Below are positions 1-64,000 of a stretch of 64,000 nt of DNA, one piece after another. The position numbers and the translations under genes were made by a program. Source of the stretch: Candidatus Anstonellales archaeon. GTDB taxonomy: Archaea; Micrarchaeota; Micrarchaeia; Anstonellales; J096. The stretch is taken from NCBI GenBank assembly GCA_038740615.1, contig JAVYLQ010000001.1, forward strand, positions 13,865-77,864, read 5' to 3'. The first letter of the stretch is position 1, and every line of letters begins with the position of its first letter. Under the pieces are notes generated by a model, which worked only from the letters and a program-made list of their open reading frames with translations, ran no database searches and had not been told where the DNA came from.

Positions 1-399
1 CTTAGAACTTAGATTTTCAATCCTATAAAGATTGGATAGTTTTATGAGCTCACTATCCACATCATTTTTCAATCTATCATATTCTTGGAGATATATATCT
101 ATATCCATCTGCTGTTCCTGAACTTTAGGTGATGGAGTATCCACTATCTTTTGCTCCAACTTTTCCCATTCTCGTTCCACGTTTGCCTTATCTTTAACCT
201 CACTATCCTTGGGTTCGTCTTTTACCTCATCAGTTTTGATAGGCTCTTTTACAACGATCACAGAACCAGATAGAGATACTAATTTCCAGAAAGACTTTAG
301 ATCAGCATCATATAAATCTTGCTCAGTTATTCTGGTGTTTGATCCAACTATCTTAGCATATCGATCTACATATACTGCGGTCTTGAAAAAATCACTCAT
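1..399 (-). CDS. Partial hypothetical protein (acidic, coiled-coil-like); 5' part only, continues beyond window start
   Basis: Manual translation of the minus strand from an ATG at 399..397 gives MSDFFKTAVYVDRYAKIVGSNTRITEQDLYDADLKSFWKL... This frame stays open to position 1. Its start overlaps the stop of the upstream ATPase gene by 8 nt. Not in the ORF track because no stop falls inside the window. Confidence 0.35.
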   Translation of the reverse strand, partial: MSDFFKTAVYVDRYAKIVGSNTRITEQDLYDADLKSFWKLVSLSGSVIVVKEPIKTDEVKDEPKDSEVKDKANVEREWEKLEQKIVDTPSPKVQEQQMDIDIYLQEYDRLKNDVDSELIKLSNLYRIENLSSK

Positions 400-1870
400 C
401 AAACTCCCACCTTCTATTATTAGCTGCAAATTCAATTATCTCCTCTGGATTCTTGTAATACCTAGATACTAAATAACCAACCCTATCCACATCGAAATAT
501 TCATTGTTCACCATCCAATTTAGAATATGCTCTTTCTCCTTAAGATCTATCATCACCTCCTCCTCTTTCCATCCCAAATACATCTCGAATAGTTCAAAGG
601 TCTTCTTCATTCTCTTTTTCTCATAGGCAGATCTCTTAAAATTCCAGCGATATATTATATTAACCTCTCCATTATCCAACACCTCAGCTATCTCAAAAGT
701 TTTTCTTACATTATTTCTTCTATTCCTCACCTGCACCATTATAGCACCAAGACTATCTAACATCTCCTTAGGCAAATTAATTGGAGGGGTAGTTAATCTG
801 TTTACAGCCTGTGCTGCACTGTCTGCGTGTATCGTTGAATAAACACTGTGTCCAGTTCGCATAGCCTCAAACATAATCTCCGCTTCTCTCTGTCTTCTTA
901 CCTCTCCTACGAGTATTCTGTCTGGTCTCATTCTCAAACTGTTTACTAGTAAATCCAACATACTAACCTCCCCTTTTCCTTCGGGATTTGGTTGCCTAAC
1001 AAGCATTGGAACCCACTGTAAATACTTCGGCAGAGTCAATTCCCTCGTATCTTCTATAGATATTACTCTCTGATTTGCTGGAATGAATTCAGAGATACTA
1101 TTCAATACTGATGTCTTTCCAGATCCAGTTCCCCCAGCTATCAGTACAGATATCTCGTTTTGAACATAGCTCCATATTAGAGCAGCTATCTCTGAACTAA
1201 TTGTACCATTCTTTATCAATCTGGTTATAGACCATGGATTCTTAGAGAATTTCCTTATAGTTATTGTATTCCCCGTGTTTGAGATAGGAAATAGTGTTGC
1301 ATTAACTCTACTACCATCTGGCAAGGTAGCATCTAACAGTGGATTTAGAGTATTTATTTGCCTACCAACTCTTCTAGCTATGGTAGAAGAATAGTTGTAT
1401 ATATCCTCTTCCTTTTTTAATATCAGATTAGTCTTACACCAACCTGCTCTCTTGTGATATACCCAAATAGGCTGATTAGATCCATTAACACATATTTCTT
1501 CTATGTTTTCATCGTAGCTCAAGATCTCCAATTCCCCTAATCCTACTGTAGTTAATAATAGATACTCTGTGAGAATTGTTAGTGATTTTTCATCAATATC
1601 TTTGAAATTTTCCTTGAGAATTTTCTGAGCTACATCTCTATATATCTCTCTAACATATTCGTATTTATTTGGATCTAGAAGGTCTCGTATATCAACGTTG
1701 GCTTTCTTTATCAGATCGTATTTTATCTTATTATCTATTATAACTCTTGTAGCATCGCTTAGTGATGGTATTCTAATCTCATATATCGGTACAAAATCAT
1801 CCTCCGGTTGAGATATGCTTACGTTTATAGGGAATCCTGTTGGACTGACAATAGAATAATCTAATTTCAT
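392..1870 (-). CDS. Type II/IV secretion-system family ATPase (archaeal FlaI/TadA/VirB11-like pilus/secretion ATPase)
   Basis: Walker A GGTGSGKTS; motifs ISIEDTRELTL, RMRPDRILVGEVR and FEAMRTGH typical of GspE/VirB11/FlaI hexameric ATPases; 492 aa. Confidence 0.8.
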   Translation of the reverse strand: MKLDYSIVSPTGFPINVSISQPEDDFVPIYEIRIPSLSDATRVIIDNKIKYDLIKKANVDIRDLLDPNKYEYVREIYRDVAQKILKENFKDIDEKSLTILTEYLLLTTVGLGELEILSYDENIEEICVNGSNQPIWVYHKRAGWCKTNLILKKEEDIYNYSSTIARRVGRQINTLNPLLDATLPDGSRVNATLFPISNTGNTITIRKFSKNPWSITRLIKNGTISSEIAALIWSYVQNEISVLIAGGTGSGKTSVLNSISEFIPANQRVISIEDTRELTLPKYLQWVPMLVRQPNPEGKGEVSMLDLLVNSLRMRPDRILVGEVRRQREAEIMFEAMRTGHSVYSTIHADSAAQAVNRLTTPPINLPKEMLDSLGAIMVQVRNRRNNVRKTFEIAEVLDNGEVNIIYRWNFKRSAYEKKRMKKTFELFEMYLGWKEEEVMIDLKEKEHILNWMVNNEYFDVDRVGYLVSRYYKNPEEIIEFAANNRRWEFDE

Positions 1871-2355
1871 CGTTCTAGTACCACATTTAATATTCCATTT
1901 TTGATGCTCTTATCAACAATCTTGGCCTTATGAAAATCTTCATGAAGAGGGATCTTAATGTTCATCTCATCTGAAACTATATTCAACTTTCCTCTGACGA
2001 TTTCCATATGTAGATCATTGATATCATAATTTTTATTCAACAATACTGTAATGTTCATTCTATTTCCCTCTCTGGATACTTCAAACAGAGGCATATTAAT
2101 GTTCTCTTCTTCAGCAAGCTCTATATTTTTCATATCAAACGATATCCCAAATCCTCTGAACATTCTCTCAATCATCCTATTGAACATCTCCATCTCCCTA
2201 TTGAACCTCTCCATTTCCTCTTTATCAAAATTATTACTAATCTCTATTTTGGGAGGATTGTTGCCGTCTCGTATGATCCTAATGCTAAATTTTCTAACTT
2301 TAAAATTGTCCTTGTCCTCATCCATAATATTCTCACCCATTAATATAATACTCAT
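1867..2355 (-). CDS. Small protein with Hsp20/alpha-crystallin-like C-terminal domain
   Basis: C-terminal region PLFEVSREGNRMNITVLL...KAKIVDKSIKNGILNVVLER resembles the alpha-crystallin domain (..A.l.NGvLtitlpK). Stop overlaps the ATPase start by 4 nt. Confidence 0.45.
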   Translation of the reverse strand: MSIILMGENIMDEDKDNFKVRKFSIRIIRDGNNPPKIEISNNFDKEEMERFNREMEMFNRMIERMFRGFGISFDMKNIELAEEENINMPLFEVSREGNRMNITVLLNKNYDINDLHMEIVRGKLNIVSDEMNIKIPLHEDFHKAKIVDKSIKNGILNVVLER

Positions 2356-2511
2356 ATACGCTTTAAAAGCTTATCAAAACATAAACACACCAGAAAACGC
2401 CTCTAAAATCTAAAGAAACCTATTATTTCTTCTTCTTTTTAGGCATTTTACGCCCACCTAAATATTATATAGGTTTGAAACATTTAAAAACATTATGTTC
2501 TCAAATATAGC

Positions 2512-3141
2512 ATGCTACTCAGAATGAATGGGAAAATATATACAAGAAATTTAACCCCTGGCAAATCAGTTTATGGGGAAAAACTGATCAGATTCAATGA
2601 TGTTGAATATAGAGAATGGGACCCATATCGTAGTAAATTAGCTGGTGCTATCGTCAAAGGCCTAAAAACATTCGAATTCAATTCGGAATCAAAAGTTCTG
2701 TATCTAGGGGCATCTACAGGCACCACAATATCACATATATCAGATATATGTGTAGATGGATCTATATATGCAGTAGAGATATCTAAGCGTATGATGATAG
2801 AGTTATTAAAACTAGCTGATGTGAGGGATAATATAATTCCCATATTAGAAGATGCAAATCATCCAGAGAGATATAAAGAGATAGGTGAGGTGGATATAAT
2901 ATATCAAGATGTTGCCCAACCCAATCAATCTGAGATATTTGTAAAGAATATTAGACAGTTCAAGCCTAAAATAGCATATTTATGTCTAAAAACACAGAGT
3001 ATTGATGTATCCGCAGATCCTAAAGAGATATTAGATGAGGAACTGAATAGAATCGGTTATAAGCCTCTGGAGATAATCGATCTGAATCCTTACGATAAAC
3101 ACCATTATTTTCTAGTTTTTAGGATCTCTCTCGAACACTAA
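2512..3141 (+). CDS. flpA: Fibrillarin-like rRNA/tRNA 2'-O-methyltransferase
   Basis: RNLTPGKSVYGEK, EYREWDPYRSKLAGAI, VLYLGASTGTTISHISDI: classic fibrillarin/SAM-binding motifs. Alternative start at 2524 (MNGKIY). Confidence 0.85.
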   Translation: MLLRMNGKIYTRNLTPGKSVYGEKLIRFNDVEYREWDPYRSKLAGAIVKGLKTFEFNSESKVLYLGASTGTTISHISDICVDGSIYAVEISKRMMIELLKLADVRDNIIPILEDANHPERYKEIGEVDIIYQDVAQPNQSEIFVKNIRQFKPKIAYLCLKTQSIDVSADPKEILDEELNRIGYKPLEIIDLNPYDKHHYFLVFRISLEH

Positions 3142-4278
3142 TAACATAGATTTTGTCTGTTCATTTAGAAGAGCCTCTATAAGAGCTGATTTTGGAACGA
3201 GAGAGCTATCAATACCCTTTCCCTCACTTACATATATAAATATATCCTCATCGCTCTCCAAAACATCCAATTCAGAACGATTGTCTGGGTCAATCTGTCT
3301 ATAAACATCTAATCTCCTATTCATAATATCCAACGCCCAAGTTCTAATTTTTCTATCCTCAGCTCTAGACAATTTCCATAGGACCACATCATCTCCAGAA
3401 TTTATAATATCCTCTAAAGTTAGTACCTCATGCTTTAGAGCCCTATATATAAGCTTCCTCAATATAGCCGCTGCCTTCAGAACCTTATTATGGTTGTATA
3501 CATTCTGAAACATCATGTATCTACCTATCAACATGGCCTCTATACTCTTAGAACCTTCGATATGAATTTTCCAACTATTCTGTTCTCTCCAGTTAGGATT
3601 TACCAATAGTATGTTTTTCAATATAAAATCTGTTTCTATAACTCCGTAGGAAGTTCCTGTATAGTATGCATCTCTAACAAGATAATCCAATCTATCTAGA
3701 CCTGCATCAAAACTGATTAGAGGAACCTCTAACAGCTCAAAATCCGAAGGTAATTTCAAATTTTTACCAATATCATCTATAATAAGTTGACTCAGAGCCA
3801 TACCCAGCTGTTCATGAAATTTGTGATTTGGTTTACCATTATTGTCTTTGAGATCTTCGACTTTAACACATTGCTTTTCTCGCTCAAAATGAGCCTTAAT
3901 CTCACCACTATACATCAACCCAAGTACGTGTTCTGCATCATGTGAAAAAGCTACATGACCAACATCATGGAGTAATGCATAGTATCGAGATTGTTGAATC
4001 AGGGCTCTTCTCTCATTTTCAGATAATTTCTGATAATATGTTCTTTTTGTTCTATCTCTGGCTTGCATGATATTCTGAATGTGGAAATACTTCTCTACTA
4101 GACCATAAACCCCTAAGGAATGTTCATATCTTGTATGAGTAGCTCCAGGATATATGAGATATGCTAAAGACAGCTGTTTTATCCTTCTGAGTCTATTCAT
4201 GATAGGATGGTTTAGTAGGTATTTAAACTCTTGTGGAAAATATATCATACCATGTATTGGGTCTTTTATACTGATCAT
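3112..4278 (-). CDS. HD-domain dNTP triphosphohydrolase-like protein (dGTPase/SAMHD1 family)
   Basis: DPIHGMIYF, RLRRIKQL, HTRYEHSLGV, HDVGHVAFSHDAEH, LDYLVRDAYYTG motifs of the dGTPase/SAMHD1 HD family. Confidence 0.7.
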   Translation of the reverse strand: MISIKDPIHGMIYFPQEFKYLLNHPIMNRLRRIKQLSLAYLIYPGATHTRYEHSLGVYGLVEKYFHIQNIMQARDRTKRTYYQKLSENERRALIQQSRYYALLHDVGHVAFSHDAEHVLGLMYSGEIKAHFEREKQCVKVEDLKDNNGKPNHKFHEQLGMALSQLIIDDIGKNLKLPSDFELLEVPLISFDAGLDRLDYLVRDAYYTGTSYGVIETDFILKNILLVNPNWREQNSWKIHIEGSKSIEAMLIGRYMMFQNVYNHNKVLKAAAILRKLIYRALKHEVLTLEDIINSGDDVVLWKLSRAEDRKIRTWALDIMNRRLDVYRQIDPDNRSELDVLESDEDIFIYVSEGKGIDSSLVPKSALIEALLNEQTKSMLLVFERDPKN

Positions 4279-4994
4279 ATTCTCTTAAACACATCAGGTT
4301 GCTCTTCCATACATTCCCCTTGATCAGCTAGAATTACTAGTATTATCCTTACCATTTGGCTAGGAAGACCTGTTTTTTCAGAGATCTTATTGATATGGGT
4401 TGGATATTTTATCAACCTAACTATTCTATCTCGATTCTTTTCAAATAGCTCTCTTCTTATTAAGTATAATTGATTATCAATAGGATTCAAAAAAATTATA
4501 AACCTATCTATATCATCTCTCTTCTTTATTATTTCCATATCTGATGCGGAAAATATTCCATATTCTAACTTAGGATCTGTCAGATTCTTAGTATGAGATA
4601 CAATCTTCATAGCTTCATAAATATCCTTAGGTATACTAATATTTCCATTTGGCAATAGTCTTATCAAATTCTTATCTAGAAGACTTTTCAAAATCTTTAG
4701 TTCATTCTGTGATAGTTCCTTCCTCAGATAGTCTAGATTTCTATTTTTATAGAATATCAAAGAGACCTTCCATAGAAGATCTAACTGTTCTGGAGACAAT
4801 TCTTTGAGTAATTTCTCAGATTTTGGACTAAGTTTAGATTTTCCCTTAGTTTCCAAATCTTCAATCGTCTCAATCATCTTGGGTTCAATGCTGGATAGAT
4901 CTTTCTTAACAATAAGTATCACATTATCATTCAGAAAATATGCTTCAAATCCTAAGGCCTTGATTTTGTTAATATAATCATGTATAGTCTCCAT
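4275..4994 (-). CDS. Hypothetical protein with C-terminal HTH-like segment, translationally coupled to the HD dNTPase
   Basis: 239 aa; C-terminus INKISEKTGLPSQMVRIILVILADQGEC resembles a helix-turn-helix; stop overlaps the HD gene start by 4 nt. Confidence 0.4.
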   Translation of the reverse strand: METIHDYINKIKALGFEAYFLNDNVILIVKKDLSSIEPKMIETIEDLETKGKSKLSPKSEKLLKELSPEQLDLLWKVSLIFYKNRNLDYLRKELSQNELKILKSLLDKNLIRLLPNGNISIPKDIYEAMKIVSHTKNLTDPKLEYGIFSASDMEIIKKRDDIDRFIIFLNPIDNQLYLIRRELFEKNRDRIVRLIKYPTHINKISEKTGLPSQMVRIILVILADQGECMEEQPDVFKRI

Positions 4995-5210
4995 ATTTTA
5001 AATATTCCCGCATATAAATTTAAAGTTAATATATAAAATTAAAATTATAAATGTGATGAACACTGGATATTCTGATGTGATGATGAGAAATTTGAGTACT
5101 GATGATTATGGGGAGATTAATTAGAGGATTGTTCACAATAATAATCATGCTAATTGCAGAAGGAATTCTAGAATTATTATTTATCGTATTCAGATTCCTA
5201 AAGAGATAAA

Positions 5211-6362
5211 TCAATCTGATCGTTTCATATTTTCAATATGTTCTAACAATCTCCTACCTTCCTCTTCATCTACTTGTCTTGTACCTTTACCAACTTTGCT
5301 CACACTTATCCTATCATACCCATTATCTCTTAAGACGTTCACTATTTTCTGGACATACTCTTGTGTAGTGAATATGATTGGATTTGGCCCGGCATCAAAA
5401 GAATAAGCTGCTATATTTCTCCCATGATTCTGGTTGAGTTCAATTATCAACTCCGCTACTCTATGGCTAGCATCATTCATATATACTATTCTTGGATAAC
5501 TCCTAAGCATCGATGAGTGTAGTCCATCAGATGCTTTCATAGTCAATTCCCAAACTCTAGGATAATCTTTACTTCTCATAGCACTGATTAGATGAGGTAA
5601 TAGAATATATTCCTCGTATTTAACCCAATCCCAATACAGAGGATCTGTCCTGGTAGTTATCTCCATCCCCTCTCTACTACTAATATTTTTCTTAGCTGAA
5701 TTAACAGTAACGATTATTATTCTTAGATCATCCAGTTCTTCAGCCGGTATTAATGATTCTGCATAGCTACTTTTCAGTATCACATCACGATCAAATCCCA
5801 ACTGAGAGTAGTTTCTGAGTTGGTACATATCAAATCCTCTATACCAAACCACGAATCCTCCTGATGATGGAATGCTTCTAGATGCAGAACCAGATAGCTG
5901 TGCAGCATATATAGATAGAGTTCTCTCATCTAAATTTTGAAACTCTGGAATTACTTTATAGAATGCATATGCTAGCGCAGAGAATCCAGAGGCAGATGAT
6001 GCTAATCCTGCTCCTGTAGGGAAGTCATTCGCAGATCGTATTTTATAATTATATTTATACAAACTACTCAAACCAGATACAATTGCTAGATTTCTAATAA
6101 ACTCTTCCACATTACTCCATTCCTTAGAATTTTGGCTAATCTTCTCCCCATCTAGATAGAATTCAAGTAATTTTCCACTACCATTAGGAATTATGGTAAG
6201 CTCAGTAATAGTTTTGTAGCTATCAGCTATAAGAGATGCTGAAGATTTTGTAGGGTATCTGGGAATATCTAGATCCCCTATTATCTCCTTTGGCATAACT
6301 CCCCAATACTTAACCAGAGCTAGATTGGGATGAGATAATACATAAACGGTCTTCTCAGTCAT
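5211..6362 (-). CDS. Diphosphomevalonate decarboxylase family enzyme (GHMP kinase fold). Possibly the Thermoplasma-type mevalonate-3-kinase or bisphosphomevalonate decarboxylase.
   Basis: LALVKYWGV, PTGAGLASSASGFSALA, SGSASRS: MVD/GHMP signatures; 383 aa. Confidence 0.75.
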   Translation of the reverse strand: MTEKTVYVLSHPNLALVKYWGVMPKEIIGDLDIPRYPTKSSASLIADSYKTITELTIIPNGSGKLLEFYLDGEKISQNSKEWSNVEEFIRNLAIVSGLSSLYKYNYKIRSANDFPTGAGLASSASGFSALAYAFYKVIPEFQNLDERTLSIYAAQLSGSASRSIPSSGGFVVWYRGFDMYQLRNYSQLGFDRDVILKSSYAESLIPAEELDDLRIIIVTVNSAKKNISSREGMEITTRTDPLYWDWVKYEEYILLPHLISAMRSKDYPRVWELTMKASDGLHSSMLRSYPRIVYMNDASHRVAELIIELNQNHGRNIAAYSFDAGPNPIIFTTQEYVQKIVNVLRDNGYDRISVSKVGKGTRQVDEEEGRRLLEHIENMKRSD

Positions 6363-6405
6363 GTGTTAGTATTCTATAAATAAGATTATAAAGAGCTATG
6401 TTATA

Positions 6406-6493
6406 TCCCGTCGGAGGGATTTGAACCCCCAACCTCCCGGTAACAACGATTTCCTCACTACAGCCGGGCGCTCTACCGTTGAGCTACGACGGG
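6406..6493 (-). tRNA. tRNA-Tyr (anticodon GUA) with a 16-nt intron at the canonical 37/38 position
   Basis: The reverse complement folds as a cloverleaf. Acceptor CCCGTCG/CGACGGG, D stem GCTC/GAGC, anticodon stem CCCGG/CCGGG with loop CUGUAG[TGAGGAAATCGTTGTT]A, T arm GGGGG-TTCAAAT-CCCTC, discriminator A, no encoded CCA. Confidence 0.85.
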
Positions 6494-6549
6494 TCTGTTT
6501 GTTTTATAAGTACATGTTTTTTAAAATCTAACTCTGGATAGATAAACTC

Positions 6550-7632
6550 ATGTTGACTGAGATATATTCAATACTTAAGATAGAAATATTTGGCAATACT
6601 GTTGAACAATATCTCCTATTTTTTATAAGTCTATTTGTCCTGACTACTATATTCAGAATATTCAAAGAGGTGATATTAGTATCTCTAAGGAAAATAGCTG
6701 AAAGATCAACAACGAAATATGATAACTATCTTATAGATGCAATCTCAGAGCTAAAATGGCCATTTTATACTTGGATATCATTACATCTCTCGCTTCAGGT
6801 TCTTACTCTACCCAAATCATTCAGTATTTTCTTAGATATTCTAGCTATTATAATGATAGCTTACTATATATCAAAAGCTCTATTGAAATTCATAGAATTA
6901 GTAATTAAAGATTGGAATTCCAGAGCAGATCCTGAAGATAGAGTTGAGGATAATGTTATAGATCTTGTTGTAAATGTGGTTAGGATTGTTATAATAGTAT
7001 TTGCCATAGTAACAGTACTAACGAATCTGGGGATAGATACAACTGCATTAATAACAGGATTGGGAATTGGGGGTCTTGCAGTTGCATTTGCATTTCAGCG
7101 TATAATGGAGGATATCTTTGCCTTTTTCATGATACATATAGATAAACCTATAAAGAAAGGGGAATTTATAGTTGTGGGGAATTATGCAGGTACTGTTGAG
7201 AGAATTGGACTCAAATCTACCAGATTGAGATCTAGAAGTGGAGAAGAGATTGTAGTATCAAACAAAGATCTATTGAATTCTTGGATCAATAATTTTGGTA
7301 GGATGAGTGAGAGAAGGTATCTACTTAGAATAGGTGTTACGTATGACACTCCTGCCGATAAGTTGGAGAGAATTCCTAAAATACTAGAAGAGGAAATAAT
7401 CCGAGCTAGCAACGAACTGAAGATCAATCGAATTCACTTTGTATCATATGGGGATTTCAGTTTGATATTTGAAGCTTATATTTCAATATATAAGGTTGAT
7501 TATGTAGAATATTTGAATGTAGTTCAACAGATCAATCTGAATATAAAAAGGAGATTTGATCAGGAAGGAATATCATTCGCATTCCCTAGTCAATCTATAT
7601 ATATAGAGAAGATGCCTAAGGAAAAGATTTAA
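6550..7632 (+). CDS. Mechanosensitive ion channel, MscS family
   Basis: N-terminal TM helices then GLGIGGLAVAFAFQ and the beta-domain region (GTVERIGLKSTRLRSRSGEEIVVSN), typical of MscS. Confidence 0.85.
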   Translation: MLTEIYSILKIEIFGNTVEQYLLFFISLFVLTTIFRIFKEVILVSLRKIAERSTTKYDNYLIDAISELKWPFYTWISLHLSLQVLTLPKSFSIFLDILAIIMIAYYISKALLKFIELVIKDWNSRADPEDRVEDNVIDLVVNVVRIVIIVFAIVTVLTNLGIDTTALITGLGIGGLAVAFAFQRIMEDIFAFFMIHIDKPIKKGEFIVVGNYAGTVERIGLKSTRLRSRSGEEIVVSNKDLLNSWINNFGRMSERRYLLRIGVTYDTPADKLERIPKILEEEIIRASNELKINRIHFVSYGDFSLIFEAYISIYKVDYVEYLNVVQQINLNIKRRFDQEGISFAFPSQSIYIEKMPKEKI

Positions 7633-7637
7633 AAATA
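7628..7637 (+). promoter_or_regulatory. Putative archaeal TATA box (TTTAAAAATA) about 27 nt upstream of the 5S rRNA 5' end
   Basis: A/T-rich octamer at the canonical -26/-27 distance from the predicted 5S start; positional argument only. Confidence 0.3.
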
Positions 7638-7658
7638 TTTTGTATAAATAGAACAACA

Positions 7659-7771
<113 letters not shown>

Positions 7772-7801
7772 CTTTTTAAGATTATTCTATATAGAACTAT
7801 T

Positions 7802-9016
7802 ATGTTAGGAACTTCTGGAATCAGAGGTAAATACGGGGAAAAGATCACTCCTAGTCTGATCTATAGAGTTTCCAACCAGTTTGCTCAAGATCACAAGAGA
7901 ATCTATATAGGACATGATATAAGAGATAGTTCACCAGCTCTATACTATTCTGCTGTTTCCGGAGCTTTAGCTAGTGGGGCAGAAGTATATATGATTGATA
8001 CCGTGCCAACTGGAATAATGGGATTCAGTTATCCTGGAATTATGATAACTGCTTCACACAATCCCGAAGAGGATAATGGGATCAAGTTTTTCAGAGATGG
8101 AAGAGAAATTACAAAGGAAGAAGGGGAGTTTTTAAACAGAGAGATTATAGAGAGCAAACATGGGATAATTGTTCAGGATTATCAGAACATCATTTATGAG
8201 AGATATCTTGCTGCTCTCGAGGAGAGTTTTGAATTTGATTTCAGCATAGAACCTATAGATCTTAACTCTTCTGCGTATACTTTTTTCAACTACTACATCC
8301 AAAGAACCAGAATAAGATTAAGATTGATAGATAATGTTCCATACTTTTTGAGGAAGAGTGAACCAATTCAACAGAATGTGAAAATCGATAGAGGCTTCAT
8401 GCTAGATGGGGATGGTGATAGAGTAGTTCTAGTTAGAAATGGAAATATAGTTGATGGAGATCGAATGTTTGCAGGTATGGCAAAATATATGAACGAAACT
8501 AGAGGCACAGATGTGTTAGCAGTTACTGTTGAATGTCCTATAGCCATCAAAAATTTCCTAAGCGAATATTACAAAATACACGTTACACCAGTAGGATCTA
8601 ATTATATCTCTAGTATCCTAATGAATTATAAGGATAGAGGATTTGGAGGGGAGCCAAATGGCCATTATATCATACCAAAATTCAATTTGGTTAGTGATGG
8701 AATTGGTGGAATGGCCCTTATCACTGAGATGTTGAAAAGAGAATATCCATTACCAGATATATCCTATAGAGTGATAAGAAAGAAGTATCCTGTATCTGAT
8801 AAAATAGAGACTATGAAAAGAATAAAATCTAAGCTAAACGGTGAATATCTGGAGATTGACGGGATTCTGATAGAAACAGAGGATATTAAAATATTGATTC
8901 GACCTAGTGGTACAGAGAGCATTTTAAGATTAACTGTAGAAGCTCCTCCTGATAAGATAGATGAGATTTTGGATAAATATGAGAGTATAATTCTAGAAAG
9001 TATTAAAAATCCATAG
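7802..9016 (+). CDS. Phosphohexomutase (phosphoglucomutase/phosphomannomutase/GlmM-like)
   Basis: GTSGIRG N-terminal motif, TASHNPEEDNGIKFF active-site Ser loop, GDGDR metal-binding loop. Start moved to the Met preceding LGTSGIRG; the track ORF begins at 7748, upstream of that Met. Confidence 0.8.
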   Translation: MLGTSGIRGKYGEKITPSLIYRVSNQFAQDHKRIYIGHDIRDSSPALYYSAVSGALASGAEVYMIDTVPTGIMGFSYPGIMITASHNPEEDNGIKFFRDGREITKEEGEFLNREIIESKHGIIVQDYQNIIYERYLAALEESFEFDFSIEPIDLNSSAYTFFNYYIQRTRIRLRLIDNVPYFLRKSEPIQQNVKIDRGFMLDGDGDRVVLVRNGNIVDGDRMFAGMAKYMNETRGTDVLAVTVECPIAIKNFLSEYYKIHVTPVGSNYISSILMNYKDRGFGGEPNGHYIIPKFNLVSDGIGGMALITEMLKREYPLPDISYRVIRKKYPVSDKIETMKRIKSKLNGEYLEIDGILIETEDIKILIRPSGTESILRLTVEAPPDKIDEILDKYESIILESIKNP

Positions 9017-9029
9017 CTGATATTAAAAC

Positions 9030-10853
9030 ATGCGTCTCCTACTACTGCATTCTGAGCATATAGAAGTAATTCCAAAGGAGAAGGCTGTTGAAATTTTTGA
9101 TGAACCAGAGAGAGTAGATTTAGATAATGTTCTAGTTGTTTTTGTATCTGTGGAAAGAGGAGATCTAGAAGAATATTTGGATAGAGCAGTTGATGATATT
9201 CTATCACATCTGAAAGCTATTGATGCTAAAAACATTCTCATATATCCATATGTACATCTGACGAATGATCCAGAGAGTCCAGTCAGAGCTAGAGAACTAA
9301 CAAACAGATTGTATGAGCTATTAAAAGGGTATGTGGAAAATATATATAGAGCCCCATTTGGATGGTATAAAGAATTCAAGATTCATGTTTATGGACACCC
9401 ATTATCTGAACTGAGCAAGACTTATAGGAAAGATACTGAATATATATCAAAATCTCTTAAACAAGAATCAAATATCAAATCTAGATTTGTGATACTCTGG
9501 AGAGATAGAATCTACGAAATATCTGAATTTGATTTCCAAAAATTCCCTAATTTCAAGAAGCTAGTTGATTATGAAACAAAGAAAGTGAGAACCTATGAAT
9601 CTGAACCAGTACACATAGAATTAATGCAAAGACTCAAGTTAGCTAGCCATGAACCAGCAAGTGATGCTGGTAATATGAGATATTATCCTAGAGGAAGATT
9701 GATAAAGAAGATTCTAGAGAGAATGGTTAGTGAATATTGTATAAACGACGGTGCTCATGAGGTTGAAACTCCTATAATGTATGATTACAACCATCCAAGT
9801 CTAGAGAAATATTTGAATAGATTCCCAGCTAGACAGTACACTGTATTATCTGATCAGAAGAGATATTTTCTGAGATTTGCAGCATGCTTTGGGCAGTTTC
9901 TCATAGCCCATGATACTCATATAAGCTACAAACAACTACCTCTGAAGCTATATGAATTAACTAGATACTCATTCAGAAGAGAACAGAGTGGAGAAGTTAC
10001 AGGTCTGAAGAGATTAAGGGCATTCACCATGCCAGATATGCATACTTTAGTGAGTGATATGGATATGGCTAAGAGTGAATTTCTGCACCAGCTAGAATTA
10101 TCCAAAAGATTGATGCAAGAATTGGATTTATATGATCACATAGAAATTGCATTCAGAGCTCAAGAAGAGTTCTTCAACCAGAATAGAGATTTCTATAGAT
10201 CTGTGCAGGAGATTGTTGGAGACCGACCAATATTGCTAGAATTGTTCGATCAGAGATATGCATACTTTATAACAAAATTTGAGTTTAATTTTATTGATAG
10301 TAAGGATAAAGCTGCATCACTATCCACAGTTCAGATCGATATTGAAAATGCAGAGACTTATGATATAAGGTATGTAGATAGTGATGGTAATTATAAAAAA
10401 CCTATTATATTACATGCGAGCCTATCTGGGGCAATAGAGAGAGTGATATTTGCAATACTGGAGAGAGAAGGTATGAAAATTGCTAAGGGCGGAAAAGGCG
10501 AATTTCCCATGTTTCTAGCACCTATTCAAGTTAGGATAATACCTGTTAGTAAGGATTATTTGGATTATGCTATTAAAATACATAATGAGATCTCACATAT
10601 ATTCAGAACTGATGTAGATGATCGGGAGGAGAGTGTAGCTAAGAAAATAAGAGAGGCTCAAATGGAATGGATACCAGTTATAATTGTTGTTGGTAAAGAA
10701 GAGATGGAGAGTGGAATGATAAGCGTTAGTACACGAGATGGGAAGAGATTCCATACAACTGTAAACGAGTTTATAAAAACCTATTCTAAGAATCTGAAAT
10801 ACACAGAGAGTCTAAATATGCCATATCTGATAAGTAAGAGGGGTGATCTATGA
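9030..10853 (+). CDS. thrS: Threonyl-tRNA synthetase (archaeal type with N-terminal editing domain)
   Basis: N-terminus MRLLLLHSEHIEV resembles the archaeal ThrRS editing domain. Class II motif 2 FRREQSGEVTGLKRLRAFTMPDMH, and a C-terminal anticodon-binding domain; 607 aa. Confidence 0.75.
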   Translation: MRLLLLHSEHIEVIPKEKAVEIFDEPERVDLDNVLVVFVSVERGDLEEYLDRAVDDILSHLKAIDAKNILIYPYVHLTNDPESPVRARELTNRLYELLKGYVENIYRAPFGWYKEFKIHVYGHPLSELSKTYRKDTEYISKSLKQESNIKSRFVILWRDRIYEISEFDFQKFPNFKKLVDYETKKVRTYESEPVHIELMQRLKLASHEPASDAGNMRYYPRGRLIKKILERMVSEYCINDGAHEVETPIMYDYNHPSLEKYLNRFPARQYTVLSDQKRYFLRFAACFGQFLIAHDTHISYKQLPLKLYELTRYSFRREQSGEVTGLKRLRAFTMPDMHTLVSDMDMAKSEFLHQLELSKRLMQELDLYDHIEIAFRAQEEFFNQNRDFYRSVQEIVGDRPILLELFDQRYAYFITKFEFNFIDSKDKAASLSTVQIDIENAETYDIRYVDSDGNYKKPIILHASLSGAIERVIFAILEREGMKIAKGGKGEFPMFLAPIQVRIIPVSKDYLDYAIKIHNEISHIFRTDVDDREESVAKKIREAQMEWIPVIIVVGKEEMESGMISVSTRDGKRFHTTVNEFIKTYSKNLKYTESLNMPYLISKRGDL

Positions 10854-11383
10854 AGATAATTTTGATTACTGGAAAGAGAGGAGCTGGTAAAAGCGAATTA
10901 GCTAAATTACTATCATCTAGAATACCTGTATATGAAATGTCCGATTATGTATACAGAGAGATGCGAAAAGCTGGTATAGATAGATTTGATGCAATTACAG
11001 TAGGAGAATTTGCTAAGAGATTGAGAATTGAGAGGGGAAATGATATTGTGGCAAAATTGTTGTGGGAGGATATTAGAGGATTGGATATAGTGGTTATATC
11101 TGGAGCACGTTCACCAGAAGAGGTTGAATTTTTTAGGAAGAATGCCGATGTTCTGGTTATAAAAGTGGATGCTCTTCCAGAAATTAGATATCACAGAATA
11201 TTACAGAGAGCTAGACCTGGTGATGTGAAAAGTTTTGATGATTTTATTAAAAAGGAGAGGTTAGATGAAGAACTTGGAGTGGGAACTATACTAGAGGATA
11301 TCATAATAGATAATAATCACGACCTAGGTGTGTTCAGATTGAAAGTAGAGAATCTGCTAAAATTCATTCTAGATCGTTCCTGA
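10850..11383 (+). CDS. P-loop nucleotide kinase-like protein (dephospho-CoA kinase/adenylate kinase-like, UPF0200-like)
   Basis: Walker A GKRGAGKS near the N-terminus, ~177 aa; ATGA overlap with thrS stop. Confidence 0.45.
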   Translation: MKIILITGKRGAGKSELAKLLSSRIPVYEMSDYVYREMRKAGIDRFDAITVGEFAKRLRIERGNDIVAKLLWEDIRGLDIVVISGARSPEEVEFFRKNADVLVIKVDALPEIRYHRILQRARPGDVKSFDDFIKKERLDEELGVGTILEDIIIDNNHDLGVFRLKVENLLKFILDRS

Positions 11384-12173
11384 AGCATACTTCTACAGAA
11401 GCATTACATCTGAAGGGAGAATTGATAGTTATCTGAAAAGGTAATGATATCTTTCCGATCATATTACGTTGATCCACAGGGATGAGAGTGTGATTAGAGA
11501 TAATATTAATATTCACAATACTGCAATCTCCATCTAATATCTTTATATGAACAGTGGGATCCTGAGGAACAGTATAATTCGTTTTCCCTATATCATATGT
11601 AAATACATACCCTTCAATTAGTTCTGTGTTTATATTTTGGCATGTGGCTGAGACTAACATAGTGACATAAAGCATATTGTCCTTACAGAACACGCCTATA
11701 CCCACATTCTCCATAATATCGTTGAGTATTAATCTCCTGTGTCCTACACTAGTTAGCCAACCCGTAACTACTCTCCTAGAATTCTGCAGATAATCACTAT
11801 TACAATTAATATTCTCCAAATAGATTATATTCTCTCCAGCTGAGAAAAACATATATCTATTATCTAGTAATCTCATAGCTACATCTCTACCTTCCTTATC
11901 AATATGACCAAAAAAGTTTTCATAGTACATCCTCTTAGCATACAATCTGGCGATATATCCTAATCTGTTATCGTATTTATATGGACTTAGATTGGATTCC
12001 AATCTAACTCTATTTATATGTTGAAATATAATATACTCAAATTCAGTAGGAGGTGGGTAATCCAATTTTCTAAAAATACTATCTGATTTCTGATCCTGGA
12101 TTTTACCTATACAACCCGAAAGAAAGAGTAAAAAACTAATCAGTAGAAATCTCAAAAGGTGGGCGAGTCTCAT
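11364..12173 (-). CDS. CAP/SCP (YkwD-like) domain lipoprotein, secreted
   Basis: Signal peptide plus lipobox-like LSGC. CAP motifs SAGENIIY and VGHRRLILNDIMENVGIGV (cf. GHRENILNP..VGVG). Start assigned to the MRLAHLL Met at 12173; the upstream Met at 12203 is rejected. Confidence 0.55.
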   Translation of the reverse strand: MRLAHLLRFLLISFLLFLSGCIGKIQDQKSDSIFRKLDYPPPTEFEYIIFQHINRVRLESNLSPYKYDNRLGYIARLYAKRMYYENFFGHIDKEGRDVAMRLLDNRYMFFSAGENIIYLENINCNSDYLQNSRRVVTGWLTSVGHRRLILNDIMENVGIGVFCKDNMLYVTMLVSATCQNINTELIEGYVFTYDIGKTNYTVPQDPTVHIKILDGDCSIVNINIISNHTLIPVDQRNMIGKISLPFQITINSPFRCNASVEVCFRNDLE

Positions 12174-12284
12174 CTGGCAACTTATACCATATTCGGTATA
12201 CATCGAATTTTAACTGTTCAACATTATCAACATCTTCTATTTTCTTTCTCTCAAGCCTAAAATCCTTAAGAGGAGAGTATTTCA

Positions 12285-12521
12285 TCATCTCTCACCCAAC
12301 ATCTTTAGAACAAATTCTCCTATCTCCGTGTATGGTGTATAAGCACCTCCTGCCATTTTAAATCCACATTTCTTACATTCCCATATACTAAATGAGACCC
12401 TACGTAATGTTTTTGAATGACATTTTGGACATTCATACTTAGCTCTTTGCTTAACTATGATCTCATTATAGAGTGTTCTTATTTTTTTACCATATCTATT
12501 TGTCTTTAACATCTTTCTCAC
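12285..12521 (-). CDS. rpl37ae: Ribosomal protein L37ae (eL43)
   Basis: 78 aa with C4 zinc ribbon CPKC...CKKCG and AGGAYTP motif. Confidence 0.8.
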   Translation of the reverse strand: MRKMLKTNRYGKKIRTLYNEIIVKQRAKYECPKCHSKTLRRVSFSIWECKKCGFKMAGGAYTPYTEIGEFVLKMLGER

Positions 12522-13284
12522 CCAACACTCTATTTAATATCTTAGGTCTATTTTTTAAAGCTATTTCTATCATTTCGTCCAATTCATCTCTATTCAAACT
12601 TCCATTTCCCATTTTCTGGATCCCAACTATATTGTCATCTCTATCTATTGCTATACTCACTAGCACATCTGCCAATTCAGATTCCATATGTGTGGGATCT
12701 AGTAATATAACATCTTCTATTTTTGCAAATGTGCTTGATATAACATGATTCTGAATGAAATTGTCCTGAACAAATTCATCTCTATTCAGCTTATCATTTT
12801 CGATCTTTGGGATTCTTATGTTGCTGAGTGCAGCCATACCAGCCAAATAACTAGCATCAATAGCATTACCATCATAATCTATAACATACATATCTAGAAA
12901 TACAGTATAACCCTTTTTAGCCTCCAGAGCTAATTTACCCAGATTCAACACTTCTGCACTTCTGAAACCTCTATCGACAATTCTAGATAACTCAATACCT
13001 CTCTCATCAGGAGGACCACTAACAAAACTCTCATGGGCTATAGGGGATAAATCTACATTCACTATAAAATTTCCTTTATTATCTTCGAATAGATCGCCGT
13101 ATTCTATTTTTATTCCGGCTACGACCAGAGTATCCCCCAGTCTTGCTATCGCTGATCCTTCTGCAGTTTTTATTACATCATGTTTTATAGCAATCTCTCT
13201 ATACTGATCAGCTTTTCTCCCATCAATCCTCTTTCTATAATTCTTATAGTACTCTAAAAATGTCTCTCTTGAATAATGAATCAT
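12496..13284 (-). CDS. rrp42: Exosome complex subunit Rrp42 (RNase PH-like, inactive)
   Basis: RNase PH fold-like sequence, ~262 aa, position after Rrp41 in the conserved exosome operon order. Confidence 0.75.
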   Translation of the reverse strand: MIHYSRETFLEYYKNYRKRIDGRKADQYREIAIKHDVIKTAEGSAIARLGDTLVVAGIKIEYGDLFEDNKGNFIVNVDLSPIAHESFVSGPPDERGIELSRIVDRGFRSAEVLNLGKLALEAKKGYTVFLDMYVIDYDGNAIDASYLAGMAALSNIRIPKIENDKLNRDEFVQDNFIQNHVISSTFAKIEDVILLDPTHMESELADVLVSIAIDRDDNIVGIQKMGNGSLNRDELDEMIEIALKNRPKILNRVLGEKDVKDK

Positions 13285-13985
13285 ATATATCTCACCAGAT
13301 CATTGCTCAGCTCTTTAGAATATCTTCTTGTAAAAGCATCTCTGATTAGATTTTCGAAAAACTCTCTTTTCGATCGAACCATTTCAATAGCGCTCTTCAA
13401 TTCTTCATAACTTATCTTCCCATCAAGTTGTAGTAATAATATATCGCCTTTCCTAGTAATGCATATAGGTATATCTCCTTGACCTAGATTATCTTCCTCC
13501 TTGGATAGATCCAACACGATCTCATTATTCACCTTACCTGCAGATATTCCATAACCTATATCTCTAAGAGCTATACCCGCATCTATTAATGCTGCAACCG
13601 CAGCTACAAAAGATGCTACTCTTGTACCTCCTTCAGCCTGTAAAACTAGTATCTGTACTTCTATCAGACCACCAGGATATCTATCTACTAGTATCAAATT
13701 AGATAGAGCTTCCCTTAAAACTTTTGAAATCTCCACAGCTCTCCTATTTGGAACGTATTTGCCATGCTCCTCCAGAGAACAGAATGTCGCCATTCTGTAT
13801 TCTACCTTAATAATAGCTCTCTCAAGATTCTCTATAGCCGGAGGTGCCTCCTCAGGGCCATATACACCTACAAGTATCTTATTCATTCCCCATTCGATAT
13901 ATGCAGATCCCTTAGCATTTCTTAAAATCCCAACTTCCAACTTAATATTCCTCAATTCATCTTTCTGTCTACCATCAGATCTCAT
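13281..13985 (-). CDS. rrp41: Exosome complex exonuclease Rrp41 (RNase PH-like)
   Basis: MRSDGRQKDELRNIKLEVGILRNAKGSAYIEWGMNKILVGVYGP: RNase PH N-terminal signature; 234 aa. Confidence 0.8.
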   Translation of the reverse strand: MRSDGRQKDELRNIKLEVGILRNAKGSAYIEWGMNKILVGVYGPEEAPPAIENLERAIIKVEYRMATFCSLEEHGKYVPNRRAVEISKVLREALSNLILVDRYPGGLIEVQILVLQAEGGTRVASFVAAVAALIDAGIALRDIGYGISAGKVNNEIVLDLSKEEDNLGQGDIPICITRKGDILLLQLDGKISYEELKSAIEMVRSKREFFENLIRDAFTRRYSKELSNDLVRYI

Positions 13986-14506
13986 CTACCATCACCAAAA
14001 TTCTTCATGATATAATCTGTAAGCCCTCTTATATGAGCTCTCTTAACAATAGTGTTTATTATATCAATAGCACGACTAAAATCACCTCTTCCTATCCAGA
14101 TGATCCCATTCCTACCTACTTCTAGCTTGCTGTTGGATAATTTTTCTATAAGCTTAAGCATTTCCCCTTTTGATCCTACAATCCTACCAACTTTGGATTC
14201 TGGAACTCTATAGATAACACCATTACGCAATAATCTAACATTCTCTAGAGTCTCTCCAGTTTGGGATACAACTCCTATAACATAATCTCCTATGTTTAAT
14301 CTTATCTCCAAACCTCTGATCATAATACTCATAGCATAGAATGAAGAGATATCTACAATATATGCTACATTCTTCTTCTCAGCAATTATTTTACCTATAA
14401 CCACATCCTTAGGTTTAGGGATATATACAGTTTCTATAGCCGCATCTATGCCCTCTAAGTGTAAGTTATATATATTCTCCATATCTCCTGGTAGAATTAC
14501 TCTCAT
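13982..14506 (-). CDS. rrp4: Exosome RNA-binding cap subunit Rrp4 (S1 + KH), compact
   Basis: S1-like middle region and KH GxxG motif VGRIVGSKGEMLKLIE; no Cys zinc ribbon, so not Csl4. 174 aa is short for Rrp4. Confidence 0.65.
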   Translation of the reverse strand: MRVILPGDMENIYNLHLEGIDAAIETVYIPKPKDVVIGKIIAEKKNVAYIVDISSFYAMSIMIRGLEIRLNIGDYVIGVVSQTGETLENVRLLRNGVIYRVPESKVGRIVGSKGEMLKLIEKLSNSKLEVGRNGIIWIGRGDFSRAIDIINTIVKRAHIRGLTDYIMKNFGDGR

Positions 14507-15214
14507 CTAATCTTTCACCTTTAGCAGTTTGCTCTCCACTTTACCTCCAGATAATTTGTTTAATCTATCGTAAAACTCTCCCTGGAGGCCAGCTAGTAGC
14601 TCTATATGAGCTACAATTGATCCATCGTTTGATTCCTCTAATTTAAGGGGGTTTAGAGATTTGATATAACCGTATACTTTGTAAGCGACATCTGCGGGAA
14701 CTCTAATCTCGATAATTACTGATGCCATTTTGATAGGTAGTATTTTTCTTAATTGCTCTAGAATCTCCTTGGCTTGCTGCTCAACTGGTTTGAACGGATC
14801 TATGTTATATTTTATATTATTCATTGCATTCTCTATTCTAAGAGGTGGTATGGGCAGATTTGTCTGTCCATCAATACAGTTCTTGGCTAGAAAATCTATT
14901 ATTTGCTTCCTTTTCTTCTCAACCATCTTTCTTCTCTGTTCAGTAGTTAACTGTACTTCCCCTTTCTCCAAGATTGTCTTAAGTATTATCTGTATATCAT
15001 CTGTACCAAATGCCTTCTTTATATTACTAGGTGATTGACGCTCACCCTTTTTGAAATTCTTATAAACTTCCTCTACTACCAATATATTATTTAGATCTTT
15101 TTTTGTACCTTCTAGGTAGGCATATGTCTTATCAGGATCTAGCAATACCTCAAAGTGTTCTCCCCCTATTACAATTCTTCCTATAATGGCTTTATTAAGA
15201 TCCATTATCCCCAC
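14507..15214 (-). CDS. sdo1: Ribosome maturation protein SBDS (Sdo1 homolog)
   Basis: ~235 aa, N-terminal FYSH-like region (HFEVLLDPDK..) and conserved synteny immediately upstream of rrp4. Confidence 0.8.
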   Translation of the reverse strand: MGIMDLNKAIIGRIVIGGEHFEVLLDPDKTYAYLEGTKKDLNNILVVEEVYKNFKKGERQSPSNIKKAFGTDDIQIILKTILEKGEVQLTTEQRRKMVEKKRKQIIDFLAKNCIDGQTNLPIPPLRIENAMNNIKYNIDPFKPVEQQAKEILEQLRKILPIKMASVIIEIRVPADVAYKVYGYIKSLNPLKLEESNDGSIVAHIELLAGLQGEFYDRLNKLSGGKVESKLLKVKD

Positions 15215-15629
15215 CCTGCATAGTAATATCCTTTTTTAATACTACATTATCAAGGTTAAATAGCTCTTTGAATATCTTTCTAGCAGCTCTCAATTTGGAA
15301 TTGTTATTACCAAATGCAAACTTTACATCTTTTGGTTCTATAAATAGGATTAACGTTTTCTCCATATTAACATTCATCACATCATATTTATTTATTTTAG
15401 AATTATTGAAGAACAATTTTACGAATTCCTCTAGTTTATCACTATATTTAAGAATAATAATTTTCTTATTGAAAGATTCAGACAATATCTTCAGTCTCTT
15501 CAGGCCCAATTCAGGATTCTTAACTATAAAATATAGATAATTATCATCTTGATAAACTGCCTCTGGAAATTCTCCTATCAATCTATTGTATTCATTAATA
15601 TAATAGATATCTTTATCAGAGATTTCCAT
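15195..15629 (-). CDS. nusA: Archaeal NusA-like protein (two degenerate KH domains), tentative
   Basis: 144 aa, KH-like repeats, conserved position directly downstream of L30e in the RNAP operon. GxxG motifs are degenerate, so the call is mainly positional. Confidence 0.45.
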   Translation of the reverse strand: MEISDKDIYYINEYNRLIGEFPEAVYQDDNYLYFIVKNPELGLKRLKILSESFNKKIIILKYSDKLEEFVKLFFNNSKINKYDVMNVNMEKTLILFIEPKDVKFAFGNNNSKLRAARKIFKELFNLDNVVLKKDITMQGGDNGS

Positions 15630-15631
15630 CT

Positions 15632-15976
15632 TTAGAATTTTGCCTCTCCTTTCTCTAGAACCGCTACTGCTGATACTAAAAATGGCTTTCCTATAGTCTG
15701 TCCAATCTCCAGAGAAGTATTGATGTAGATAGGAATGAGATTCTTCTCTTTACATCTCTCTTCCAAACTTTTTAACACATCATCTCTTGCGTTTTTTGCT
15801 ATGAATACAGCGATTGGTTTAGAGTTCTTTAGAGTATCAATTACCTCTTTATAACCATAAACCACTTTACCTGTTTCAGCAGCCAATCTTAAATTTTCCA
15901 GGTTCGGATCCAGAGAGATTCTTTTAGATCTCTTTCTAACCAATATCTTTTCGCGTTTCTCTTCCATATCAATCAC
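15632..15976 (-). CDS. rpl30e: Ribosomal protein L30e
   Basis: KLAAETGKVVYGYKEVIDTLKNSKPIAVFIAKNA...IGKPFLVSAVAVLE matches L30e; conserved position after rpoA''. Confidence 0.8.
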   Translation of the reverse strand: MIDMEEKREKILVRKRSKRISLDPNLENLRLAAETGKVVYGYKEVIDTLKNSKPIAVFIAKNARDDVLKSLEERCKEKNLIPIYINTSLEIGQTIGKPFLVSAVAVLEKGEAKF

Positions 15977-15978
15977 AT

Positions 15979-19560
<3,582 letters not shown>

Positions 19561-19589
<29 letters not shown>

Positions 19590-22500
19590 CTTTTTTCCTT
19601 ATGAAGAGTTTTGGATAAATATGCATAGATATAATTTCGTTGAGCAGCAATTTGAAGGCATATGGAATTTCTATATGTCCTACGTTATTACTTCCACACA
19701 CAGGACATACGTATTCTTCAGAAGGTTCGTCATAATATGCGAAACTGCCACAGTCTAAACACACATGTTCTACATGTTTATCACTATTCTCTAACAATCT
19801 ATCTATCACTGTAGCTGCTGCTCCATATCCTAGTAGAGTATCTCTTTCCATCTCTCCAAATCTCAACCCTCCCTCTCTACTTCTTCCCTCAGTAGGTTGA
19901 GAGGTTAATAATTGCACTGGTCCTTTGGTTCTACTATGCATTTTATTTGATACTAGATGATGTAATCTCTGATAATATATAACCCCTATAAATATTTTAA
20001 CCTTTATTTTCTCTCCAGTAACACCATCGTACATCTCCTCCTCTCCCCATTCATCAAATCCTAGGGATTTTAACTCTTCGACAAACTTCTCTAGTTTATC
20101 ACCGGAGAAAGGAGTGGCATCTACATATTTACCAGTTATACATGCTGCCTTGCATCCTAACATTTCTAATAGATGACCTGCAGTCATTCTACTAGGTATT
20201 GCATGTGGATTTATTATCAGATCAGGAACGATTCCACTTTTTGTGAATGGTAAATCCTTCTGATCAACTAACATTCCTATTACTCCTTTCTGTCCATGTC
20301 TAGAACTGAATTTATCACCTATTTCTGGAATCTTATTCAATCTGAATCTAACCTTTATCACTACCTCCCCGTCCTGATTCTCTGTTATCATAACTCGATC
20401 AACTCTACCCTCTTCCCCTTCCTTAACCTTTATAGAACTATCTTTGTATTTCTCTTCTGTTGCTCTAGTAAAATCCAAATCCTCTAAGAATCTAGGTGGT
20501 GATAGCTTTCCTATAATAACATCATTTTCCACATATTTTTCCTCCAATCTAGGTAAGCCATCATCATCTAACTTCTCATAAGAAACATTGTGTTTAACAT
20601 TTATAATCATGGAACCTGGCTTTGTGATTTTATCTCTGAATTGGGCATAATACTCAACAATCTCGGTGGAATACGTTTTGAACATTATTGATCTACCAAA
20701 TCCCCTATCTACAGCGGACTTGTTTATAACAATTGCATCAGTCATGTTCCATCCTCTGTAACTCATCACTGCAACCACAAGATTGTACCCAGCTGCTCTC
20801 TTGGCTAATCCTAAGTAATCATATGTTCTAGTGGTTGCTATTGGACGTTCATTATAGTAATTAATATATGCCTTAGTGTCATATCTGAAATTGAATGCAG
20901 AATTATATATCCCTAAACTCTGTTTTAGCATACCGCTAGCCATAGTGAGTCTAGGTGAAGAGTTGTATTCAGGGAATGGTAGAAGAGCTGCGGCTATTCC
21001 AAATAGTGTTGATGGATCAATCTCCATATGAGTATACCTCTCATCTCCAAGATCATTCATAGATTTTGCTATAAATGCATTTTCCTCTTCTTCCGCATCT
21101 AAATACTCTATATATCCCATCTTAACCAATTGTTCCCAAGAATACTTACCTGATTTAACCTCATCCCATATCCTCAAAATCTTCAGCTCACCTCTCTCTA
21201 TAACTAGATAAGGTCTTCTCAATCTACCTGGGGAAGTATTGATATAAAATTCATTAAACTCTTCTCTAAAATAGAAGTTTACAGAAGAGCTAATTTCACC
21301 CGCTCTTCTTGCACTAACAAGAGCAATAAATAGTTCCTTACCATTTTTAACTTCTCCTACGTAATCCCCATCTAGATATACTTGAACATTGTGTTCTGAT
21401 CTTGAATCTGTTAAGTATGGATTTAGAATAGCAAGTATAGGGGTGACATCAACTTTTTCCGTGGTTATTTCTGCCATTATAGCCATATTCTTTAGCAATG
21501 ATGTTGATGCACCTTCTGGGGTCTCAGAAGGACATATCTTTCCATACCAGGTCCCATGCAGATCTCTTGCCTTAAAGTGTGGATGTGATTTGTCCAAAGG
21601 AGAGAGAATTCTTCTTCTGTGACTCAGAGATGATACAAAACTAACCCTATCCATAACCTGTGATACTCCTGTCTGACCAGCTATCCAGTTACCCGTAGCC
21701 ATAGCGTACATTACTTTTGTTGTGAATACATTTGGACGGATTAGAGTACTGAATTTTATAACTCTTCTACCCCTTATTATGCTCTTATTTATCTGGTTTT
21801 TAGTATCAGCAATCAACTGATCAAAAGCATATCCAAATAACTCAGCTATCAAATCTCCAGCTAGCTTAATCCTCTTATTACCATAATGGTCTCTATCATC
21901 TTCCTTTATCTTATTATAAGCTAATAGAGATGCTTTCATACACATTCTAAGCAAGTATTTAGCCTTCTTCTTATTAATCTCTGGATTCACATCAGTTCCC
22001 AAGTGAGGCAATACAAAATTAGACATCAATTTGTTGAAATGATTCAGCTGAACTTCCCATTCATTGTTTGGTTTTAATCTCTTTATCAGATAAACAAGAG
22101 GATCAGCAACAAAATCCTCCTTCTTTTCAATTTCCTGTTTGTTTAGCATATAGTCAAAATATGCTTCTGGATACTGTTTTAGAGCATTCTGTATTTCCTC
22201 ATCACTCATACCAAGAGCTCTTATTACTACAAATACATTCAACTGAGGAACAGAGTGGGGGAAATCTATATAGAACAGACCTTCATCAGTTCTCCTTATT
22301 GTTAATTTAGCTCTGTATATTCCTCTAGTAGAGAACACTTTTGCTATAACATCTTCCTTGTTCTCCTTGACAACCAGAATCTTATTAGGTACTAAATCCT
22401 CTATACCTATAAGAGTTCGTTCAGTGCCGTTTATAATAAAATATCCTCCAGGATCCATTGGATCAGTTCCCTTATAGATTCTTTCCTGATTGCTTCTGAG

Positions 22501-22989
22501 AGCTCTATTAAGATTGCACACTACTGAATTTACCATTACAGGGAGATCTCCTATATGGATGTTCTCTTCTTTTCCATCAAACTCATCAACATAATTCCCA
22601 TTGGCATCATATTTCCTTATGTATCTCTCTACATCGATTAGAACTCTTCCTGAATATGTTAGATCTCTCATCAGAGCCTCTGCTGGGAATAGTATAAAGG
22701 TATTACCAGATTGTTCACTCTTCATAGGAGGTTCTAGCTTGATATTTACTATTTTGTATACTATTTTATTTCGATTATCCTCATTGGCCATGAAATTTCT
22801 ATTACCTAGTTCCACCTCTATCTCATTTTCCCTATTTTTCATCTTGTTTTCTAAATACTCTCTCATTCCTTCCTGAACAAACCTATTATAGGAATCTATC
22901 TGCTGTTTTACTAGATTGTTGTATTCAAAATATTTTTTCAACAAAATTTTAGATATATCATTCATTTGGTAATTCATATTTCTCACCAA
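19561..22989 (-). CDS. rpoB: DNA-directed RNA polymerase subunit B (unsplit Rpo2)
   Basis: 1142 aa single ORF; GDKFSSRHGQKGV and C-terminal Zn ribbon CxxC..CxxC; overlaps rpoA' and rpoH starts/stops. Confidence 0.95.
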
Positions 22990-23239
22990 TTACTATCCTA
23001 TAGTAAGTATATTTTATGCCGTAATCATCTCTCTGAAATTCAAGAACATCATTTTCCTTAGCTCCTAGTGCAATCACAACTGGATCAGATTTCATAATCT
23101 TAGGCAATTTCTCCTGCTCGATCCCATATTTTCTTAGCAGTTCCTCCTTCTCACTATCACTCAATATCCTCACATTACCTATCAAGAAATGTCCTATAGG
23201 GTTCAATTTAATCTTAGAAACTTTGCTCTTGTCCACCAT
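22958..23239 (-). CDS. rpoH: DNA-directed RNA polymerase subunit H (Rpb5 homolog)
   Basis: 93 aa, position immediately upstream of rpoB, Rpb5-like C-terminal domain sequence. Confidence 0.8.
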   Translation of the reverse strand: MVDKSKVSKIKLNPIGHFLIGNVRILSDSEKEELLRKYGIEQEKLPKIMKSDPVVIALGAKENDVLEFQRDDYGIKYTYYRIVIGEKYELPNE

Positions 23240-23299
23240 ATCAGCTCAATATTTATAGACCAAAAGCTTTTTAAAATTTAATGTTTGAATAAAACTAAA

Positions 23300-24451
23300 T
23301 CATTTTCTAAGCTTCCTAGCTCTAACAATCCTATCTGCAGCTTCTCTAATAGCATTCTCTCTCATATGTTTAGGATCTTTGCTAAAGAGTTTCAAGAACT
23401 TGTTTAAGATTCTATCTCGGGTTTTCTGTTTCATAGTCTCCTCATCTAGATAATTACCAGTGATATTGTAAACCCACTCCATATAACTACCTATCACACC
23501 TCCTGAATTAGCTAATATATCTGGTACAATTATACTGTTTAATCGATCATCGACATTCCAATCTACTGGATTATTTGCCATCTCAACTATCCATTTAGCC
23601 TTTATATAATTGTAATTATGCTCACCTATTTGCATCTCCAAAGCTGCAGGAACCAACACATCAACATCCAACTCTAAGATCTCCTTATTATCGATACTAT
23701 TCCCTCTGTAACCTTCAAAGCTACCATGTTGCTGTTTGTAGGCTAGCAAATCTGCTATATTCAACCCATTCTCATTATAAACACCCCCTTTACTATCCGA
23801 TATGGCAATCACTTTATATCCAGCTTCATCCAACATTCTAGCCAGATTTCCCCCAACATTTCCAGCACCTTGAATAGCTATTTTTAGATTTCTCCTCTCA
23901 ATATTCTTAGCTATATAATCTATAATTACAAATCCCCCATACGATGTAGATATTTCTCTAAATGCTATCCCACCTAACTCAACTGGTTTTGATGTGAACA
24001 TCCCCATATCTCTGGTACCAACAGCATTCTGATATGCATCCAACATCCAAGCAATTATCTGACTATTAGTATTAACATCCGGTGCAGGAATATCTTTCCA
24101 AGTTCCTATAATATCTCTAAAGGCATTTGCATAATTTCTGGATAGTTCCCTCAATTCTTCTCTACTTAACCTCTTTGGATCGACTACCACTCCCCCTTTA
24201 GCTCCACCATAAGGTAACTCCATAAGGGAATTCTTAAGGCTCATAAGTAATGAAAGCATCTTCAGCTCTTCTTCAGTCACATTTGGATGGAACCTTATTC
24301 CACCTTTAGAAGGGCCTAAAGAGGAATCATGAATTACTCTATAAGCATCGTAGAGTTTATCCCCGGCTCTAATCTTGCTATGATATATTCCCTCCCAATC
24401 TATCAATTCCTGATAGCCTAACTCCGAGAGTCTGTGAATCATCCTATTCAT
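23300..24451 (-). CDS. gdhA: Glutamate dehydrogenase
   Basis: GPSKGGIRFHPNV, PYGGAKGGV, Rossmann IAIQGAGNVGG; 383 aa (compact). Confidence 0.85.
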   Translation of the reverse strand: MNRMIHRLSELGYQELIDWEGIYHSKIRAGDKLYDAYRVIHDSSLGPSKGGIRFHPNVTEEELKMLSLLMSLKNSLMELPYGGAKGGVVVDPKRLSREELRELSRNYANAFRDIIGTWKDIPAPDVNTNSQIIAWMLDAYQNAVGTRDMGMFTSKPVELGGIAFREISTSYGGFVIIDYIAKNIERRNLKIAIQGAGNVGGNLARMLDEAGYKVIAISDSKGGVYNENGLNIADLLAYKQQHGSFEGYRGNSIDNKEILELDVDVLVPAALEMQIGEHNYNYIKAKWIVEMANNPVDWNVDDRLNSIIVPDILANSGGVIGSYMEWVYNITGNYLDEETMKQKTRDRILNKFLKLFSKDPKHMRENAIREAADRIVRARKLRK

Positions 24452-24504
24452 AGTCTATTTAGAAATAAACATCGGTTTTAAAAAATAATCACATATAGTT
24501 AATT

Positions 24505-26181
24505 GTGGACGAATTTGAAGAAATCCTGATATCAACCCCTATAGACAAGCTCATAGAGATAATTAAAAATGAGCAAGAGGTCACTAGCTCATATTTAGCT
24601 CTAAAAACAAAATACGATCAGGCTACGATAGAAGAGTGGGTGAGATATTTAGAAAGAGAGGGGATTGTTGAGATTAAATACCAACTTAATGAGATGCATA
24701 TATCTTGGAACTCTCCTAAAAAAGAAGAATTTGATACGAGAAAGGAGAAATTTAAGAAACGGGCAGATACAGTAGAGAAGCAGATAGAACAGCTCAAAGA
24801 GGACGTAAATATAGAAATAAGAATAGTATATGAGTTATTAGACCAGATCAATAGTAAGATTGATGAAATGAAGTTAGATAGGGAAAAATTGATGACATTT
24901 ACTACTCAATTTACCAAATTCAGAGAAGAATTGAATAAAGATTTGGAGATAATATCGAGAGATATTGCTAGAATTTCGCAAAATGTTGATGAGAAATACA
25001 GGCAAGTATCTTCTCTTGCCACCCTCATATCGGAAGTGTCAGTAGCTGATGTTCAGGAGCTTGAACAGAACATACGCAAATCTCTAGATGAGAAGCTTAA
25101 AATGATAGATACGAGAATTCAGGATTTGGATATATACGTCTCCAAACTTCAGAACATATCAGAGGAGGACATAAATAAAATATACAGTAGATTAGAAGAA
25201 CTAGAACAGATGAAAGAGATTATCAGAGGTTCTGAATCTATAGAAGGAGGATTGAGGGATCTGATAAGGAAATATGAATATATTCTAGAAGTATTAGCAG
25301 AGAGAGAAAAACTCCTGAAGGAATTGGATGAATTAGAGCAGAGAAATATTGAATTGCAGAGATCTCTGAATAATCTTAGTGGAAACATATTTGAGATTAG
25401 TGAAAAATTGCAGAAACTAGCGCAGGAATACTATGATATTCAAGGAAAATCTGCAGAACTAGCCACTCAGATTAAATCAAACCAAGATATTCTTAGGAAC
25501 ATTCAGGTGGAAGATACTAGTATAATTGATCAGGCAAAACAGATGCTAGAGACTCTAAGAAGTTTTAAGGATGATGTGAAATCTTTTGAGAAATTGTCTA
25601 AGGAGACACATGAGATCTTAGAGAGAATACAGGATATAGGTAAGGTAAGAATGAATCTAGAGAGGTATAAGAGAGAATATTTGCTTGAAGTTGCCAAGTA
25701 TGCTGAAATGGTTAATGAAGATCTAAAGACTTTGGAAACATTATTGGATATAAAGAAAAGAATGATTTCGGAATTGTCAACATATAAAGATACTCTACTT
25801 GGATACGAAGAGGAGTTTAAGAAATATGTAAAATTATTCATAGAGCAAAAGGAATCATTTGAATCTATGCGAAAGACTCTGAATCAGATGATTCAAGAGG
25901 GAGAATTTGCGGAAGCTCTGAATAGGATTAATTCTACTCTAGGGTCTTTGCAACAGGTAGAACAGAAACTAGAGGAAGCGAGAAGATTGCTAGTACAATT
26001 AGAGGAGATAAAAATAAATATAAATGTTCTGACTAAAGAGTTAAATCTATTAAAACTTAGAACTCCTGAAAATGAGAGGGAAATACAGCAGAAAATAGAA
26101 CATCAGGAAAAGAGTCTGAAAGAACAGGAGATAAAGCGAAGGAGTTTAGAGGAATGGATCAGAAGTTTTACAAAGAAATAA
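24505..26181 (+). CDS. Hypothetical protein: N-terminal winged-helix-like domain followed by ~450 aa coiled coil
   Basis: N-terminus (SYLALKTKYDQATIEEWVRYLEREGIVEI) resembles a wHTH. The remainder is heptad-rich (E/K/L/Q) with no enzymatic motif. Confidence 0.5.
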   Translation: MDEFEEILISTPIDKLIEIIKNEQEVTSSYLALKTKYDQATIEEWVRYLEREGIVEIKYQLNEMHISWNSPKKEEFDTRKEKFKKRADTVEKQIEQLKEDVNIEIRIVYELLDQINSKIDEMKLDREKLMTFTTQFTKFREELNKDLEIISRDIARISQNVDEKYRQVSSLATLISEVSVADVQELEQNIRKSLDEKLKMIDTRIQDLDIYVSKLQNISEEDINKIYSRLEELEQMKEIIRGSESIEGGLRDLIRKYEYILEVLAEREKLLKELDELEQRNIELQRSLNNLSGNIFEISEKLQKLAQEYYDIQGKSAELATQIKSNQDILRNIQVEDTSIIDQAKQMLETLRSFKDDVKSFEKLSKETHEILERIQDIGKVRMNLERYKREYLLEVAKYAEMVNEDLKTLETLLDIKKRMISELSTYKDTLLGYEEEFKKYVKLFIEQKESFESMRKTLNQMIQEGEFAEALNRINSTLGSLQQVEQKLEEARRLLVQLEEIKININVLTKELNLLKLRTPENEREIQQKIEHQEKSLKEQEIKRRSLEEWIRSFTKK

Positions 26182-26206
26182 AAACACTTATCATTAAATA
26201 TAAGTC

Positions 26207-28885
26207 ATGATTAAAATATTTATAATAAGTACAATTCTTCTCTTATCTGGGTGTATTGATCAACTCAGAATACAATTAACTAAATCTGCTACAGATTACT
26301 ATAGACTAGCAGAGAGTGAAAATATATCGGTAAGTTTTGATAAGAACAAGATTGAAGATTTTATGAAAAGGGTAAATGAAGAGTATGATAAGAGAGATAA
26401 TGCAACCCTATATGCATTTGTGTGTAATTACACTCAATTAAAAAAGGTTGGTTTTGACAAATTCAAAGCCTATTGGAAATATCTATTCACCAAAGATTCT
26501 AAAGTGATGTTTGATGAATCTCTAATAGGAGGCAAGTGTTGGATTCAGAATGTGTCCCATTTTCCAAGTATAGAAGCGATAATATTCTCCGTGTTTTTAG
26601 AACCTGAAGAGATCAGAAACAACACTGCATTTTACAAAACTTATCTGGATAAAGATGGAAATGTTGTGGTTGAGGAGCCACCATCGGATCTCGATGAAAT
26701 AAGGAGACTCTACAAGATATTTGATAGACATGTATTCTTTGGTTTAGCATCGGGTCCATCCTTTGGAGATTTCAATGAACTCAATCCATTCTGTAATAAC
26801 AGCCTTAGATATCCTGTAAAATTCATCACTGGGACAGAGAACCAGTATTTGATTCCTGCAACTCCAGAAATAAGAGCTGCATGTTACTTAGATCTTGGTT
26901 ATATACCTATATACGTATTCTATGCTAGAAATGGTATTCCAGAAGTAGATAATTCATACATACTGGTTTCAAGATTAGTAGATATGAATTCTCCGGATAG
27001 GGAAGCAATAGGACCAGTCTTCTTATTCTCGGAGGGTTCATTAACACCCTCACAGCTGCTCAAAGGATTGGAAGAATATACTCCTGGTGCAGATAGATAC
27101 ACCGGTAGAGTTAGAGCTCAGATAGTAGGATGGAAAACTCTGTGTCCAGATTGTATCGTAGGATTAACAGTGCCTTTTGATATCAGCCCTAATGAGTTGA
27201 AAGAGCTTAGGGATATGATTAGAAATGATCCTTGGTTGTATTCAAATATATCTATAATAGGATTTGGTATAGATGCAGATCGATTAAATAATAGATCAAA
27301 CTTCCATGAAATGATTCAGAGAATAGAGATGATTGTAAAATTCGCTAGGGATCTTGGTAAACCTTCTGCAGCTCTGTATATGTATATTCCTCAGAGCTGG
27401 ACAGAGAGGAAGATCAGAGCTGATGGATTTGAATACAGTGGATTAGATTACATCATGAAAAATTTCTATTCAATAGATGCAGTAGCTAGTTCGAATGTAT
27501 TTAATCTGGCTGGGAGAGGTTTGATAATGATGCCCACCCTCCCTCTAATACCAGAATCCATGCAGATATTATTAGGCAAATCCTCTGCAGTATCGGTTCT
27601 AGATACTGCAATGAACCCTTATGAAGATGCATTCTCGTATACATTAAGCTATTGTAAGGATTATTTTAAAGTAGGCATAAACTCCCCTCTAATATTCTCC
27701 TCATCTGGTGTTGATCTAAAAAACATACAACTAACTCAGAAATCTGAGTTTTACCAGGATCAACCACAATACAGAGAACCCAGATTTACTCCTGATAAGA
27801 GATTTACTATAAACGACAAGGATGATACTATTTTCAAGTGTGTAGGATGTTTCTTGATCCTGAATAGTACTCAGGTAGGAAATTTCAAATCAATATTCAA
27901 TCTAGATACATATAAACATAAATGTGAAGAACCGTCTCCTCAGATTATTAATAAGATTAAACTCTACTCAGATATAGTTGATCTAGATCCACCTTTCTTA
28001 AGAGCATTGATTGAACAGTTTAGCAATTATGACAAGTGCCACGTATCATTTGTAGATTCAAAAGCTGAACAGTTAGAGAGATGCGGACACAACCTGGAGT
28101 TCTCTGATATACAATCCGATCTAGCTAAAGCAGGATGCTCTGTAAGCAAGAAATCTGATTATGTTTGTGGATTTGGGGTGATGGATGTTAAAATAGATAT
28201 TACTAAGGAGATATTAGAACCTTGTATCCCATCTAAAGGATACATTAGAGACATGATCTTTGACGAATCTATTAATCTATGCAAGGGCGCAATTATGTTA
28301 GCAAACGCATCAGATGGTGCTGAAAAGATTATAAATGAATATCCCAAGTATATGTTAGACACTAAATATATCGAAGAGAGGTATTTATTATATAGAATGA
28401 TTTTAACATCTTTGGTGTATGATCAAGGATATAATTTCAGTAAAGCAACAGTAAGATTCTTTGAGGGGCTTGTAGATGAACTGAAAATAGTTGGGCTTAC
28501 TGGTGATAAGAAAAAAGATAACCAACTATGTCTGGATTATATGGCACTCCCACACTTCAATAATTATTGTTGCATTATCATATCAAGTAGCGAAGCGGAG
28601 ATGGTTAATCCATATTGTGTTAAAATAACTAACACAGAGGCATACTGGGATTTCCTATTAGGAATGAAGCTTGCACCGGGAATGATGATAACTTCCGATC
28701 CTCCATATTCAATAGGATTTAACAAAGCTTATGAAAAAGTTGAACCAACACTAAAAGTGATGTCAAAATATTTTGATGTATACCAGAAATGCAAGGATTG
28801 TGCAGATGAGAAATGGGCTGATAATGTAATAAAGAAGAAAAAGCAAATATGTGCAAACCTACCAGATTTACCGATATGTAAATAG
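26207..28885 (+). CDS. Large secreted Cys-rich lipoprotein (892 aa), candidate surface/S-layer-like glycoprotein
   Basis: Signal peptide with lipobox-like LLSGC, about 28 Cys spread through the protein, many N-x-S/T sequons, no TM segment after the signal. Confidence 0.6.
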   Translation: MIKIFIISTILLLSGCIDQLRIQLTKSATDYYRLAESENISVSFDKNKIEDFMKRVNEEYDKRDNATLYAFVCNYTQLKKVGFDKFKAYWKYLFTKDSKVMFDESLIGGKCWIQNVSHFPSIEAIIFSVFLEPEEIRNNTAFYKTYLDKDGNVVVEEPPSDLDEIRRLYKIFDRHVFFGLASGPSFGDFNELNPFCNNSLRYPVKFITGTENQYLIPATPEIRAACYLDLGYIPIYVFYARNGIPEVDNSYILVSRLVDMNSPDREAIGPVFLFSEGSLTPSQLLKGLEEYTPGADRYTGRVRAQIVGWKTLCPDCIVGLTVPFDISPNELKELRDMIRNDPWLYSNISIIGFGIDADRLNNRSNFHEMIQRIEMIVKFARDLGKPSAALYMYIPQSWTERKIRADGFEYSGLDYIMKNFYSIDAVASSNVFNLAGRGLIMMPTLPLIPESMQILLGKSSAVSVLDTAMNPYEDAFSYTLSYCKDYFKVGINSPLIFSSSGVDLKNIQLTQKSEFYQDQPQYREPRFTPDKRFTINDKDDTIFKCVGCFLILNSTQVGNFKSIFNLDTYKHKCEEPSPQIINKIKLYSDIVDLDPPFLRALIEQFSNYDKCHVSFVDSKAEQLERCGHNLEFSDIQSDLAKAGCSVSKKSDYVCGFGVMDVKIDITKEILEPCIPSKGYIRDMIFDESINLCKGAIMLANASDGAEKIINEYPKYMLDTKYIEERYLLYRMILTSLVYDQGYNFSKATVRFFEGLVDELKIVGLTGDKKKDNQLCLDYMALPHFNNYCCIIISSSEAEMVNPYCVKITNTEAYWDFLLGMKLAPGMMITSDPPYSIGFNKAYEKVEPTLKVMSKYFDVYQKCKDCADEKWADNVIKKKKQICANLPDLPICK

Positions 28886-28889
28886 AACG

Positions 28890-29531
28890 ATGTTGAAACT
28901 GGGTTACAACCAATTCCCTAGTTCTCAAATGGATACAGTAAGGTTTAAGTTGTCAAATTATACAATTGAATTACGTAGATGCTGTAGAAATTACTCTGAT
29001 ATAATGCACTATCACATTCAATCTCCAGAAACGATCTATATTATCTCTGGGAGTGGCAAGTTAATATATAATATAAATAATAGAACGAATGAATTGAATT
29101 TTAGTGAAGGAGAGTATATAAGAGTATACGCAAAAACACCACATTCTATATATGTCGATACAGATAGTATAATACTTACTATTCAAGAAAATATAGATAG
29201 AATCGATCATAATGGAGATTATTTGGCTCGAGGTCTATTTCCATTTAAAAGTAATATCAAAAACCCAATTTCGTTTAGAGATCCTAAGATCAAATTATCA
29301 ATATATCGAATACAAGATTATGAGCTGCAAAAACAATCTCCCGATCTCAAAAATTACTATCTCATAATAGTAGGCATGAGCAAATTCAAATATGGTGGTA
29401 AATGGTATGATAGAGGAATTCTGGTAATAAACAGAGATAATATGGAAGATTTGGAGAATTTACCTGATCATGGGGCTATATTGAAGATATCATCAAAACT
29501 TCTTAATCGAATATTCCTGGACCCATCATAG
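28890..29531 (+). CDS. Cupin-fold domain protein
   Basis: HYHIQSPETIYIISGSGKL...FSEGEYIRVYAKTPHSIY matches the two-motif cupin pattern. Start moved to the Met after the upstream stop. Confidence 0.5.
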   Translation: MLKLGYNQFPSSQMDTVRFKLSNYTIELRRCCRNYSDIMHYHIQSPETIYIISGSGKLIYNINNRTNELNFSEGEYIRVYAKTPHSIYVDTDSIILTIQENIDRIDHNGDYLARGLFPFKSNIKNPISFRDPKIKLSIYRIQDYELQKQSPDLKNYYLIIVGMSKFKYGGKWYDRGILVINRDNMEDLENLPDHGAILKISSKLLNRIFLDPS

Positions 29532-30823
29532 TAAGTATAACCTATTAAGTCTTTGATAAGGATATTATTTACCCCGATAGATCTTGCCCTCTCAATTTTC
29601 TTTATAGCCTCTCCTTTCCAATCCATGTACAGAACGTCAAATCTCTCTATCAATTTTTGATAATCAGCAAATCCTTCAACATTACCCAAAGTTATGAACA
29701 GCATGTCATAAGGTCGAGTGTATCTATTGAATTCAAATCTGTCCCCTCTAAAACTCTGTTCTAGGATCACATAGAACAATCTCTCTAGACCCAGAGAGGC
29801 TTCTACTACATGTGGTGTAGGAAAAGATCCTTTTGAGAACTGTTTGTGTCTGGATAGATCATAATCAGTTCTATATGCATTACCTGCTATCTCCACAACT
29901 CCATAATCAGTAATCACCTCTACATCAAAATTACCTTTTGAGTAGTGCGGAACTTCGCTAGATTCTAATTCTCGAATCCACATCCTATTTGGATCTAACC
30001 CTAGCTTCATGTAGAATTCCCATTCCATAGCTAAGAATGCTGCCATTATTTGATTGTCCATAACCTCTTCCATGAATTTCTCCACAGTGATTCTTTCAAC
30101 TCTATCACTTCCCCTTCTACGTATATTAAACTCTCTCCCAGCATATATCTCAAAGTTCTTAAAAGAAGGGTTTTTGGGGTCGAAGAAGTACTCAACTTCC
30201 ATCTGATTAAATTCTCTCAATCTCAACAACCCCTGTCTTGGACTAATCTCATTTCTAAAGCTCTTACCAACTTGAGCTATAGCCATGGGTAATCTAGAAT
30301 TATATTTATAGAATCGAGGGAAATCTACGAACATACCCTGAGCTGTCTCAGGTCTAAGGAAAGCAATCTGGTCACTGTTATAACCTATCTCTGTTCTAAA
30401 CATTAGATTCACATACATAACCTCTGAAAACTCTCCTCCGTGCTCTGAGCGTAAATCTTTCAGGAGCTCATTGGCTCGATTCGGATCCCAAACTCTACCT
30501 GCAGCTTCTACAATCTTATCCGCTCTATACACCATCCCAGTCTTTTTGCATCTAACTAACGGATCTGTAAAATTATCATAGTGGCCTGATGCCTTAAGTA
30601 CTATCTCTGGCGTAATTAGAGCAGTATCTATCTCCATGAAGTTATGCCTTCTCACAAATATGTTCCTCCATAGATTGATAATTTTATTCTTGATTCTCAA
30701 ACCAACCTCTCCGTAGTTATAGAACCCTGCAGGATAGTTATAGATTTCATTTGATGGATAGATTATATTATGAGATTGGGCAAACTCTAACGCGTTCATA
30801 GTGTTTTTAAATTGTAACAACAT
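29468..30823 (-). CDS. glyS: Glycyl-tRNA synthetase (archaeal/eukaryal type, compact)
   Basis: N-terminus FAQSHNIIYPSNEIYNYPAGFYNYGEVG, motif 2 FRNEISPRQGLLRLREFNQMEVE, motif 3 GLERLFYV; 451 aa. Confidence 0.8.
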   Translation of the reverse strand: MLLQFKNTMNALEFAQSHNIIYPSNEIYNYPAGFYNYGEVGLRIKNKIINLWRNIFVRRHNFMEIDTALITPEIVLKASGHYDNFTDPLVRCKKTGMVYRADKIVEAAGRVWDPNRANELLKDLRSEHGGEFSEVMYVNLMFRTEIGYNSDQIAFLRPETAQGMFVDFPRFYKYNSRLPMAIAQVGKSFRNEISPRQGLLRLREFNQMEVEYFFDPKNPSFKNFEIYAGREFNIRRRGSDRVERITVEKFMEEVMDNQIMAAFLAMEWEFYMKLGLDPNRMWIRELESSEVPHYSKGNFDVEVITDYGVVEIAGNAYRTDYDLSRHKQFSKGSFPTPHVVEASLGLERLFYVILEQSFRGDRFEFNRYTRPYDMLFITLGNVEGFADYQKLIERFDVLYMDWKGEAIKKIERARSIGVNNILIKDLIGYTYYDGSRNIRLRSFDDIFNIAP

Positions 30824-30835
30824 TTAAAATAGCCT

Positions 30836-31225
30836 ATGTTCAGAAAGATAGATAAGGATCCTAAGATATTAGAACTGAATATTGGTATTGAGATGGATGA
30901 TTATATTTTGGTCTCGGATTATGATTTGAGATTACTGTATGATTATGGTTTGTATTCAGAAAAACCGGATGTTGATGAAAATATATACAGAACATACAGA
31001 GAGCTATATGAGAAGGCATACAACCCAGAGATATTTGTTTACGATAATTATACTTACATAAAAATAACCAAGCAGAAATATCTTCGACACAAACCTAGGT
31101 ATGAATACATAATTGCGTTTGATCTAGATCTGAACAGACATTTTAGAGCTGCAGTAGCTTCAAAACTCAAACTAATAGTATTGCACGATGGTAGATATTA
31201 TATAATAACACCTTCATCTCTATAG
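30836..31225 (+). CDS. Hypothetical protein (129 aa)
   Basis: ORF only; no recognisable motif. Confidence 0.35.
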   Translation: MFRKIDKDPKILELNIGIEMDDYILVSDYDLRLLYDYGLYSEKPDVDENIYRTYRELYEKAYNPEIFVYDNYTYIKITKQKYLRHKPRYEYIIAFDLDLNRHFRAAVASKLKLIVLHDGRYYIITPSSL

Positions 31226-31825
31226 GAACAGCAATGCCGTCAGAGCACCCACAGAGGATCCAATCAGATTACTAGTTCCCTTGGTTCCTATTCCTCGCTC
31301 CTCAAAATGACCAGCAATTGAATCCGCAATATTACCCATAATACCTGCTAGAAATATGAATATAGATTGGTCGAGAGTTAGATTAAATGCTAATATACCA
31401 AATAGAGCTATTATCATAGATCCAAACATTCCAGCTACAGTACCGTAGAGACTAATTGCACCACTCTTGCCAGGTATAGTCTTTTTGAACCCAATTATAG
31501 TATAAACCCTATTATCAAACACCCCTAATTCTGAAGAGAATTTATCAGAAGTTATTGCAGCTAATCCACCAAGATAACCCACAGGATTGTTTAATATAGC
31601 AAATACAGCTGGAACTAGACCATTAGATATAACATTAGATAATCCTCTAGTTCTCTCAAAGCTTCTGAGCTTTATCTTTTTAATAGCATTGAATAGAGTT
31701 ATATAATTACTTACTGTTAGAAACAGAACGAATCCTAAAATGTATTCCAAACGGTTTGTAAAATAATATATAAGAGAGGCTAGAACAATCGCAGCTACTA
31801 TTCCTTTGGAATCAAGACCTACCAT
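31220..31825 (-). CDS. Integral membrane protein (multi-pass; possibly DUF92/polyprenol-kinase-like superfamily)
   Basis: Several hydrophobic helices; Gly-rich C-terminal segment. Family assignment is a guess. Confidence 0.45.
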   Translation of the reverse strand: MVGLDSKGIVAAIVLASLIYYFTNRLEYILGFVLFLTVSNYITLFNAIKKIKLRSFERTRGLSNVISNGLVPAVFAILNNPVGYLGGLAAITSDKFSSELGVFDNRVYTIIGFKKTIPGKSGAISLYGTVAGMFGSMIIALFGILAFNLTLDQSIFIFLAGIMGNIADSIAGHFEERGIGTKGTSNLIGSSVGALTALLFL

Positions 31826-31840
31826 GTAACATTTTGTAAT

Positions 31841-32434
31841 CTATCTAGCTGATTGTGCAACTCTCTCTATTTCATCTTTCTTCTTAAGTGCATAGCTATT
31901 TGTAAGATCATTCTTTGCAGCTAATATTATCTCATCAGCCAGTACTTCATGAATTGGTCTTTTATTACTCCAGTGCTTGAGTATAGATGCAAGAACGATA
32001 TTTCTTAGAGCCACATCTACTCTTCTTATAGATGAGATATCTACAGCTACCTGATACCTAACTCCAGCAATCTCCACTTTTGTTATATCTTCTCTTGGTG
32101 CAGCATTTTCTATAGCTCTTACTAAAACCTCTACTGGATTAGTCTTTTCTCTCTTCTCTATCTCCTCCAATGCTCTGTAGATTATATTCAGAACTGTGTA
32201 CTTCTTACCTTGCAATCTACCATGAGTCCTGATCACCTTACCGCTCACTTTCTCTCCAGTCCCTCCTCTCATGAGCTTGTTTGCCAATCTCTCTATGATA
32301 TTGACCTTTATCTTTCCCATGTATCTATTTGCATGTTTACCATGGGTATGTGGGAATACATCTCTAAGATCTATAACATCTTTTAAGCTCCTATCTCTAA
32401 CTTCCACATCTAAACTCCATCTACCAAATAGCAT
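31841..32434 (-). CDS. rps7: Ribosomal protein S7 (uS7)
   Basis: VRYQVAVDISSIRRVDVALRNI and C-terminal ILAAKNDLTNSYALKKKDEIERVA typical of uS7. Confidence 0.9.
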   Translation of the reverse strand: MLFGRWSLDVEVRDRSLKDVIDLRDVFPHTHGKHANRYMGKIKVNIIERLANKLMRGGTGEKVSGKVIRTHGRLQGKKYTVLNIIYRALEEIEKREKTNPVEVLVRAIENAAPREDITKVEIAGVRYQVAVDISSIRRVDVALRNIVLASILKHWSNKRPIHEVLADEIILAAKNDLTNSYALKKKDEIERVAQSAR

Positions 32435-32863
32435 TTACCTCTTCACCTTCCCCTTTCTCAACATCTGCAAATCCAAACCAGCTACAGCAACAATCTTATA
32501 TTTAATACCAGGTATAGATCCTATAGGTCCTCCCTGTGATCCCCCTATACCTGCTACCAGAACTTCATCGTGCTCTTTAATAAATGTAATTGCCTTGTCT
32601 CTAGGTGCATGTGCTGTAATCACCTTTCCATTTTTCTTGAGCTGAACTTTCACTGCTTTTATCAGACCTGAGTGTGGCTGCCTCTGCTCTACTACTACTT
32701 TCTGCAATACAATACCCGAAGCCATAGGAGCTTTACCAAGAGGATCATGCTTCTCCTTAAGCCTCAATACTCTCCTCACATATTTAGGATCCAACCATCT
32801 ATATTTTTTCCTTTTCTTCAGTAGATTTCTACCTGCAAATTCACCATTTGCTCCTTTACCCAT
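32435..32863 (-). CDS. rps12: Ribosomal protein S12 (uS12)
   Basis: [24 protein letters not shown]...[29 protein letters not shown]; contiguous with S7. Confidence 0.9.
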
Positions 32864-32987
32864 ATGATTATCACCTTCAAATTCTATATATGAGATACAT
32901 TTAAATATTTAATATGTTCCTAATCAGGTCATAATATAAACACTGATTTGATAGCGTATTAGAACGGGGGCAGATAGTAAACAGTAA

Positions 32988-33875
32988 CTATTTACTCACA
33001 GAATCAGAACTATCATAATCGATATATGGTACGAAACACTTTATAGCCTGTTTGAATTCTGTGAGTTCCAATCCATAGGATAGAGCTTTAGTGATGTTAA
33101 AAGATCTGGAGAGAGTTATTGGATATATCTCCTCTTTTCTAGAATAGATATATTCCATTGTATAGCCGAGAATAGTAGAAATTATTGGAACTTTTAATCT
33201 AGCTCTAAATAATTCTCTAACGGGCCTAGGGTTCATTTGAATGCCTAACACCTCTGATACATCTCTAATAATCTGCATAAACTCTATTCCTGGAGAGGTT
33301 AGATTGATCACATCAGAATTATTAAATTCTAGATTTTTAGAGATAAATTTGGCTACGTCTCTTGCATAGATAAATGGAACAGTATTCTTCCCATCTCCAA
33401 AATAGAAAGGTCCGTGCCTCTTCCAAGCTCTTAACATATCCAAATACTGCTCATAATATTCCCCGAAAACAGTCCCAATTCTTAATATCTTTGCTCTTTT
33501 AGATGATTGTATCACTATTCTCTCAGCAGCTAATTTTGAAGCCCCGTAAGCGTCATTAGGCCGTGTTGGACTAGATTCATCAAATCCACTAAAATTTCTA
33601 CGTCCGTATACTGCAATTGATGATAGGAATATTATTCTATCGCTGTTCAATCCTTGTAATATCTCATCTACAATCTTATAATTTACTCTCCAAATATCAT
33701 CAGCACTGCCTTTAGTTATACCGATCGCAATTATCACAACATCATATCCCTTTACCTTATTTGCTATGCTTTCCCTATCATAATTTATATTCTGTCTGGA
33801 GTAGGGATCATATGGGATGAATTCAGATATATATCTTGCAATTCTAGAGTTGGCACCTATAAGAGCTATTTTCAT
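32988..33875 (-). CDS. NAD-dependent epimerase/dehydratase family (SDR) protein
   Basis: N-terminal Rossmann IALIGANSRI, catalytic YGASK. Confidence 0.7.
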   Translation of the reverse strand: MKIALIGANSRIARYISEFIPYDPYSRQNINYDRESIANKVKGYDVVIIAIGITKGSADDIWRVNYKIVDEILQGLNSDRIIFLSSIAVYGRRNFSGFDESSPTRPNDAYGASKLAAERIVIQSSKRAKILRIGTVFGEYYEQYLDMLRAWKRHGPFYFGDGKNTVPFIYARDVAKFISKNLEFNNSDVINLTSPGIEFMQIIRDVSEVLGIQMNPRPVRELFRARLKVPIISTILGYTMEYIYSRKEEIYPITLSRSFNITKALSYGLELTEFKQAIKCFVPYIDYDSSDSVSK

Positions 33876-33929
33876 ACATCTCTTCTATTAGAATCTGTAG
33901 AATATTTAAAATTATCCATGTAAATAGTT

Positions 33930-35537
33930 ATGATGAAATCGAAATTAAAGTATGGCAAGAGCAGCAATCTGAGTAGAGCAATAAGAATTGATTATGATAG
34001 TACCCAAGACATCTGTGATTATTCTGATAGCCAAGGGATCAGAGAGAGATTAATTAGAAAATTTCTGGAGAGATTCAAGAAAGACTTGGAGAGAGGTAAA
34101 TACGAACGGGTCATATCGAATTGGCCTCTACCAATACAAATAGAACCGAACAAACATAACGCAAGAGAGATTTTAGATTTAATATACAGCGATATAACTC
34201 GAATTTATGAGTCTTTATCTTCATTAGAGCAAATACATACGATCAGGAAGATTAAGACAAGTTCAGATAGATTGAGTAAGCTAATAGAGATCCTTAGAGC
34301 TACTAAATACGATAAACTAACTGAGTATTCTGTACTATTGATAGAAGGTTTGAAAGTAGTCAGTAAAGAACGTTTTGGGGAGCAGATGGCAAATATTCTT
34401 AATCATATTATATATGATAGTGATAGTAGTTGGGATAGAGCGGATTATAAGTTGAGTAATGATAAATTAAGATATGTTAAAGCTGCCCTCTCAATAGCTG
34501 GGATTGTGTTTGCTCTAGAGTATTCTAAGAGAAAAAATGAGTCTAGGAAAAAGTGGGATAATGTTGCTAGATTCTTCATTGAATTCTATAAGGAGCTCGA
34601 GTACGATGGTGTTGTGGATGTTATCGAAGAAGTATACTTTATGGATAGAGAGCAATTTAACAGAATTTATGAAGAATTAAAATGTAAAAAGTTCCAAGAG
34701 ATACGAGATGTGTTAAAAAATTTAGAGAATGTAGAGGGAGTAGAATCTAGATTGAAAAGTAAATACAGTACCTATATGAAGCTTAAGAATAAGTATAAAT
34801 TAGATCCGGATAATCAGAAACTGGATCTAAATACTGTAAAGGAGAAATTAAATGATGTGAATGGATTCAGAATCATACTGAAAGATCCTAATAATTTCAC
34901 AAAAACTCTAGCTCTTCTACTACATAAGATATCGGAGGTAATAAGAGATATTAAGATGATAGAGTTGGAGTTCTATAATTGTGAAGACCGATTGGAGCAG
35001 ATGAAACGGGATTTAAAAAAACCCCCCAATAGTCTTATAGAGGAGCTAAACGAACATATAAAAAATAATAATACTAAGATGGAATCCAGGAAGAAAGATA
35101 ATAACTATAGGGCAATTCATGTACTGTTTGCTACCCCAGAAAATGTTAAAATAGAAGTACATGTGATTGAAAGCAGAGAAATCTATGAGAGAAACAAATA
35201 CTCTCAATCATCCGCACATATTATTTACAAGAACAGAGATTTGCAAGATGTGGTTGACAAACTTAGATCCACTTTACTACAGCTATTATCTCTAAATCAA
35301 ATTATGCTAAAAGATGGAAATGAGGAAATAGAGTTGTCACCGGCTGATATCAAATCTTATGGTGATAAGCAGATCATATGGCAGAGTGGTGCAAATGATC
35401 GTGTGATATTGCTATTTGGAGATAGTCTAAGTTATATGAAAGTCCTAAGTCCTAAAGTAGAAACGCCAATATCCATAAATGTTAAAATAGACAAATATAC
35501 TAATAAGATGGTGGCTAAAGTTGAATCAGATAATTGA
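33930..35537 (+). CDS. RelA/SpoT-homolog (RSH) synthetase-domain protein (small alarmone synthetase/toxSAS-like nucleotidyltransferase) with unknown N-terminal domain
   Basis: Ordered RSH synthetase motifs: RLKSKYSTYMKLK (G[RK]xKxxxS[IT]YxK-like), DVNGFRIIL (DxxGxR), NYRAIHVLF (GYxSxH), KIEVHVIESREIYERNKYSQSSAHIIYK (ExQIRT..AHxxYK-like). 535 aa. Confidence 0.5.
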   Translation: MMKSKLKYGKSSNLSRAIRIDYDSTQDICDYSDSQGIRERLIRKFLERFKKDLERGKYERVISNWPLPIQIEPNKHNAREILDLIYSDITRIYESLSSLEQIHTIRKIKTSSDRLSKLIEILRATKYDKLTEYSVLLIEGLKVVSKERFGEQMANILNHIIYDSDSSWDRADYKLSNDKLRYVKAALSIAGIVFALEYSKRKNESRKKWDNVARFFIEFYKELEYDGVVDVIEEVYFMDREQFNRIYEELKCKKFQEIRDVLKNLENVEGVESRLKSKYSTYMKLKNKYKLDPDNQKLDLNTVKEKLNDVNGFRIILKDPNNFTKTLALLLHKISEVIRDIKMIELEFYNCEDRLEQMKRDLKKPPNSLIEELNEHIKNNNTKMESRKKDNNYRAIHVLFATPENVKIEVHVIESREIYERNKYSQSSAHIIYKNRDLQDVVDKLRSTLLQLLSLNQIMLKDGNEEIELSPADIKSYGDKQIIWQSGANDRVILLFGDSLSYMKVLSPKVETPISINVKIDKYTNKMVAKVESDN

Positions 35538-36213
35538 TTATATTGCTAGTGTTGGTATAGATGGAGCCAGATGGATAGAGGAGAATGTTGATAAACAATA
35601 CCAGTCATTACTAGAACTATCAGAATATCTACCCACTGATAGATTCCTTACGTTGATTGTAAAAAATGCACTGATTGCATTCCAACTCACTTCTAAAGGT
35701 GAACACTATTGGCAGGAGTTTAGCGAATACTTCATAAGTAATCCTGATAAAGATATAGTAGATTTTTTGAGAACGAGTAAGGGAAATAGATTGTATCACA
35801 ATATGAAAATTAATAGATTGAAAAGAATAGAGAATTCTGTTTTTGGAATAGAGTACTACTGGGATATGAATAAACTAAGAAGAGAACTGGAATTAAAGTT
35901 GAATAGTACTGGTAAGACAATATTCTTTGCTGTGAAAATGTACGGATATGGAGCTAGAATAGTTTCAAAACAATTCATACCGTATCCAACATCCATCCCC
36001 ATACCTGTTGATTCTAGAGTAAGGAAAATAACAGAAAGGATTGGAGGATCCGACCCAGAGAAGTTCTGGCAAGAGGTATCTCACCAAACAGGAGTACCAC
36101 CACTACACATAGATTCTATAATCTGGCCTTTACTATCCGGAGATAGGGAAATACTAGATAGGTATAGATCTAGATTTAGTATACCTAAGTTTTTATCCTC
36201 TTTAATAGATTGA
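35521..36213 (+). CDS. AGOG-like 8-oxoguanine DNA glycosylase/lyase (HhH fold), tentative
   Basis: 230 aa; FFAVKMYGYGARIV...IPIPVDSRVRKITERIG resembles the AGOG catalytic Lys/HhH region. Overlaps the upstream RSH-like gene by 17 nt. Confidence 0.45.
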   Translation: MNQIIDYIASVGIDGARWIEENVDKQYQSLLELSEYLPTDRFLTLIVKNALIAFQLTSKGEHYWQEFSEYFISNPDKDIVDFLRTSKGNRLYHNMKINRLKRIENSVFGIEYYWDMNKLRRELELKLNSTGKTIFFAVKMYGYGARIVSKQFIPYPTSIPIPVDSRVRKITERIGGSDPEKFWQEVSHQTGVPPLHIDSIIWPLLSGDREILDRYRSRFSIPKFLSSLID

Positions 36214-37372
36214 TAATACTCTTATCATTCTTTATTTTATTAAATGCTCTCTTTGCTTCAAAGAACTTGTTCAACATATTTCTTACCTCTAATTCGTTAA
36301 GACCCGCTCCCTTAGCGATTCTTCTAATTCTGGAATCAGATGATTTTATTATTTCAGGTTTTCTACGCTCTTCTGGAGTCATAGAATCTATCATAGCCCT
36401 AAACTTTCTCATCATATCCTGCATTTTCATTGATTGTTCTACATTTACATTTATTCCGAATCCGCTCAATATATCCTCTATATTCCTACCTCGCATTTGC
36501 TCTAGCTGCTTCAAATAAGTCTCGAAATTAAATTCCAAAGATTCGTCCAAATCATCTAAAACCTCTTTCAACTGGCTAGGATTTATAAATCCCAACATCT
36601 TTGTTAGTAGATCATCCGGATTGTAAGGGCTTATGTTATCTATTTTCTCCCCGTGTCCTACAAATACTATTGGAATTTTCAGATTTCTAACAGCAATAAA
36701 TGCTCCCCCTGCCTTACCTGATCCATCTATCTTAGTGATTATAGCCCCGGTTATTCCCAATTCCTTGAAGCTCTCTGCCAATTTCTCCGCATATTTACCT
36801 GTATCCGCACCTATAACCAACCACACATCATCAGGTGAAACCCTTTCCCTTATAGATTTTAGCTTATCTATATATCTCTGTTCTTCACCAGATTTGCCAG
36901 GAGTATCGATGATCCACATTTCGTTTGGTTTTGGATTGTAGACTTCAGAATAATCTCTAACTAGCTGTTTCAATTGTTCTTTACCAGCTGGTCGCTCATC
37001 ATCAAAAGATACAACTCTGGTAGGAAGCCCTCTAGTAGAGAAATATTTCCAGAGCTTTGCGGCAGTAGTAGTCTTCCCCGATCCATACAATCCAACCAAC
37101 ATTATTTTCCTAGGTCTAAAATCTGGTTGATAAGGTTCACCTAATACTTCCTTTAGAATATTATAAAGAGAGCGGATTATATATTGCTTGCTTGGAAACT
37201 TATCCTTAGAGATATCTGATTTAAGTCTGTTTGTAATTTCAAAGACCACTTTTGGAGGGATATCTGCTAGCAACATTGATTTCTGTATCTCTAGAATAAA
37301 TTCTCCTATTGCCGTTTGATCTAAAATGGGCTTTCCTAGGAATTTCTCTATAATGGGTCTTAGTGATATCAT
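36185..37372 (-). CDS. srp54: Signal recognition particle protein SRP54 (compact, atypical G3 motif)
   Basis: G1 GLYGSGKTTTAAKL, G4 TKIDGSGKAGG, Met-rich M domain (MTPEERRKPEIIKSSDSRIRRIAKGAGL). G3 reads DTPGK instead of DTAGR. 395 aa. Confidence 0.8.
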   Translation of the reverse strand: MISLRPIIEKFLGKPILDQTAIGEFILEIQKSMLLADIPPKVVFEITNRLKSDISKDKFPSKQYIIRSLYNILKEVLGEPYQPDFRPRKIMLVGLYGSGKTTTAAKLWKYFSTRGLPTRVVSFDDERPAGKEQLKQLVRDYSEVYNPKPNEMWIIDTPGKSGEEQRYIDKLKSIRERVSPDDVWLVIGADTGKYAEKLAESFKELGITGAIITKIDGSGKAGGAFIAVRNLKIPIVFVGHGEKIDNISPYNPDDLLTKMLGFINPSQLKEVLDDLDESLEFNFETYLKQLEQMRGRNIEDILSGFGINVNVEQSMKMQDMMRKFRAMIDSMTPEERRKPEIIKSSDSRIRRIAKGAGLNELEVRNMLNKFFEAKRAFNKIKNDKSIINLLKRIKT

Positions 37373-38316
37373 CCTTCGTCTCCTAACAATTGAGGGGATT
37401 TAACACCTACAGAAAACATTATTACCTGAATCGTGTCTTTTAGGTCCTCTTTAATCCTAACCCCCATCTTAACCTCGCCCATCTCCACAATTCCTCGAGT
37501 CAGACTATTTGCCACCTCACTAACCTCACCTAGTTGTACATCTGGGGAGATAGTTAGGTGTATTATAGCACCTTTAGCACCTTCATAGTCTATATTTAGT
37601 AATGGATGAGATAATGTTGATTCTATTGCCTTTTTAACTCTATCAGTACCAGAACCCTGACCAATAGATATCATTATTAATCCTCCTTTAGAGAGTAAGG
37701 CTCGCATATCTGCTAAATCTACATTTATTAGAGATACCTCAGATAATACACTTACCAATCCATCTACAGCATTTATCACAACGTTATCTACCATTTCAAA
37801 AGCCTTACTTATAGATAGATTAGGGAAGTATTCCATAAGTTTGTTATTGTCTATCAATACTAATGTATTAACGTATTGCATAAATCTCTGTATCCCTTCT
37901 GATGCTGTTTTCAGCCTAGCTCTTTCAAATCTGAATGGATAGGTTGCTACACCTATTATAACTGCATATGGCATATTATCCCTTAATAGTTTTGCTAATG
38001 CTGGCGCTCCTCCTGTACCAGTACCACCCCCCATACCAGCTACTATGAATATGAAATCTGGATCTTGGATTAGATCTAAGATCTTATCCTTAGCCAGTAA
38101 TATAGCTCTCTCGCCTATCTCAGGCCTACCTCCTGAACCATGGCCTAACATAGGAGTCTGAAGCAGTATTTTATGATCAGCTAGTGCACCAACCAAGCTG
38201 TTATATGTAGATCCAAGAACGATAGTTTTGACAACATTAGAATTAATCCCTCTGAGTTTCATTCTTGAGATTATATTTAAACCCGCATCACCAATTCCAA
38301 TAACATATATTCTCAT
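37369..38316 (-). CDS. ftsZ: FtsZ/tubulin-family GTPase (compact FtsZ homolog lacking C-terminal tail)
   Basis: IYVIGIGDAGLN, tubulin signature GMGGGTGTGGAP, T7-loop INVDLADMR; 315 aa; ATGA overlap with srp54. Confidence 0.8.
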   Translation of the reverse strand: MRIYVIGIGDAGLNIISRMKLRGINSNVVKTIVLGSTYNSLVGALADHKILLQTPMLGHGSGGRPEIGERAILLAKDKILDLIQDPDFIFIVAGMGGGTGTGGAPALAKLLRDNMPYAVIIGVATYPFRFERARLKTASEGIQRFMQYVNTLVLIDNNKLMEYFPNLSISKAFEMVDNVVINAVDGLVSVLSEVSLINVDLADMRALLSKGGLIMISIGQGSGTDRVKKAIESTLSHPLLNIDYEGAKGAIIHLTISPDVQLGEVSEVANSLTRGIVEMGEVKMGVRIKEDLKDTIQVIMFSVGVKSPQLLGDEG

Positions 38317-38370
38317 AGCACTTTATATTAGCTGAACATCATATTTAAATTTATCTATCAAATCTAAAAC

Positions 38371-40077
38371 ATGATTTTAAGATCACCTATAATAAGTGTA
38401 TTGGGTCATGTTGATCATGGTAAAACCAGTCTATTGGATAGAATAAGACAATCAAATATAGCTAGAAAAGAAGCTGGAGGGATAACTCAAATGATAGGTG
38501 CAAGCTATCTATCTAAGGATTCAATAATTGCTCTATCTGGAGATTTTCTAAAGAGATGGAATTTTGAATTATTGATTCCAGGGTTATTATTCATAGATAC
38601 ACCTGGCCATGAGGCATTTACATTATTGAGAGAACAAGGAGGGAGTATAGCTGACTTAGCTATACTTGTTATAGATATAAAACAGGGTATCCAACCTCAA
38701 ACAGTAGAGAGTATAAACATACTCAGGAACTATAAGACTCCTTTTGTAGTTGCACTAACCAAAATAGATCTGATCAGTGGGTGGAAAAACTTAAGCGATA
38801 ATATAATTAGTAACATAGAATTGCAGAATAGTATAACTAGGAAGGAATTTGAAGAATTAGTCTGGAGAAGAATTGGCGAATTAGCAGAACAGGGAATAAA
38901 TGCAGATCTGTTTTTCAACATAAGAGACTTCACCAGAACCGCTGCAATTGTACCTGTATCATCAGTAACTGGGGAAGGATTCTCCGAATTGATCGGATTG
39001 ATATGTGGATTATCTCAGAGATTTCTCAGAAACTCACTACAGATAGAGTTAGATGAACCTACAGAGGGCACTATAATAGATTTGAAAAGAGATTCTGGGG
39101 GGAATTATATTGATGTGATTATATATAAGGGCAAGTTAAGGAAAGGGGATACTATATACTCAATAGATCTATCAGGTAATATAAAGACAATAAAGGTCAG
39201 AGGTTTATTTATCCCAAATGTATCTTCAAATGATCCTAGAGATAGATATAAATCAATAGATCAGATAGCTGCTGCAGCCGGGGTTAGAATAGTAACTAAT
39301 TCAATCGACGGATTGATGATAGGATTACCGATATCTAGTAAGACTAAGATAGATAACTATAACATAAATAGGATCTTAAAAGTGGACGACCAGGGTATAG
39401 TAGTGAAAACAGATTCTATTGGTAGCGCTGATGCATTCAGAAGACTTGTTGAGAAAGAAGGGATAAAAATAAGGAAAATAGGGGTTGGAAACATAAACAA
39501 AGATGATATAGAAATGGCATCAGCCATGAATGAATTAAACCCAGATTATGGTTTTGTAATAGGATTTAATGTGAACATATCCAGAGAGGATCTGGAATTT
39601 GCAGAGTCACATGGGGTTAAGATAATAATAGGAGATGTAATATACAGATTGATTGAATCCTACAAGGAGAGAGTTAGAGAGAAGCGCGAGAGGTTACTCC
39701 AGGAATTGATGCAGAAGGCCACTCCTCCAGCAAAGCTGTTTGTAATGAAAGATTACATATTCAGAATTAGTAAGCCTGCAATATTTGGTATTAGAGTTAT
39801 TGAAGGGGAAATTAGGACGAATATGAGATTAATAAATAACCAAGGAGAGATTATCGGAGAGGTTGTAGGGATACAAAAGAATAAGATTCAGATAAATTCT
39901 GCAAAGGCAGGAGAGGAAGTTGCAATAGCTGTAAATGGTGGTGAAATAGGAGATAATATACTACCAGATAGTTTTCTATGGAGTGATGTGAGTGATATTG
40001 ATAAGTGGAGAGATATGATATCTCAAGAATTATATGAGGAATACAGAAGAATATTATTACTTAGAAAAATAAGATAG
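38371..40077 (+). CDS. infB: Translation initiation factor aIF5B (IF-2)
   Basis: SVLGHVDHGKTSLLD, DTPGHEAF, TKIDL GTPase motifs plus beta-barrel domains; 568 aa. Confidence 0.85.
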   Translation: MILRSPIISVLGHVDHGKTSLLDRIRQSNIARKEAGGITQMIGASYLSKDSIIALSGDFLKRWNFELLIPGLLFIDTPGHEAFTLLREQGGSIADLAILVIDIKQGIQPQTVESINILRNYKTPFVVALTKIDLISGWKNLSDNIISNIELQNSITRKEFEELVWRRIGELAEQGINADLFFNIRDFTRTAAIVPVSSVTGEGFSELIGLICGLSQRFLRNSLQIELDEPTEGTIIDLKRDSGGNYIDVIIYKGKLRKGDTIYSIDLSGNIKTIKVRGLFIPNVSSNDPRDRYKSIDQIAAAAGVRIVTNSIDGLMIGLPISSKTKIDNYNINRILKVDDQGIVVKTDSIGSADAFRRLVEKEGIKIRKIGVGNINKDDIEMASAMNELNPDYGFVIGFNVNISREDLEFAESHGVKIIIGDVIYRLIESYKERVREKRERLLQELMQKATPPAKLFVMKDYIFRISKPAIFGIRVIEGEIRTNMRLINNQGEIIGEVVGIQKNKIQINSAKAGEEVAIAVNGGEIGDNILPDSFLWSDVSDIDKWRDMISQELYEEYRRILLLRKIR

Positions 40078-40563
40078 ATAGGGCTGAATTAGTTTCTGAA
40101 ACACGCTGTAACGATTTATCTTTATGATAATCCATCTGCCCTGTTTAAGAACTATCTCAGGATACATACCTAGATTATTCAACAACCAAAAATCCTGTGC
40201 ATCCCCTAAGATTTCATTATCTTGTAGTTCTATCTTCTTAAGATTAGCTAGTTCTCTGGAAGCCTCATATAGACCTGCCAGATATGCTCCAGAGAATTCA
40301 TTTAAGAATCTGAATTTTCTAATTCTTTCCCTCTCAATTCTCTTTATCATCCCCCTCCCTTTAGTTGTTCCTCTAATAATATAGCCATTTCCTAATTTGA
40401 TGACTTCATATTTATCATGTGCTAGAAAAAACTTAACATACCAATCAATAAATTCTTTTGAATGAGTGCCTCTAATGCCTATCCCACCTTTACCATATTT
40501 TAATAGATGCCACCATCCTACCATATAAGCGATATGAGGTTGAAACTTAACGCTTGAGGACAT
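40057..40563 (-). CDS. Hypothetical protein (168 aa) with weak LAGLIDADG-like motifs
   Basis: IAYMVGWWHLL and GAYLAGLYEAS loosely resemble LAGLIDADG repeats but lack canonical acidic residues. 3' end overlaps infB 3' end by 21 nt. Confidence 0.35.
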   Translation of the reverse strand: MSSSVKFQPHIAYMVGWWHLLKYGKGGIGIRGTHSKEFIDWYVKFFLAHDKYEVIKLGNGYIIRGTTKGRGMIKRIERERIRKFRFLNEFSGAYLAGLYEASRELANLKKIELQDNEILGDAQDFWLLNNLGMYPEIVLKQGRWIIIKINRYSVFQKLIQPYLSYFSK

Positions 40564-41056
40564 TTTCCTCTTTCTTCTCTTGGGTCTGTTGCTGTTGAGT
40601 GGATACAGAAGTTTTCTGTGGTTGAGATAATCTCATTTTCAACTCAGTAGTATTAGCCAGTATCCTCTCACCTAATAACTGATCAAAGTTAGCAATAAAT
40701 CTATCTGCTGTCTTATTACCATCCAAACCAATTGAATTAAACACATCCACCAATTCCTTACGCTCTGCCTCTGTAAATGGCTGTTGATTGCTCTCTATAT
40801 TCTGTATAGCTCTACTGAATATTCTTTCGATCTTATCTAAATTCTGATTTAATTTCTCTCTATCTAATAATTTAGTCTGAGGATCTTTGGATGAAATAAT
40901 GAATGCTGATATAAGAGCGATACTTGAGATCTCTATCTGCTTTATTCTCTGTGATAAGATACTATTTATTATAGATATATCTTTCTTAGATGCACCTCCT
41001 TTTTGCAGAGCTGATAGGATTCTGTTTTTAAATTCATTCAAATTCATGCTGATCAA
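40547..41056 (-). CDS. Hypothetical protein (169 aa) with Gln-rich C-terminal tail
   Basis: ORF coupled (17-nt overlap) to the downstream gene; C-terminus SVSTQQQQTQEKKEE; no known motif. Confidence 0.35.
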   Translation of the reverse strand: MISMNLNEFKNRILSALQKGGASKKDISIINSILSQRIKQIEISSIALISAFIISSKDPQTKLLDREKLNQNLDKIERIFSRAIQNIESNQQPFTEAERKELVDVFNSIGLDGNKTADRFIANFDQLLGERILANTTELKMRLSQPQKTSVSTQQQQTQEKKEENVLKR

Positions 41057-41058
41057 TA

Positions 41059-41478
41059 TTATTTTAGATTATTTTTTAAAAGGTTCAGTAATGCATCTGC
41101 ACTAATCTCAGAAGGCTGCAATGCTACATCAGTATACTTTCCATCTCGGTATATAATATAAGTAGTTTCAATATCAACATTCAATCTCCTTAATCTTTCC
41201 ATTAGATTTGCCAGACTACCAGGTTTATCCTCCATCCTAATAACCACTATCTCTTTAGAATCAATACTCTTAATATATGGGATTTTTATCAGCTCTCTCC
41301 TAGCAGTATCATGATCTGTGGTTACTAATCTAAACACCGCCTCCCAATCGGAAACATAAGCGAATATAGAATCTATATTAATACCTGCTTTTGATAATCT
41401 ATAGGAAATCTCATGTAATACTCCAACTTTGTTCTCACTAACAACCACAAGCTCTTTCTCTTTCCTCACTTTATCCAT
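41059..41478 (-). CDS. ACT-domain pair protein
   Basis: Two ~65-aa repeats with ACT-like beta-alpha-beta-beta-alpha-beta pattern (VGVLHEISYRLSKAGINI; PGSLANLMERLRRLNVDI). Confidence 0.6.
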   Translation of the reverse strand: MDKVRKEKELVVVSENKVGVLHEISYRLSKAGINIDSIFAYVSDWEAVFRLVTTDHDTARRELIKIPYIKSIDSKEIVVIRMEDKPGSLANLMERLRRLNVDIETTYIIYRDGKYTDVALQPSEISADALLNLLKNNLK

Positions 41479-41530
41479 GATTTATAATTGTTAGTTCATA
41501 TTTTTAAAGCATACTATAATATAGAATATA

Positions 41531-42286
41531 ATGCTACTCATACTAGGTCTATTAGCACTATTACTAAGCTCCTATAGCTTGGATGCCGAGTTGTTATCAT
41601 TAGAGGTTAATGTATATCTAAATCCGGATCTTACACTCCAGGTAACAGAACAATACAGGATAATTGTTTATAATATAGAAAAATACGTGGAATTGTCTAG
41701 TAGTAAAAATGCTACCATATCAGATTGGAGGGATTTTATAAATGATCCTAGATTCGGTTTCCATATATCTGGTGATGGGATATTCCGAGAAAATCTACAG
41801 ATAGATACATCTCAGATATATCTGAAGAATTATAGATCTGGTTTTGCAGATATAACTATAAAATATAATATGAAGGGGTTTAATAGAGATTATGGAGTAT
41901 TCTATGTGAAAAACACTTCTCCAAGATATGAGATCATCGAGTTGAATCCAAACTATTTAACATTCACCAGAACAGGTAATAGATATATTCTACTCAGTAG
42001 TAGTGAAGCAATAAGATTTAGATTTCATCCTAGCTTTTCAATAATAGAGATACAACCAGCACCCATATCGGAAGGAGATACGCATACGTGGACAAATACA
42101 GTTCTGAATAATCCAAGAATAATTCTAAGGAGATCTATATCGTATGATCAATTAGTGATTGAAGGAATATTAGAGATATATTCTAAAGCCCTAACAATAT
42201 TATCTTCAACTGTATCGATAACATATATAATTATAACATTGATATTTATGATATTAACTGTTAAGGTGGTTCGAGATGATAAATAG
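41531..42286 (+). CDS. Secreted protein with N-terminal signal peptide and C-terminal TM anchor (hypothetical)
   Basis: MLLILGLLALLLSSYS signal; C-terminal hydrophobic stretch ITYIIITLIFMILTV; overlaps pheS start by 11 nt. Confidence 0.45.
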   Translation: MLLILGLLALLLSSYSLDAELLSLEVNVYLNPDLTLQVTEQYRIIVYNIEKYVELSSSKNATISDWRDFINDPRFGFHISGDGIFRENLQIDTSQIYLKNYRSGFADITIKYNMKGFNRDYGVFYVKNTSPRYEIIELNPNYLTFTRTGNRYILLSSSEAIRFRFHPSFSIIEIQPAPISEGDTHTWTNTVLNNPRIILRRSISYDQLVIEGILEIYSKALTILSSTVSITYIIITLIFMILTVKVVRDDK

Positions 42287-43502
42287 ATCAGAATATAATT
42301 TTCTGCTAAAGATCAGTAATGGTCAGTGGTGGAAAGATAGTGATATTGATAGCAATTTAGATTTCGTTAGAAGAACCGGATATTTCCTGAGTAGAAAGGG
42401 ATTAGTTGAAATGCAAGAGCACATTTCTCAAAAAGTAGAATTAGATAGGAGAGGTTTGGAGGCAAAACAGATTATATTAGGATTAGAAGATGGAACAGAT
42501 ATACAAAATATACCAAGTTACATTATAGGAATTCTTAAAGAGAGTGGTATGTTAGAGGGTAGAAAGTTCAGAAAAATAGATACTAATTTAGACCAGGTAC
42601 TCCTGAGAAGATTTGGTAAAGTTATAGATGAAAAATATTATAGCTATAGGATAACAGATCTTGGCAAGAAGATGATCGATAATTGGAAAGAGAGTGAGTA
42701 TATAATAAGTATAGACTCTCTAAAGAGCCAGAACATACAAATACCTTATATAGATGTGAACACTATAGAAACTATAAATATATCAAGAACACATATCATA
42801 ACACGATGGAAAAGAAAGATTGCTAAGATATTCTATGAACTTGGATTCAAGGAGATGAGCGGAGATTATATACAGATGTCCTTGTGGAATTTTGATGCAC
42901 TATTTCAACCTCAAGACCATCCATCCAGAGAACTGGCAGATACATTCTATTTGAGTAGAAAGAGAAGGGCAGATATTGATACATCAATTATACAGAAGGA
43001 GCATCAAGAATATTGGAGATATGAATGGGATATATCTGAAGCAGAGAAATTGGTGCTCAGAACTCATACAACAACGCTATCTGCCATTACATTATATAAA
43101 AACAAACATGGTAAATACTTCTCCATAGGCAAGGTTTTTAGAAATGAGGCAATTGATTACAAACATCTAGCAGAATTTCATCAAATAGAGGGAATAATCG
43201 CAGATACTAGCATGAATTTCAACTATCTTCTAGGTTTTCTTGAAGAGTTCTATAAGAGATTAGGTTTAGAAAGAATTAGATTCAGACCGAGCTATTTCCC
43301 TTATACAGAACCCAGTCTAGAGATCGAAGCCTACTTTCCTCAGAAAGATGCATGGATAGAGGTTGGTGGTGCTGGTATATTCAGAGAACAAGTATCAAAG
43401 ATACTAGGATGCGTTTATCCTGTAGGAGCATTTGGTCTAAGTCTAGAGAGAACCATAATGCTGTTTGAGGGTATCGAAGATATTAGATTATTATATGATT
43501 AA
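42276..43502 (+). CDS. pheS: Phenylalanyl-tRNA synthetase alpha subunit
   Basis: FQPQDHPSRELADTFY, FRNEAIDYKHLAEFHQIEG (class II motifs 1/2), GAFGLSLERT motif 3. Confidence 0.85.
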   Translation: MINRSEYNFLLKISNGQWWKDSDIDSNLDFVRRTGYFLSRKGLVEMQEHISQKVELDRRGLEAKQIILGLEDGTDIQNIPSYIIGILKESGMLEGRKFRKIDTNLDQVLLRRFGKVIDEKYYSYRITDLGKKMIDNWKESEYIISIDSLKSQNIQIPYIDVNTIETINISRTHIITRWKRKIAKIFYELGFKEMSGDYIQMSLWNFDALFQPQDHPSRELADTFYLSRKRRADIDTSIIQKEHQEYWRYEWDISEAEKLVLRTHTTTLSAITLYKNKHGKYFSIGKVFRNEAIDYKHLAEFHQIEGIIADTSMNFNYLLGFLEEFYKRLGLERIRFRPSYFPYTEPSLEIEAYFPQKDAWIEVGGAGIFREQVSKILGCVYPVGAFGLSLERTIMLFEGIEDIRLLYD

Positions 43503-44329
43503 ACATCCATAACAATTCTCAACATATTCCTTGTACCTACTCCTAATCCTAAAATTGCAGCAATACTCAATATGATTCTCCTATCATCATCATTTAGACC
43601 CACTCTCTGATAGTATCGATCAATTACAAATACAAGAGCTAGTTTAAGAACATAGAACACTAAATATGATAAATTATCCCCTATTAATCCAGATAGCACA
43701 TGTTTTTCTGCATATTTCCCCACTAGCTCAATTCCTATAAAAGTAGATCCACCATCCAAACCTTGCCCAAAATATGCATAGAATTGCAATCCTGTATTCG
43801 ATAATAGAACAGCTGGAATATATGCCATTACTATAGCTAGAAAACCCGCAAGATTGTGAATGTTCGGCAATACTAAGAATACGTGAAATGCTAACAAACT
43901 ATATCCTATAACTGATGTAAGCTTCTTAAGATTATATCTCAATTCTAGATAGTAGATAAAAATAAACAGACTTGCCATCACAAGATATATCCCAGGGGTT
44001 ACATTCCAGAATGAATATTGATATAAACTATATATCCCATCTGCTCTTTTACCACTATCTACCAGATCCACTATAGCTCTTATAACCCCGCCAGTAATAG
44101 CATATGGAATGGCAGAATTAAACATGTCATTATCTAGCATCTTTATTCCTCTCCTCTGAAAATACTGTGATAGTAAATAGAGGGCAACTATTGCAATAAT
44201 CGCATATACAATAGTATTGTATATATTATAACTTTCTCTCATTAATATAGGAGATATAAAATACTTATCTATAAAGTCCATGTTTAAATTCCAGATATCA
44301 TTTTTAAATATACTAAAACTACCAACCAT
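43499..44329 (-). CDS. Integral membrane protein (multi-pass, possibly DUF63-like)
   Basis: Seven or more hydrophobic segments; last gene of the hmgA operon. Confidence 0.5.
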   Translation of the reverse strand: MVGSFSIFKNDIWNLNMDFIDKYFISPILMRESYNIYNTIVYAIIAIVALYLLSQYFQRRGIKMLDNDMFNSAIPYAITGGVIRAIVDLVDSGKRADGIYSLYQYSFWNVTPGIYLVMASLFIFIYYLELRYNLKKLTSVIGYSLLAFHVFLVLPNIHNLAGFLAIVMAYIPAVLLSNTGLQFYAYFGQGLDGGSTFIGIELVGKYAEKHVLSGLIGDNLSYLVFYVLKLALVFVIDRYYQRVGLNDDDRRIILSIAAILGLGVGTRNMLRIVMDV

Positions 44330-45261
44330 GCAGATGTTATAAGTATCTGAGCAAAGATAATTACAAATACCAGATTCTGCTCTGTTATACCTCCCGCTAA
44401 TTTCATTATCATCTGAGGTAAACTTATAGGTCGGTCTGGACTGTACAATTTTCCATCAACATATTTCCCCCACCAACCCTTGGATGGAAGCCCATTTAGA
44501 ATCTTTATTATTCCATCTAATCCATATAGCATGAATATAGGTATAGTCAGAGATTCAAAGTTATCTAATATTAATGCTGTAACTATCAATCCCCCTATAA
44601 TCAGAGTTCCCGTGTCTCCTGGAAATACTTTGGAAGGATATCTATTAAATATCAGAAATGCTGTAGACGCACCTAACAGAACTAGACCTGATATAATGAT
44701 TAGATCCTTACCATATATAAATCCCACTACAATAAGAAAGATTGAATTTACTATTGCTAATGAATACTCTAGACCATTGAAACCGGCTAAGATATTCGTT
44801 AGATTTGCTGCGCCAGTATACATAATTGGCAATACAAAAAATACATATAAAAATCCCAGATCTATTGTCCCTATCCCCGGAATTGTGATATTAGTATCTA
44901 TTAAAGAACTATAGATTATTAGAGGAATTGCCCCAATTATCGGCAATATAAACTTTACCCATTTGGGGATATCCAGTAGATCATCTATAATCCCTACCAA
45001 CCCTACCAGAAGGACAGAATATATTAGCACAATAATTCTTATATCAAATCCATTGAATACACTATAAATTGCTGCTAAGATAGATAAAGCCAGAGTTATC
45101 CCTAACAATACTCCCAATCCCCCCATCTCAGCTACCTCTGGTTGATCTGGTTTATTCACATCTCTCCCCACTATCCCTTCAGCCTTAAGTCTTGGTATGG
45201 CCCATTTTAGAAACAGATAGGTAATAACAAATGATATAGGTGCCACCAGATACAATATCAT
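44284..45261 (-). CDS. Polyprenyl-phosphate GlcNAc-1-phosphate transferase family (MraY/WecA/AglH-like)
   Basis: Multi-pass membrane protein with the VGIIDDLLDI Asp-rich motif of the MraY/WecA family. Confidence 0.75.
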   Translation of the reverse strand: MILYLVAPISFVITYLFLKWAIPRLKAEGIVGRDVNKPDQPEVAEMGGLGVLLGITLALSILAAIYSVFNGFDIRIIVLIYSVLLVGLVGIIDDLLDIPKWVKFILPIIGAIPLIIYSSLIDTNITIPGIGTIDLGFLYVFFVLPIMYTGAANLTNILAGFNGLEYSLAIVNSIFLIVVGFIYGKDLIIISGLVLLGASTAFLIFNRYPSKVFPGDTGTLIIGGLIVTALILDNFESLTIPIFMLYGLDGIIKILNGLPSKGWWGKYVDGKLYSPDRPISLPQMIMKLAGGITEQNLVFVIIFAQILITSAWLVVLVYLKMISGI

Positions 45262-46475
45262 CTGATTTCCCTCAATAATTCTTTAGCATATTCATATGAA
45301 AATCTATTATTCTTCACCATTTCATTAACTATTCTATCTATCTCCTCTCCCTTAGCACCTACCGAGATAGCTATATTCCTAGCATGCAATTTCATGTGTC
45401 CTCTTTGAATACCTTCTATAGCCAGATGATAGTTAGCTCCAAAATTGTTAGCTAATCCTACTGCAGCCATTAATATAGCAAGATCTCCAGAATTCTTCAC
45501 ATTAGATAATTCCAGCAAAGTTCTAGCATGATTTAGTGATTTGATACTACCGCCAACAGTACCTACAGCTATAGGAACCTCTATCTTCCCATGTAATTTT
45601 CCATCTTCATACCAGAAATTCGTCAGAGACAGTTGGAAATAATTCGAATATGTGTGTATCGCTGCTTCTATTGCCCTCCAATCCTGACCATAAGCAAGAG
45701 CCGCTGCAGATATTCCATTCATTATACCCTTATTATAGGTAGTTTTCCTGTAGATATCTGATTGAGCTAGAGATATGACATCTAAGATATCACTAATTGC
45801 CTGTTGGTAATCTATTCCTTTACTCTCTATATCAGCTCTCAGCTTATCCCCCCAACTGGCTCTAACAATAGCTCTTCTATAGATGGATAGATTGGACAGG
45901 ATTTTGAGAGTTGCTCTTCTTCCAGTGATATTCTGTATATCATCGGCGATTTCTTCAAGAAAGGAGTTTACTATGTTTGCGCCCATTGCATCTCCAACGT
46001 TTATTCTAAACTCTAATCTAGTGAATTCACCTCTTGTATTAGCTAGATCATCTACTTTCAAGTCCACAAAACCCCCTCCATACTTCTCCAATCTACGCAA
46101 TTTCTCTCTCGCCAATTTTTCTATATCTACTAGATGATCTCTAATTATCTTTGCAATTGATGGATTAGATTTTATGTACACATGACCTAACATAATAGAA
46201 CCAGTATATTCTCCAAAGAAGCCATCGGATAGTTTGAATGCTTTATTAGCTGCAGCTACTACTGATGGTTCCTCTACACTTAAGAAGATGATTCTATCTT
46301 GGTTATTTACACTTCCAAAAACAACTCCTAAAGGTAGAGTAATTCTACCCACGACATTCTCAATCATACTATTCATAGTTTCCAGATCTGTTTCCAGTTC
46401 TCCAAACTGTTTACCTACTAAACTCTCCAGATATTCCCTCCTCTCCTGAATTGACATATCTCTAAACTTTTTCAT
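45258..46475 (-). CDS. hmgA: 3-hydroxy-3-methylglutaryl-CoA reductase (class I)
   Basis: DAMGANIVN, ENV.G, GTVGG motifs; 405 aa. Confidence 0.9.
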   Translation of the reverse strand: MKKFRDMSIQERREYLESLVGKQFGELETDLETMNSMIENVVGRITLPLGVVFGSVNNQDRIIFLSVEEPSVVAAANKAFKLSDGFFGEYTGSIMLGHVYIKSNPSIAKIIRDHLVDIEKLAREKLRRLEKYGGGFVDLKVDDLANTRGEFTRLEFRINVGDAMGANIVNSFLEEIADDIQNITGRRATLKILSNLSIYRRAIVRASWGDKLRADIESKGIDYQQAISDILDVISLAQSDIYRKTTYNKGIMNGISAAALAYGQDWRAIEAAIHTYSNYFQLSLTNFWYEDGKLHGKIEVPIAVGTVGGSIKSLNHARTLLELSNVKNSGDLAILMAAVGLANNFGANYHLAIEGIQRGHMKLHARNIAISVGAKGEEIDRIVNEMVKNNRFSYEYAKELLREIR

Positions 46476-46996
46476 CTTTCCAGATACACCTCAGTATTAT
46501 AATCGATAGATAGAGTATTAGAGTTATACACAGCATTTTTGATTATAATCTCTCTATTTATATATCTAGATAGAGTATCTAACCATCCGTCAGATATCTT
46601 CAGATTTATCTCTCGCTTTCTAGTCTTAAGTTTCATTATTCCATTATCGATTATAAGCTTTCCCTTTAGTATTGGAATAATTCCGTCGCTAATCTTTATC
46701 TTCATAGGTTTCCTATCAATCATAAGTTCGCCCCTAACAATCAGAGTATTATTTTTCTTGTAGAAATTCCTAAACCATATTATATCTCCTTCAAGAATAT
46801 GTAACGATATCCCTTGGATCTTACATAAAAACCCGTCCCCAAAAACCATAATGTAATCTGGCTTTTCAATAATTTTCTCAACCTTAATATGAGTGTAAAC
46901 TCTGTACTTTGCATCAGGAAAATTGATCAGAGTAGCCGGGGAGATAACCTTGGGAGCCAGTCGCATCATGTCAAAATAGCTATCAATATCCATCAT
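46472..46996 (-). CDS. Hypothetical protein (174 aa), first gene of the hmgA operon
   Basis: ORF with ATGA overlap onto hmgA; no recognisable motif. Confidence 0.4.
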   Translation of the reverse strand: MMDIDSYFDMMRLAPKVISPATLINFPDAKYRVYTHIKVEKIIEKPDYIMVFGDGFLCKIQGISLHILEGDIIWFRNFYKKNNTLIVRGELMIDRKPMKIKISDGIIPILKGKLIIDNGIMKLKTRKREINLKISDGWLDTLSRYINREIIIKNAVYNSNTLSIDYNTEVYLER

Positions 46997-47047
46997 TAAC
47001 TTAACAGATTCAAAAAGCTATTTAAAAATATTTGATTAGAATTAGCT

Positions 47048-47953
47048 ATGGATAGAAAAATCACAAACTACGTACCTTTTCAGACGCCAATAGCAAGGCT
47101 AAAATCCATCCAGAGACAATCAATAATGAAAAGATACAATAAACTTGAGGATTTTCAGATATCTATATTTGATCTGAGAGATATGATTGAGAGGTTGATA
47201 AGAGATGTTAGAATTGAATATCCTTCGAATATAAATAATAGAAAAATAGCATTCTTTTTCTATATCGCTAAAATAAGAAATTTTCTGAAGAGCGAGAGTT
47301 TTTTACCCGATCTAACTATGCTAACGTTTCTTGAATCACTATCCAGATCTGCTAAGAATGGTAATAAATTTGTAATAATTGTGGAAAATGAATTTTTTGA
47401 TCCGAATGTTCTAAACATCTCTTACAATACCTACTCTCAATCAATGAAATGGATTGACCTATTCAGAGAATTTGATTTCTTCAAGAACCTAGAATTCATA
47501 TCGATGGCGGAATTAAATGAGGATATAGAAGATTTTGAAATAGTATTCGAAGAGACCAAATCAGAGATATCTGTAAATAGAGATGATGAAGTTTATAGAG
47601 TACTAAGAGATTCTGTGAGTTTTAAAAGTCTAGATCATGCTCTGAAGTATTACTCTAAGGAGAGTACTCTAACTAGAGTTGATAAAATATATATAAACTA
47701 TATGTCTTTCATTGAAGCTAGAGCCAAAGTGGATTATTGGAATAGATTAATTTCTAAATATAAGTGGGTTAGAGCTACTGTTAGTAAAAAACAGGGAATA
47801 GTGTATATAGAACCTACTGTCTTCAATATTCCTGCTGCACATTCCATATTTAATGCAAGGGTTCTAAGAGATAGTTACCTGATTGATGAACTCTACTATA
47901 AAAAAATAAACTACAGGGTAAAAGTTGATAATAATGTAATGTATTATTTCTGA
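47048..47953 (+). CDS. Hypothetical protein (301 aa), orphan plus-strand gene between two minus-strand operons
   Basis: ORF only; no recognisable motif. Confidence 0.4.
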   Translation: MDRKITNYVPFQTPIARLKSIQRQSIMKRYNKLEDFQISIFDLRDMIERLIRDVRIEYPSNINNRKIAFFFYIAKIRNFLKSESFLPDLTMLTFLESLSRSAKNGNKFVIIVENEFFDPNVLNISYNTYSQSMKWIDLFREFDFFKNLEFISMAELNEDIEDFEIVFEETKSEISVNRDDEVYRVLRDSVSFKSLDHALKYYSKESTLTRVDKIYINYMSFIEARAKVDYWNRLISKYKWVRATVSKKQGIVYIEPTVFNIPAAHSIFNARVLRDSYLIDELYYKKINYRVKVDNNVMYYF

Positions 47954-49020
47954 GACTGTTTATCAATGGTGGTCTTCTTGAAAATGTGCTCAAATAATGA
48001 GATTGTATCTAGATCCTCTGTAAATGTAAATACACCAACTTTTACATTTCCATCACTCATAATATGATGGTAAACTCTCATACCCTTTTCTTTTATAGAT
48101 GTAAACAGATCGATGAGGGGAACTACATATAGAGAACTATTCTTGAATACTGCTACACCATAATTAGGATTCCTATCCCCAGGTGTCTTGAGTTCATATC
48201 TATCGTGCTCTCTCTTACCAGTAATAGTTATGTGCAATAGTTCTTTAGGTATCTCTCTAAGTTCTCCAAGTACAAGAGACTGAGCAGCTATTAGGTATCT
48301 TGTTATAGTATCGGCTAATTCTGGATCATCTACCCATCTATTAACTCGTTCTCTTATTATATTATAATTTTGATGACTCTGGTCTATCTGCCTGAACCTA
48401 TTTAATATCTTATCCTCAACATTTGTCTCATCTTTTAGCCATTTGATATTATCACAATACATTACTTCATATTTTTCAGTATGTTCAATATTATATTTGG
48501 ATTTAAGTTCCTTTACGTCCTTATCATCTACAGGAGATCTGAGTATTGGATATCTATGTTGATTTTCATTCCAATCCTTCAAGATATATCTGCTCTCATC
48601 AGCTACAATCAATCTCTTTCCTGCCAATTGTGCAAACAGGGCAAACTTGGTGTAGAGTAAATAATCTAACACAGACATTATACCTAACAGATCATAAGTT
48701 GAAACATGTGGGGCAACAGCTTTGGAGTAATAGAATAGAATAAATCCTTCCCTATCCAGATCTTCGTCTTTTATCTCCCCAGAATCTTTCATCTTACCCC
48801 AGTTTAGAAATCTGGCCTTCTTATGTTTAATCTGCTTTTCACTAATCGGTTGATATTGATTGAGAGCATGAATTATTATGCCTTTTAGTACAGAACTGGG
48901 GGAAATATCTTGCTCTATAGTAATTATTCTTCCCTCCTTAACCAGCTTGCAATACTGTTCTTTGATCTGCTCTTTCTTCTCGCTTAAATAACTCTGATAC
49001 TTTTCTAAAATTTCTTTCAT
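47944..49020 (-). CDS. Hypothetical protein (358 aa), co-oriented with and immediately downstream of rnhB
   Basis: ORF only; no P-loop or other motif recognised; 22-nt spacing from rnhB. Confidence 0.4.
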   Translation of the reverse strand: MKEILEKYQSYLSEKKEQIKEQYCKLVKEGRIITIEQDISPSSVLKGIIIHALNQYQPISEKQIKHKKARFLNWGKMKDSGEIKDEDLDREGFILFYYSKAVAPHVSTYDLLGIMSVLDYLLYTKFALFAQLAGKRLIVADESRYILKDWNENQHRYPILRSPVDDKDVKELKSKYNIEHTEKYEVMYCDNIKWLKDETNVEDKILNRFRQIDQSHQNYNIIRERVNRWVDDPELADTITRYLIAAQSLVLGELREIPKELLHITITGKREHDRYELKTPGDRNPNYGVAVFKNSSLYVVPLIDLFTSIKEKGMRVYHHIMSDGNVKVGVFTFTEDLDTISLFEHIFKKTTIDKQSQK

Positions 49021-49042
49021 ATTTATATTTACATAGATATGT

Positions 49043-49630
49043 TTAAAAATTATTAAGTTTATTGTTTTTGAGAGTTCTATAAGTAGACCATTTCTTCCGT
49101 ATGTATCTTTCCAAATCTCTGAAATTCTGAGGATCTTTCAGGAACTCAATTGTTCTTGGGTCGGAAGGATACCCACTACCGAAATCACCGTATCTTGCAT
49201 GCAATTCATCAATATATCTATCTCGATATACTTTAGCAACTATACTAGCAGCACTCACTATGGGGTATTTAGAATCTGCTTTGTAGTCAGCAATCACATA
49301 TCTACCTAGTTTTTTTAGAGATAATGGGTCCATAAATGCATCTATATATATCCCATCATACTCTCCCCGATCTTGCAACCATTCTTGGATCTTCCTATAC
49401 TCTAATCGATTTATATTTTCCCTATCAATCTCCCAGGGTTCTATCTTTATATGATCTACAAGATCGGCCTGCTCTACAATCTCTTGAAACAGATTCTCTC
49501 TTTGCTGTCTACTAAGCTCTTTAGAATCACGAACAGCAGAACGTAGAGGGGAGGATATCTCAACCAATCCAATAACCAGAGGACCTATTAGTGCCCCTCT
49601 ACCAGCCTCATCTATTCCAAGCAATCTCAA
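49043..49630 (-). CDS. rnhB: Ribonuclease HII
   Basis: LGIDEAGRGALIGPLVIG N-terminal catalytic motif; 195 aa. Confidence 0.85.
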   Translation of the reverse strand: MRLLGIDEAGRGALIGPLVIGLVEISSPLRSAVRDSKELSRQQRENLFQEIVEQADLVDHIKIEPWEIDRENINRLEYRKIQEWLQDRGEYDGIYIDAFMDPLSLKKLGRYVIADYKADSKYPIVSAASIVAKVYRDRYIDELHARYGDFGSGYPSDPRTIEFLKDPQNFRDLERYIRKKWSTYRTLKNNKLNNF

Positions 49631-49632
49631 AT

Positions 49633-49911
49633 CTATTTCTGCCCTGTGATCAAGAATCTCTGATCTACAATAACGTAATCTCTTGCAGCTAATACTGCAT
49701 CAAAAGGCAATTTGATTTTACCATCCTCAACTTTTATCTTATTTTCATTCTTGTAAAGGAAATTCTCATTTGGATCAACAATTATATATAGCAATTTTCC
49801 AGTCTTGGTATCAAATTCTATATCTAACAGATTCCCCACCTCTTCTCCATTAGTAGCAACAATCTTCTTACCTGGAAGATTTTTTGCAGTTATTATTCCC
49901 ATTAAGCTCAC
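49633..49911 (-). CDS. PRC-barrel domain protein
   Basis: 92 aa, GKKIVATNGEEVGNLLDIEFDTKTGKLLYIIV pattern typical of PRC barrels. Confidence 0.5.
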   Translation of the reverse strand: MSLMGIITAKNLPGKKIVATNGEEVGNLLDIEFDTKTGKLLYIIVDPNENFLYKNENKIKVEDGKIKLPFDAVLAARDYVIVDQRFLITGQK

Positions 49912-49964
49912 CTATATTAAGATTTAACTAACTATTTTTAAATTTATTTATACTTAATCAAATC

Positions 49965-51428
49965 ATGGCGAATGTAAGAGTAAAGTATCTATCAAGAGAT
50001 GATATGGAACTATTGAATAATCTTGGATTTCCATCCGAAGATGGTATTGTAGAGGTCACTCCAAATAGACCAGATATGTTAAGCGAAGTGGGGATAAGAA
50101 GGGTAATCGATCTGTACAGAGGCAAGAAAATATCTCAGTATAGATCTAAAAGATTAGAGATCGATATTAATATTGAACATGTTCCAAGTAGGCCTTATAT
50201 TGAAATAGCTACTCTAGAGCTGAGTTCTAAGATCGAACTAGATGATCTCATAGAGTTCCAAGAGAAACTCCATGAGACTTATGGGAGAAAGAGAAAAAGA
50301 GTGGCGATAGGTATTCATGATTTGGATTATATAACTCCTCCAATAACCTATAGAGCAGTATACGATGAGACATTTATCCCTCTTAACTCAAACCAGAGAA
50401 TGAATATAGAACAGATACTAAAGTCTTTAGATAAGGGTAAAGAATATGGGCATTTAGTCAGTCCACCATATCCTATGTTATATGATAGCACTGGGGTTAT
50501 ATCTTTTCCACCAATCATAAATAGCGATCGTACCAAACTAAGAGAGGAGACTAGAAAAATACTGATTGATGTAACCGGTATAAACCAACATTATGTCAAA
50601 GATACGATGAAAATACTATTATGTTATTTTATAGATCTAGGTGCTAAGAATGTAGAATCCACAACTCAACTAGATTACAAAACTATTACAGCCCCAGCAA
50701 GCAGGATTAGAGAGTTAATAAATATAGATGTTGATTATAGAGAAATGCTTATGAAATCTGGAATTGAATACGATGGTAATGTAGCGATAATTCCTCCATA
50801 CAGAGTGGATTTTATGGACTGGACAGATGTTGCCGAAGAAATAGCTATTAATTATGGGTATAATCATATTCCTAGAGATTTCCCAAAAATATACCAATCT
50901 GCTGAGATCGGTGAAGATCCTATTAGAGATATAATGGATCGAATGGGATTTAGCGAAGTCTATACCTCATTCTTAGTGAAGTACGATGATGCCAAAGAAT
51001 ACTTTGAACTAGAGAAATTACAGAATTCTGTATCTGAAGATTACAATGCTATTCGACCATCATTAGAATTATCATTGTTAAGAGTGATTCATAAGAACAG
51101 AAATGCTAAACTCCCATATAAAATCTATGAGATAGGACGAGTATATGACCCTAGATTAGATAGAGAATACGATCAGATAGGATTTGCAATAATGCAGAAT
51201 GAATTTAGAGTAGAGGATTATTTAGGTATAATAAAAACATTAGCCATGGCTATGAATGCCCAACTACATTTGGACAGAGGAAGTGGTAGTAAAATATTAT
51301 TAGATACTACGTCATTCAAAGGAAAAATTAATGATTATGAATTCTACGTGGGTGCTGTTAGATACGAGATCCTGGAGAGATTCGAAATCGATAGACCAGT
51401 AGTTATAGGTATTATATTTAAAAAATAA
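49965..51428 (+). CDS. pheT: Phenylalanyl-tRNA synthetase beta subunit (archaeal type)
   Basis: N-terminus VEVTPNRPDMLSEVGIRR (B3/4 domain) and B5/catalytic-like C-terminal region; 487 aa. Confidence 0.75.
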   Translation: MANVRVKYLSRDDMELLNNLGFPSEDGIVEVTPNRPDMLSEVGIRRVIDLYRGKKISQYRSKRLEIDINIEHVPSRPYIEIATLELSSKIELDDLIEFQEKLHETYGRKRKRVAIGIHDLDYITPPITYRAVYDETFIPLNSNQRMNIEQILKSLDKGKEYGHLVSPPYPMLYDSTGVISFPPIINSDRTKLREETRKILIDVTGINQHYVKDTMKILLCYFIDLGAKNVESTTQLDYKTITAPASRIRELINIDVDYREMLMKSGIEYDGNVAIIPPYRVDFMDWTDVAEEIAINYGYNHIPRDFPKIYQSAEIGEDPIRDIMDRMGFSEVYTSFLVKYDDAKEYFELEKLQNSVSEDYNAIRPSLELSLLRVIHKNRNAKLPYKIYEIGRVYDPRLDREYDQIGFAIMQNEFRVEDYLGIIKTLAMAMNAQLHLDRGSGSKILLDTTSFKGKINDYEFYVGAVRYEILERFEIDRPVVIGIIFKK

Positions 51429-51445
51429 TACCTAACATAATTAGT

Positions 51446-51823
51446 ATGACGCTTAATAGGTTGATAAAGCGTAATGTCTTGTATGTTGACATCAACTCTG
51501 AAGTTGGAGAGGTTGCAAAGAAAATGAAAGAGAAGAGAAGTGGGTATGCTATAATAGTTGATAAGAATAGAGCTGAGGGGATAGTAACCAGAACAGATCT
51601 AGTCTATAGAGTTCTAGCTGAACAGAAACCATATAGTACTAAGATCAGAGAGGTTATGAGTTATCCCCTCATAGTTCTGTTTCCAGAGATGACAATAGAT
51701 GATGCTATTAATGCATTCAATCAGCACCCCATCCAGAGGATTGTTATAGTTGATAAGAACACATCTGAATTAATAGGGGTTATAGATAAAGATGATGTTT
51801 TTAAGATGTTATCAAATAAATAA
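51446..51823 (+). CDS. CBS-domain pair protein
   Basis: Two CBS repeats (YVDINSEVGEVAKKM...GIVTRTDL; MSYPLIVLFPEMTIDDAINAF...GVIDKDDVFK). Confidence 0.75.
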   Translation: MTLNRLIKRNVLYVDINSEVGEVAKKMKEKRSGYAIIVDKNRAEGIVTRTDLVYRVLAEQKPYSTKIREVMSYPLIVLFPEMTIDDAINAFNQHPIQRIVIVDKNTSELIGVIDKDDVFKMLSNK

Positions 51824-51826
51824 TTC

Positions 51827-51883
51827 GCCGAGCAGGGATGGCCGATCGGAGGTGGGTGATGAATCCGGTCAACACTGCTCGGT
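51827..51883 (+). ncRNA. Candidate small structured RNA / K-turn-containing hairpin in the dnaG 5' region
   Basis: 57-nt GC-rich island in an AT-rich intergenic spacer. Closing stem GCCGAGCAG/CTGCTCGGT, upper stem GATCGGA/TCCGGTC, 13-nt apical loop GGTGGGTGATGAA containing GUGAUGA. Confidence 0.3.
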
Positions 51884-51916
51884 AGTATAGAGGTTATATT
51901 TACGAGGTGAAAGATT

Positions 51917-53191
51917 ATGGCAAAAACATATATGGATAACCAGAAGTATATGATAAGAGTATTGGTAGAGGTTAAAGGAAAAGCTAGTAAAGATGACATC
52001 ATAGGAGCAGTATTTGGTCAGACTGAAGGACTGCTAGGTAAGGATATGGATCTCAGAAACCTACAGGAACACGCTAAGATAGGTAGATTGGAACCAGAGG
52101 GTCAGATCACCTATTCTCCAGTTAACAACACCACTACAGCTATCTTCAATTTACCTTCTAGCTTGGATATAGAAAAAACTGTTATAATAGCAGCAGCTCT
52201 GGAAACTATAGATAAAGTAGGGCCTCATTCAGCTGTCTTTACTGTGGAGAAAATATCTGATACTAGACAGGAGAAACGTGCTAAAATCAAGAACAGAGCT
52301 AAAGAATTATTGCAGAAATTCTTAGAGGAGAAACAGATTGATGTTGGTGAGATAGAGAAGGAGCTTAGAGAGCATATAGCAAAGAAGAATATAATACAAT
52401 TGGTTCCAGGGAATGATAAAATAGTAGCTCATAAAGAATATGATCTTCAGGATAGTGTAATATTTGTAGAGGGCAAAGCTGATGTACAGAATCTAGTATA
52501 CTATGGTATTAAGAATGTAGTATCTGTAGGAGGAGTATCCGATGTAATTCCTGATAAGATCAAGGAGATAGCTAATAAAAAAGAGGTAATATTGTTCCTG
52601 GATGGAGATAATGGTGCTAAGAAAGTAGCTGAGAATCTAATAAGCAGAGGTGTGAAAATCGATTACATTGCTCAGGCTCCTGCTGGCAAGGAAGTTGAGG
52701 AACTAGTTGGTAAGGAGATCCATACAGCTCTGAGAAAGAAAAGATATGTTGGATCGATAGACTTCAGTAACAGAGATAATTTATATCAATTGATAGATTC
52801 AATACTCAAGGAGAGTGAACAAAATGAGCCAGAGGATACTGAAGACAAGCCAGAGCAGATTGCTGAACAGACTGCAGACACGGCAAAACCCCAGATCAAC
52901 CATGCATCTTATCTATCGAGTATAATCGGTAAGAAACAGGCTCTAATTCTATACCGAGATAATAATACAGAAATTACAGATATGAAAAATATAATTCCTA
53001 AACTTAAGGAGAAAGCTCAGGAGATTATGGCAATTTACATAGATGGATTAATACCTGATAGTGTGATATCTACTATTGCATCCACAAATGCAGAATACTT
53101 AGGAATAACTAATCCTAATGCAAAGTATACTATAAAATCCAAGCTGGGTAAGAATAATAAGAACATCAGGGTAGTGTCTCTAGATGATTGA
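51917..53191 (+). CDS. dnaG: Archaeal DnaG-like primase (TOPRIM), exosome-associated
   Basis: N-terminus YMIRVLVEVKG..IIGAVFGQTEGLLG; TOPRIM VIFVEGKADV...ILFLDGDNGAKK; 424 aa. Confidence 0.8.
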   Translation: MAKTYMDNQKYMIRVLVEVKGKASKDDIIGAVFGQTEGLLGKDMDLRNLQEHAKIGRLEPEGQITYSPVNNTTTAIFNLPSSLDIEKTVIIAAALETIDKVGPHSAVFTVEKISDTRQEKRAKIKNRAKELLQKFLEEKQIDVGEIEKELREHIAKKNIIQLVPGNDKIVAHKEYDLQDSVIFVEGKADVQNLVYYGIKNVVSVGGVSDVIPDKIKEIANKKEVILFLDGDNGAKKVAENLISRGVKIDYIAQAPAGKEVEELVGKEIHTALRKKRYVGSIDFSNRDNLYQLIDSILKESEQNEPEDTEDKPEQIAEQTADTAKPQINHASYLSSIIGKKQALILYRDNNTEITDMKNIIPKLKEKAQEIMAIYIDGLIPDSVISTIASTNAEYLGITNPNAKYTIKSKLGKNNKNIRVVSLDD

Positions 53192-54080
53192 AATACAATT
53201 CTTAGGAACCTCATCTGGAATCCCATCTCTTACTAGAAACTTCCCATCAATCAGCATAAAAGATCTAAGATCTGGAGATATAAATCTGTTTGATGTGGGT
53301 GAGGGAACACAGAGACAGATTCTCAGATACGGTCTAGGCTTGGGTAAGATCCGTAGAATATTCATAAGCCACTTACACATAGATCACTTTCTAGGTTTAT
53401 ATGGATTAGTAGAAACGTATAAAGTTTATGGTATAGAATTACCTGAGATATATCTTCCAGATAGAATACCTTATATAGCTAGTGAATTCCCATTTAAATT
53501 CATCAGAGCCAAGACTCTCGTTGATTCAGAAAACTACAGGATAGATGCATTCAGAGTAAAACACATGAAAAATTCTTATGGGTTTGTGTTTGAGAGTAAG
53601 GGTATTAGGAAGTTTATACCCGAGAGAATAAAGGGACTAAATGACAGGGATTTTATCAATCTGAAGAGTAAGGGATACACAATAAAAGGTGAGAACATAG
53701 TAAAAATAGATGAGATCACTTATATACAGGCCGGGATTAGAATTCTATACACAGGCGATAGTATGTTCTATCCCGATCTAGTGAATATTATAGAGCATGC
53801 TGATGTAGTTATACACGACAGTACTTTCTTAGATGAGGATAGAGAGGCTAGAGATAAGAAACACTCTACTGCATTACAAGCTAGTGAGATGGCTAGATTG
53901 CTAGGAGCCAAACTTCTCATTCTAACCCATATCAGTAACAAATATGAATCTTGGAGAGATGAGGATATAATATCTAAAGTAGGTAATAGTGACATTCCTA
54001 TTGTAGTTGCAAGAGATGGTATGAAAATTACTCTAAAAAGAACGGATTCTGGAGATATAGAATATAATATAAAGATATAA
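53184..54080 (+). CDS. rnz: Ribonuclease Z (tRNA 3' endonuclease, short form)
   Basis: FLGTSSGIPS, DVGEGTQRQ, ISHLHIDH metallo-beta-lactamase motifs; 298 aa. Confidence 0.85.
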   Translation: MIEIQFLGTSSGIPSLTRNFPSISIKDLRSGDINLFDVGEGTQRQILRYGLGLGKIRRIFISHLHIDHFLGLYGLVETYKVYGIELPEIYLPDRIPYIASEFPFKFIRAKTLVDSENYRIDAFRVKHMKNSYGFVFESKGIRKFIPERIKGLNDRDFINLKSKGYTIKGENIVKIDEITYIQAGIRILYTGDSMFYPDLVNIIEHADVVIHDSTFLDEDREARDKKHSTALQASEMARLLGAKLLILTHISNKYESWRDEDIISKVGNSDIPIVVARDGMKITLKRTDSGDIEYNIKI

Positions 54081-54116
54081 AAAGATTTCTATGTTATAAT
54101 AAAAGCAGGTGAGACT

Positions 54117-54404
54117 ATGCCTGAGAACAAACCAGAAAATGATAATGTAGTTCTAATCGGAAAGAAGCCTACAATAGGATATGTGTTAGCAGTACTAACA
54201 CAGCTCAGCCAGGGTGCAAAAGAGGTAATAATAAGAGCAAGAGGAAAGCAGATAGCAAGAGCAGTAACTGTTCTAGAGTTGCTAAAGAGAAAATACAGAC
54301 CAGATATAAAAACAAAGTCTATAACTACATCTACAGAAGATGTACCAAAAGAAGATGGAAAAGTGACAAAAGTCTCTGCTATAGAGATTATAGTAGAGGC
54401 TTAA
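54117..54404 (+). CDS. albA: Alba (Sso10b family) nucleic-acid-binding protein
   Basis: VVLIGKKPTIGYVLAVLTQLSQGAKEVIIRARGKQIARAVTVLE matches Alba. Confidence 0.85.
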   Translation: MPENKPENDNVVLIGKKPTIGYVLAVLTQLSQGAKEVIIRARGKQIARAVTVLELLKRKYRPDIKTKSITTSTEDVPKEDGKVTKVSAIEIIVEA

Positions 54405-54410
54405 TCCTTT

Positions 54411-55100
54411 CTATTTTTTCCCTTCCTTTTCCAATTCTTCATATCTCTTTCTGATCTTGTTGTATAATTCCTCTTTTATATCTCTACCAGCCATATCTGC
54501 TTTCATAGCTATAGAAAGTTTGGATGCAAGTGTTCTGGCCATTTTACCTCTAAGTCGTTTTGGTAATCTATTAACCCAAGGCGATAGATATAATATACCA
54601 TGTTTGGGTGGTTTTATTTTACCTTTGGATCGAATATGTTTAAAGAGTGCCTTTTCTGCACCGATAACCTGTATAGTTGATGCTGGCGCATTCACCAATT
54701 TATCATAACTACCCATTTTCTCTAACATCATAGCTACTATAAAAGGACCTACTAAATAGCTCGAATTAGGAAATCTACTCTGAATAAGTTGCTCTATCTT
54801 CTGCCTGATCTGCCGTTCCTCACGTCGTATGACATCGTATATATCGACAAATTCTCTGTAAACACTCTCATCAAATCCGTGTTTTCTAATTGATTCATAT
54901 ATCTGTGGGTCCTTAGGATCTTTCACATCTAGATACATAGAATTTTTAATCCACTCTTGTAATCTCTCTTCAAAGAGATTCTGAGTATCCTTTAGATCAT
55001 AATATGCTCTAATCAGATTAACTATATACTGATCCTCTGAAGGTTCCTGTAACTCTCTCTCCAATTTTTTCAAGAATTTCTTCTTTAAATCATCTCTCAT
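54411..55100 (-). CDS. nop5: Nop5 (Nop56/58)-like protein, NOP domain only (short)
   Basis: NOP-domain signature PASTIQVIGAEKALFKHIRSKGKIKPPKHGILY...GKMARTLASKLSIAMKAD. Only 229 aa, so the N-terminal fibrillarin-binding domain appears absent. Confidence 0.7.
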   Translation of the reverse strand: MRDDLKKKFLKKLERELQEPSEDQYIVNLIRAYYDLKDTQNLFEERLQEWIKNSMYLDVKDPKDPQIYESIRKHGFDESVYREFVDIYDVIRREERQIRQKIEQLIQSRFPNSSYLVGPFIVAMMLEKMGSYDKLVNAPASTIQVIGAEKALFKHIRSKGKIKPPKHGILYLSPWVNRLPKRLRGKMARTLASKLSIAMKADMAGRDIKEELYNKIRKRYEELEKEGKK

Positions 55101-56347
55101 AGAAATAGATTCTTAATTAGGAATATTGGATCAGTAAGCTGTTTCTTATACTTAAGAGTATCCTCGGATACTATTGTGGAAGTGATCAATTCTTTTAATT
55201 CTCTCTTATGATTCACTCTGTTGAAGAAATGATTCAACAACCATCTAATGGAACCAAGTCTCTGAATCCTATACATTGTTTGGAGTTCTGGATCTAATTT
55301 CTCCTTTAATAGATCATCGTACATTTTCAATACTTTCTCTGAAAAGTCCCCTAATTCAAAAGCTTTTTTTATTGTTTGAGCTGCTAATTTAGATGATAGT
55401 AGTGCATTCCCTATACCCTCTCCTGTCAGAGGATCTATTAGAGCTGCAGCATCACCAACTAGGAGTAACCCATTGAAATATGGTTTTCTTCTCTTAGAAC
55501 CCAAAGGTAATGTCCAACCTATTATATTAGTTAATCTCTTAGCATTCTTAAATCTATCTTTAAATTTAGGGTGTTCATTTATCAATTTTTCCATGAGTTG
55601 GGTTAAATTAATCTTCTTGTTTCTCATGTCTCTATCCAACATTCCAATACCAACGTTAGCTTTCTTACCTTCTAGAGGGAATATCCAGAAGTATCCAGGT
55701 AATGCCTCTTCTACAAAATGTATTTCTATTACCTCTCTCATTCCCTCCACTCCATCGTAATATGCTCTTACAGCAGAAACATAATGATCTGGATCTCTGA
55801 ATGCAACTCCTGCCTTGTTAGCTACTACTGAAGCAGCACCATCCGCCCCAACTATTATTTTTGCTCTAAACTCATGTATATTTCCAGAATTATCTTTAGC
55901 CAATACACCTACGTAATTATCATTCTCTTTTATCAGATCAAACACAGTCATTTGCTCATAGGCGTCCAAACCCTCTATTTTCTTAGCATTTTGATATAGA
56001 AAATTATCGAAATCAATTCTTCTAACAACAGCTCCATGAGGCTTGGCATCAGGTTTTTCCTGTCTAGAATCTACTATAAGATCGACGCCATTAGGTCCAC
56101 TCATCCACACACCATATCCTGGTCCATGTGGTAATTTGAATAACTCATCAAACAGACCTAGTTCCTTAAGAATTGTAGAAGATTTACCACTTACTCCATC
56201 ACCACACACCTTATCTCTAGGAAACTTTTGCTTATCCAATAGAGCGATCTTCAATCCACTATCTCTAAGATGAAGAGCTGTTCCAGACCCACCAGGACCC
56301 GCCCCAACTATAACTACATCATATTCATGTAGTATGTTCTGACTCAT
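55097..56347 (-). CDS. Geranylgeranyl reductase family FAD-dependent oxidoreductase (digeranylgeranylglycerophospholipid reductase-like)
   Basis: YDVVIVGAGPGGSGTA FAD-binding motif, CGDGVS, C-terminal GDAA; 416 aa. Confidence 0.85.
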   Translation of the reverse strand: MSQNILHEYDVVIVGAGPGGSGTALHLRDSGLKIALLDKQKFPRDKVCGDGVSGKSSTILKELGLFDELFKLPHGPGYGVWMSGPNGVDLIVDSRQEKPDAKPHGAVVRRIDFDNFLYQNAKKIEGLDAYEQMTVFDLIKENDNYVGVLAKDNSGNIHEFRAKIIVGADGAASVVANKAGVAFRDPDHYVSAVRAYYDGVEGMREVIEIHFVEEALPGYFWIFPLEGKKANVGIGMLDRDMRNKKINLTQLMEKLINEHPKFKDRFKNAKRLTNIIGWTLPLGSKRRKPYFNGLLLVGDAAALIDPLTGEGIGNALLSSKLAAQTIKKAFELGDFSEKVLKMYDDLLKEKLDPELQTMYRIQRLGSIRWLLNHFFNRVNHKRELKELITSTIVSEDTLKYKKQLTDPIFLIKNLFL

Positions 56348-56397
56348 GAGTTTATTAAGAAAAATAGCTATTTAAAGATATCGAATATGCTATATAT

Positions 56398-57144
56398 ATG
56401 CTGCTTAAGTTCTCATTTTTAGGTTCAGAATATGATTTCGATGAAGCTAAGTATATAATAATACCTGTTATCTATGGAAAACCCTTATCAAGAGAGGCAG
56501 CGATAGGGATTATTCGCCAATCATTAAATCTTCCAGGTTACAACAATAGATATGGAATACGATATAACGATATTCCGGTTTATACATTTGATCTTGTCAT
56601 CCCTTCTATAGATCCTTCCAAAGCTATGCGCGAATTACATAATATTTTAGATTATATTCTGTCCAAAAACAAAATTCCAATAATGATTGGTGGGGATCAC
56701 TCGATCACAATATCTACTGTAGGTTTATTTAACAGATATATTCTTGTAGATGCTCATCTGGATTTATATTCTGAGTATGAAGGTAGTGAATACAGTCATG
56801 CATGTGTTGGTAGAAGATTGATCGAATATTCGGAGGAAATCTATTACTATGGGGTGAGGGTTGTAGAGCCCGAAGAATTAGATATTGCATATAAAACTCT
56901 AGATAGATTAGAAATAGATAGATTCTATCTATCTGTGGATCTTGATGTGTTGGATCCTATTTATGTAGATACAAATGTCCCAAGTTATGGAGGCAAATCA
57001 TATGGAGAATTGTTAGAATTTATAGAAGGAATAACTGGTAAGATGGTGTTAGGTATGGATTTCGTAGAAACAGTAGATAATCCAAAAAGCACCTATCTCA
57101 CCGCCGATTTGATCGCAAATACTTTAGCTATTCTAGAGAGTTAA
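56398..57144 (+). CDS. speB: Arginase/agmatinase family hydrolase (probable agmatinase)
   Basis: IMIGGDHSIT, VDAHLD, SVDLDVLDP Mn-binding motifs; 248 aa. Confidence 0.75.
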   Translation: MLLKFSFLGSEYDFDEAKYIIIPVIYGKPLSREAAIGIIRQSLNLPGYNNRYGIRYNDIPVYTFDLVIPSIDPSKAMRELHNILDYILSKNKIPIMIGGDHSITISTVGLFNRYILVDAHLDLYSEYEGSEYSHACVGRRLIEYSEEIYYYGVRVVEPEELDIAYKTLDRLEIDRFYLSVDLDVLDPIYVDTNVPSYGGKSYGELLEFIEGITGKMVLGMDFVETVDNPKSTYLTADLIANTLAILES

Positions 57145-58225
57145 TTATATCTCTCCATCTACTCGCAATAACCTCTGGACTGAATTTCTCTCTTACATAC
57201 CTCTCTCCAGGAACCCTATCATACTCTTCCAATAACATAGGTAAACTCTCTACCCAGACCTGTCCCTCTCTAGAGTTAACATCTGTTGCCACAGGCAATA
57301 GAGCACCTAACTCAGTTCTGTAAGGGTATTCTGGTCGGAATTCAAAATCATATATTCCTAATGCCTCTCTAGATCCATATTTATAATCAGAAGTAAATAC
57401 AGGTATATTCAGGGACAATGCCTCTAATAGCACAATACCAAACCCTTCCATTACTGAAGTATGTATATATGCCTTTGCACCTTTAAGATAAACATACGGA
57501 TTATTGGTCTTGAATATATAAACATCTGCCTCCTCATCTGGAGACCTACCCACTCTGAATCCACGGGATTTTGCCAAATTTATCAATTCATTCTCCAAAG
57601 GCCCATATCCTAAGATCAGAAGTTTTAGATCATTCCTATTCCTAATCTTACTATAAACGTCTATTAGAAACTTCTGATTTTTAAGATCCACGTATCTTCC
57701 GATGTTTATGATATATCCCTCATCTAAATATTTACCACGTGTTGCCTGATCTTTAATATAATCTAAATCAATAGGATTATGAATTGTTATCGTATTTGGG
57801 TTCTCATATCTACGGATAGCGTCAACCCTCATATGTTCTGACACACATACAATCCTATCCGCTGACTTGAATACTTGTTTCTCGAATGGGATTTTTCGAT
57901 TTAAGTTTAAATGATGTATCACCATTATCGCTTTGGTTCCAAGAGAGTTCTTCATAATAAAATTTAAAAAATTGGATTGATTGAGATGTGAAATTATTAC
58001 ATCATTCACTGCAAAAAATTTTCTAGCCTTTAAGAGAAAAACAGGCATATACAGATAAGTTAAGATACCGCTCATTCTCTTAGTTCTAATCAATGGTGTG
58101 TATTTGACATCTAATTGCATAGAGTTATCATATAGTGTAAATATTTCCATATCCAAATATTTCGATAGAGTAATCAGTGATCTCTCTGCACCTCCTAGTT
58201 CTAGAGAATTTATTAGCATTTTCAT
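57128..58225 (-). CDS. Glycosyltransferase family 4
   Basis: C-terminal EGFGIVLLEALSLNIPVFTSD GT4 motif; ATGA-coupled downstream of glmS. Confidence 0.75.
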   Translation of the reverse strand: MKMLINSLELGGAERSLITLSKYLDMEIFTLYDNSMQLDVKYTPLIRTKRMSGILTYLYMPVFLLKARKFFAVNDVIISHLNQSNFLNFIMKNSLGTKAIMVIHHLNLNRKIPFEKQVFKSADRIVCVSEHMRVDAIRRYENPNTITIHNPIDLDYIKDQATRGKYLDEGYIINIGRYVDLKNQKFLIDVYSKIRNRNDLKLLILGYGPLENELINLAKSRGFRVGRSPDEEADVYIFKTNNPYVYLKGAKAYIHTSVMEGFGIVLLEALSLNIPVFTSDYKYGSREALGIYDFEFRPEYPYRTELGALLPVATDVNSREGQVWVESLPMLLEEYDRVPGERYVREKFSPEVIASRWRDIINSLE

Positions 58226-59823
58226 TCTACAGTCACCGCTTTAGCTAAAAATCTTGGTTTGTCAGGATCTCTCCCCAAACCAACAGCCATATTATATGCT
58301 AATCTTTGCAAATATACTATCGCAGCAATATGGAAATAGTTTGGAGTTAAAAAATTCGGATCTATAAGAAATACTTTACTGCCTCTAGCAACAATCTCCT
58401 TGTAGTTATTAATAGCACTCTGATAACTCTCATCATTCCCATGGATAAATACTGTTTGTGAGTTCTCATCAAAAAGACTTAGTGGTCCATGCTTCATCTC
58501 CCCTGCTGCAAATGCCTCAGCATGTACATAACTTATCTCTTTCAGTTTTAGAGCCCCTTCCATAGCAATTGGATAATTTATACCTTTACCAACAAAGAAG
58601 GTTTTTTTCGTTGGATCTAGCTGGATAAGATCTTTTCTAAGAGCTATATCAATTGCCTGTTTTATTTCATTAAGATCAAATCTACCAATAAGCTTATAAC
58701 CAAATAGAACCTGAGTTAAGAATGTTTTAGTAGCAGCCACCCCAATTTCTATTCCAGCATTCATGGGGATTACATAATCAGAGATTGCAGCTAATGTTGA
58801 ACCTAAATAGTTGGTTAAAGATAACACTTTAGCCCCTTTGGATTTTGCATAATTAACTGAATTAATAGTATCTATAGTTTCTCCACTCTGACTGATAGTG
58901 AAAATATATTTTGAAGGTTTAGTGACCAGATATGGGTACTCAGATGAAATGTAAGGGATTATATTGAACTTTGTCAGATACTTTATGAATAATATAGCAT
59001 GATAGCTACTACCTGCAGCTATTCCATCAACTCGGTTTTTTCTGAGTATTTCCCTAATGCTCTTCAGATCTCCAGGTAGTATTGATTCAACAATATCTCT
59101 CTGCTCATGTATTTCCTTTAGCATGAAATGCGGATATTCCCCTTTTATAGCTGATTCAAAATTGCCCTCAAATACTCTAACTGGTCTCTCTATTACGATA
59201 CCATTATTAAATATCTTATACCCTCCCTGCTCTATATAACCATAATCACCGTCTTCTAATCTTATATATTCTCTTGTATATTTTATGAATGCTGCTATAT
59301 CCGAAGCTAAAAACATTTCCCCATATCCCACACCAATTATTAGAGGAGTTCCTCTTTTTGCAAAATATACTCTACTGTTATCGTTTTCAAGTATGATTGC
59401 CAAACTATACACCCCATCTAGAGAATTGGATAATCTATATAAAGCCCTCAAAATATCTTTTTCCTCCTCCAGGTATAAATTGAGAAGTGCTGCAATCCTC
59501 TCTGTATCGGTATCTGATTTTAAATCTGGAAATTCAGGTAGATCTACGGTTCCGTTATGAACTAATACTATTTTACCATATTTATGGGGGTGAGCATTCC
59601 TCTCCTCTATACCCCCATGTGTTGCCCATCTAGTATGAGCAATAACCGGTGATCTCAACGTTTCTGGAATCTTTGGTATAAATTCATCAACTTTACCAAC
59701 TGATCTTATTAATCTACCATCGTACAATCCTACAGAATCATATCCTCTATATTCTATTGCTTTCAGACCATATAATATAAATTCTTTTGGTCTGTTACCA
59801 ACATATCCTAGTATCCCGCACAT
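58222..59823 (-). CDS. glmS: Glutamine--fructose-6-phosphate aminotransferase
   Basis: N-terminal MCGILGYVG nucleophile, two SIS domains (SQSGET). Confidence 0.9.
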   Translation of the reverse strand: MCGILGYVGNRPKEFILYGLKAIEYRGYDSVGLYDGRLIRSVGKVDEFIPKIPETLRSPVIAHTRWATHGGIEERNAHPHKYGKIVLVHNGTVDLPEFPDLKSDTDTERIAALLNLYLEEEKDILRALYRLSNSLDGVYSLAIILENDNSRVYFAKRGTPLIIGVGYGEMFLASDIAAFIKYTREYIRLEDGDYGYIEQGGYKIFNNGIVIERPVRVFEGNFESAIKGEYPHFMLKEIHEQRDIVESILPGDLKSIREILRKNRVDGIAAGSSYHAILFIKYLTKFNIIPYISSEYPYLVTKPSKYIFTISQSGETIDTINSVNYAKSKGAKVLSLTNYLGSTLAAISDYVIPMNAGIEIGVAATKTFLTQVLFGYKLIGRFDLNEIKQAIDIALRKDLIQLDPTKKTFFVGKGINYPIAMEGALKLKEISYVHAEAFAAGEMKHGPLSLFDENSQTVFIHGNDESYQSAINNYKEIVARGSKVFLIDPNFLTPNYFHIAAIVYLQRLAYNMAVGLGRDPDKPRFLAKAVTVE

Positions 59824-59859
59824 TGATTTAAAATAGATGTTTTGAATTAAAAAGTTTAT

Positions 59860-60702
59860 ATGTACATTGGTTATCCATGTGTGAATTATACTATCAAAAG
59901 ATCTACAAATAATACGTTTAAACTTAGTTCATACAGTCATCAGAAAGTAAGAGAGACTGTGCAAAAGAATATAGATCATTTCTGGGACATTCTGAAGTTT
60001 AATCTTAGATATGATATTAAATTTTTTAGATTGGGTTCTCAGTTCATCCCGTTCGCAAGCCATGATATTTTTGATTTTAATTGGCAGGATGAATTTAGAG
60101 ATCAACTAGAGGAACTTGGCGAATTTATAAGAGAACACGAATTTTTCATTACCATGCATCCTGGACAATATGTGGTTCTCAACTCCAAAAATCAGGATGT
60201 AATTCGGAGAAGCATAAGGGAATTAGAGTGGCACGCAGATCTATTGGATTTAATGAAAATAGATGGTTTGATACAGATACATATCGGAGGAATTTTCGAT
60301 AACAAACCTGAAGCTATAAATAGATTTCTAAATTCTTATAATAGCTTACCCTATAAAGTAAGAAGGAGATTGGCTATTGAGAATGATGATAGATTATATA
60401 ATTTTGAAGATGTTCTAATGATAGCGAGATCTACAGGAGCGCATATTGTATTTGATGTATACCATGATAGGATAAATCCATCAAATTACTCATTACAGGA
60501 GATTTTAGATATTCTAAAAGATAATCTGATTATAGACTATAGTTCTGGTGATGATAGAGGGAAACATGCCGACACACTAGATGCCTATGATTTTCTTCAG
60601 TTCTATAGAACTGTAGAAGGATATAATCCAAAAATAATGTTTGAGATCAAGGACAAGGAAAAAAGTGTGCTAACGGCTAAAGATCTAATAAAAACAAAAT
60701 AG
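59860..60702 (+). CDS. uvdE: UV damage endonuclease UvdE/UvsE
   Basis: RLGSQFIPFASH, HPGQYVVLNS, IQIHIGG, AIENDD, VFDVYH match the UvsE TIM-barrel endonuclease motifs. Confidence 0.75.
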   Translation: MYIGYPCVNYTIKRSTNNTFKLSSYSHQKVRETVQKNIDHFWDILKFNLRYDIKFFRLGSQFIPFASHDIFDFNWQDEFRDQLEELGEFIREHEFFITMHPGQYVVLNSKNQDVIRRSIRELEWHADLLDLMKIDGLIQIHIGGIFDNKPEAINRFLNSYNSLPYKVRRRLAIENDDRLYNFEDVLMIARSTGAHIVFDVYHDRINPSNYSLQEILDILKDNLIIDYSSGDDRGKHADTLDAYDFLQFYRTVEGYNPKIMFEIKDKEKSVLTAKDLIKTK

Positions 60703-60720
60703 GTTATGAATACAGCAATG

Positions 60721-60806
60721 TGCAGGGGGTGGGATTTGAACCCACGAACCCACAACGGGACCAGGTCTTAAGCCTGGCGCCTTTGACCAGACTTGGCTAC
60801 CCCTGC
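60721..60806 (-). tRNA. tRNA-Leu (anticodon UAA), class II with long variable arm
   Basis: Reverse complement GCAGGGG-UA-GCC..GGC-G-CCAGG-CUUAAGA-CCUGG-(15-nt variable arm)-GUGGG-UUCAAAU-CCCAC-CCCCUGC-A folds as a cloverleaf. Confidence 0.85.
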
Positions 60807-60860
60807 TCAATTTATTTTTCAGATCTGTATTTTAAAAAATATCACAATAAATATTCATAT

Positions 60861-61265
60861 ATGAAATATTTAAAAATCCCTATCAAACCCATATATCCAG
60901 ATGCTAGTAGGATAAATTCGATAGAAGATATATCTAATCTTCTAGTAGACATATTAGGCCTAGGTCGTAGTAAAGTGGTTAGATACATAATCAGAAGACT
61001 GATAGAGGCAAAACTATCAAGAACACATGTTACAATAGATCAATTATACATAGAATCCAGATTGAATAGAAAATCTCTGTATTACCATATGAAAAGATTA
61101 CAGAGGTTAGGTATAGTAAATAGAGAGAATAAAGCTTACTTCTTAGGAGAAACTGTAGACCAGCCCTTGAAATCATTTCTGGAAAATCTATATAAGAGCA
61201 AATTAGATCGGATGGTAGAGACAATCTCCCAGATACTAGCTATTGCTTCAAATCGTTTCGGATAA
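60861..61265 (+). CDS. Winged-helix transcriptional regulator-like protein
   Basis: 134 aa; LYIESRLNRKSLYYHMKRLQRLGIV resembles a wHTH recognition helix plus wing. Start at 60861, because the track ORF start at 60720 overlaps the tRNA. Confidence 0.5.
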   Translation: MKYLKIPIKPIYPDASRINSIEDISNLLVDILGLGRSKVVRYIIRRLIEAKLSRTHVTIDQLYIESRLNRKSLYYHMKRLQRLGIVNRENKAYFLGETVDQPLKSFLENLYKSKLDRMVETISQILAIASNRFG

Positions 61266-61761
61266 CTCTCTTCCCATTTTCAGAAGGAATTATAATTAGT
61301 TTGGGATTCTTAAACTCTGCTCTCTTACCTAAAATGTGTAACATAATCCCCAAAGCTGCTACTTCACTGTGAGGTTGATTACCTATGGCAATATTATAAT
61401 CAGAAATCGAATAGATTTCTCTGGGAACTCTACTACCACCTATTATTATAACCATCTTGTCTAAAGATCTTAGAGTCTGGATTTTCTCCTCTACAGGTAT
61501 TCCATACATAGTTAAATGAATAAGAACATACCCAGATTCCTTGTAATTTCTGAGAGTTTTCATGATGTCATCAGAATACTCTATCTCCATCGCCTGCCCC
61601 CACCTGGATTCCACATTCCTGATACTATTTTCAAGGGCTGTATCCCTGTCTCCAGAATAAATAAATTTTGATGCTCCAAATGCTCTTGCAACCAGAGCAC
61701 AGTGTGAAGTTATTCTCTGATCTCTAACTATCCTATGCCCTAATCTTACGATAACAATCAT
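61240..61761 (-). CDS. tRNA (cytidine56-2'-O)-methyltransferase aTrm56 (SPOUT)
   Basis: MIVIVRLGHRIVRDQRITSHCALVARAFGA matches the aTrm56 N-terminal signature; 173 aa. Confidence 0.7.
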   Translation of the reverse strand: MIVIVRLGHRIVRDQRITSHCALVARAFGASKFIYSGDRDTALENSIRNVESRWGQAMEIEYSDDIMKTLRNYKESGYVLIHLTMYGIPVEEKIQTLRSLDKMVIIIGGSRVPREIYSISDYNIAIGNQPHSEVAALGIMLHILGKRAEFKNPKLIIIPSENGKRVIRNDLKQ

Positions 61762-61789
61762 ATTTTTTAATGATTCTATTCCTATTTAA

Positions 61790-62470
61790 ATGATGCATGT
61801 TGCTGTAATCCCAGATGGTAATAGAAGATGGGCTAGAAGTAGAGGACTGAGTCTAGAAGAGGGCTATGAGGCTGGAATAAAGAAGTTTGCAGAGTTCGTC
61901 AAGTGGTCTATAGAATTGGGAATCACCGAGATAACTGGGTGGGGAATGAGTTATGATAATTATAGGAACAGGGATAGAGAGGTTCTAGATAGTATAAAAA
62001 GAATTGTTAATAGGTATTACGAGGAGAATAAGAATAGGAAAGATGAGATTATGACAACTTACCCTATATTAAAAGATATAAATCTGAAGGTTTATGGATA
62101 TTTTGAAGAGTTAACAGATGAGGAAAGAGAGTATATAGAGTTGATAAACAACCAATTGAATGGTGAAAAATATAAGGTAAATATTTTGCTATTTTACAAT
62201 GGTAGAATTGAGATACTAAGTGCTGTTCGTAAGTTAGTTAATTCAGAAAAAATAGATCTAGATAGTCTGGAAAAGAACCTTATGCTGAAATCCAAGCCTG
62301 ATATAATAATAAGGACCGGGGGTAGGATAAGAACCTCGGGCTTTCTACCAATACAATCTGAGTATTCAGAATGGTTCTTCCTGGAGAAATTATGGCCAGA
62401 TTTTACCAGAGAGGATTATATTAAGATATTAAATGAATTTCAAACCAGAGAGAGAAATTTTGGAAGATGA
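61790..62470 (+). CDS. uppS: cis-Prenyltransferase (undecaprenyl/dolichyl diphosphate synthase family)
   Basis: HVAVIPDGNRRWA, IIRTGGRIRTSGFLPIQSEYSEWFFLEKLWPDF. Confidence 0.85.
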   Translation: MMHVAVIPDGNRRWARSRGLSLEEGYEAGIKKFAEFVKWSIELGITEITGWGMSYDNYRNRDREVLDSIKRIVNRYYEENKNRKDEIMTTYPILKDINLKVYGYFEELTDEEREYIELINNQLNGEKYKVNILLFYNGRIEILSAVRKLVNSEKIDLDSLEKNLMLKSKPDIIIRTGGRIRTSGFLPIQSEYSEWFFLEKLWPDFTREDYIKILNEFQTRERNFGR

Positions 62471-63240
62471 AAATAGAACTAGATACAGAATTGAATGCAT
62501 ATCAGAATGCTGTCAGATATTTCGAACTAGCTAAGGAATTAAGAAAGAAGCTGGATGGAATGAGAGCTGCTCTACAGGAAATTGATAGGAAGATTGCCGA
62601 GGAGAAGAGAAGGTTGGAGGAGCAGGCCAGAGAGATTGAGAGCCAGAAGAAAGTGATTGTAGAGAAGGAATGGTATGAGAGATTCAATTGGAGTCTAACA
62701 TCATCTGGTAAGTTAGTGCTAATAGGCAAAGATGAACGGCAGAACGAATTCCTGGTTCGTAACTATCTGAAGGATAACGATCTGTTCTTTCATGCTGATA
62801 TTAAAGGATCTGCAGCTGTTATCCTGCTGAATGGCATTCAATCAGATTTAGATGAGAGGTTGGAGGTAGCACAGCTTGCTGCTAGCTATAGTAGAGCCTG
62901 GAAGGAGGGGATAGGTTATGTAAATGTGTATTGTGTAAAAGCTGATCAAGTAACTAAGAGTAGTATGGAAGGTTATCTAGGTACAGGCGGTTTTTTGATA
63001 AAGGGTGAAAGAGAATGGTATAAGAATACACCTCTATCGCTCAAACTTGGTATCAGTAATGGTAAATTGCTTATAGTTTCAGAGTATTATAAATCTCCTC
63101 TGGATAAACAGATCATTCTTATGCCTGGAACAAAATTTTCTAAAGGAGAACTAGCTAAGAGATTAGCTAAATACTATAACATCCATCCAGATGAGTTTCT
63201 AAGCAGATTGCCCGCTGGAGAATATATTATTAGATCCTGA
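62467..63240 (+). CDS. NFACT-R (DUF814) domain protein with N-terminal coiled coil (RqcH/FbpA C-terminal-like)
   Basis: LFFHADIKGSAAVIL matches the NFACT-R signature (FHa...GS.vvl); 257 aa; ATGA overlap with uppS. Confidence 0.55.
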   Translation: MKIELDTELNAYQNAVRYFELAKELRKKLDGMRAALQEIDRKIAEEKRRLEEQAREIESQKKVIVEKEWYERFNWSLTSSGKLVLIGKDERQNEFLVRNYLKDNDLFFHADIKGSAAVILLNGIQSDLDERLEVAQLAASYSRAWKEGIGYVNVYCVKADQVTKSSMEGYLGTGGFLIKGEREWYKNTPLSLKLGISNGKLLIVSEYYKSPLDKQIILMPGTKFSKGELAKRLAKYYNIHPDEFLSRLPAGEYIIRS

Positions 63241-64000
63241 GTAACATCTTCTCCCTCCAATATTCCACTTCTAACATATCCCTAAACTCAGGTAAATCGT
63301 ATCCTACTTTTATGATAGAGAATCCTTTTAGATTGTAATTAGATATAAATTTCTCTGTTAGATTGTTTATATCATTTATAAAATATCTTGGAATATAAAA
63401 TCTTTCATCTTTCAAATATCCTGTTTCCAATCTTTCAAAGATATCCACAGATGGTCCGGGGATTAGTTCTGCATACTCTATCTTAGACATAATTGGGATT
63501 CCTCCTAGATATGCATATTTGTCTCTAACCAAAACATGAAGATACTCTATGAATATCTTATTCTTCTCAAGATAATCCCTCCATGCCTTACCAATTCTCC
63601 GTAACATACCATATGATTTATCCTCTAATTCGTACGGATTACTCAAGAGTATCCCAAATTCACCAGATCTATTCTCCCTACCTATATGGAAATACTGCTC
63701 AGAAGGAGATTTGATAAATCCTCTAGAATACACAATGAATCTAGATAGTGTTGATAGGGATACAGCTGCTCCAGCATTTCTATTAGCATCTGTTGGGTCT
63801 ATCACAATCAGAGGATCAGAAAATTCCTTCTCAGATTTCGTCTCCAGCTCAATTCTAACCGGAATTTTCCATTTGCTCGCAGATTCCAATACTGATAGAA
63901 AACTCCCATATTTAATTATCAGTAATTCACATAAGTATCCGGAGAAACCATTCACTCGATTATCAGCCCCATATAACCCTAAAGTCTTCATAAACCTCTT
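63230..64000 (-). CDS. cca: CCA-adding tRNA nucleotidyltransferase, archaeal class I (C-terminal part; gene continues beyond window end)
   Basis: GFSGYLCELLIIKYGSF and downstream body/tail-domain-like sequence. The nucleotidyltransferase head domain is absent, so the true start lies beyond 64000. Confidence 0.55.
   Translation of the reverse strand, partial: KRFMKTLGLYGADNRVNGFSGYLCELLIIKYGSFLSVLESASKWKIPVRIELETKSEKEFSDPLIVIDPTDANRNAGAAVSLSTLSRFIVYSRGFIKSPSEQYFHIGRENRSGEFGILLSNPYELEDKSYGMLRRIGKAWRDYLEKNKIFIEYLHVLVRDKYAYLGGIPIMSKIEYAELIPGPSVDIFERLETGYLKDERFYIPRYFINDINNLTEKFISNYNLKGFSIIKVGYDLPEFRDMLEVEYWREKMLLRI

Follow-up and report, generated by a model that had tools for sequence, protein, structure and literature searches.

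The locus and its question

DPANN archaea rely on cell contact, and the surface proteins that mediate it are almost all annotated as hypothetical. In the genome of a member of the Anstonellales (Micrarchaeota, DPANN), a gene for a large lipoprotein of 892 amino acids (aa) lies between genes for a 558-aa coiled-coil protein and a cupin, which raises the questions of what the lipoprotein might do at the cell surface and whether its two neighbors have any part in it.

The three open reading frames (ORFs) were found, with the arrangement and spacings given in a preliminary description, in the window, by which we mean the whole 64,000-nucleotide (nt) stretch of DNA that was analyzed. The 558-aa ORF (positions 24505 to 26181, plus strand) starts with GTG and is divergent from gdh (23300 to 24451, minus strand). 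The two are separated by a 53-bp spacer (24452 to 24504) carrying the A/T-rich TTTTAAAAAATAA, which on a reading of the sequence is a possible archaeal TATA region with a putative promoter role. The 892-aa ORF (26207 to 28885, plus strand) begins 25 nt after the 558-aa ORF, and the 213-aa cupin ORF (28890 to 29531, plus strand) begins with an ATG at 28890, 4 nt past the stop codon of the 892-aa ORF; an alternative cupin start, GTG at 28851, would give a protein of 226 aa. At its 3' end, the cupin gene shares a 64-nt overlap with the convergent glycyl-tRNA synthetase gene. For the 558-aa and 892-aa proteins, orthologues were found at 33 to 98% identity, and all three ORFs are real genes. No paralogues were found within the 64-kb window, and the claim that none of the three proteins directly matches a named family was upheld.

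The 892-aa protein belongs to a Micrarchaeota family of lipoproteins

Hydrophobicity in the 892-aa protein is confined to one stretch, the N terminus, at the end of which lies L13-S14-G15-C16, a sequence that fits the lipobox pattern [LVI][ASTVI][GAS]C. G15 and C16 are kept in 90 and 92%, respectively, of 141 family sequences, the set over which all conservation percentages for the family were taken. Hydropathy and family conservation thus both point to residues 1 to 16 (26207 to 26254, plus strand) as a signal peptide with a lipobox, as had been proposed. The protein is ~100 kDa, has a pI of 5.3, and contains 11 N-x-S/T sequons, compared with 5.2 ± 2.1 in shuffled sequences, so that the abundance of sequons noted earlier exceeds expectation; 4 of them are retained in all eight clade members. 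It is also cysteine rich, as described, although the number of cysteines is 25 rather than about 28.

The statement that the protein has no known enzymatic motif held for the single sequence, which matched nothing in Pfam (no match at E ≤ 1) or NCBIfam, but it failed at the level of the family and of the structure. Whereas a PDB sequence search with an eight-sequence clade profile gave no match, a profile search found at least 134 clusters of relatives of 700 to 1,000 aa, the named members of which are all Micrarchaeota and which share the lipobox, many conserved cysteines, and the central domain. Among 61 relatives, 13 matched Pfam SLT and 4 matched Peptidase_M23; no match to Pfam GH models was found among these 61 members, and an S-layer Pfam domain was absent from them and from the window protein. 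The positions that are near-invariant across the 141 sequences are mostly Cys, Gly, and Pro.

With the 61-sequence alignment, AlphaFold gave a structure model (m55e469b97840) with a pLDDT of 88.9 and a pTM of 0.88, an earlier run with 8 sequences (pLDDT of 48) having been unusable. From the model and conservation, the signal peptide is followed by a small α/β N-terminal domain (residues 17 to 171; 26255 to 26719, plus strand) with near-invariant C73 and C111, the clade-only HMM of which matched just one sequence (P0020) beyond the close clade. At the other end is a Cys-rich, mainly helical C-terminal extension (residues 766 to 892; 28502 to 28885 with the stop codon, plus strand), the cysteines of which are C775, C788/789, C804, C862, C865, C882, and C891. 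Between the two lie the domains described below, and at the fold level the family may be identified by a lipobox, a glycoside hydrolase (GH)-like TIM barrel, which we describe as novel, and an SLT domain, with M23 sometimes added.

A (β/α)8 barrel forms the conserved core of the family

Residues 172 to 500 (26720 to 27706, plus strand) make up the family's conserved core, and a clade HMM of this region matched 125 family representatives. DSSP analysis of the AlphaFold model gave eight alternating strands and helices with pLDDT values above 90, i.e., the (β/α)8 barrel fold of clan GH-A. The best Foldseek matches in the PDB, for the whole model and with query ranges not reported, were GH10, GH5, GH53, and GH2 enzymes (E of 1.6e-4 and weaker, TMt of ~0.5), and a viral library gave GH5 matches together with about 12 SLT/GEWL proteins.

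Two carboxylates stand out in the barrel. Glu276 (nt 27032 to 27034) comes directly after strand 4 (residues 272 to 274) and is Glu in 87% of the 141 sequences, and Asp325 (nt 27179 to 27181), after strand 5, is Asp in 77% and Glu in another 11%. E276 is a candidate for the acid/base Glu that clan GH-A enzymes have at the end of strand 4, but the residue preceding it is Ser or Thr, not Asn; Q305 is conserved also. No conserved acidic residue that could be the strand-7 nucleophile Glu follows the strand at 387 to 393 in the 141 sequences, in which Y391 (89%), K385, and W398 are conserved instead. Therefore, the barrel may work by a different mechanism or be noncatalytic.

A second domain probably derives from lytic transglycosylases but has a remodelled active site

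Family motifs, a chain of HMM matches, and Foldseek indicate that residues 575 to 765 (27929 to 28501, plus strand) form a domain derived from SLT (GH23 lysozyme-like) proteins. The link is transitive: the window protein itself did not match Pfam PF01464 at the gathering score, but the clade HMM matched the family member P0029 (E of 4.4e-7), which in turn matched Pfam SLT at 25.2 bits, as did P0051 at 32.2 bits (gathering score, 21.3). With the whole model, not the domain alone, as the query, the viral LT_GEWL/SLT matches of Foldseek had E values of 0.02 to 0.4 and probabilities of up to 0.99. In the PDB, the SLT region had profile matches to just two entries, EtgA and a chain labelled "lytic transglycosylase c."

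In the alignment, the SLT motifs of the family are ES, GLMQ, and YxG. Position 605, where the SLT catalytic Glu belongs, is Glu in 99 of the 141 sequences, but it is Phe in the window protein (F605, nt 28019 to 28021) and Leu or Thr in the rest of the clade, so that the catalytic Glu of the E-S motif is absent from both. Likewise, D660 (nt 28184 to 28186) stands in for the Gln of GLMQ, the clade pattern being GxMD. Whereas 90 sequences combine E605 with Q660, all nine clade sequences combine [F/L/T]605 with D660 and an acidic residue, [E/D], at 603. S606, G657, M659, Y738, and G741 are retained in the window protein. Conservation of this domain is 37 to 60%, compared with 41 to 69% for the barrel, and the SLT-like domain of the window subclade would thus appear to be under purifying selection, with similar constraint across domains. 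Having lost the catalytic Glu but being no less conserved than the remainder of the protein, the domain may serve for binding or may contain an active site that has been re-wired.

Such losses might be taken to mean that both glycan-related domains are dead and that the 892-aa protein is a pseudoenzyme, a purely structural envelope lipoprotein. The missing SLT Glu, the missing strand-7 nucleophile, and the predominance of Cys, Gly, and Pro among the near-invariant residues all fit this reading, but it leaves the conservation of E276, D325, Y391, K385, and Q305 over 141 divergent sequences, the invariance of D660 and E/D603 in the clade, and the similar constraint on all domains without a place, and we consider it unlikely.

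It had also been suggested that the protein is a major S-layer glycoprotein or an adhesin, which would have a passive rather than an enzymatic role. Export, a mass of ~100 kDa, a pI of 5.3, and 11 sequons, 4 of them invariant in the clade, are what this would lead one to expect, and SLP_Mh, an experimentally identified Micrarchaeota S-layer protein, is similar in mass (about 101 kDa) and pI (5.55) and has a GH-like segment in HHpred (bioRxiv 10.1101/2021.04.28.441871); the lack of the SLT catalytic Glu points the same way. However, SLP_Mh is near sulfur-free (bioRxiv 10.1101/2021.04.28.441871), whereas the 892-aa protein has 25 cysteines. Moreover, S-layer Pfam domains were found neither in this protein nor in 61 relatives, SLT and M23 hydrolase domains occur in the family, and a lipobox anchor with compact enzyme-like folds would suit an enzyme or binding protein better than a lattice former. 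Because of the SLT homology in the family, the GH-A-like barrel in the model, and the cysteines, the suggestion is unsupported, and we regard it as quite unlikely. An S-layer pair of the SlaA/SlaB type was ruled out separately because the coiled-coil protein has neither a signal peptide nor a transmembrane (TM) segment.

The 558-aa protein is a segmented coiled coil with an acidic head

The 558-aa protein consists of a small winged-helix-like head (residues 1 to 71; 24505 to 24717, plus strand) and a coiled-coil rod (residues 72 to 558; 24718 to 26181, plus strand). Its sequence contains no Cys, TM segment, signal peptide, or Walker A motif and only three prolines. Heptad analysis gave a signal over about residues 71 to 515 that is broken near 169 to 196, 240 to 250, 365 to 392, and 449 to 462, so that the preliminary description was right that there is no ATPase and no TM segment but not that the coil is continuous; with four interruptions, it is segmented. 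The head is ~75% identical to that of the orthologue in the related lineage L001, and an alignment of the two full-length proteins needs a single gap in 558 aa and gives 37% identity, the length of the coiled coil being exactly conserved. An SMC/Rad50/BrxC identity was rejected as an artefact of coil composition: there is no ATPase, and the SMC/Rad50 matches involved only coiled-coil segments of the models and scored 9 to 26 bits against cutoffs of 567 to 1087. Searches for further homologues via an alignment of the N-terminal domain and metagenome scans with the 558-aa protein found none, a PDB search with the head gave chance-level matches only, including two MarR entries (E of about 1), and nothing relevant was found in the literature on Micrarchaeota coiled-coil proteins.

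The best profile match of the head, spanning the winged helix-turn-helix (wHTH) and the start of the helix (residues 14 to 101), was to NCBIfam Sul12a (NF053609; E of 5e-6); MarR, DeoR, and KIN17-WH matches were all subthreshold. Sul12a, Sso10a, and TrmBL2 dimerize through an antiparallel coiled coil, and Sul12a is small and basic (PMC9025068). Like them, the 558-aa protein has an N-terminal wHTH-like domain that leads straight into a long amphipathic helix, and it could be imagined as a giant nucleoid protein of the Sso10a/Sul12a type. However, the match reached 26.7 bits, far short of the cutoff of 150; at about 490 aa, the coil greatly exceeds the 40 to 60 aa of the known proteins; and the head, rather than being basic, is strongly acidic (pI of 4.4, net charge of about −8). 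This acidity is common to the heads of all orthologues (pI of 4.4 to 4.6, net charge of −6 to −8), the whole protein having a net charge of −23. With a score below the NF053609 cutoff and no basic wHTH, the protein falls outside the Sul12a/Sso10a family, and we think a nucleoid role improbable. More probably, the 558-aa protein would be a scaffold in the cytoplasm, an acidic coiled coil that forms dimers and has a winged-helix head like that of Sul12a or TrmB; the cytoskeletal or scaffold role suggested in the preliminary description may thus apply.

The three genes do not form a conserved unit

The cupin matched Pfam Cupin_2 at 28.3 bits (gathering score, 27.2; E of 1.5e-6) and has the HxH(x)4E(x)6G metal-site motif HYHIQSPETIYIISG, which is kept in its L002 homologue too, so that score and motif both place it in the cupin superfamily. 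Of four related lineages, two (L004 and L001) lack the cupin gene, and the L002 cupin is only 25% identical, whereas its neighbors are 56 to 76% identical. As judged from these comparisons, the cupin is a fast-evolving, variable accessory gene outside any conserved unit.

The genes for the 558-aa and 892-aa proteins, on the other hand, keep the same order and strand in each of the five lineages with a 558-aa gene. They overlap by 4 nt in L001 and L002, which could mark a real functional link, and are 25 nt apart in the window; the divergence of one protein also keeps pace with that of the other (62/56, 64.5/62, and 36.5/33% identity). Together with the fixed length of the coil, this might mean that the proteins are one module in which a cytoplasmic ruler or scaffold positions or regulates a glycanase at the cell surface, where the cell touches its host or divides. 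However, the whole block through the glycyl-tRNA synthetase gene, a 129-aa ORF, and DUF92 is as syntenic as the pair, and genes generally lie close together in this genome, with 25 of 33 same-strand neighbor gaps in the window being 30 nt or less. In addition, the L006 and L007 homologues of the 892-aa protein (30% identity, same remodelled SLT site) have other neighbors, with no adjacent coiled-coil gene; other neighbors also surround the L008 homologue, and neither protein has a membrane span that could join the cytoplasm to an outer-leaflet lipoprotein. We therefore consider a single module rather unlikely.

What looks like a cluster mostly reflects the compactness and high synteny of the genome, and the coiled-coil and cupin genes are probably just neighbors of the lipoprotein gene. 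The three-gene cluster put forward earlier thus does not hold as a conserved unit, the cupin being absent from two lineages and the coiled-coil gene lying beside the lipoprotein gene in one clade only. Of the two findings that the preliminary description had named as speaking against it, homology of the 892-aa protein to an enzyme family and loss of the synteny in relatives, each was made in part.

Proposed mechanism

Taken together, these results make it reasonably probable that the 892-aa protein is an exported, probably lipid-anchored, disulfide-rich surface protein with two glycan-processing folds, of which the SLT one has been remodelled. The protein would exit through Sec, would probably be anchored to lipid at Cys16 and N-glycosylated, and could be stabilized by up to 12 disulfides. 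Two glycan-processing folds would thereby be displayed at the cell surface. In the first, a GH-A-type barrel, the carboxylates of Glu276 and Asp325 probably take part in catalysis or substrate binding. The second, toward the C terminus, would be the domain that stems from SLT lytic transglycosylases, the ancestral role of which was most likely cutting of a murein-like cell wall glycan of neighboring cells, since Glu-Ser and GLMQ are kept in most of the family and M23 is added in some members. In the window subclade, the SLT domain would mainly serve as a glycan-binding or positioning module for the barrel; less likely, it could be a catalyst re-wired via Asp660 and Glu603. The 558-aa gene would be co-transcribed with the lipoprotein gene, without a demonstrable functional partnership of the two products. 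Against this scheme stand the lack of a Pfam, NCBIfam, or PDB sequence match for the window protein and the modest fold matches (E of ~1e-4, TMt of ~0.5).

Two reports describe cultured Micrarchaeota with wall-less Thermoplasmatales hosts (PMC5864196, PMC8975820). Such hosts, which have no murein, count against murein as the substrate.

A bolder and very unlikely reading is that the hot-spring Anstonellales/Micrarchaeota clade has retargeted a former murein enzyme to a nonmurein glycan, e.g., one in the glycocalyx or S-layer of a host archaeon. The SLT site, rebuilt by the changes of Glu605 to a hydrophobic residue and of Gln660 to Asp and by a new acid at 603, would bind or cut this glycan, and the place where this happens would be organized by a coiled-coil "ruler" in the cytoplasm that is co-transcribed, does not vary in length, and has an acidic winged-helix head. 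If this were true, the lipoprotein and the ruler would belong to an apparatus for host contact that has yet to be described in DPANN archaea.

On the preferred reading, a fold-level identity can now be given to a phylum-wide Micrarchaeota protein family, and a subclade is flagged in which a lytic transglycosylase site has been remodelled and yet is held under selection. Residues that can be tested (E276, D325, E603, and D660) provide a handle on the question of whether the symbionts target the murein of bacteria, process the glycans of archaeal hosts, or remodel the envelope of their own cells.

Comparison with known systems

The barrel resembles clan GH-A glycosidases (GH10 xylanase 3niy, GH5/26 mannanase, GH53 galactanase, and GH2) in its eight strands and in the conserved Glu right after strand 4, but it has T/S-E in place of the N-E motif and lacks a conserved Glu after strand 7, and identity is just 8 to 14% at a TMt of ~0.5, with no Pfam GH model matched in 61 members. 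The second domain shares with family 1 lytic transglycosylases of the SLT/GH23 type (PF01464; EtgA, PDB 4xp8) the Ser-bearing helix of E-S, G-x-M, Y-x-x-G, and, in the model, a lysozyme-like fold. It differs in having Phe for Glu, Asp for Gln, and large Cys-rich insertions, and the protein is archaeal and joins the domain to a TIM barrel and a lipobox.

The LytM factors EnvC and NlpD of bacteria have degenerate cell wall hydrolase domains that serve as binding or regulatory modules. By analogy, the window protein may likewise have kept a hydrolase fold under selection after catalytic-residue loss, in the context of an envelope lipoprotein, although the fold is SLT here and LytM there, and no partner enzyme is present here except the fused barrel.

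The closest precedents lie within DPANN itself. Large extracellular proteins with murein-like lytic transglycosylase domains have been described in this group (bioRxiv 10.1101/2021.01.12.426361; PMC9723730), and another report mentions lytic transglycosylase genes in three Micrarchaeota genomes (PMC5864196). Like the 892-aa protein, these proteins are exported, large, and SLT-domain bearing, come from symbiotic archaea with reduced genomes, and have been proposed to bind or degrade the walls of neighbors; for fam00969, the likeness is by description. The window family differs from them in being Micrarchaeota-wide, smaller (700 to 1,000 aa), and lipobox anchored, in having an unannotated TIM barrel rather than an SLT domain as its core, and, in the window clade, in lacking the catalytic Glu. 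We concluded that the 892-aa family is a variation on the known DPANN theme of extracellular lytic transglycosylases.

Layout of the locus

The segment is compact and archaeal, with a GC content of 35%, and its minus strand carries an rpoA/rpoB/rpoH block and a gene for a Glu/Leu/Phe/Val-type dehydrogenase. A 53-bp divergent spacer separates the dehydrogenase gene from three plus-strand ORFs, which encode a 558-aa coiled-coil protein (positions 24505-26181, GTG start), an 892-aa protein (26207-28885, starting 25 nt past the 558-aa ORF), and a cupin that starts with an ATG at 28890, 4 nt past the stop codon of the 892-aa ORF. Identical or near-identical proteins in the databases are labelled "Candidatus Anstonellales archaeon" or "Candidatus Micrarchaeota archaeon," which places the organism among the DPANN archaea; the nearest genome record is MAG isolate JZ-3.bins.121 (98% identity). 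The preliminary description of the three ORFs was borne out, with small corrections to a cysteine count and to the continuity of the coiled coil.

Gene packing in the window is extreme: 25 of 33 same-strand neighbors (ORFs of ≥150 aa) lie ≤30 nt apart, and eleven such pairs overlap by 4 nt in the ATGA manner, so that operon inference from spacing is unreliable in this genome. The genes for the 558-aa and 892-aa proteins overlap by 4 nt in two related loci (L001 and L002), but such tight spacing is the common pattern here. The two genes are likely cotranscribed. The rpoB gene (19561-22989, minus strand) is a single unsplit ORF, listed with TTG as its start codon. It shares 32 nt at its start with the end of rpoH and 29 nt at its end with the start of the rpoA' ORF, and the actual start codon of rpoB may lie further downstream.

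A Micrarchaeota-wide family of predicted lipoproteins

By itself, the 892-aa protein (a predicted lipoprotein, called the lipoprotein below) had no match in Pfam, NCBIfam, or PDB sequences, and a word-indexed search returned only 7 relatives (33 to 98% identity). An exhaustive search of 1.8 billion representatives with a profile of the protein and its 7 relatives (E ≤ 1e-3) found at least 134 proteins, mostly of 700 to 1000 aa, with matches that chiefly covered query positions about 175 to 400 and reached about 610. All named members are Micrarchaeota "hypothetical proteins" from Anstonellales, Bilamarchaeaceae, or unclassified lineages. Of 141 aligned sequences, 90% keep the lipobox residue Gly15 and 92% keep Cys16, and some 20 cysteine positions show 65 to 98% conservation, a pattern that fits a family of exported, disulfide-rich lipoproteins. 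The window protein has 25 cysteines rather than the ~28 first counted. Its reported wealth of N-glycosylation sequons held up (11, versus 5.2 ± 2.1 expected), and four are invariant in the clade of close relatives to which it belongs.

A predicted TIM barrel resembling clan GH-A

AlphaFold modeling with an 8-sequence alignment gave a pLDDT of 48, and modeling with 61 sequences gave a pLDDT of 88.9 and a pTM of 0.88. In the latter model, residues 172-500 form eight strands alternating with helices (strands 179-182, 202-209, 235-240, 272-274, 317-321, 350-356, 387-393, and 439-443). Foldseek comparison of the model with the PDB returned GH10 xylanases, GH5/26 mannanases, GH53 galactanases, and GH2 glucuronidases (best E 1.6e-4, probability 1.0, TMt about 0.5, identity 8 to 14%), and comparison with BFVD returned GH5 proteins. 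Residues 172-500 are thus predicted to form a clan-GH-A-like TIM barrel, one recognized by no Pfam model in any of the 61 family members scanned.

In clan GH-A the acid/base residue follows strand 4 and the nucleophile follows strand 7. Glu276 lies directly after strand 4 and is Glu in 87% of the 141 family sequences. Asp325, after strand 5, is Asp in 77% and Glu in 11%, and Gln305, Lys385, Tyr391, and Trp398 are likewise conserved family-wide. The family alignment contains no conserved acidic residue after strand 7, so that the barrel is GH-like without being a canonical GH-A member.

An SLT-related C-terminal domain with a remodeled active site

Pfam scans of the family detected SLT (PF01464) in 13 of 61 members (best E 7.7e-9) and Peptidase_M23 in 4 of 61. 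The family consensus carries the classic family-1 lytic-transglycosylase motifs (RA..W.ES.F.P.C..S, C.A.GLMQ, FNPF, and Y.G), and the only PDB sequences matched by the family profile were those of two lytic transglycosylases, EtgA and a chain with the name "lytic transglycosylase c"; both matches are weak (E 0.07 to 0.6) and cover the ES-motif helix. An HMM built only from residues 575-765 of the window's clade retrieved P0029, a representative from the profile search (E 4.4e-7, with calibration to the full library of 1.8 billion), which itself matches Pfam SLT at 25.2 bits, above the gathering score of 21.3. By this chain of matches, the C-terminal domain is SLT derived. About a dozen LT_GEWL/SLT transglycosylases in the BFVD search (E 0.02 to 0.4, probability up to 0.99) agree with a lysozyme-like fold.

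In 90 family sequences, a catalytic Glu at window position 605 occurs together with the GLMQ Gln at position 660. The window's clade, which takes in the 30%-identity homologue P0020 (881 aa, similar to a protein in locus L007), departs from this in each of its nine sequences: position 605 is Phe, Leu, or Thr, position 660 is Asp, and position 603, Trp in most relatives visible in the alignment, is Glu or Asp. The canonical lytic-transglycosylase mechanism cannot operate in this clade. Ser606, Gly657, Tyr738, and Gly741 are nevertheless kept, and within the clade the SLT-like domain (37 to 60% identity) is as conserved as other domains (the barrel, 41 to 69%) and is therefore not decaying. It would serve either in glycan binding, for which degenerate LytM factors offer an analogy, or in catalysis via a relocated carboxylate.

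The preliminary description had proposed that the lipoprotein is a major S-layer glycoprotein or adhesin. An experimentally identified Micrarchaeota S-layer protein, SLP_Mh, is glycosylated, nearly free of sulfur, and of about 101 kDa (bioRxiv 10.1101/2021.04.28.441871). The 25 cysteines of the window protein, the lack of any S-layer domain in Pfam scans, and the enzyme folds of the model all speak against this reading, which we consider quite improbable.

The coiled-coil protein

Residues 1-71 of the 558-aa protein are winged-helix-like, with a best match to NCBIfam Sul12a (E 5e-6, residues 14-101) and subthreshold matches to MarR, DeoR, and KIN17-WH. In Sul12a, Sso10a, and TrmBL2, a wHTH is joined to an antiparallel dimerizing helix (PMC9025068), and the junction of head and helix here is thus of the same kind, although the Sul12a match (26.7 bits) is far under the cutoff of 150. 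All orthologues have an acidic head (pI 4.4 to 4.6, net charge -6 to -8), and the net charge over the full length of the protein is -23, which argues against DNA binding. As first described, the protein contains no ATPase motifs; the coiled coil, reported as continuous, is segmented, with a heptad pattern over about 490 residues and four or five conserved breaks. Its length conservation is unusual (one gap over 558 residues against the L001 orthologue, at 37% identity) and suggests a defined rod or bundle. Homologue and metagenome searches found no relatives outside the clade. Our preferred reading, given with low confidence, is a cytoplasmic dimeric scaffold with a protein-binding head.

Gene order in related genomes

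We compared the window genes with all retrieved related loci by tblastn. The order 558-aa gene, lipoprotein gene (33 to 98% identity), glyRS (glycyl-tRNA synthetase, minus strand), 129-aa ORF, and DUF92 (minus strand) is kept in L001 to L005. Of the proposed three-gene cluster, then, the first two genes stood in these loci, but the cupin is not present in L004 or L001. The L003 cupin (L003:2822-3460) is 89% identical to that of the window (28890-29531), whereas flanking genes are 97 to 100% identical and the strains 98%, which suggests relaxed or diversifying selection; the L002/L005 cupin is 25% identical, versus 56 to 76% for its neighbors. The window protein matches Pfam Cupin_2 marginally above threshold, and its HxH...E...G motif is intact and is kept in the L002 homologue. 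The cupin is a dispensable accessory gene that diverges rapidly. At the 3' ends, it and the convergent glyRS gene share 64 nt (29468-29531; 34 nt in L002), an overlap of unusual length even in such a compact genome. The 129-aa ORF (30836-31225, plus strand), which sits between glyRS and the gene for the DUF92 membrane protein, has no Pfam match and recurs at this position in each of the five related loci (49 to 100% identity); it is a real, uncharacterized small protein.

In L006 and L007 no coiled-coil gene adjoins the lipoprotein homologue. There (L006:5610-10036, L007:28-4608), the 30%-identity lipoprotein is preceded by a conserved protein of 127/128 aa, hydrophobic at both termini, whose end overlaps the lipoprotein start, and is followed by a 482- to 514-aa protein in which a RelA_SpoT nucleotidyltransferase domain was detected (E 2e-9 to 3e-10); such an alarmone-synthetase-like neighbor is unexpected for a DPANN archaeon. 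In the Anstonellales locus L008 (203-9271), the family member is P0031 (756 aa), whose SLT site has the canonical E-S/GLMQ form. Two multi-TM proteins of 366 and 322 aa are encoded immediately upstream of it, and it is also preceded by a 1555-aa membrane protein that bears a Cys4 zinc-ribbon-like motif at its C terminus; Pfam matched none of the three. This cluster may encode a surface or secretion apparatus with the SLT protein in a VirB1-like role.

Comparison with known systems

One might picture the lipoprotein as a retargeted glycan-processing surface enzyme organized by a cytoplasmic coiled-coil ruler at the site of host contact, a conjecture to which we give very little credence. The lipoprotein does belong to the known DPANN theme of extracellular lytic transglycosylases, which includes fam00969 of Pacearchaeota and Woesearchaeota (bioRxiv 10.1101/2021.01.12.426361), GH23 genes in Woesearchaeota (PMC9723730), and LT genes that have been noted for three genomes of Micrarchaeota (PMC5864196). 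Its family is nonetheless distinct, unannotated, and Micrarchaeota-wide: its core is a GH-like barrel of a novel kind, and in the clade of the window protein the SLT site has been rebuilt.
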